From Candidatus Dadabacteria bacterium (GTDB taxonomy: Bacteria; Desulfobacterota_D; UBA1144; Nemesobacterales; CSP1-2): a stretch of 21,899 nt of DNA. This document shows, in pieces, positions 1-21,899 of this stretch. A program made the translations under genes and the position numbers. Where the stretch lies: assembly GCA_040289575.1 (NCBI GenBank), contig PSLL01000025.1:11724-33622 (forward strand), read 5' to 3'. Below the pieces are notes generated by a model. It worked only from the letters and a program-made list of their open reading frames with translations. It did not search any database and was not told the DNA's origin. Positions within the stretch are counted from its first letter, which is position 1, and each line of letters starts with the position of its first letter.

Positions 1-2
1 GC

Positions 3-242
3 ACCGATACAAAGGAGAGCCACTGTGATTTCAGGGATAAATACAAGCTGAAGGTTCCCCTAATCCCTGATGAAAAACACAACATAATGTCATTATATGG
101 CGTCAGAGTTTTTCTTGGGTTTGCTTCAAGGGATACTGTAGTTGTTGACCCTACGGGGAAGATAGCCAAGGTATATAGAAAGGTAAGTCCCAACAAGAAT
201 CCAAAAGAGGTTCTGGATTTTATTAAGGATAGTTCTACTTAA
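3..242 (+). CDS. bcp: Peroxiredoxin, BCP/PrxQ family, C-terminal part (5' end outside window)
   Basis: Hand translation of frame 3: TDTKESHCDFRDKYKLKVPLIPDEKHNIMSLYGVRVFLGFASRDTVVVDPTGKIAKVYRKVSPNKNPKEVLDFIKDSST*. This matches the BCP pattern SH..F..KY.L..PL..D...YGV...R.T..ID..G.I. Not in the ORF track because it has no start codon in the window. Confidence 0.8.
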   Translation, partial: TDTKESHCDFRDKYKLKVPLIPDEKHNIMSLYGVRVFLGFASRDTVVVDPTGKIAKVYRKVSPNKNPKEVLDFIKDSST

Positions 243-322
243 CCACTTAGGCTTGATAACATTTGTTAACCTAAGGGTGTCTATCTATTATATTTTTTCT
301 AAACAGCAAGGAGAAAGATTTA

Positions 323-2149
323 ATGGCTGAAGTATTAGCAACGGAGACTAATTTAACCGGCGCCGAGGGGGTCACTTGGGATCTTTCTGATTTGTATCAG
401 AGCCTTGATGACCCTCGGATTGAAAATGATATTAAAGACTCACTTTCAAGGGCAAAGTCGTTTGAGGAGAAATACAGGGGAAGGATAAATTCAGAAACAA
501 TCACCCCTTCGTTTCTTCTCGAGGCGATAAAAGAACTCGAATCCATAAGCGAGGGGTTGGGCAGGTTGATCTCTTATGCCTACCTTGTGTTTGCCGCAGA
601 CACAAGCAACCCAAGGCACGGGGCTTTTTTGCAATCGGTTCAGGAAAAAACAACAGAGATACGCAAGCACCTGATATTTTTTGAGCTTGAGTGGATTGCC
701 CTTCCAGACGAAATAGCAAACCGCCTACTGGCGGATGAAGCGCTTTCACGCTATCGGCATTTCCTAGAGAATGAGAGGCGTTACAAACCCCATAGACTAA
801 GCGAGCCGGAAGAGAAGATTCTCGATGAAAAGGCCAATACGGGTTCGCGCGCATTCAGGCGTCTTTTTGATGAGGTGATAAACAACATACGGTTTAAGGT
901 TAAACTCGGTGGAAAGATAAAACATCTGACCGAACCCGAAACGCTTGCCCTTCTCTATGATCCAGACCGGGATAAGCGCAGGGCTGCGGCAAAGGGGCTT
1001 ACAAAGGGGCTAAGAGAAAATGCCCATATACTTACATATATATTCAATGTGCTTGTTCAAGACCATGCATCGAACGACCGACTTCGCTCATTTCCATATC
1101 CTATGGCGTCGCGTCATCTCGAAAATGAGATTGATAGAGCCACTGTAGAGGCTCTGATGGAGTCATGCGAAAGGAACTATGATATGGTAGAGGAGTACTA
1201 TAAACTCAAAAAGAGGCTACTTGGAATCACCAAATTCCGCGATTATGATCGGTATGCACCTATATTTCCCGATAAGAAAACTATAAACTATGAGTTAGCA
1301 AAAGAGATTGTTTTAGAAGCCTTCGGCAACTTTTCGCCCAGAATGGCTGAGATTGCAAGGGAATTTTTCGAGAAGAGGTGGATTGATGCGGAGCTAAGGG
1401 TGGGCAAGCGCGGCGGAGCATTCAGTCACAGCACCGTACCGAGTGCTCATCCTTATGTGTTTGTAAACTATACGGGAAAACTCCGCGACGTTATGACCAT
1501 AGCGCATGAACTCGGCCACGGGATTCATCAATATCTCTCAAGGAATCGGGGATATTTTGGGTGTCATACGCCCCTTACCACAGCCGAGACAGCAAGCGTT
1601 TTCGGCGAGATGCTGGTATTTCATAAGTTAAAAGAATTCGAGAAGGACCCAAAAGCCCGTCTTGCGCTTCTTTGCAGCAAGCTGGATGATATTTTTGCAA
1701 CTGTATTCCGTCAAGTTGTGCTCACCAGATTCGAGGAGAAGCTTCATCATGCAAGGAGAAGCGAAGGCGAACTCACACAGAAACGCATAAATGAAATCTG
1801 GATTGAGGCCAATAAACCCATGTTTGGCGACTCTGTTGAACTGACGCAGAACTACGGTTGGTGGTGGATGTACATTCCTCATTTTATCCACTCGCCCTTT
1901 TACTGTTACGCCTATTCATTTGGGGAGCTTCTTGTTTTTGCACTCTATAGTAAGTATCTTCAGGAGGGCGATGCCTTTGTCCCCCGATATATTGAGCTTC
2001 TCTCATCCGGCGGCTCAGATGCGCCGGAGAGGCTCTTAGCCCGCGTCGGCATAGATATTACAGACCCAAATTTCTGGCAGGGTGGACTGGATTTGCTCAG
2101 AGATATGGTTAATGAAGCCGTATCCCTGGCGGAGGGAGTCAATATCTAG
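323..2149 (+). CDS. pepF: Oligoendopeptidase F, M3B family zinc metallopeptidase
   Basis: 608 aa; N-terminal WDLSDLY, GKRGGAF, HELGH zinc motif, AETAS, and HF...FYCYAY. SD AAGGAG at about 308-313. Confidence 0.93.
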   Translation: MAEVLATETNLTGAEGVTWDLSDLYQSLDDPRIENDIKDSLSRAKSFEEKYRGRINSETITPSFLLEAIKELESISEGLGRLISYAYLVFAADTSNPRHGAFLQSVQEKTTEIRKHLIFFELEWIALPDEIANRLLADEALSRYRHFLENERRYKPHRLSEPEEKILDEKANTGSRAFRRLFDEVINNIRFKVKLGGKIKHLTEPETLALLYDPDRDKRRAAAKGLTKGLRENAHILTYIFNVLVQDHASNDRLRSFPYPMASRHLENEIDRATVEALMESCERNYDMVEEYYKLKKRLLGITKFRDYDRYAPIFPDKKTINYELAKEIVLEAFGNFSPRMAEIAREFFEKRWIDAELRVGKRGGAFSHSTVPSAHPYVFVNYTGKLRDVMTIAHELGHGIHQYLSRNRGYFGCHTPLTTAETASVFGEMLVFHKLKEFEKDPKARLALLCSKLDDIFATVFRQVVLTRFEEKLHHARRSEGELTQKRINEIWIEANKPMFGDSVELTQNYGWWWMYIPHFIHSPFYCYAYSFGELLVFALYSKYLQEGDAFVPRYIELLSSGGSDAPERLLARVGIDITDPNFWQGGLDLLRDMVNEAVSLAEGVNI

Positions 2150-2181
2150 ATAGCCGTATAAATAGGAAATAAACAATAGCA

Positions 2182-2856
2182 ATGAAGGTTGAGAACGTAG
2201 TGCCTTTTGGACGTTTGCTGGACGAATACAAAAGGATGTTTAATCTGAGTGAGAACGATCTTCGATTGAATATCCTCGGGGTTGCTGATGGTCCGGCTAG
2301 CTTCAACGCAGAGCTCACAGCTAAAGGTAGTCACGTTACTTCAATTGATCCAATCTATGCATTCGAGGCAAGCGAAATTCAAAAGAAGTTTGATGAAGTT
2401 CTCAACAGAATCATTGATCAAGTAAAATCCACCTCAGACGATTGGGTATGGTCTTATCACCGATCACCTGAAGATCTCCGCGCCAACAGAATTCGCGCTA
2501 TGGGAATATTCGTGCGTGACTTCACAGAATCAAGAAAATCAAAGAGATATGTTGTCGGAGAACTTCCCCACTTGCCTTTCAAAAACGATCAATTTGATCT
2601 GGCTATCTGTTCCCATTTTTTGTTTCTATACTCTGCTCATTTCACCTACGGTTTTCATTTGGCATCAATTAGAGAAATGCTTCGCGTAGCCCGCGAGATC
2701 AGAATATTCCCTTTAGTCATCCTGATGCTTGAGAAGTCACCCTATATCGAACCGGTTCAACGTGATTTATCACGAGAGGGCTTTGCTGTTGAGATTAATC
2801 GGTCTGGTTATGAGCTTCAAAGGGGTGGCAATGAGGTGATGGTAATAAAAAAATAG
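2182..2856 (+). CDS. Class I SAM-dependent methyltransferase (substrate unknown)
   Basis: 224 aa; motif I-like ILGVADGPASF, IDP, and LPFKNDQFDLAICSHFLF..EMLRVA. Confidence 0.8.
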   Translation: MKVENVVPFGRLLDEYKRMFNLSENDLRLNILGVADGPASFNAELTAKGSHVTSIDPIYAFEASEIQKKFDEVLNRIIDQVKSTSDDWVWSYHRSPEDLRANRIRAMGIFVRDFTESRKSKRYVVGELPHLPFKNDQFDLAICSHFLFLYSAHFTYGFHLASIREMLRVAREIRIFPLVILMLEKSPYIEPVQRDLSREGFAVEINRSGYELQRGGNEVMVIKK

Positions 2857-2945
2857 GGAAACTATTGAAAGAAGCGGAAATAAACAGCTATCCAAAAATG
2901 GGAGAATAGAACGGCACTTGCATCCACTTCTACACAAATTGGGTA

Positions 2946-3557
2946 TCACAATCTGGAGCCGGGTTGTATACGGGGCTTATTTGAGCAACCTGTCTCTCCC
3001 ATATCTTTAAGATGGGCCTCAATCTCTTCCAATAAGGCTTTGTCGTCTCCTGCCCTCTCGCAGGCTTTTAATAGAATATCCTTTGCCCTCTCTTTATCGC
3101 CTAATCTAGAGTATAAAACTCCGAAAGTATCTAGGACGTATGCGGGGGCACTTTCCTCAGAGGTAGCCCTGGTTAGGTATTCTAATCCCTTTTCGTAGTT
3201 TTCCCCGAGCGCGATGTAGAGAGACGCCAGGTTATTGGCTGCCTCTACATTCTTTTCATCCTTCTTGAGCGCCTTCAGGTAATACTTTTCCGCGTCTTTG
3301 TACTTTTTCTGTTTAAAATATACGTTTCCAATATTTACTAAAGGAACGACTAAACTGCCGTCCTTGTCGAGGGCCTTTTTATATTCTTTTATGGCAAGGT
3401 CATATTTGCCCTCGCTTTCGTAAGCCACACCCAGATTATTGTGTTCCTCGGCGGTTAAAGGGTCTTTCAGAAGCACAATCTTCGGGAGATAGCTGCATTC
3501 GGAAAGGGAAATTATAAGAATTAAGAAGAAACCGAACCTTACGCAGTATTTTCTCAT
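2946..3557 (-). CDS. TPR-repeat exported protein, probable lipoprotein
   Basis: Hydrophobic N-terminus ending LSEC (non-canonical lipobox); repeats HNNLGVAY/LVNIGNVY/ANNLASLY/LDTFGVLY; start overlaps the peptidase stop (ATGA at 3557-3554). Confidence 0.85.
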   Translation of the reverse strand: MRKYCVRFGFFLILIISLSECSYLPKIVLLKDPLTAEEHNNLGVAYESEGKYDLAIKEYKKALDKDGSLVVPLVNIGNVYFKQKKYKDAEKYYLKALKKDEKNVEAANNLASLYIALGENYEKGLEYLTRATSEESAPAYVLDTFGVLYSRLGDKERAKDILLKACERAGDDKALLEEIEAHLKDMGETGCSNKPRIQPGSRL

Positions 3558-4096
3558 TTTCTAATTATCAGTACGAGCCTGTCCATTTTTTTCCACTCCT
3601 TGTCCAAACTCGAGAAATTTATTTCTTGATCTCCCGCGAACCCTGTGTGGAGGAAAAATACCCTTCTACTCTTATCATAGCCATAGACCACATAGTAATG
3701 AGGCTGAGTTATAATCCACTTTCCTATGTCAACGAGTGTTATGGCAGGGACGCCCTCGTCTATAATAGACATGAGCATGTTTAGATCCCCGTTTTTTGTC
3801 TCCGCCTTATATCCCATCTCCCGCGCGTAGTTTTCCATATCGGATATGAGGGCTCCCTTTAGTTTCGGTGTGTATACCGCCTTGGCAATCTCCTCCTGAC
3901 TTATATCGCGGCCATAGAATCTCATAACCGATGCCATAGCCGCTGGACCGCAGAAAAACCCTTTCTGCTTTACAAATGGCACGTTCTCTATAATCCTCTC
4001 ATTCCCTGAGCCTGAGGCGTTTTTATATGTAGAACCTCTTTCGGCACAGGACACAAGAAAGATTGGGATTAGAGTAAAAACGAGGAATTTCTTCAA
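3554..4096 (-). CDS. Stand-alone C39-family cysteine peptidase (PA2778-like), lipoprotein
   Basis: VPFVKQKGFFCGPAAMASV (oxyanion Gln, catalytic Cys) and PHYYVVYGYD (catalytic His); lipobox FLVSC. Start placed at TTG 4096, overlapping the upstream TGA (TTGA). The ORF track start at 4123 is also possible. Confidence 0.85.
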   Translation of the reverse strand: MKKFLVFTLIPIFLVSCAERGSTYKNASGSGNERIIENVPFVKQKGFFCGPAAMASVMRFYGRDISQEEIAKAVYTPKLKGALISDMENYAREMGYKAETKNGDLNMLMSIIDEGVPAITLVDIGKWIITQPHYYVVYGYDKSRRVFFLHTGFAGDQEINFSSLDKEWKKMDRLVLIIRK

Positions 4097-4515
4097 TATA
4101 TAACGCGCCGCCTGGGTCTCCAAGGTCTGGTAGATATAATAATAAGCATTAACATCAGGAAGACTAATATAATTATCAATAGGGCTACTGCTAAGCCTGC
4201 ATCGCCGCCCGTAGGTATTTTATCCGATAGGGTGGCAATCTGGTGAATCTGCCCATCGCTCATCTTGTCTATCTTTGCCATGACCTCTTCTTTAGAAAGC
4301 CCATAGCCCTTCAGCTTCTCGGCTACTATTTTGTTCTCAAGTGCCCTGCGGATCTTCTCTATATCAATTTCCCTTACCGATGTCTTACCGTCCAGCAGTA
4401 TTAACTGTGATCCAATCATGGCACACTCGGCGGTTTCAGAGATCAAGGACGCGAGAGTAAAACTCGCGAGGACTGCAGTTATTATTAGTAGTCTGTAAGC
4501 TTTGACGAAATTCAT
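4093..4515 (-). CDS. PA2779-like exported protein, copy B (signal peptide, helical pro-region, Gly-Gly, hydrophobic tail with Arg-rich end)
   Basis: 140 aa; SD AAGGAG upstream; ...SDKIPTGG|DAGLAVALLIIILVFLMLMLIIISTRPWRPRRRVIY; directly upstream of the C39 peptidase. Confidence 0.82.
   Translation of the reverse strand: MNFVKAYRLLIITAVLASFTLASLISETAECAMIGSQLILLDGKTSVREIDIEKIRRALENKIVAEKLKGYGLSKEEVMAKIDKMSDGQIHQIATLSDKIPTGGDAGLAVALLIIILVFLMLMLIIISTRPWRPRRRVIY
4199..4431. repeat. 233-bp direct repeat, copy 1
   Basis: Base-by-base comparison with 4862-5094 (offset 663) shows a single mismatch (A4397 vs G5060). Confidence 0.97.
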
Positions 4516-4776
4516 ATCTCATTCTCCTTGGAGCTTAGAATTTATCCCGTCATCTATAAACCTGCCATGTAGTGATAAGGTTTCATAATAGAGAGATTCT
4601 CTTTTTAATCATAATGATCAATTAGAATTAGATCATAAAGAGGCCGGCGTCCTAATGATTGGGGACGGGCTTTCTCTGTCCTTACAATTATCTATCCTGT
4701 GGGGACGAATCCCGATAGGCCCATCAGTGTCACTCATCCCCACGAATAATAGAACTCTATTAGCCTCCATTAGAGA

Positions 4777-5184
4777 TCAAATCCTTAGCACCTTTAGCAA
4801 GAAGAGGATTAGGAGTATCAATACAACAAACACGAGAATTGTTATTAGAACCCCTAATGCGGCATCGCCGCCCGTAGGTATTTTATCCGATAGGGTGGCA
4901 ATCTGGTGAATCTGCCCATCGCTCATCTTGTCTATCTTTGCCATGACCTCTTCTTTAGAAAGCCCATAGCCCTTCAGCTTCTCGGCTACTATTTTGTTCT
5001 CAAGTGCCCTGCGGATCTTCTCTATATCAATTTCCCTTACCGATGTCTTACCGTCCAGCGGTATTAACTGTGATCCAATCATGGCACACTCGGCACTTTT
5101 GGAAATTAAGGACACAGGAGTAAAGCTTGCCAATATGACTGCTATTATTGATAGCCTATAAATCCTGGTTCTGATGATCTCCAT
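4777..5184 (-). CDS. PA2779-like exported protein, copy A
   Basis: ...SDKIPTGG|DAALGVLITILVFVVLILLILFLLKVLRI. SD AGGAGG abuts the ATG at 5193 but is well spaced (9 nt) from the ATG at 5184, so 5184 is preferred. Confidence 0.82.
   Translation of the reverse strand: MEIIRTRIYRLSIIAVILASFTPVSLISKSAECAMIGSQLIPLDGKTSVREIDIEKIRRALENKIVAEKLKGYGLSKEEVMAKIDKMSDGQIHQIATLSDKIPTGGDAALGVLITILVFVVLILLILFLLKVLRI
4862..5094. repeat. 233-bp direct repeat, copy 2
   Basis: 232/233 identical to 4199-4431. Confidence 0.97.
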
Positions 5185-5332
5185 ATCTAGCATCCTCCTT
5201 TTAAATTTTGTTCTATGTTATTGATACCGTGTTCTAAGAGGCACATTATTTGTCGGACGTTTTATTTTAAAATCAATCCGAAAAGAATCAAGATTTACTT
5301 TAGATTCTTTGTTAAGAGGGTTTTGTTTAAAA

Positions 5333-5359
5333 ATTATATCTTATTACATGTAATTTCAA
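5333..5359 (-). promoter_or_regulatory. Putative promoter of the PA2779/C39 cluster with a palindromic operator
   Basis: Minus strand TTGAAA-15 nt-TATAAT (short spacer); perfect 12-bp palindrome ATTACATGTAAT at 5343-5354. Confidence 0.45.
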
Positions 5360-5403
5360 ATCCAAGGAATTTTTTTGAATCTCAGAGGTAAGTTAATCCA
5401 TAT

Positions 5404-6888
5404 TTATTTCTCTAACTCCTTTATTCTCTGCCTCACTCTTTCGATATACAAGGCGTATTGCGGTGGGGCATACTGTATAAACCCCTTATATGCCTCTACC
5501 GCCTCCCGGATACGACCAACCCTCTCACAGGCAACAGCCTTATTAAAGTATGCCTCGGTAAATCCTGGGTTTATCTCCAATGCCTTATTGAAATCAGAAA
5601 TGGCTTGGTCATACAAGCCCTCTTTAAAATAGACAAGCCCACGATTATTGTATGCGGTCCAAGAATTGGGATTTCTCGATAGATTGTCACTCCAGAGCGT
5701 TTCATCATCTTTGTATATATGCTGTTGATGCTAACTCAATACACCAAGGACCCCTACAACCACCATAATCATTCCGGTTGCTAGCTGTATCCCATTAATG
5801 TGCAACCTATCATAAATATATGCACCTCCCCCAACCACCACTGCAATAACCCCTATTATAGAGATATACTGAAGATGATCAGCTACAGGTGAATACACCA
5901 TGTATGCCATACCAAAAAATCCCATCACAGGAAATAGTGTTATCACAAAATACCCAAGTCCAAATAGTATCCCCCTCCCCCATGTCCTGCGATAGTGCCA
6001 AAGAACCAAGAAACACACAATAAGGGCAATGTCCGGTAAGAATGAGACTAATTGAGACCCTTTCATATTCCACTGAGGGTATGGCATCATCAGATTCACA
6101 GGAATCAGCACCTTGTATATATAAAACCACACAACCTTCCCTGCCCTAGCCAGCCTCTCTAAAAAACCGCCACCTAGTGTTGACAATGTACCGGTTGTTT
6201 CGAGTCTATGAGCCTCTTTTGTATGGTAGTAAAGCAGGGTTACCGCACTGAATATGGCAGATAGGATAAAAAACGGTATGGTACGTACCAGGTCTCTGAG
6301 TCTAATCTCACCCCTCTGCCATAATACACATAGAACTATGACCACTGGTAGCATCACTACCGATGCCTTGCTCAATAATGCTAATACAAATACACCCAAT
6401 GAAAGACAATACCAAATCACCCGTGGATTATCCTCAAACCTCAGATATATCATAAGCGACAATACATATAAGACCATAGAGAGTGTGTTCTTCCTCTCTG
6501 AAATCCATGCAACAGATTCCACACACAGGGTGAATCGCAAAGATTAGTCCAGCCAACCATTGCCCCTCGAACCTCAAACGTTTGAGTACCTGCCATATCA
6601 TCACAGAGGCAATGGCGTGTAGTAGGACATTTATTATGTGATACCCGGCCGGGTTATTCTTCCACAGCCTCCATTCAATCCAGAAGGATGTTGAGGTTAG
6701 GGGTATGTAATCAGGGTTTCTCTACCCCACCAGATATGGGATAACCCGTTGCGTGAGTGGATCAGGGGATTCTCTGTTATGAATACGCTGTCATCCCAAA
6801 TAAAGCCACTTCGCATTGCGGGGATATAGCAGAGAAATGTAAGGACAATGATGATTCCTGACTGTAGAAGGCTTATCCGCTCTTTCAT
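5404..6888 (-). pseudogene. TMTC-like multi-pass membrane protein with C-terminal TPRs (putative GT-C glycosyltransferase), disrupted
   Basis: Fragments reassemble as GFIWDD..ITENPLI / PDYIPLTSTSFWIEWRLW..PAGYHIINVLLH..FAIHPV / VESVAWISERKN..LLSKAS..ADHLQY / IYKDDETLW..NPNSWTAYNNRG + TPR. Frameshift at about 6716, 2-bp loss in a (TG)n run at about 6521-6527, and in-frame TAG at 5733-5731. Confidence 0.85.
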
Positions 6889-7080
6889 CTTGAGATGTCA
6901 GTGCATTATTTCATAGAATACCAATCTATATTCCGTTTCATTTTCATTTTACATTGTATATTCAATTGCCCACTTAGGCCATTACTCTATCTCGATTGTG
7001 TTTTATATGGTTCAATGGGCTAGCCCTTGTAATGCACGAATCTTTCTTATTTCCATTCTTTCATAGAGAATAGATTCCTG

Positions 7081-7527
7081 TCAAGGAAGATTTTCTCTCG
7101 ATTGGCTTTTCCCATAAAAATTCCCCATACCCCTCACCATGCCCCCGCGCACGATGATCTTAGCCGTCATTTTGGGGTGGATAGAACAGTAATAGGCATA
7201 AGTGCCCGGGGTGGTAAAGGTGTATGAAAACTTCTCATCCGTGTCCAGGACTGGCGAGACGAAGTGCTTGTCTGTGTTCATGACTATGTGAGGCACGTCG
7301 TCGTGGTTAATCCATGTTACTTTGGTGCCGACCGGAATCGTTAAAGTTACGGGCGTAAAACTAAAATTGTCAATATTAACCTGGTATTTGTCAATCTGAT
7401 TGCTCTCTGAACTAATAGTTTGCTTCATTTCTTCTTCCTTTCCTGTAAAGCCAAGGGTAGTTAATGAGACTGCAAGGATAAAGACTAAAGTCATTAAGGA
7501 TAGCTCAATTAAAAGTATTTTCTTCAT
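7081..7527 (-). CDS. Exported cupredoxin (amicyanin/plastocyanin-like blue copper protein)
   Basis: Type-1 Cu ligands in VPHIV and YYCSIHPKM; signal peptide; SD AAGGAG before ATG 7527 (ORF track start 7548). Confidence 0.88.
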   Translation of the reverse strand: MKKILLIELSLMTLVFILAVSLTTLGFTGKEEEMKQTISSESNQIDKYQVNIDNFSFTPVTLTIPVGTKVTWINHDDVPHIVMNTDKHFVSPVLDTDEKFSYTFTTPGTYAYYCSIHPKMTAKIIVRGGMVRGMGNFYGKSQSRENLP

Positions 7528-7607
7528 TTTTATCTCCTTAGTTTTCATTTGATATTGTTCTGTGTTTGTAGGAGCGAATGTAAGATTTCCCTCTACAGTA
7601 ATCGGTT

Positions 7608-8569
7608 CTATGCCTCCAAAGACGAGTCAACAATTGCTAGGGAGTGTTTGCCCTGAATGTAATTTACGCTCGTTAAGCCAAGAAAGCCGCGCAATTTTTC
7701 AGCCGGCACTTTGAGTGGCCCGGGTGATGGCGCGGTGCCAGGCTGGGGCTGAAGAAATGCAGTGGACATAGCAGTGTGGAATGTGACATTTTTCCTTCAA
7801 CCTTCTGCATCACCTGATGAATGTGACCGTTGAGCACAGTGACAGAGCCAAAACGCTTGAGGTATGAGAGCGCCTGCTCGCTATCGTCTGTGCCCCATCC
7901 CCAATCAGGATATACTGTCCAGAGGGGGATATGTGCAAACACCACAATAGGGGTGCTGCCTGAAAGCCCTTTTACATCCTTCTCAAGCCACTCAAGCTGC
8001 TCCTGACCCAGGTTGCCAAGACCCCCAGCCTTGAGATTCAATACATTGACAAGACCGATGAAATGCACCCCATTATGATTGAAGCTATACCATCCCTCGC
8101 CATTAGTGCCCTTGCCGTATCGCTCAAGATACTGCTTTCCATCATCACCAAGGACATCATGCTCTCCGGGGACGTAGAACACCTGTTTTGCTCTCGCGCC
8201 TTTGAGAATCTGGTCTACGGTGTCGAATTCTCCAGGTTTCGATAGGTGGCTGATGTCACCTGTATGTATAATAAACGCCGGTTGATTTGGCAGGGAGTTG
8301 ATTTTATCAATGGTTGATTGAAACGTTGCAGTCACATCGGGATTCGCCGGTTTATTGAACCCCATGTGGCTGTCGCTGATTTGAACAAAAAATAAATCTC
8401 CTTTGATTGCGTTTGTTCCCTGTTTGGCGAGTTGGGTGAAGCCAAAAGACTCCGGGACTCCACCGCTTATAGCCCAGAGGACCCCTGTGCCCGCCCATGC
8501 CATACATTTGAGGAACCCGCGACGGTCAATGCCGTCGTCGTTGTGATCGTGAATGATATATTTTGCCAT
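7608..8569 (-). pseudogene. Tat-exported calcineurin-like metallophosphoesterase, frameshifted near the 3' end
   Basis: DRRGFLK Tat motif; DSH, GD, GEHD and GHIH motifs. At the A5 run (7789-7793) the frame shifts; the other frame continues NVTFHTAMSTAFLQPQPGTAPSPGPLKVP...LAIVDSSLEA* to TAG at 7610-7608. Confidence 0.8.
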
Positions 8570-8678
8570 TGTGTGTCTCCTTTTTAGGCAATTTAGATTT
8601 ATTTGTGAATTGCCTTTTAGCTATCCATACCGCTTTATCTATGTTAATATTCTCGAATAGGGTATTAATTTAGATATG

Positions 8679-8705
8679 GGAATAAAATAGTTAGGAAATC
8701 GGTCT
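8679..8705 (+). promoter_or_regulatory. Putative autoregulatory ECF promoter
   Basis: GGAATA (8679-8684), 17 nt, GTCT (8702-8705), about 40 nt upstream of the ECF start; resembles the GGAA.../GTC pattern of ECF promoters. Confidence 0.5.
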
Positions 8706-8742
8706 TATTTAAAACGGTATAGTAAAAACCGACAGAGAAAGG

Positions 8743-9270
8743 TTGCAAGAGCAAAATAAAAAGAGGCATTTTGAACAGATTGTCCTACCGCATCTTGGCG
8801 CCGCATACAATCTGGCGCGCTGGCTTGTGCGTAGCGACCATGATGCAGAAGACATTGTGCAGGAGGCATATATGCGCGCCTTCAGGTTCTTTGACGGCTT
8901 TCGCGGCGGGGACAGCCGCTCATGGCTGCTCACTATTGTGCGAAATACATGTTACACATGGCTCCGGCAAAACCGGACGCACGAGGTTGCAGCGGCCTTC
9001 GATAAAGAGGTACATAGCGTGGGTAATGATATGTCTAATGCAGAAACGTTACTTCTTCAAGATGTGGATGATTAGCTGGTGAGACAGGCTCTCGAAGAAT
9101 TGCCTGTGGAATCTCGTGAGGTATTGGTACTGCATGAGATTGAGGGATTATCTTACAAAGAGATCGCTTTGGTTGCCGATATCCCAATGGGCACCGTTAT
9201 GTCACGCCTGTCACGCGCGCGCAAGAGGCTTGAGCAGGGCCTTGCCGGTCGCATGAAAAAGGAGGTCTAA
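8743..9270 (+). pseudogene. ECF sigma-70 factor interrupted by an in-frame TAG
   Basis: Region 2 (AYNLARWL..DAEDIVQEAYMRAF..SWLLTIVRN) and region 4 (LSYKEIA..PMGTVMSRLSRAR) are in the same frame, separated by TAG 9073-9075. Confidence 0.85.
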
Positions 9271-9271
9271 A

Positions 9272-10030
9272 ATGGGGTGCGAAACACAAGACCTTATACA
9301 CGCGTATGTGGATGGCGAATTGGACTTGGTCAGAAGCCTCGAAGTCGAAAAACACATACAAAATTGCGTGACGTGCTCGATAACTTACAAAAACCTTCAA
9401 ACACTTCGGTCTGCAATAGGCGCCGACTCTCTCTATTTTACACCTCCTGTGAATCTGGAGAGGCGCATTCACTCTGCCCTGCGCGGAGCGGGTAAATCTG
9501 AAGTTAGTCTGCGTGCCATGCAATGGCGCTGGCTCAGCATTCCTATTTCACTCGCGTTTATCGCTGTAATGATTTGGACTTTTGGGCCTATCCTAACCAC
9601 TTCTTCTAGGGATCATCTCTTGACCCAGGAAATTATATCCGCCCACATGCGCTCGCTTATGGCAGAGCATCTAGCGGATGTATCGTCTTCAGATCAGCAT
9701 ACGGTAAAGCCTTGGTTTAATGGCAGGCTGGATTTCTCGCCTCCTGTAAAGGATTTATCCGACCAGGGGTTTCCTCTCATCGGCGGGCGGCTCGATTACC
9801 TGGAAAATAGACCCGTAGCGGCTTTGGTTTACAGACACCGGCAGCATTTTATTAATCTATTTATATGGCCATCGGTGCATGGCTCGGATGTAGGGGAGAA
9901 GACTTTAGCACACCAGGGCTATAATCTGATTCACTGGACAAAATCAGGCATGACATATTGGGCGGTATCCGATCTTAATATTAGCGAATTGCAGGAATTC
10001 GTGCAATTGATTCAAAACCAAGCCTCATAA
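9272..10030 (+). CDS. Zinc-finger (ZAS) transmembrane anti-sigma factor
   Basis: YVDGEL, HIQNCVTC (HxxxCxxC), one TM segment, periplasmic DQHTVKPWFNGRLDFSPPV..LIGGRLDY; SD GGAGG; directly follows the ECF gene. Confidence 0.9.
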   Translation: MGCETQDLIHAYVDGELDLVRSLEVEKHIQNCVTCSITYKNLQTLRSAIGADSLYFTPPVNLERRIHSALRGAGKSEVSLRAMQWRWLSIPISLAFIAVMIWTFGPILTTSSRDHLLTQEIISAHMRSLMAEHLADVSSSDQHTVKPWFNGRLDFSPPVKDLSDQGFPLIGGRLDYLENRPVAALVYRHRQHFINLFIWPSVHGSDVGEKTLAHQGYNLIHWTKSGMTYWAVSDLNISELQEFVQLIQNQAS

Positions 10031-10163
10031 TGCCATCATCTTAATAGGCTGTTGTTTACACTGGATGTATTACAGCCACAGAATGGGAAAATCTTAGTAG
10101 CAACTCCGCTGTTCTCCAATATATACTTATTCACTACCGGATACAAACTAGGGAGAAAAGAAA

Positions 10164-10749
10164 TTGATTCATGAATGGTGGGGACTCAATAATCAGATAA
10201 AGGACGAGGCAAAAATGCTGGCAAAAGAGGGGTATATTACGCTTGCGGTTGATTTGTATCGTGGAAAGGTGACAAGCAATCCAGAAGAGGCGCATGAGCT
10301 TATGCGAGGGCTTCCGGAGGATAGAGCGGTAAGGGATATGCTCACAGCCGTCTCATATATGAAAACACTGCCAAGTGAAAGAAGGATAAGATAGGCTCTG
10401 TCGGCTGGTGCATGGGAGGTGGATATTCACTGTCGCTTGCGGTAAATAGCCCGGACATTTTGGCATGTGTGATATATTATGGAAGGCTCTTGACGGATAA
10501 AGACCAGCTCAGAAGAATCAAAGCCTCAGTTATTGGCTTCTTTGGAGAAGAGGATAAGGGAATTCCTCCGGCCAGTGTTAAGACATTTGAGAAGGACATG
10601 AGGTCAATGGGAAAAGACGTGAGCACGTATATATATCGGGACACGCATTTGCTAATGAGCAAAGGTCTTCATATAACGCAAAGGCTGCAAAGGATTCGTG
10701 GAATAAAACACTTGCTTTTTTGATAAGGAAGTTAAAATCAGATAAGTAG
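10164..10749 (+). pseudogene. Dienelactone hydrolase family, 5'-truncated and frameshifted
   Basis: IHEWWGLN..GY..LAVDLY; frameshift at about 10377 restores KDKIGSVGWCMGG (nucleophile motif); second lesion at about 10637 restores GHAFAN..YNAKAAKDSWNKTLAF. Confidence 0.85.
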
Positions 10750-10848
10750 ATCGTCAGTTAAAAACCTTTTAACCGCCGAGAACACAGGAAGAGAAGAGCT
10801 TTTGTTTAGAAGGAGTTCTTTCTATGTGAACCCTGTGTTACAATTCCT

Positions 10849-10876
10849 TTGCCAAAATCGGTTAGCATGGTAGTAT
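10849..10876 (+). promoter_or_regulatory. Putative sigma70 promoter of rsmD-coaD-aspC
   Basis: TTGCCA-16 nt-TAGTAT with an extended -10 TG. Confidence 0.5.
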
Positions 10877-10884
10877 ATCTGTCC

Positions 10885-11436
10885 GTGTTGCAGGTGCTAG
10901 CAGGTATGGCAAAGGGAAGAAGGCTCAAGGTTCCAAAGGGAAGGGGAGTCCGCCCGACTACAAGCAGGGTGAAAAAGGCAATATTCGACACACTCGGCGA
11001 TATAAGCGGCTTAAATGTGCTCGATCTCTTTGCAGGCTCTGGTGGGCTTGGAATAGAGGCCCTAAGCCGCAAGGCGGCTCATGTTACATTTATTGAAAAG
11101 AATCCGATGGTCTACAAGGTGATTAGAGAAAACATATCCCTCTGCGGGTTTCTCGACAGAGCGACTTTAATCTGCGCCTATTATGAAGGGGCACTCAAGA
11201 GGCTCAAGAAAGGCGGAAAAAGATTCGATCTCATATTTGTTGATCCGCCTTATGTCTCTTATGGGAGAAAACGAGTTGACGATTTCATAAACGAATCGGC
11301 GGAGCTCCTTAAAGACGGCGGCGTGGTTGTAATTGAGCATAATTATAAAATAGAGAATTCACCGGATGGTTTTAAAAGGATTACAAAGTCTTTCGGAGGC
11401 ACTCAGGTTAGCTTCTTTATAAAGGGTGATATATGA
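10885..11436 (+). CDS. rsmD: 16S rRNA m2G966 methyltransferase
   Basis: VLAG.AKGRRL..VRPT..VKKAIF, LDLFAGSGGLGIEALSR, FVDPPY, VVIEH. Start GTG 10885 or TTG 10888 fits family length better than 10849; canonical position upstream of coaD. Confidence 0.92.
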   Translation: MLQVLAGMAKGRRLKVPKGRGVRPTTSRVKKAIFDTLGDISGLNVLDLFAGSGGLGIEALSRKAAHVTFIEKNPMVYKVIRENISLCGFLDRATLICAYYEGALKRLKKGGKRFDLIFVDPPYVSYGRKRVDDFINESAELLKDGGVVVIEHNYKIENSPDGFKRITKSFGGTQVSFFIKGDI

Positions 11437-11930
11437 AGAAAAAGGTTGCGATATATCCCGGCTCATTCGACCCATTTACAAACGGCCACATAAATATAAT
11501 AGAGCGCGGTGTGAGGGTATTTGATAAGGTGATAGTTGCTGTCGCGCATAATGCCTCTAAAAGAACGACCTTTACGGTTGAGGAAAGGGTTGAGATTATT
11601 CGTGAGGTATTCCGTAAACGTCCCGAGGTAGATGTTGACTATTTTCAGGGGCTCCTTGTAGAGTACGCAAGAAAAAGGGGAACAAACATTGTGCTTCGCG
11701 GTATGAGAACGGTGTCGGATTTTGAATATGAGCTTCAGATGGCGCTCTCGAATAAAACCCTTTATCCGGAGATTGAAACGATATTCATGGTCACAGAGGG
11801 TGCATATTCGCATATAAGCTCCTCATTGATTAAGGAGATTATAACCCTCGGCGGTTCGGCTAAAGAGATGGTTCCAGAGATTGTGGAGAAGAAGTTAAGA
11901 GAGAAGTTGCTTAGAAAACAGGAGGTATAA
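11433..11930 (+). CDS. coaD: Phosphopantetheine adenylyltransferase
   Basis: AIYPGSFDPFTNGH, RGMRTVSDFEYE, ISSSLIKEI. Confidence 0.97.
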   Translation: MKKKVAIYPGSFDPFTNGHINIIERGVRVFDKVIVAVAHNASKRTTFTVEERVEIIREVFRKRPEVDVDYFQGLLVEYARKRGTNIVLRGMRTVSDFEYELQMALSNKTLYPEIETIFMVTEGAYSHISSSLIKEIITLGGSAKEMVPEIVEKKLREKLLRKQEV

Positions 11931-11936
11931 AATTAT

Positions 11937-13130
11937 ATGAAGCTTGCTGCCCGTGCGGAGAAGCTGAAACCATCTGCGACCCTTGCAATCACGGCAAAGG
12001 CAAAAGCCCTAAAAGCCCAGGGTATAGACATTGTTGGATTCGGTGCGGGAGAGCCTGATTTTGATACGCCCGAAAATATAAAAGAGGAAGCGATAAGGGC
12101 GATTAAAAGCGGGTTTACGAAATACACCGCGGTAGGCGGAATCGATGAGCTTAAAGGCGCAATCGTCCGTAGAATAGAGGAGGACTACGGGCTTCGGTAT
12201 GAAAGGTCTCAAATATTAGTATCATGTGGGGCAAAACACACGCTTTATAATTTGTCTCAAGCGCTCTTCGAAGATGGGGATGAGGTTATAATTCCTTCCC
12301 CTTACTGGGTCTCGTATCCTGAGCAGATAGTCCTCGCCGGAGCCACGCCTGTATTTATCGAGACCAAAGAGGAGGACGGCTTTAAGATTAACCCAGATGA
12401 TCTCAAAAGGCTCATAACGAAAAGAACCAAGGCCCTCATACTCAATTATCCATCAAACCCCACCGGTGCTACATACACTGAGGACGATCTTAGGGCGATA
12501 GTCGGTGTTGCGATGGAGAGCGGGCTTCTCATTATATCGGATGAGATTTATGACAAGATTATATACGACGGACTTACTCATACTCCGGTTGCAAAACTTG
12601 GAGACGATGTAAAGAAATCTACTATTCTTGTAAACGGCGTTTCTAAGACATATTCAATGACCGGGTGGAGAATCGGATTTGCGGCGGGGAATAAAAGGGT
12701 GATTGATGCAATGAGCAATCTTCAGGGGCAGTCCACATCAAATCCGACATCAATCGCACAAAGAGCGGCGGTGGAGGCTCTTGGTGGCCCTCAGGATGAA
12801 GTAGAGAGGATGAGACGTGAGTTCGAGAAGAGAAAAAACTACATAGTTGAGAGATTAAATGAAATCTCCTGCATTAGTTGCTTTAACCCACAGGGTGCGT
12901 TTTACGTATTTCCAAATGTCTCAAGGTTATTTGGAAAGAAGTATGGGGGGGTAGAGATTAGGAATTCTGTGGATCTCACACAGTTCCTCTTAGAAGAGGC
13001 AAAGGTAGCGGTTGTTCCCGGAGTAGAATTTGGAGCGGACAACTACATAAGAATCTCATATGCGACCTCAATGGAAGAGATCAAAAAGGGTGTGGATAGA
13101 ATAGAAAAGGCCATAGAGAAACTCAAATAG
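11937..13130 (+). CDS. aspC: Aspartate aminotransferase (class I PLP)
   Basis: GEPDFDTP, NYPSNPTG, SDEIY, SKTYSMTGWRIG (PLP lysine); SD GGAGG. Confidence 0.9.
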   Translation: MKLAARAEKLKPSATLAITAKAKALKAQGIDIVGFGAGEPDFDTPENIKEEAIRAIKSGFTKYTAVGGIDELKGAIVRRIEEDYGLRYERSQILVSCGAKHTLYNLSQALFEDGDEVIIPSPYWVSYPEQIVLAGATPVFIETKEEDGFKINPDDLKRLITKRTKALILNYPSNPTGATYTEDDLRAIVGVAMESGLLIISDEIYDKIIYDGLTHTPVAKLGDDVKKSTILVNGVSKTYSMTGWRIGFAAGNKRVIDAMSNLQGQSTSNPTSIAQRAAVEALGGPQDEVERMRREFEKRKNYIVERLNEISCISCFNPQGAFYVFPNVSRLFGKKYGGVEIRNSVDLTQFLLEEAKVAVVPGVEFGADNYIRISYATSMEEIKKGVDRIEKAIEKLK

Positions 13131-13246
13131 TCTCCTTTCTTCAGCGGAAATTTATACATGTCCCAACCTTAATATGACTCTGGTTATGTTCCGTAACCCT
13201 AATACTTAAATGCATGCAATGGGCACGTTTAAATAGTATTCTCTAA

Positions 13247-14360
13247 ATGCAAAGAATAAAGCTCGGCACCTCGATTTCACTAAGCGGAAAGTACTCAATT
13301 CAGGGCAAAGAGAGCCTCGAAGGGCTTTGCCTTTGGGTTAAGGACATAAATCAATTGGGTGGAATCTATATCAAAGACAAAAGGTTCACAGTCGAGCTCA
13401 TACATTATGACGATGAAAGTTCAGTGGATAAGTGCCAGAGGATTGTAGAGAGGCTCATTGTTGAGGACAAAGTGGATATTCTCATAGGCCCCTATTCAAG
13501 CGGACATACACTATCTGCAGCACCGATTGCCGAAAAATATAAAAAGATACTCTGGAATCACGGCGGGGCATCGGATGAGATTTTTGAAAAGGGATTTACG
13601 TATATAATAAGTACAATTACCCCCGCAAGCAGATATTTAATTGGAATTATTGAAATGGTGATGAAGCTTGATGATGAAGCAAAGAAGCTCGCTATATTTC
13701 AAGCTGAAGACAGCGGATTCTCAACAAATGTTGCACAAGGGGCTAATTGAGTTCAGGTATCTATCTGGCACAAAGGACTTTTCTCTTTTTCTAAAAAGGG
13801 TACGAGAAAATAATCCCGATATAGTTCTCGGTGTGGGACGCGCCGAAGATGATTTAATTCTTGCCAATCAGATTATAGAAAATAGAATAAACGCAAAGGC
13901 TATTGGGCTTGTTGTAGCCGGTATAAATTATTTTCGAGAAGTTCTTAGAAAAGGTGCCGAAGGATTTTTGGGCCCAAGCCAATGGGAGAGGGGAATTAGA
14001 ATAAAACCCGACTTTGGACTGACCCCTGAGGAATTTTTTAAGAGATTTAAGGATTTGTATAATAAAGAACCCAACTTTCTTGCCGCTCAAGGATATAACA
14101 TAGGATTAATTATTCAAAGGTGCATCCAAGAATCGGGAACTCTCGATGACCTGAGCCTTCGGGAGATGGTAAATAGATTAGAGTTTAAAACATTCTATGG
14201 AAATTTTAAGATTGACCCGGCTACGGGCAATCAGATCGGTCATAAAGTAGTAGTCGTTCAGTGGCAGGAGGAAAATAAATATATTGTGCATCCCGAAGAG
14301 ATGGCAGAAAGGGTTCCGATTTACCCCAAGCCGTCCCTTTCTCAATACCCAATAATTTAA
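13247..14360 (+). pseudogene. Branched-chain amino acid (LivJ/K-like) ABC substrate-binding protein, frameshifted
   Basis: IKLG.SISLSG..IN..GG..VELIHYDDES..LIGPYSS in the first ORF; GTKDFS..PDIV..TFYGNFKID..G.Q..VVQWQ in the second; frame break at about 13745. Confidence 0.8.
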
Positions 14361-14397
14361 GAAGTCTTTTCCCTGTATCCTGTTGTATTCTCTTCTT

Positions 14398-14426
14398 TTG
14401 ACATCAAACGCTTCTCTATTTATCAT
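14398..14426 (+). promoter_or_regulatory. sigma70 promoter of khtTU
   Basis: TTGACA (14398-14403), 17 nt, TATCAT (14421-14426), 8 nt before the ATG. Confidence 0.75.
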
Positions 14427-14434
14427 TTGCCCTT

Positions 14435-14938
14435 ATGAAGCTGCGTGAATCTGACCTTCCCGGAATAGGGAAGAAATTTACACTTCATACCGGCAAAGGA
14501 ATTACAATTTCTCTTGTCGTGCATAATACGGGGAGAAGGGAGATTTATCTCTTTCCATCAGGAGACGAGGGGGATGCTTTGTGTGTGATTGAGCTGTCTG
14601 ATGAAGAGGCGCGTCAGTTGGGAACACTTCTAATGGGAGCGTTTTTTACCCCTGTTATTGTAGACGAGGATAAGATAGACCTTCTTCTAAAGGGTCTTAT
14701 TATTGAATGGATTGAACTTTCAAAGAACTCCCCGGCCTCGGGGAAGAGTATTAGGGAGTTAGCTATTCGAACAAGAACGGGGGCCTCGATTATCGCCATT
14801 TTAAGAAATGAGAAAGATATAATACCGAATCCCTTTCCTGAGGAGGTGCTTAAAGCCGGTGATACCCTTATTGCCGTTGGAACCAGGGAGCAAATATCCG
14901 GACTTATAGAACTAGTTGTCCCTAGATCAAATAAATAG
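14435..14938 (+). CDS. khtT: K+/H+ antiporter regulatory subunit with RCK_C (TrkA-C) domain
   Basis: ESDLPGIGKKF..GRREIY..ELSDEEARQLG; C-terminal GKSIRELAIRTRTGASIIAILR..PNP..GDTLIAVG. Confidence 0.88.
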   Translation: MKLRESDLPGIGKKFTLHTGKGITISLVVHNTGRREIYLFPSGDEGDALCVIELSDEEARQLGTLLMGAFFTPVIVDEDKIDLLLKGLIIEWIELSKNSPASGKSIRELAIRTRTGASIIAILRNEKDIIPNPFPEEVLKAGDTLIAVGTREQISGLIELVVPRSNK

Positions 14939-14949
14939 AAGGCAGAACT

Positions 14950-16128
14950 TTGGAATTCAATATAATTTTAGGCCTTGGAATCATCCTCTCAGCGCTTTTT
15001 ATTTCTGCATACGTTGTGAGGAGATTAAGGGTTCCCTCCATACTTATTTATATAATTCTCGGTCTTTTACTCGGGGCATTTGTCAACAGGCATAGTGAAG
15101 GCGTTCTCAATATCTTTTCCGAAGCAGGATTAATACTTCTCTTTTTCTTTCTGGGATTGGAGTTCTCAATTGAGCGTATACTCGTGGTTGCAAGGAGAAT
15201 CTGGGCTGCGGGGATCATTGATCTTATTATCAATTTCGGTCTGGGATTCTCTATTGGTTATCTTCTTCACTTCAATGTCATATCATGTGTTTTTCTCGGA
15301 GCCATAACCTACGTAAGTAGTTCTGCTGTAATTTTGAAACTTCTTGTTGATTTAAAAAGATCCGCAAATGTAGAGACTGAAATAATTCTCGGCATATTGA
15401 TATTTGAAGATATAGTGGCATCAGTCCTTCTTGCTATTCTCTCGGGAATAGTGGGGAGTGATACAGGTAGCCCGGCAGTCTTTACGGCTCTGTTTATCCT
15501 TGCCAAGATTGCTCTTCTACTAGGAGCATCGCTACTTATAGCCAGTATCTTCGCGTCAAATTTGAGGGATATAATTGATAGAATTTCTGAGGAGGAGTTT
15601 CTCTCCCTTTTTGTTATTGGCTCCGTGTTTCTTTTTTCTGGCTTTGTAAAATTCTTAGGTGTATCTGAAGCATTTGGAGCTTTCCTTATAGGGCTGATAT
15701 TTGCTGAATCGGGTCGGCTAGAACCTGTAGAGAGGATTGCTCTTCCGCTAAAAGACATGGCCGTTGCTATTTTCTTCTTTTCGTTTGGTGTATCAATAGA
15801 AATTACGGGCGACTTTAACAAACTGATATTGACCCTCATTCTACTTTTTTTTGTAACCTCTCTAGGGAAAATCATATCTGGATATTTGGGGGCTAGACTC
15901 TCTGGGCTTAGAGACATTTCCTCTCTTAGAGTCGGATATTCAATGGTGGCAAGAGGAGAGTTCTCTATAGTTCTTGCATATGCCGCCCCAGACGGGCTTG
16001 GAATTCACACGCTTTCCGGATTTTACATACTATTTTTGACCATTGCCGGAATTATTTCTATGATCTACGCTCCGAGTCTCGCAAGGGGAACAAGGAGGGT
16101 ATTTACTAGAAGAAGGTCGGGTTTGTAG
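14950..16128 (+). CDS. khtU: CPA2-family cation/H+ antiporter
   Basis: Polytopic membrane protein; LFFLGLEFS, SSSAV, ILIFEDI, GAFLIG, ARGEFSIV; follows khtT. Confidence 0.85.
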   Translation: MEFNIILGLGIILSALFISAYVVRRLRVPSILIYIILGLLLGAFVNRHSEGVLNIFSEAGLILLFFFLGLEFSIERILVVARRIWAAGIIDLIINFGLGFSIGYLLHFNVISCVFLGAITYVSSSAVILKLLVDLKRSANVETEIILGILIFEDIVASVLLAILSGIVGSDTGSPAVFTALFILAKIALLLGASLLIASIFASNLRDIIDRISEEEFLSLFVIGSVFLFSGFVKFLGVSEAFGAFLIGLIFAESGRLEPVERIALPLKDMAVAIFFFSFGVSIEITGDFNKLILTLILLFFVTSLGKIISGYLGARLSGLRDISSLRVGYSMVARGEFSIVLAYAAPDGLGIHTLSGFYILFLTIAGIISMIYAPSLARGTRRVFTRRRSGL

Positions 16129-16292
16129 GATGGGCGATTATGATCAAGGGCTCTTGGCCTCAGTGGGTTTCTACAATCGGGGATTAGCCTTTCGGTGTTG
16201 TTTTATTAAAAAAAATAACCATAATTTTTCTTCTATCCATTTGATGAGGTTAGTAGTGGTGCACAAAATAGTCTGAAGTGTGAGGTAGGTTA

Positions 16293-17234
16293 ATGCCCCG
16301 ACTAATTGAGCGGACTTCGGAAAAGATCGGTTTTCCTCTTAGGGATAAGCCGACTGTGACATGGATAAATATTAGCGGTATTCATCAGGTAGAGATTATA
16401 AGAAAAATCGGAAAGCATTTTAACTTACATCCCCTTATTTTAGAAGATGTCGTCAACACAGGGTAGCGCCCGAAAATGGAGGACTACAGAGATTATGTCT
16501 TTATTGTCTTAAAAATGCTCTACTATGATGAAGAAGAGAATGAAATAATATGCGGACCAGGTCAGCTTGATTCTCGGCTTGAATTTTGTCATTTCTTTCC
16601 AAGAGGTCGAAGGAGACGTCTTTAATCCCGTCAGAGAGAGGATTAAAAATGCAAAGGGTCGCATTAGAAAAGTAGGAGCTGACTATCTCGCCTATGCTTT
16701 GGTGGATACCATAGTTGACAATTATTTCGCAATACTGGAGAAGTTCGGGGGAAAAATAGAAGACCTGGAAGAAGGGTTGTTGAATCCTACACAAAAAATC
16801 TTCAGGAAATCCACCAGCTAAAGAGGGAGATAGTATTTTTACGTAAATCGGTTTGGCCTTTAAGAGAGGTAGTAAGCAGCTTGGAGAGGGCGGAATCAAC
16901 GCTTGTTCATGAATCTACGCGCATACATCTCAGAGACCTCTGTGACCATACCATTCAGGTGATTGACACGATAGAGGCATTCCGGGATATGCTCTCAGGA
17001 ATGCTCGATATTTATCTGTCGAGTACCGGCAATAAGATGAACGAAGTCATGAAGATATTGACTATTATTGCTACGATATTTATCCCATTGACTTTCATAG
17101 CCGGTATCTACGGGATGAATTTTGAGGATATGCCGGAACTTAAGTGGCACTGGGGTTATCCCTTGGCTTTGATCATTATGTTCTTTATCGGTGTTTCAAT
17201 GCTGGTTTATTTTAGGAAAAGGAAGTGGATTTAG
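16293..17234 (+). pseudogene. corA: Magnesium/cobalt transporter CorA, disrupted
   Basis: ATG 16293 with SD GAGGT; TWINISGIH..LHPLILEDVVNTG*RPKMEDY (TAG 16464-16466 at the conserved Gln); frameshifts at about 16551 and in the A-run at about 16793-16798; intact C-terminal YGMNF..MPEL. Confidence 0.92.
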
Positions 17235-17284
17235 TAGAAAAGCAGGATTGGAGATTGGATTAACTATGGTATTATACTTAGATT

Positions 17285-18229
17285 GTGAGTTTGATTGAGA
17301 ATAGCTTTCCGAAGGATAAGAAAAAAAGAAGTAGATTTATTTCATTCCTTCTGGCATCTATTCTTTTTCACCTAGTTCTATTTTTTCTAATACTCCCTCG
17401 TTTGTTCCCTTCTATGGGTCTGCAGGTAAAACCCGGGGAAAAGCTAAACCCCATAGAGATAACCGACCTGCCCATACCGAAGGAGAAGGAGACTGAACCG
17501 CCTAAGGAGGCAAAGGGCCTTGCCGAGAGGTCTCATCAGGCTCTGGAGGAAAAGACGAGAGATGATTTTACAAGAAGGGGAAATACGAACCAGAGCTCAC
17601 TTCCGCAACCCCAACCGCAGCCGCCGCGGAGGTCTGAGAGAAGAGAATCCGAGAAAATGGCAAAGGCACAGGAGCAACCCAAAAGAGAGAGGGTTATTGA
17701 AAAATCCCCTAAGATAGCCTCCCTTCCAAAGGGGATAGAGGAGAATTTAGAGCGGCCTAGAGAAAAAGAGGAATCAAAACTGCCTAACATTACAAAGGAG
17801 CGGCTCTTTAGCTCTTCCGCAAGCCCGTTTTCACATGGGGGAGGGGGTCCGAGGGAATTTGAAGGCTCAGGGAGCGTAAACAAAAAAGAGGACACAGTAG
17901 ATTTAAATACGGCTGAATTTAGGTACTTCTCATACTTTGCAAAGCTCAAAGAGAAAATAGAGCAGGTATGGAACTACCCTGAGGCATCACGATTAAATGG
18001 GGAACAGGGTTCACTCTTTCTGGTATTTACAATAAGAAGAGATGGTTCTCTTGAGGACATAAAGTTGATAAGCCCCTCCGGGTACGCCCGACTCGATGAT
18101 GAAGCGATACGCGCAATCCGTGTCGCTTCTCCATTCAGTCCGTTTCCCAAAAGTTGGGGGGGGTTGGAGAGGCTAAATATAAGAGCCGAATTCAGGTATG
18201 AGATTAGATATGGATGGATTGTGAAATAA
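17285..18229 (+). CDS. TonB-family energy transducer
   Basis: N-terminal TM with SILFH (SxxxH); Pro/Glu/Lys-rich linker; TonB_C-like WNYPEASR..G..VFTIRRDG..SG...LDDEAIRAI..PFSPFP. Confidence 0.85.
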   Translation: MSLIENSFPKDKKKRSRFISFLLASILFHLVLFFLILPRLFPSMGLQVKPGEKLNPIEITDLPIPKEKETEPPKEAKGLAERSHQALEEKTRDDFTRRGNTNQSSLPQPQPQPPRRSERRESEKMAKAQEQPKRERVIEKSPKIASLPKGIEENLERPREKEESKLPNITKERLFSSSASPFSHGGGGPREFEGSGSVNKKEDTVDLNTAEFRYFSYFAKLKEKIEQVWNYPEASRLNGEQGSLFLVFTIRRDGSLEDIKLISPSGYARLDDEAIRAIRVASPFSPFPKSWGGLERLNIRAEFRYEIRYGWIVK

Positions 18230-18275
18230 AAGGGTTGCCCGCTCTTGTCTGTTGTTGGAGCATTTAGGTCGGGCA

Positions 18276-19319
18276 CTATTTAATTAAAATTTTTCTGTCT
18301 CTTTTTCCTCTTTTTCTTACTTCCCCTATGATGTATGCTTTTTCTCCAAGCCTTTTGAGTTTCTTTAAAACCCTGTCCGCTTCTCCGTCGTTTACAACTA
18401 GAGCCATTCCGATGCCGCAGTTAAATATCCTAAACATTTCCTCTTTATCTATTCGGCTTTCCACCTTGACCAGTTCTATGATTGGAGGGACCTCCCATAG
18501 AGACGAATCTAAAAATACCGTACAGCCTTCCGGGATTACTCTTGGTATGTTTTCTAAAAGTCCTCCTCCCGTTATATGCGCTATGGCGAGGATTTGAAAT
18601 TCCATTTTTAGATAAAGAACTGCATTTACATAAATCCGCGTCGGCTCTAAGAGTTCTTCTCCAAGAGGACGACTAAGAGGATTTGGAATATCAGATAAAT
18701 CAAGTTTCAGTTTTTCGAAGAAAACCTTTCTTGCAAGGGAATATCCATTTGAATGAAGTCCACTCGATGCAATTCCTATTATCATATTGCCGGGCTTTAC
18801 TCTTGATCCGTCTATTGCCTCTTCTCTATCAACTATTCCTACGACAAAACCCGCCAAATCAAATTCTCCCTCTTTGTAGAAACCCGGCATCTCCGCCGTC
18901 TCGCCGCCCAAAAGAGCGCATCCCGCCCTTTTGCACCCCTCGACTATTCCTTTAATTATTTCTAATCCTTCTTTGGGTTTTAGCTTTGATGTAGCGATGT
19001 AATCGAGAAAAAACAGGGGCTTTGCACCGCATGTGACTATGTCATTGACATTCATCGCCACAAGGTCAATTCCTATTGTGTCAAGCTTTCCCATCATGAA
19101 TGCGACTTTAAGTTTTGTCCCCACGCCGTCTGTTGAGGCGACAAGGAGGGGGTTTTTGTATTTATCGAGTGGAATCGAATAAAGCCCAGCAAATCCTCCG
19201 ATTCCTCCCTTTATAAATTTGTTGTAAGTGGACTTGGCAAGTGGTTTTATAAGCTCAACAAAGCAATTTCCGGCATCAATGCTCACCCCAGCGCTCTTAT
19301 ATGTGATTTTTTTTGTCAT
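18276..19319 (-). CDS. purM: Phosphoribosylformylglycinamidine cyclo-ligase (AIR synthetase)
   Basis: TYKSAGVSI, TDGVGTK, GGETAEMPG, SSGLHSNGYSL, HITGGG, FNCGIG. Confidence 0.98.
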   Translation of the reverse strand: MTKKITYKSAGVSIDAGNCFVELIKPLAKSTYNKFIKGGIGGFAGLYSIPLDKYKNPLLVASTDGVGTKLKVAFMMGKLDTIGIDLVAMNVNDIVTCGAKPLFFLDYIATSKLKPKEGLEIIKGIVEGCKRAGCALLGGETAEMPGFYKEGEFDLAGFVVGIVDREEAIDGSRVKPGNMIIGIASSGLHSNGYSLARKVFFEKLKLDLSDIPNPLSRPLGEELLEPTRIYVNAVLYLKMEFQILAIAHITGGGLLENIPRVIPEGCTVFLDSSLWEVPPIIELVKVESRIDKEEMFRIFNCGIGMALVVNDGEADRVLKKLKRLGEKAYIIGEVRKRGKRDRKILIK

Positions 19320-19375
19320 AAGATGGAAGAATACCAGAATATTTCAGATACTGCCTAATAAACATAGAATCCCCT

Positions 19376-19404
19376 TTGCTAAAGCTAAAGATTAAAGCTA
19401 ATAT
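19376..19404 (+). promoter_or_regulatory. Putative sigma70 promoter facing ispG (distal)
   Basis: TTGCTA-17 nt-TAATAT. Confidence 0.5.
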
Positions 19405-19494
19405 TCTACTTCCTGAGAATCTACTTACAGGTGACATTTTCTCCTTGTATTGACAACATATATCTCAGGAATTACTAGTAGGGGAATTTACTTT

Positions 19495-19536
19495 ACTCCC
19501 GACGCTTAACACCTTACGACTTACACCTCACGCACC
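19495..19536. repeat. Degenerate heptamer tandem repeat, 6 units
   Basis: ACTCCCG ACGCTTA ACACCTT ACGACTT ACACCTC ACGCACC: AC recurs every 7 nt. Confidence 0.6.
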
Positions 19537-19562
19537 CTGATCAGTAGTTAACTTCGCCCTAC

Positions 19563-19591
19563 TTGACACCCAGAGGCAAAGACAATAATCT
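19563..19591 (+). promoter_or_regulatory. sigma70 promoter of ispG (proximal)
   Basis: TTGACA-17 nt-TAATCT, 12 nt before the ATG. Confidence 0.6.
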
Positions 19592-19603
19592 AATAAATCC
19601 AGT

Positions 19604-20665
19604 ATGAGACAAACAAGGCAGATTACAATAGGAAATATAAAGATCGGCGGCGGCGCGCCTATAAGTGTGCAGTCTATGACAAAAACGGATACAAGGGATA
19701 TTCCCGCCACGGTAGCACAGATAAATGAACTAGAAAAAGCGGGCTGCGACATAATAAGACTCGCTGTTCCGGATATGGAATCCGCAAAATCCCTGGGTGA
19801 GATAAAGAAGCAGGTAAACATACCTATAGTTTCGGATATTCATTTTGATTACCGTCTGGCACTCGAAGCGATAAACCAGGGAGTGGATGCGCTGAGGATC
19901 AATCCCGGGAACATAGGATCAAAGACCAGGATCAAAGTAGTCGTTGATGCCGCTAAAGAGAGGCGTATTCCAATAAGGATCGGCGTGAACTCCGGCTCTC
20001 TTGAAAAAGAGATACTCAGGCAATACGGAAGCCCTAATGCAGAAGCCCTTGCCGAGAGCGCATTTAAGCATGCACGCATACTTGAGGATTTGGATTTCAG
20101 AGACATAAAAATATCCGTGAAATCCACAGACGTAATGACCATGATAGAGGCCTACCGCATTATTGCCGATAAAACCGATTACCCACTGCACCTCGGCGTT
20201 ACAGAAGCGGGAACAATAAGGATGGGAACAATAAAGTCGGCAATTGGAATAGGAATCCTCCTCGCCGAAGGGATTGGAGATACAATAAGGGTATCTCTGA
20301 CGGGCGATCCGATTCAGGAGGTTTATGCGGGGATAGATATACTAAGGGCTTTGGGAATTAGAAAAAGCGGGGTAGAGATAATATCCTGCCCAGGGTGTGG
20401 AAGGCTTGAGATTGACCTTATGAATCTGGTAGGTGAGGTTGAAGAGAGGGTGAGGAGATTTCATTTTGACAAACCACTTAAGGTTGCGATATTAGGATGT
20501 GTTGTAAACGGCCCCGGAGAAGCCGCAGAAGCTGACCTGGGCATAGCCGGGGGACGTGGGAAAGGGATGCTTTATAAAGAAGGCAAACTCATTAGGTCTG
20601 TAAAAGAAGAGGAACTCGTTGACGCACTCATTGAGGAGATTGAAAAAGTAGCTGTTAAATGGTAG
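19604..20665 (+). CDS. ispG: 4-hydroxy-3-methylbut-2-enyl diphosphate synthase
   Basis: ISVQSMT, SDIHF, RINPGNIG, RIGVNSGS, PLHLGVTEAG, SCPGCGR and GCVVNGPGE (4Fe-4S ligands). Confidence 0.98.
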   Translation: MRQTRQITIGNIKIGGGAPISVQSMTKTDTRDIPATVAQINELEKAGCDIIRLAVPDMESAKSLGEIKKQVNIPIVSDIHFDYRLALEAINQGVDALRINPGNIGSKTRIKVVVDAAKERRIPIRIGVNSGSLEKEILRQYGSPNAEALAESAFKHARILEDLDFRDIKISVKSTDVMTMIEAYRIIADKTDYPLHLGVTEAGTIRMGTIKSAIGIGILLAEGIGDTIRVSLTGDPIQEVYAGIDILRALGIRKSGVEIISCPGCGRLEIDLMNLVGEVEERVRRFHFDKPLKVAILGCVVNGPGEAAEADLGIAGGRGKGMLYKEGKLIRSVKEEELVDALIEEIEKVAVKW

Positions 20666-20838
20666 GCGGTATTTAAAACCACTCCTCGAATGAAATATTC
20701 CCTCAAATTTATCTGTATTAGCTGGCTCTTCCCCAAGCCTACTTTCCACCAGTTTTACGTGGGCTTGGTGGTTCTAAAATCTGTCACCTGTAGCATTCGA
20801 GTCAAAAAACATTCATTAAGATATGATACAATGGAGCT

Positions 20839-21221
20839 ATGGAGTCGAGATACTTCCGCTACTCTATCTCCGCAGCGCTGGCAAGAGCTATGGGCACATC
20901 GCATTTTTGGCGCGACCTGTACCATCTATTTCTTACCATATCATGGCCCAGGTTCCTGGCGCTTATTGCCCTGATCTACATAGCCGTCAATGCGTTGTTT
21001 GCACTGGCATATCTGGCCGGAGGGAATTGCCTTGAGAACGCCCGCCCTGGCTCTTCTTCCGATTCCTTTTTCTTTAGTGTTGACACTATTGCCACAGTTG
21101 GTTTTGGCAGTGTATACCCATGCACCTTCTATGCAAACATATCGGATGGGCGTTTTCAATTGACTACAAATGTCTCCATGATGTAATGCCTCTAATAACG
21201 TTGGGGCAAAAGCCAGTCTAA
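20839..21221 (+). pseudogene. KirBac-type inward-rectifier K+ channel remnant with a large internal deletion
   Basis: WRDLYHLFLTISWPRF (slide helix/M1), NARPGS..SFFFSVDTIATVGFG.VYP (pore loop), then DGRF and, in another frame from 21159, IDYKCLHDVMP (KirBac-like extreme C-terminus). The true start is uncertain. Confidence 0.8.
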
Positions 21222-21361
21222 ACCAATCATAGACGAATTTCTTAGCAACCCCTTAAGCCAACGGAGCAAGATATATATGATAGGACTAATAGGAGTTTTA
21301 CACATCCCCTATGTTGCTTTTAACGAGAAAATCGGTAATTTATTCTTCCGAGGTAAAAACA

Positions 21362-21899
21362 TTGAGATACTCTAAACTCTTCCTCCCAACACTAAAAGAG
21401 GAGCCTGCAGATGCAGAGGTAATAAGCCACAAGCTTATGGTTCGGGCTGGTATGATAAGAAAACTTGCGGCAGGAATTTACACCTACCTTCCTCTAGGAC
21501 TCCGATCAATAAAAAAGGTTGAAAACATCGTAAGAGAAGAAATGAATCGCGCAGGGGCAATCGAACTGCTTATGCCATTAGTTCTCCCAGCCGAGTTATG
21601 GAAAGAGAGCGGAAGATGGGATAAGTACGGAAAAGAACTCCTCAGATTTAGAGACAGAGCAGAGAGGGAATTCTGCCTTGGCCCTACCCATGAAGAGATT
21701 ATTACAGATATAGTCCGCAAAGAGGTGAGGTCATATAAACAACTCCCCCTTATCCTCTACCAGATTCAGACAAAATTCAGGGACGAGATTCGCCCGCGTT
21801 TTGGAGTTATGCGCGCAAGGGAGTTTATAATGAAGGATGCCTACAGCTTTGATATTGACGATGAGGGGGCGGATAAATCCTACTGGACAATGTATAACG
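21362..21899 (+). CDS. proS: Proline--tRNA ligase, 5' part (runs off window)
   Basis: TTG start with [96 protein letters not shown]. Confidence 0.97.

What the first reader, a model, noticed from the sequence alone, without database searches (positions are those of the whole stretch)
4199..5094. Constant-leader / variable-core mosaic: 233-bp near-identical block ending just after the Gly-Gly site
Seen in sequence: 4199-4431 and 4862-5094 differ at one base (Leu/Pro), with no synonymous differences. The block runs from the end of the signal peptide (AECAMIGS) to GGDA. The signal-peptide DNA is homologous but has many synonymous changes (YRL..LASFT..SLIS encoded by different codons), and the tails differ in sequence and length. 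Inference: the duplication is old, and the pro-region was recently homogenised by gene conversion or tails are swapped as cassettes. This matches the conserved-leader/hypervariable-core logic of RiPP and bacteriocin precursors, and points independently to the tail as the functional product. Protein-level selection alone does not explain identity at silent sites.
Basis: partly seen in the sequence, partly recalled or inferred. Interest (0 to 1): 0.72.

Follow-up and report, generated by a model that had tools for sequence, protein, structure and literature searches.

The report
Recombining twin genes beside a peptidase
Two neighbouring genes for a small membrane-anchored protein share an almost identical middle part because they keep exchanging DNA, while their different ends are old and conserved; they belong to a catalogued but unstudied protein-plus-peptidase module.

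Summary
Window 4199-4431 and 4862-5094 are 232/233 identical (mismatch at 4397/5060). The flanking signal-peptide DNA is 63% identical and the tail DNA 40%. The genes (A 4093-4515, B 4777-5193, minus strand) are tandem PA2779-family (DUF6627) genes in front of a split PA2778-type C39 peptidase and a TPR lipoprotein. This scan has noted the catalogued, unstudied module in at least 21 other genomes. The block encodes the whole exported domain between the signal peptide and the Gly-Gly/membrane anchor. A-type and B-type heads and tails are old, separate, conserved lineages also seen in other metagenomes. Only the block is shared, so recombination between the paralogs homogenised it recently (block dS 0.02, against 0.28 to the sister species' orthologue). 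Exchange is recurrent:
- public assemblies hold a one-gene hybrid (B head, A tail);
- a related strain shows the same kind of hybrid protein;
- a sister species lacks gene A;
- other relatives carry a C-type gene in A's slot, with a relic of the A tail behind its stop.
The tails are not hypervariable cores. They are membrane helices under purifying selection, in a few discrete types. Cleavage at Gly-Gly by the neighbouring peptidase is inferred, not shown.

The parts
4777..5193 (-). Gene B, a PA2779-family / DUF6627 protein of 138 aa (a second ATG at 5184 gives 135 aa). It has a B-type signal peptide, the shared exported domain, Gly-Gly, and a B-type membrane tail.
   Evidence: NF033919 82.9 bits (cut-off 40) and PF20332 41.6 bits (cut-off 27). 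Its orthologue in sister species G001 is uniformly 89-90% identical in signal, block and tail.
4093..4515 (-). Gene A, a PA2779-family / DUF6627 protein of 140 aa. It has an A-type signal peptide, the shared exported domain, Gly-Gly, and a longer A-type membrane tail with an Arg-rich end. Its stop codon overlaps the likely TTG start of the peptidase gene (TTGA).
   Evidence: NF033919 81.5 bits and PF20332 38.1 bits. A-type orthologues are P0002, P0004, P0007 and P0054. The overlap is read from the sequence and from the G001 start.
4199..4431 (-). Copy 1 of the near-identical block. It is the coding sequence of the exported domain of A, from AECAM to GGDA.
   Evidence: 1 mismatch in 233 bases against 4862-5094. 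It is a separate 233-base contig in runs X2 and X4.
4862..5094 (-). Copy 2 of the near-identical block. It is the coding sequence of the exported domain of B.
   Evidence: It is a separate 233-base contig in run X1.
4516..4776 (-). Spacer between B and A. About 4524-4612 is a conserved stretch just upstream of the second-slot gene.
   Evidence: It is 77-82% identical to the stretch upstream of second-slot or C-type genes in L083, L084, L033 and L034. Window 4098-4677 has no counterpart at the G001 locus.
3554..4123 (-). C39-type (double-glycine type) cysteine peptidase, a lipoprotein, corresponding to the N-terminal half of a PA2778-type protein. The ORF as listed starts at 4123; by homology the likely start is the TTG at 4096.
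   Evidence: NF033920 105.7 bits over profile positions 2-144 of 255 (cut-off 150), PF13529 53 bits, PF03412 43.1 bits. Cys58 and His142 are invariant in 41 homologues, and lipobox Cys26 is kept in at least 90%. A profile of these homologues matches the ComA peptidase domain 3k8u at E 4.6e-14.
2946..3557 (-). TPR lipoprotein, corresponding to the C-terminal half of a PA2778-type protein. Its start overlaps the peptidase stop (ATGA).
   Evidence: NF033920 33.8 bits over profile positions 165-240, plus many TPR families. The overlap is read from the sequence.

Best explanation
Genes A and B are two old tandem paralogues of the PA2779 family. Each encodes a signal peptide, a small three-helix exported domain, a Gly-Gly site and a C-terminal membrane helix with a basic end. 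They sit in front of the genome's single C39-type peptidase and its TPR partner.

The 233-base block is the exported-domain coding part. It was made identical recently by homologous recombination between the two copies (gene conversion and/or unequal crossing-over). The exchange stopped in the two conserved motifs that flank the domain (AECAM and GGDA), because beyond them the DNA is too different (signal) or unrelated (tails).

The same recombination still reshuffles the locus. It deletes the 663-base repeat unit to give a one-gene hybrid with B's head and A's tail. In relatives it has removed or replaced the second-slot gene.

Inferred, not shown: the neighbouring lipoprotein peptidase cuts both proteins at Gly-Gly next to the membrane, separating the soluble domain from a membrane peptide of about 27-36 residues. 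One peptidase serving all paralogues would explain why a shared recognition domain is tolerated while the two tail types stay distinct.
For: Family and context
- Both genes score above the curated cut-offs for NF033919 and DUF6627.
- A peptidase lies within 400 nt downstream in 61 of 75 distinct loci; 4 had too little room and 10 are orphan paralogues.
- The own genome holds only one C39 domain for three PA2779 genes.

Old ends
- A-type tails are 26-28/34 identical among three A-type proteins but only 9-14/35 identical to B-type tails.
- B-type tails are 21-27/27 identical among seven B-type proteins; the distant B_n2629 is 14-17/27.
- Signal peptides likewise sort into two types.

Young block
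- A and B share 77/78 residues in this genome, against 66/80, 59/78 and 56/78 in three other A/B pairs.
- dS is 0.020, against 0.28 for B against its G001 orthologue. That orthologue is evenly diverged: dS 0.40, 0.28 and 0.31 in signal, block and tail.
- Synonymous differences between orthologues inside the block (8 codons) rule out a nucleotide-level constraint.

Recombinants
- A contig in run X3 joins 4198 directly to 4862.
- In X1 the piece that only the two-copy form has (4402-4891) stands at depth 6.5, against 23.8 and 25.9 for the flanks that carry A's tail and B's head.
- P0003 is identical over its first 82 residues to a B-type protein and over its last 80 to an A-type protein, with an 18-residue overlap inside the block.
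- G001 lacks window 4098-4677.
- G002, L083 and L084 have a C-type gene in the second slot. Behind its stop, in frame, lies an 18-20-codon relic of an A-type tail. The relic's score against A-type tails is reached by 0 of 2000 shuffles for L027 and L083 and by 2-9 of 2000 for L084; against the B-type tail about half of the shuffles reach it.
- In G003 and G002, contigs stop inside identical parts of paralogues.

Peptidase
- The catalytic Cys and His are invariant, and the profile aligns to the ComA double-glycine peptidase.
- Gly103 and Gly104 are kept in at least 90% of 51 family members.
Against: - No raw reads were available. Contigs pop bubbles, so a few more differences between the copies could be hidden.
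- The X3 joint could come from graph simplification, and depth is one figure per contig. One of the four runs may be the source of the window.
- DNA of A-type orthologues could not be fetched, so those comparisons are at protein level only. That each A-type/B-type pair (P0002/P0010, P0004/P0009, P0007/P0013) lies on one contig is inferred from equal source and contig length.
- The donor direction is unresolved. The block is as near to an A-type protein (P0054, 68/78 by my count) as to G001's B (70/80). It carries interleaved A-like and B-like states. I first read it as B-derived and withdrew that.
- The block's failure to sort by type could partly reflect strong purifying selection rather than repeated exchange.
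- The three other A/B pairs are not homogenised, so the process is episodic.
- Cleavage at Gly-Gly, the topology and the signal-peptide cut are inferences. One distant A-type protein (P0007) has Ala-Gly in place of Gly-Gly.
Confidence: 0.75

Rival explanations
1. RiPP- or bacteriocin-like precursor set. The conserved block would be a leader kept constant for the processing enzyme. The tails would be diversifying core peptides that are the functional products, swapped as cassettes.
For: - A C39 peptidase of the double-glycine type is the conserved neighbour.
- Gly-Gly is nearly invariant.
- Tail replacement and head/tail hybrids really occur.
- Two tail types are kept distinct while the domain before them is shared.
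Against: - The tails are not hypervariable. They fall into a few conserved types, with dN/dS of 0.10-0.18 between orthologues.
- In 101 of 104 distinct C-termini the tail is a membrane helix, and 82 of 104 have Lys or Arg at the end.
- The proteins begin with a Sec-type signal rather than a leader.
- No ABC exporter or modifying enzyme is nearby.
- No known leader model matches at E <= 10.
- Strains do without either tail: G001 lacks A's, and the hybrid form lacks B's.
Confidence: 0.15
2. Assembly artefact. The assembler collapsed or chimerised two more divergent copies, or built a two-copy contig from a mix of strains.
For: - The genome is a draft of 126 contigs.
- Relatives' assemblies break at this gene family.
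- Sample populations are mixed.
Against: - Contigs of four runs from two studies reproduce both junction pieces with 0 or 1 other letters. These are 3900-4228 and 4402-4891 (the latter in two pieces in X4 and partial in X3), and the block is a single 233-base piece in three runs.
- In X4 the loop stands at 4.6-4.8, the flanks at 4.2-4.8 and the block at 8.64. That is the pattern expected if every genome there has two copies.
Confidence: 0.04
3. Recent whole-gene duplication of B, followed by very fast divergence of both ends of the new copy.
For: The block is nearly identical and the genes are tandem.
Against: - Synonymous sites are saturated in signal and tail (dS 2.15 and beyond) against 0.02 in the block.
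- A-type ends are conserved in other organisms, so they pre-date the block's identity.
Confidence: 0.02
4. Identity at silent sites is kept by a constraint on the nucleic acid itself, such as an RNA structure, an antisense transcript or a binding site inside the block.
For: None was found. Antisense ORFs of 53 and 55 aa exist in both copies, as they must in any duplicated sequence.
Against: - The orthologous block in G001 differs at 23 of 234 aligned bases, including 8 purely synonymous codons and a 6-base indel.
- No Rfam family reaches its threshold; the one match, at 26.9 bits against a gathering score of 39, lies outside the block.
Confidence: 0.02

Closest known systems
PA2779 family protein with PA2778 family cysteine peptidase (NCBIfam NF033919 / NF033920; Pfam DUF6627)
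   Same: Both small proteins pass the family cut-offs. The neighbour is the matching C39-type peptidase followed by TPR repeats. The gene order is kept in 61 of 75 distinct loci.
   Different: - The peptidase and TPR parts are two overlapping genes here and in all close relatives, so neither reaches the NF033920 cut-off (105.7 and 33.8 bits against 150).
- There are two tandem small genes plus a third elsewhere. Only 7 of 35 family-positive genomes in the phylum sample have more than one match.
- No function is in print in the library searched. One search found 14 papers holding any of the terms PA2779, PA2778 or DUF6627. In the passages I read, PA2779 is called a hypothetical protein (PMC3985676), and PA2778 a putative C39 peptidase that could be a T6SS toxin (bioRxiv 10.1101/733030).
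Double-glycine leader peptides cut by C39 peptidase domains of ABC exporters (ComA/ComC; PDB 3k8u)
   Same: The peptidase profile aligns to the ComA peptidase domain at E 4.6e-14, with the catalytic Cys and His in register. The candidate site is Gly-Gly preceded by a helical stretch.
   Different: - The peptidase is a free exported lipoprotein, not a cytoplasmic domain of an ABC transporter.
- The substrate has a Sec-type signal peptide.
- The part before Gly-Gly is a 75-residue domain, and the part after it is a membrane helix.
- No leader family model matches.
FapD, the periplasmic C39 peptidase of the Pseudomonas Fap amyloid system
   Same: FapD is a C39 peptidase that carries a Sec signal and is active in the periplasm. 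Its target is unclear, and its authors say this class of C39 peptidases is not yet characterised (passages of PMC5557850).
   Different: Only a weak sequence match (NF058616, 20.6 bits against a cut-off of 330). There are no amyloid subunit or FapF genes here.
Prochlorosin-type (Nif11-leader) lanthipeptide precursor families: constant leader, variable core
   Same: Several precursor genes in one genome share one conserved part recognised by one enzyme and differ after a Gly-Gly-type site. I saw only the search listing and the start of the abstract of PMC10783134; the rest is recalled.
   Different: The variable parts here are a few conserved membrane-helix types, not many unrelated cores. There is no modifying enzyme, and the proteins have Sec signals.
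C-terminal sorting signals: LPXTG/sortase, PEP-CTERM/exosortase, GlyGly-CTERM/rhombosortase (recalled, not tested)
   Same: Both have a three-part C-terminus: a short motif, then a membrane helix, then basic residues, paired with a dedicated processing enzyme.
   Different: The enzyme here is a soluble or lipid-anchored papain-like C39 peptidase, not a membrane-embedded transpeptidase or rhomboid. No attachment chemistry is implied.
Concerted evolution of bacterial paralogues by gene conversion, for example tufA/tufB (recalled)
   Same: Paralogues within one genome are more alike than orthologues between species, the tract has sharp ends, and deletion or duplication products appear.
   Different: The tract is confined to one domain of a small gene, so it recombines heads and tails of different types.

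Membership tests
PA2779 family (NF033919) / DUF6627 (PF20332) | Profile score above the curated cut-off | tested here: met
   Gene A scores 81.5 bits and gene B 82.9 bits (cut-off 40). For PF20332 they score 38.1 and 41.6 bits (cut-off 27).
PA2779 family (NF033919) / DUF6627 (PF20332) | Gly-Gly shortly before a C-terminal membrane helix with a basic end | tested here: met
   Both genes have it. It is present in 101 of 104 distinct family C-termini, and 82 of 104 have Lys or Arg in the last 8 residues. The AlphaFold2 model has a helix at 106-129.
PA2779 family (NF033919) / DUF6627 (PF20332) | N-terminal signal peptide that is cleaved | not testable with these tools
   The hydrophobic N-terminal helix at 3-35 and small residues before AECAM are read from the sequence. 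No signal-peptide predictor was on hand.
PA2779 family (NF033919) / DUF6627 (PF20332) | Adjacent to a PA2778-type C39 peptidase | tested here: met
   The stop of gene A overlaps the likely peptidase start. A peptidase follows in 61 of 75 distinct loci.
PA2778 family cysteine peptidase (NF033920, equivalog) | Whole-protein score of at least 150 bits for one protein with peptidase and TPR parts | tested here: not met
   The protein is split into two genes: 105.7 bits (profile positions 2-144) and 33.8 bits (positions 165-240). Six-frame search gives the same split.
PA2778 family cysteine peptidase (NF033920, equivalog) | C39 catalytic Cys and His present | tested here: met
   Cys58 and His142 are invariant in 41 sequences. 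They align to the ComA peptidase domain.
RiPP / class II bacteriocin double-glycine precursors | N-terminal leader of a known leader family ending in Gly-Gly, without a Sec signal | tested here: not met
   Only NF033919 matches at E <= 10; no Nif11, NHLP or bacteriocin leader model does. The N-terminus looks like a Sec signal.
RiPP / class II bacteriocin double-glycine precursors | Cognate peptidase-ABC exporter or modifying enzymes in the neighbourhood | tested here: not met
   The neighbours are an M3 oligopeptidase, a 224-aa ORF with no Pfam match, TPR proteins, a cupredoxin and a phosphoesterase.
RiPP / class II bacteriocin double-glycine precursors | Hypervariable core after the cleavage site | tested here: not met
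   The tails fall into conserved types: 26-28/34 identity within A-type and 21-27/27 within B-type. Tail dN/dS is 0.18 and 0.10 between orthologues.
Concerted evolution by recombination between paralogues | Paralogues within a genome more alike than orthologues between species, in a bounded tract with old flanks | tested here: met
   The block is 232/233 identical within the genome, against 211/234 to G001's orthologue. The flanks are 63% and 40% identical.
Concerted evolution by recombination between paralogues | Independent recombinant products | tested here: met
   - The joint 4198>4862 and the depth pattern in public assemblies.
- The hybrid protein P0003.
- The A-tail relic behind C-type genes.
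Raw reads were not available.

The most novel reading that the evidence does not exclude
The PA2779 paralogues of this genus would form a recombination-shuffled repertoire. One shared, peptidase-recognised exported domain also serves as the homology tract through which promoters and heads are recombined with alternative membrane tails (A, B, C and further types). The released product would be a membrane-embedded peptide of about 30 residues. This would amount to a Sec-dependent, periplasmic counterpart of double-glycine leader/cargo systems.
Probability: 0.2. Interest if true: 0.7.

Novelty: new member of a known kind. Interest (0 to 1): 0.4.

Why it matters
The PA2778/PA2779 module is widespread; the Atlas clusters name Nitrospirota, Omnitrophota and Pseudomonadota. 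I found no functional study of it in the library searched. This locus adds three things.

- It gives a natural experiment. The exported domain can be identical in two paralogues served by one peptidase while two membrane-tail types are kept apart by selection. That points experiments at the Gly-Gly junction and at what the tails do.
- It shows that the locus varies within natural populations between a two-gene form and a hybrid one-gene form. Strain comparisons can exploit this.
- It warns that short-read assemblies break or may mislead at this gene family. Contigs end inside the genes in G002 and G003.

The evolutionary process itself, gene conversion and unequal crossing-over between tandem paralogues, is ordinary.

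Tried and rejected
**Not obtained**
There is therefore no result on binding.
- The metagenome scan brought no DNA of A-type orthologues. 28 of its 29 loci held a family gene, and the two closest (L083, L084) have a C-type gene in the second slot. Segment-wise dS for other A/B pairs could therefore not be computed.

**Led nowhere**
- Promoter and terminator scan of 3900-5500: 7 promoter-like sites against 4.4 expected and 1 terminator-like site against 1.1 expected. This gives no usable signal.
- Rfam: only SNORD62 at 26.9 bits against a gathering score of 39, at 4600-4641. I read it as chance.
- PADLOC: no match for A, B or the peptidase; the TPR protein gave only weak matches (a generic TPR model and PDC-M71B).
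- Solved structures for the PA2779 profile: the best hit, at E 9e-4, has no matched stretch that passes on its own. It was dismissed.
- Atlas structure search: all TM-scores were below 0.4.
- AlphaFold2 model of gene A: mean pLDDT 66.4 and pTM 0.33. I used it only for helix positions and did no fold search with it.

**Withdrawn or limited**
- My early reading that the block was simply copied from B into A, based on equal 90% identity to G001's B, was withdrawn. Protein comparison showed interleaved A-like and B-like states.
- The other tandem pairs (L050, L063, L078) are old and diverged throughout. Homogenisation is therefore not a general property of tandem PA2779 genes.
Full report
**What is in the sequence**

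The window has a single direct-repeat family, 4191-4490 / 4854-5153, with spacing 663. Within it, 4199-4431 and 4862-5094 differ at one base of 233. The mismatch is at 4397 (A) / 5060 (G) on the + strand. Immediately outside the block, identity at the same offset is 38/59 on one side and 26/59 on the other.

Both copies lie in minus-strand genes: gene A at 4093-4515 (140 aa) and gene B at 4777-5193 (138 aa). In coding direction the block starts at the Ala of AECAM and ends in the Ala codon of GGDA. The one difference is Leu (CTG) in A and Pro (CCG) in B.

| Segment (A against B) | nt identity | dS, Nei-Gojobori |
|---|---|---|
| signal | 53/84, with 8 purely synonymous codon differences | 2.15 |
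| block | 232/234 | 0.020 |
| tail | 32/81 | saturated |

The heterogeneity is far beyond chance (Fisher p = 3e-18 and 4e-33).

**What the genes are**

- Both proteins are PA2779-family / DUF6627 members: 81.5 and 82.9 bits against a cut-off of 40, and 38.1 and 41.6 bits against 27.
- Directly downstream lies a C39-type cysteine peptidase (3554-4123). It matches the first 144 of 255 positions of the PA2778 model.
- After it comes a TPR protein (2946-3557) that matches positions 165-240 of the same model. This is a PA2778-type protein split into two overlapping genes (ATGA overlap).
- The stop of gene A overlaps the TTG that, by homology with the sister species, is the peptidase start.
- In 41 peptidase homologues Cys58 and His142 are invariant and the lipobox Cys26 is nearly so.
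- A profile of these homologues finds the ComA double-glycine peptidase domain (3k8u) at E 4.6e-14, with Cys and His in register.
- The own genome has three PA2779 genes (the third is on another contig) but only one C39 domain.
- Across the loci collected here, 61 of 75 distinct PA2779 loci have the peptidase within 400 nt downstream, 4 had too little sequence, and 10 are orphan paralogues.

An AlphaFold2 model of A (51-sequence alignment, mean pLDDT 66.4, pTM 0.33) shows five helices:
- an N-terminal hydrophobic helix at 3-35;
- three short helices at 52-70, 75-84 and 87-97;
- a C-terminal helix at 106-129, right after Gly103-Gly104.

The block is therefore the whole exported domain between the signal peptide and the Gly-Gly/membrane anchor.

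**The tails are not hypervariable cores**

- In 101 of 104 distinct family C-termini, Gly-Gly lies at most 12 residues before a membrane-like stretch.
- 82 of 104 end with Lys or Arg.
- The part after Gly-Gly has a median of 27 residues.
- Between this genome and sister species G001, tail dN/dS is 0.18 for B and 0.10 for the third paralogue. That is as constrained as the block.
- Tails of several genera in the same family are nearly the same.
- No Nif11, NHLP or bacteriocin leader model matches at E <= 10.
- No ABC exporter or modifying enzyme is nearby.

**The ends are old and the block is young**

A protein search found A-type proteins elsewhere (P0002, P0004, P0007, the fragment P0005 and its cluster-mate P0054). 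They have the same unusual head and the same long Arg-rich tail. Three of them come from the same source and contig length as a B-type protein: P0010, P0009 and P0013. That each pair shares a contig is my inference.

Identity matrices show:
- Signal peptides and tails fall into two clean lineages. A-type tails are 26-28/34 identical among three A-type proteins and only 9-14/35 identical to B-type tails. B-type tails are 21-27/27 identical among seven B-type proteins.
- The block does not sort by type.
- Within-genome A/B block identity is 77/78 here, against 66/80, 59/78 and 56/78 in the other three pairs.

B and its G001 orthologue are evenly diverged (89%, 90% and 89% nt; dS 0.40, 0.28 and 0.31). 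They include 8 purely synonymous codon differences inside the block. So nothing constrains the silent sites. The A/B identity is due to recency, more than ten times younger than the split from G001.

The donor is unresolved. The block is about equally near to an A-type protein (68/78 to P0054, my count) and to G001's B (70/80). It carries interleaved A-like and B-like states, and its differences from G001's B are clustered. That fits repeated exchange in both directions.

Both ends of the tract fall in the two motifs that all paralogues of the genus share (AECAM and GGDA). A recombination tract would be expected to end there, so the match with domain borders needs no special cassette mechanism.

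**Recombination is recurrent**

1. *Public assemblies.* Contigs of four soil-metagenome runs from two studies were laid on 3900-5400.
   - The piece that only a two-copy molecule has (4402-4891: A head, spacer, B tail) varies in depth relative to the flanks:

   | Run | Loop piece | Flanks | Block |
   |---|---|---|---|
   | X1 | 6.5 | 23.8 and 25.9 | 25.8 |
   | X2 | 14.5 | 15.8 and 19.9 | 25.7 |
   | X4 | 4.6-4.8 | 4.2-4.8 | 8.64 |

   - In X3 a 1377-base contig (depth 5.42) joins 4198 straight to 4862; the only loop piece laid there (4436-4636) has depth 2.8.
   - The flanks that stay at full depth in X1 carry A's tail and B's head. The majority form there is therefore a single hybrid gene with B head, block and A tail.
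   - X1's block contig carries B's allele at the one variable site, which lies 34 bases from the head side. This is as expected for such a hybrid.
   - Caveats: these are contigs, depth is one figure per contig, the joint could be a graph simplification, and one run may be the window's source.
2. *Hybrid protein.* P0003, from another data source, is identical over its first 82 residues to the B-type P0010 and over its last 80 to the A-type P0002. The 18-residue overlap lies inside the block. It is the same kind of hybrid, in a related strain.
3. *Loss in G001.* G001 has B followed by the peptidase. Window 4098-4677 (gene A and 162 bases before it) has no counterpart.
4. *Replacement by a C-type gene.*
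   - In G002, L083 and L084 the second slot holds a C-type gene.
   - The stretch upstream of it is 77-82% identical to the one upstream of A.
   - Right behind its stop, in the same frame, lie 18-20 codons of an A-type tail. They end in the same TTGA overlap with the peptidase start.
   - The relic's alignment score against A-type tails was reached by 0 of 2000 shuffles for L027 and L083 and by 2-9 of 2000 for L084. Against the B-type tail about half of the shuffles reached it.
   - An A-type gene was therefore overwritten by C-type sequence up to mid-tail.
5. *Assembly breaks.*
   - In G003 four contigs end inside two dispersed paralogues that share an identical stretch. By my count from the printed alignments it is about 213 bases. 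The tail DNA of the two copies differs mostly at silent sites.
   - In G002 two contigs stop at the same point inside C-type genes.

Multi-copy genomes are a minority: 7 of the 35 family-positive genomes among 114 searched in the phylum. Other tandem pairs are old and diverged throughout. The process is therefore episodic and concentrated in this genus and family.

**How it most likely works**

Shown:
- family membership and conserved gene order;
- intact catalytic residues of a double-glycine-type peptidase;
- a nearly invariant Gly-Gly before a membrane helix;
- the recombination history.

Inferred:
- A, B and the third paralogue are exported by Sec and held in the inner membrane by the C-terminal helix, basic end inside.
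- The lipoprotein peptidase, with its TPR partner, cuts after Gly-Gly at the membrane surface. This frees a soluble domain of about 75 residues and leaves a membrane peptide of 27-36 residues.
- Because one peptidase serves all paralogues, a shared recognition domain is tolerated, or even favoured.
- The tail types are kept apart by selection, and by the lack of homology that stops recombination tracts.

Which fragment is the product is open. The conserved, type-specific tails argue that they matter. Against that, strains manage without either tail.

Earlier notes of this scan read the module the same way in other genomes. They mention forms in which the peptidase is fused to an Omp85-type barrel, which would favour export of the soluble part. 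I did not test that.

**Comparison with what is known, and novelty**

- The module is the catalogued PA2778/PA2779 pair.
- searched for PA2779, PA2778 and DUF6627 and found 14 papers holding any of the terms.
- I read passages in two of them and saw the other twelve only as a listing. PA2779 is called a hypothetical protein (PMC3985676). PA2778 is called a putative C39 peptidase that could be a T6SS toxin (bioRxiv 10.1101/733030).
- The nearest studied enzyme in setting is FapD, a periplasmic C39 peptidase whose target is still unclear (passages of PMC5557850).
- The locus works like a double-glycine system in its likely chemistry, but it fails three of the four membership features tested for RiPP or bacteriocin precursors.
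- Gene conversion and unequal crossing-over between tandem paralogues are textbook processes.
- I therefore file this as a new member of a known kind. It has a well-documented case of domain-limited concerted evolution and head/tail shuffling, and interest is moderate.

Noticed in passing
L027:1-230; L083:3440-3640; L084:3440-3640: Behind the stop of the C-type second-slot gene, in the same frame, lies an 18-20-codon relic of an A-type tail. It ends in the same TTGA overlap with the peptidase start as gene A in the window.
   Followed up: yes
L017, L022, L023, L025 (G003); L033, L034 (G002): Contigs of two relatives end inside PA2779 genes at identical internal stretches (84-base exact overlaps in G003). 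This gene family breaks short-read assemblies.
   Followed up: partly
window 3994: All four public runs read C where the window has T, inside the peptidase gene. It could be a strain difference or an error in the window's assembly.
   Followed up: no
window 3480-3557: In this genome the residue just before the TPR protein's conserved Cys is Glu (LSEC). G001 and G002 have Gly there (SGC). This is an odd residue for a lipoprotein signal.
   Followed up: no
window 13247-14360: A periplasmic binding protein (Peripla_BP_6) is split into two overlapping ORFs (13247-13750 and 13668-14360). This is a frameshift or an assembly indel.
   Followed up: no
window 5404-6888: Upstream of gene B, three minus-strand ORFs (63 aa, 269 aa membrane-like, 70 aa TPR) look like pieces of one broken membrane-plus-TPR gene. 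The two larger pieces have no Pfam match apart from TPR.
   Followed up: no
L003:216-1881 (own genome, other contig): The third PA2779 paralogue (C-type, with Gly-Gly displaced by an inserted AYYR motif) is not next to a peptidase. It follows a 393-aa exported protein rich in Trp/Tyr/Gly repeats.
   Followed up: no
window 4524-4612: The roughly 90 bases just upstream of gene A are conserved (77-82%) upstream of second-slot and C-type genes in relatives, but were not found upstream of this genome's own C-type gene. This may be a shared regulatory stretch.
   Followed up: partly
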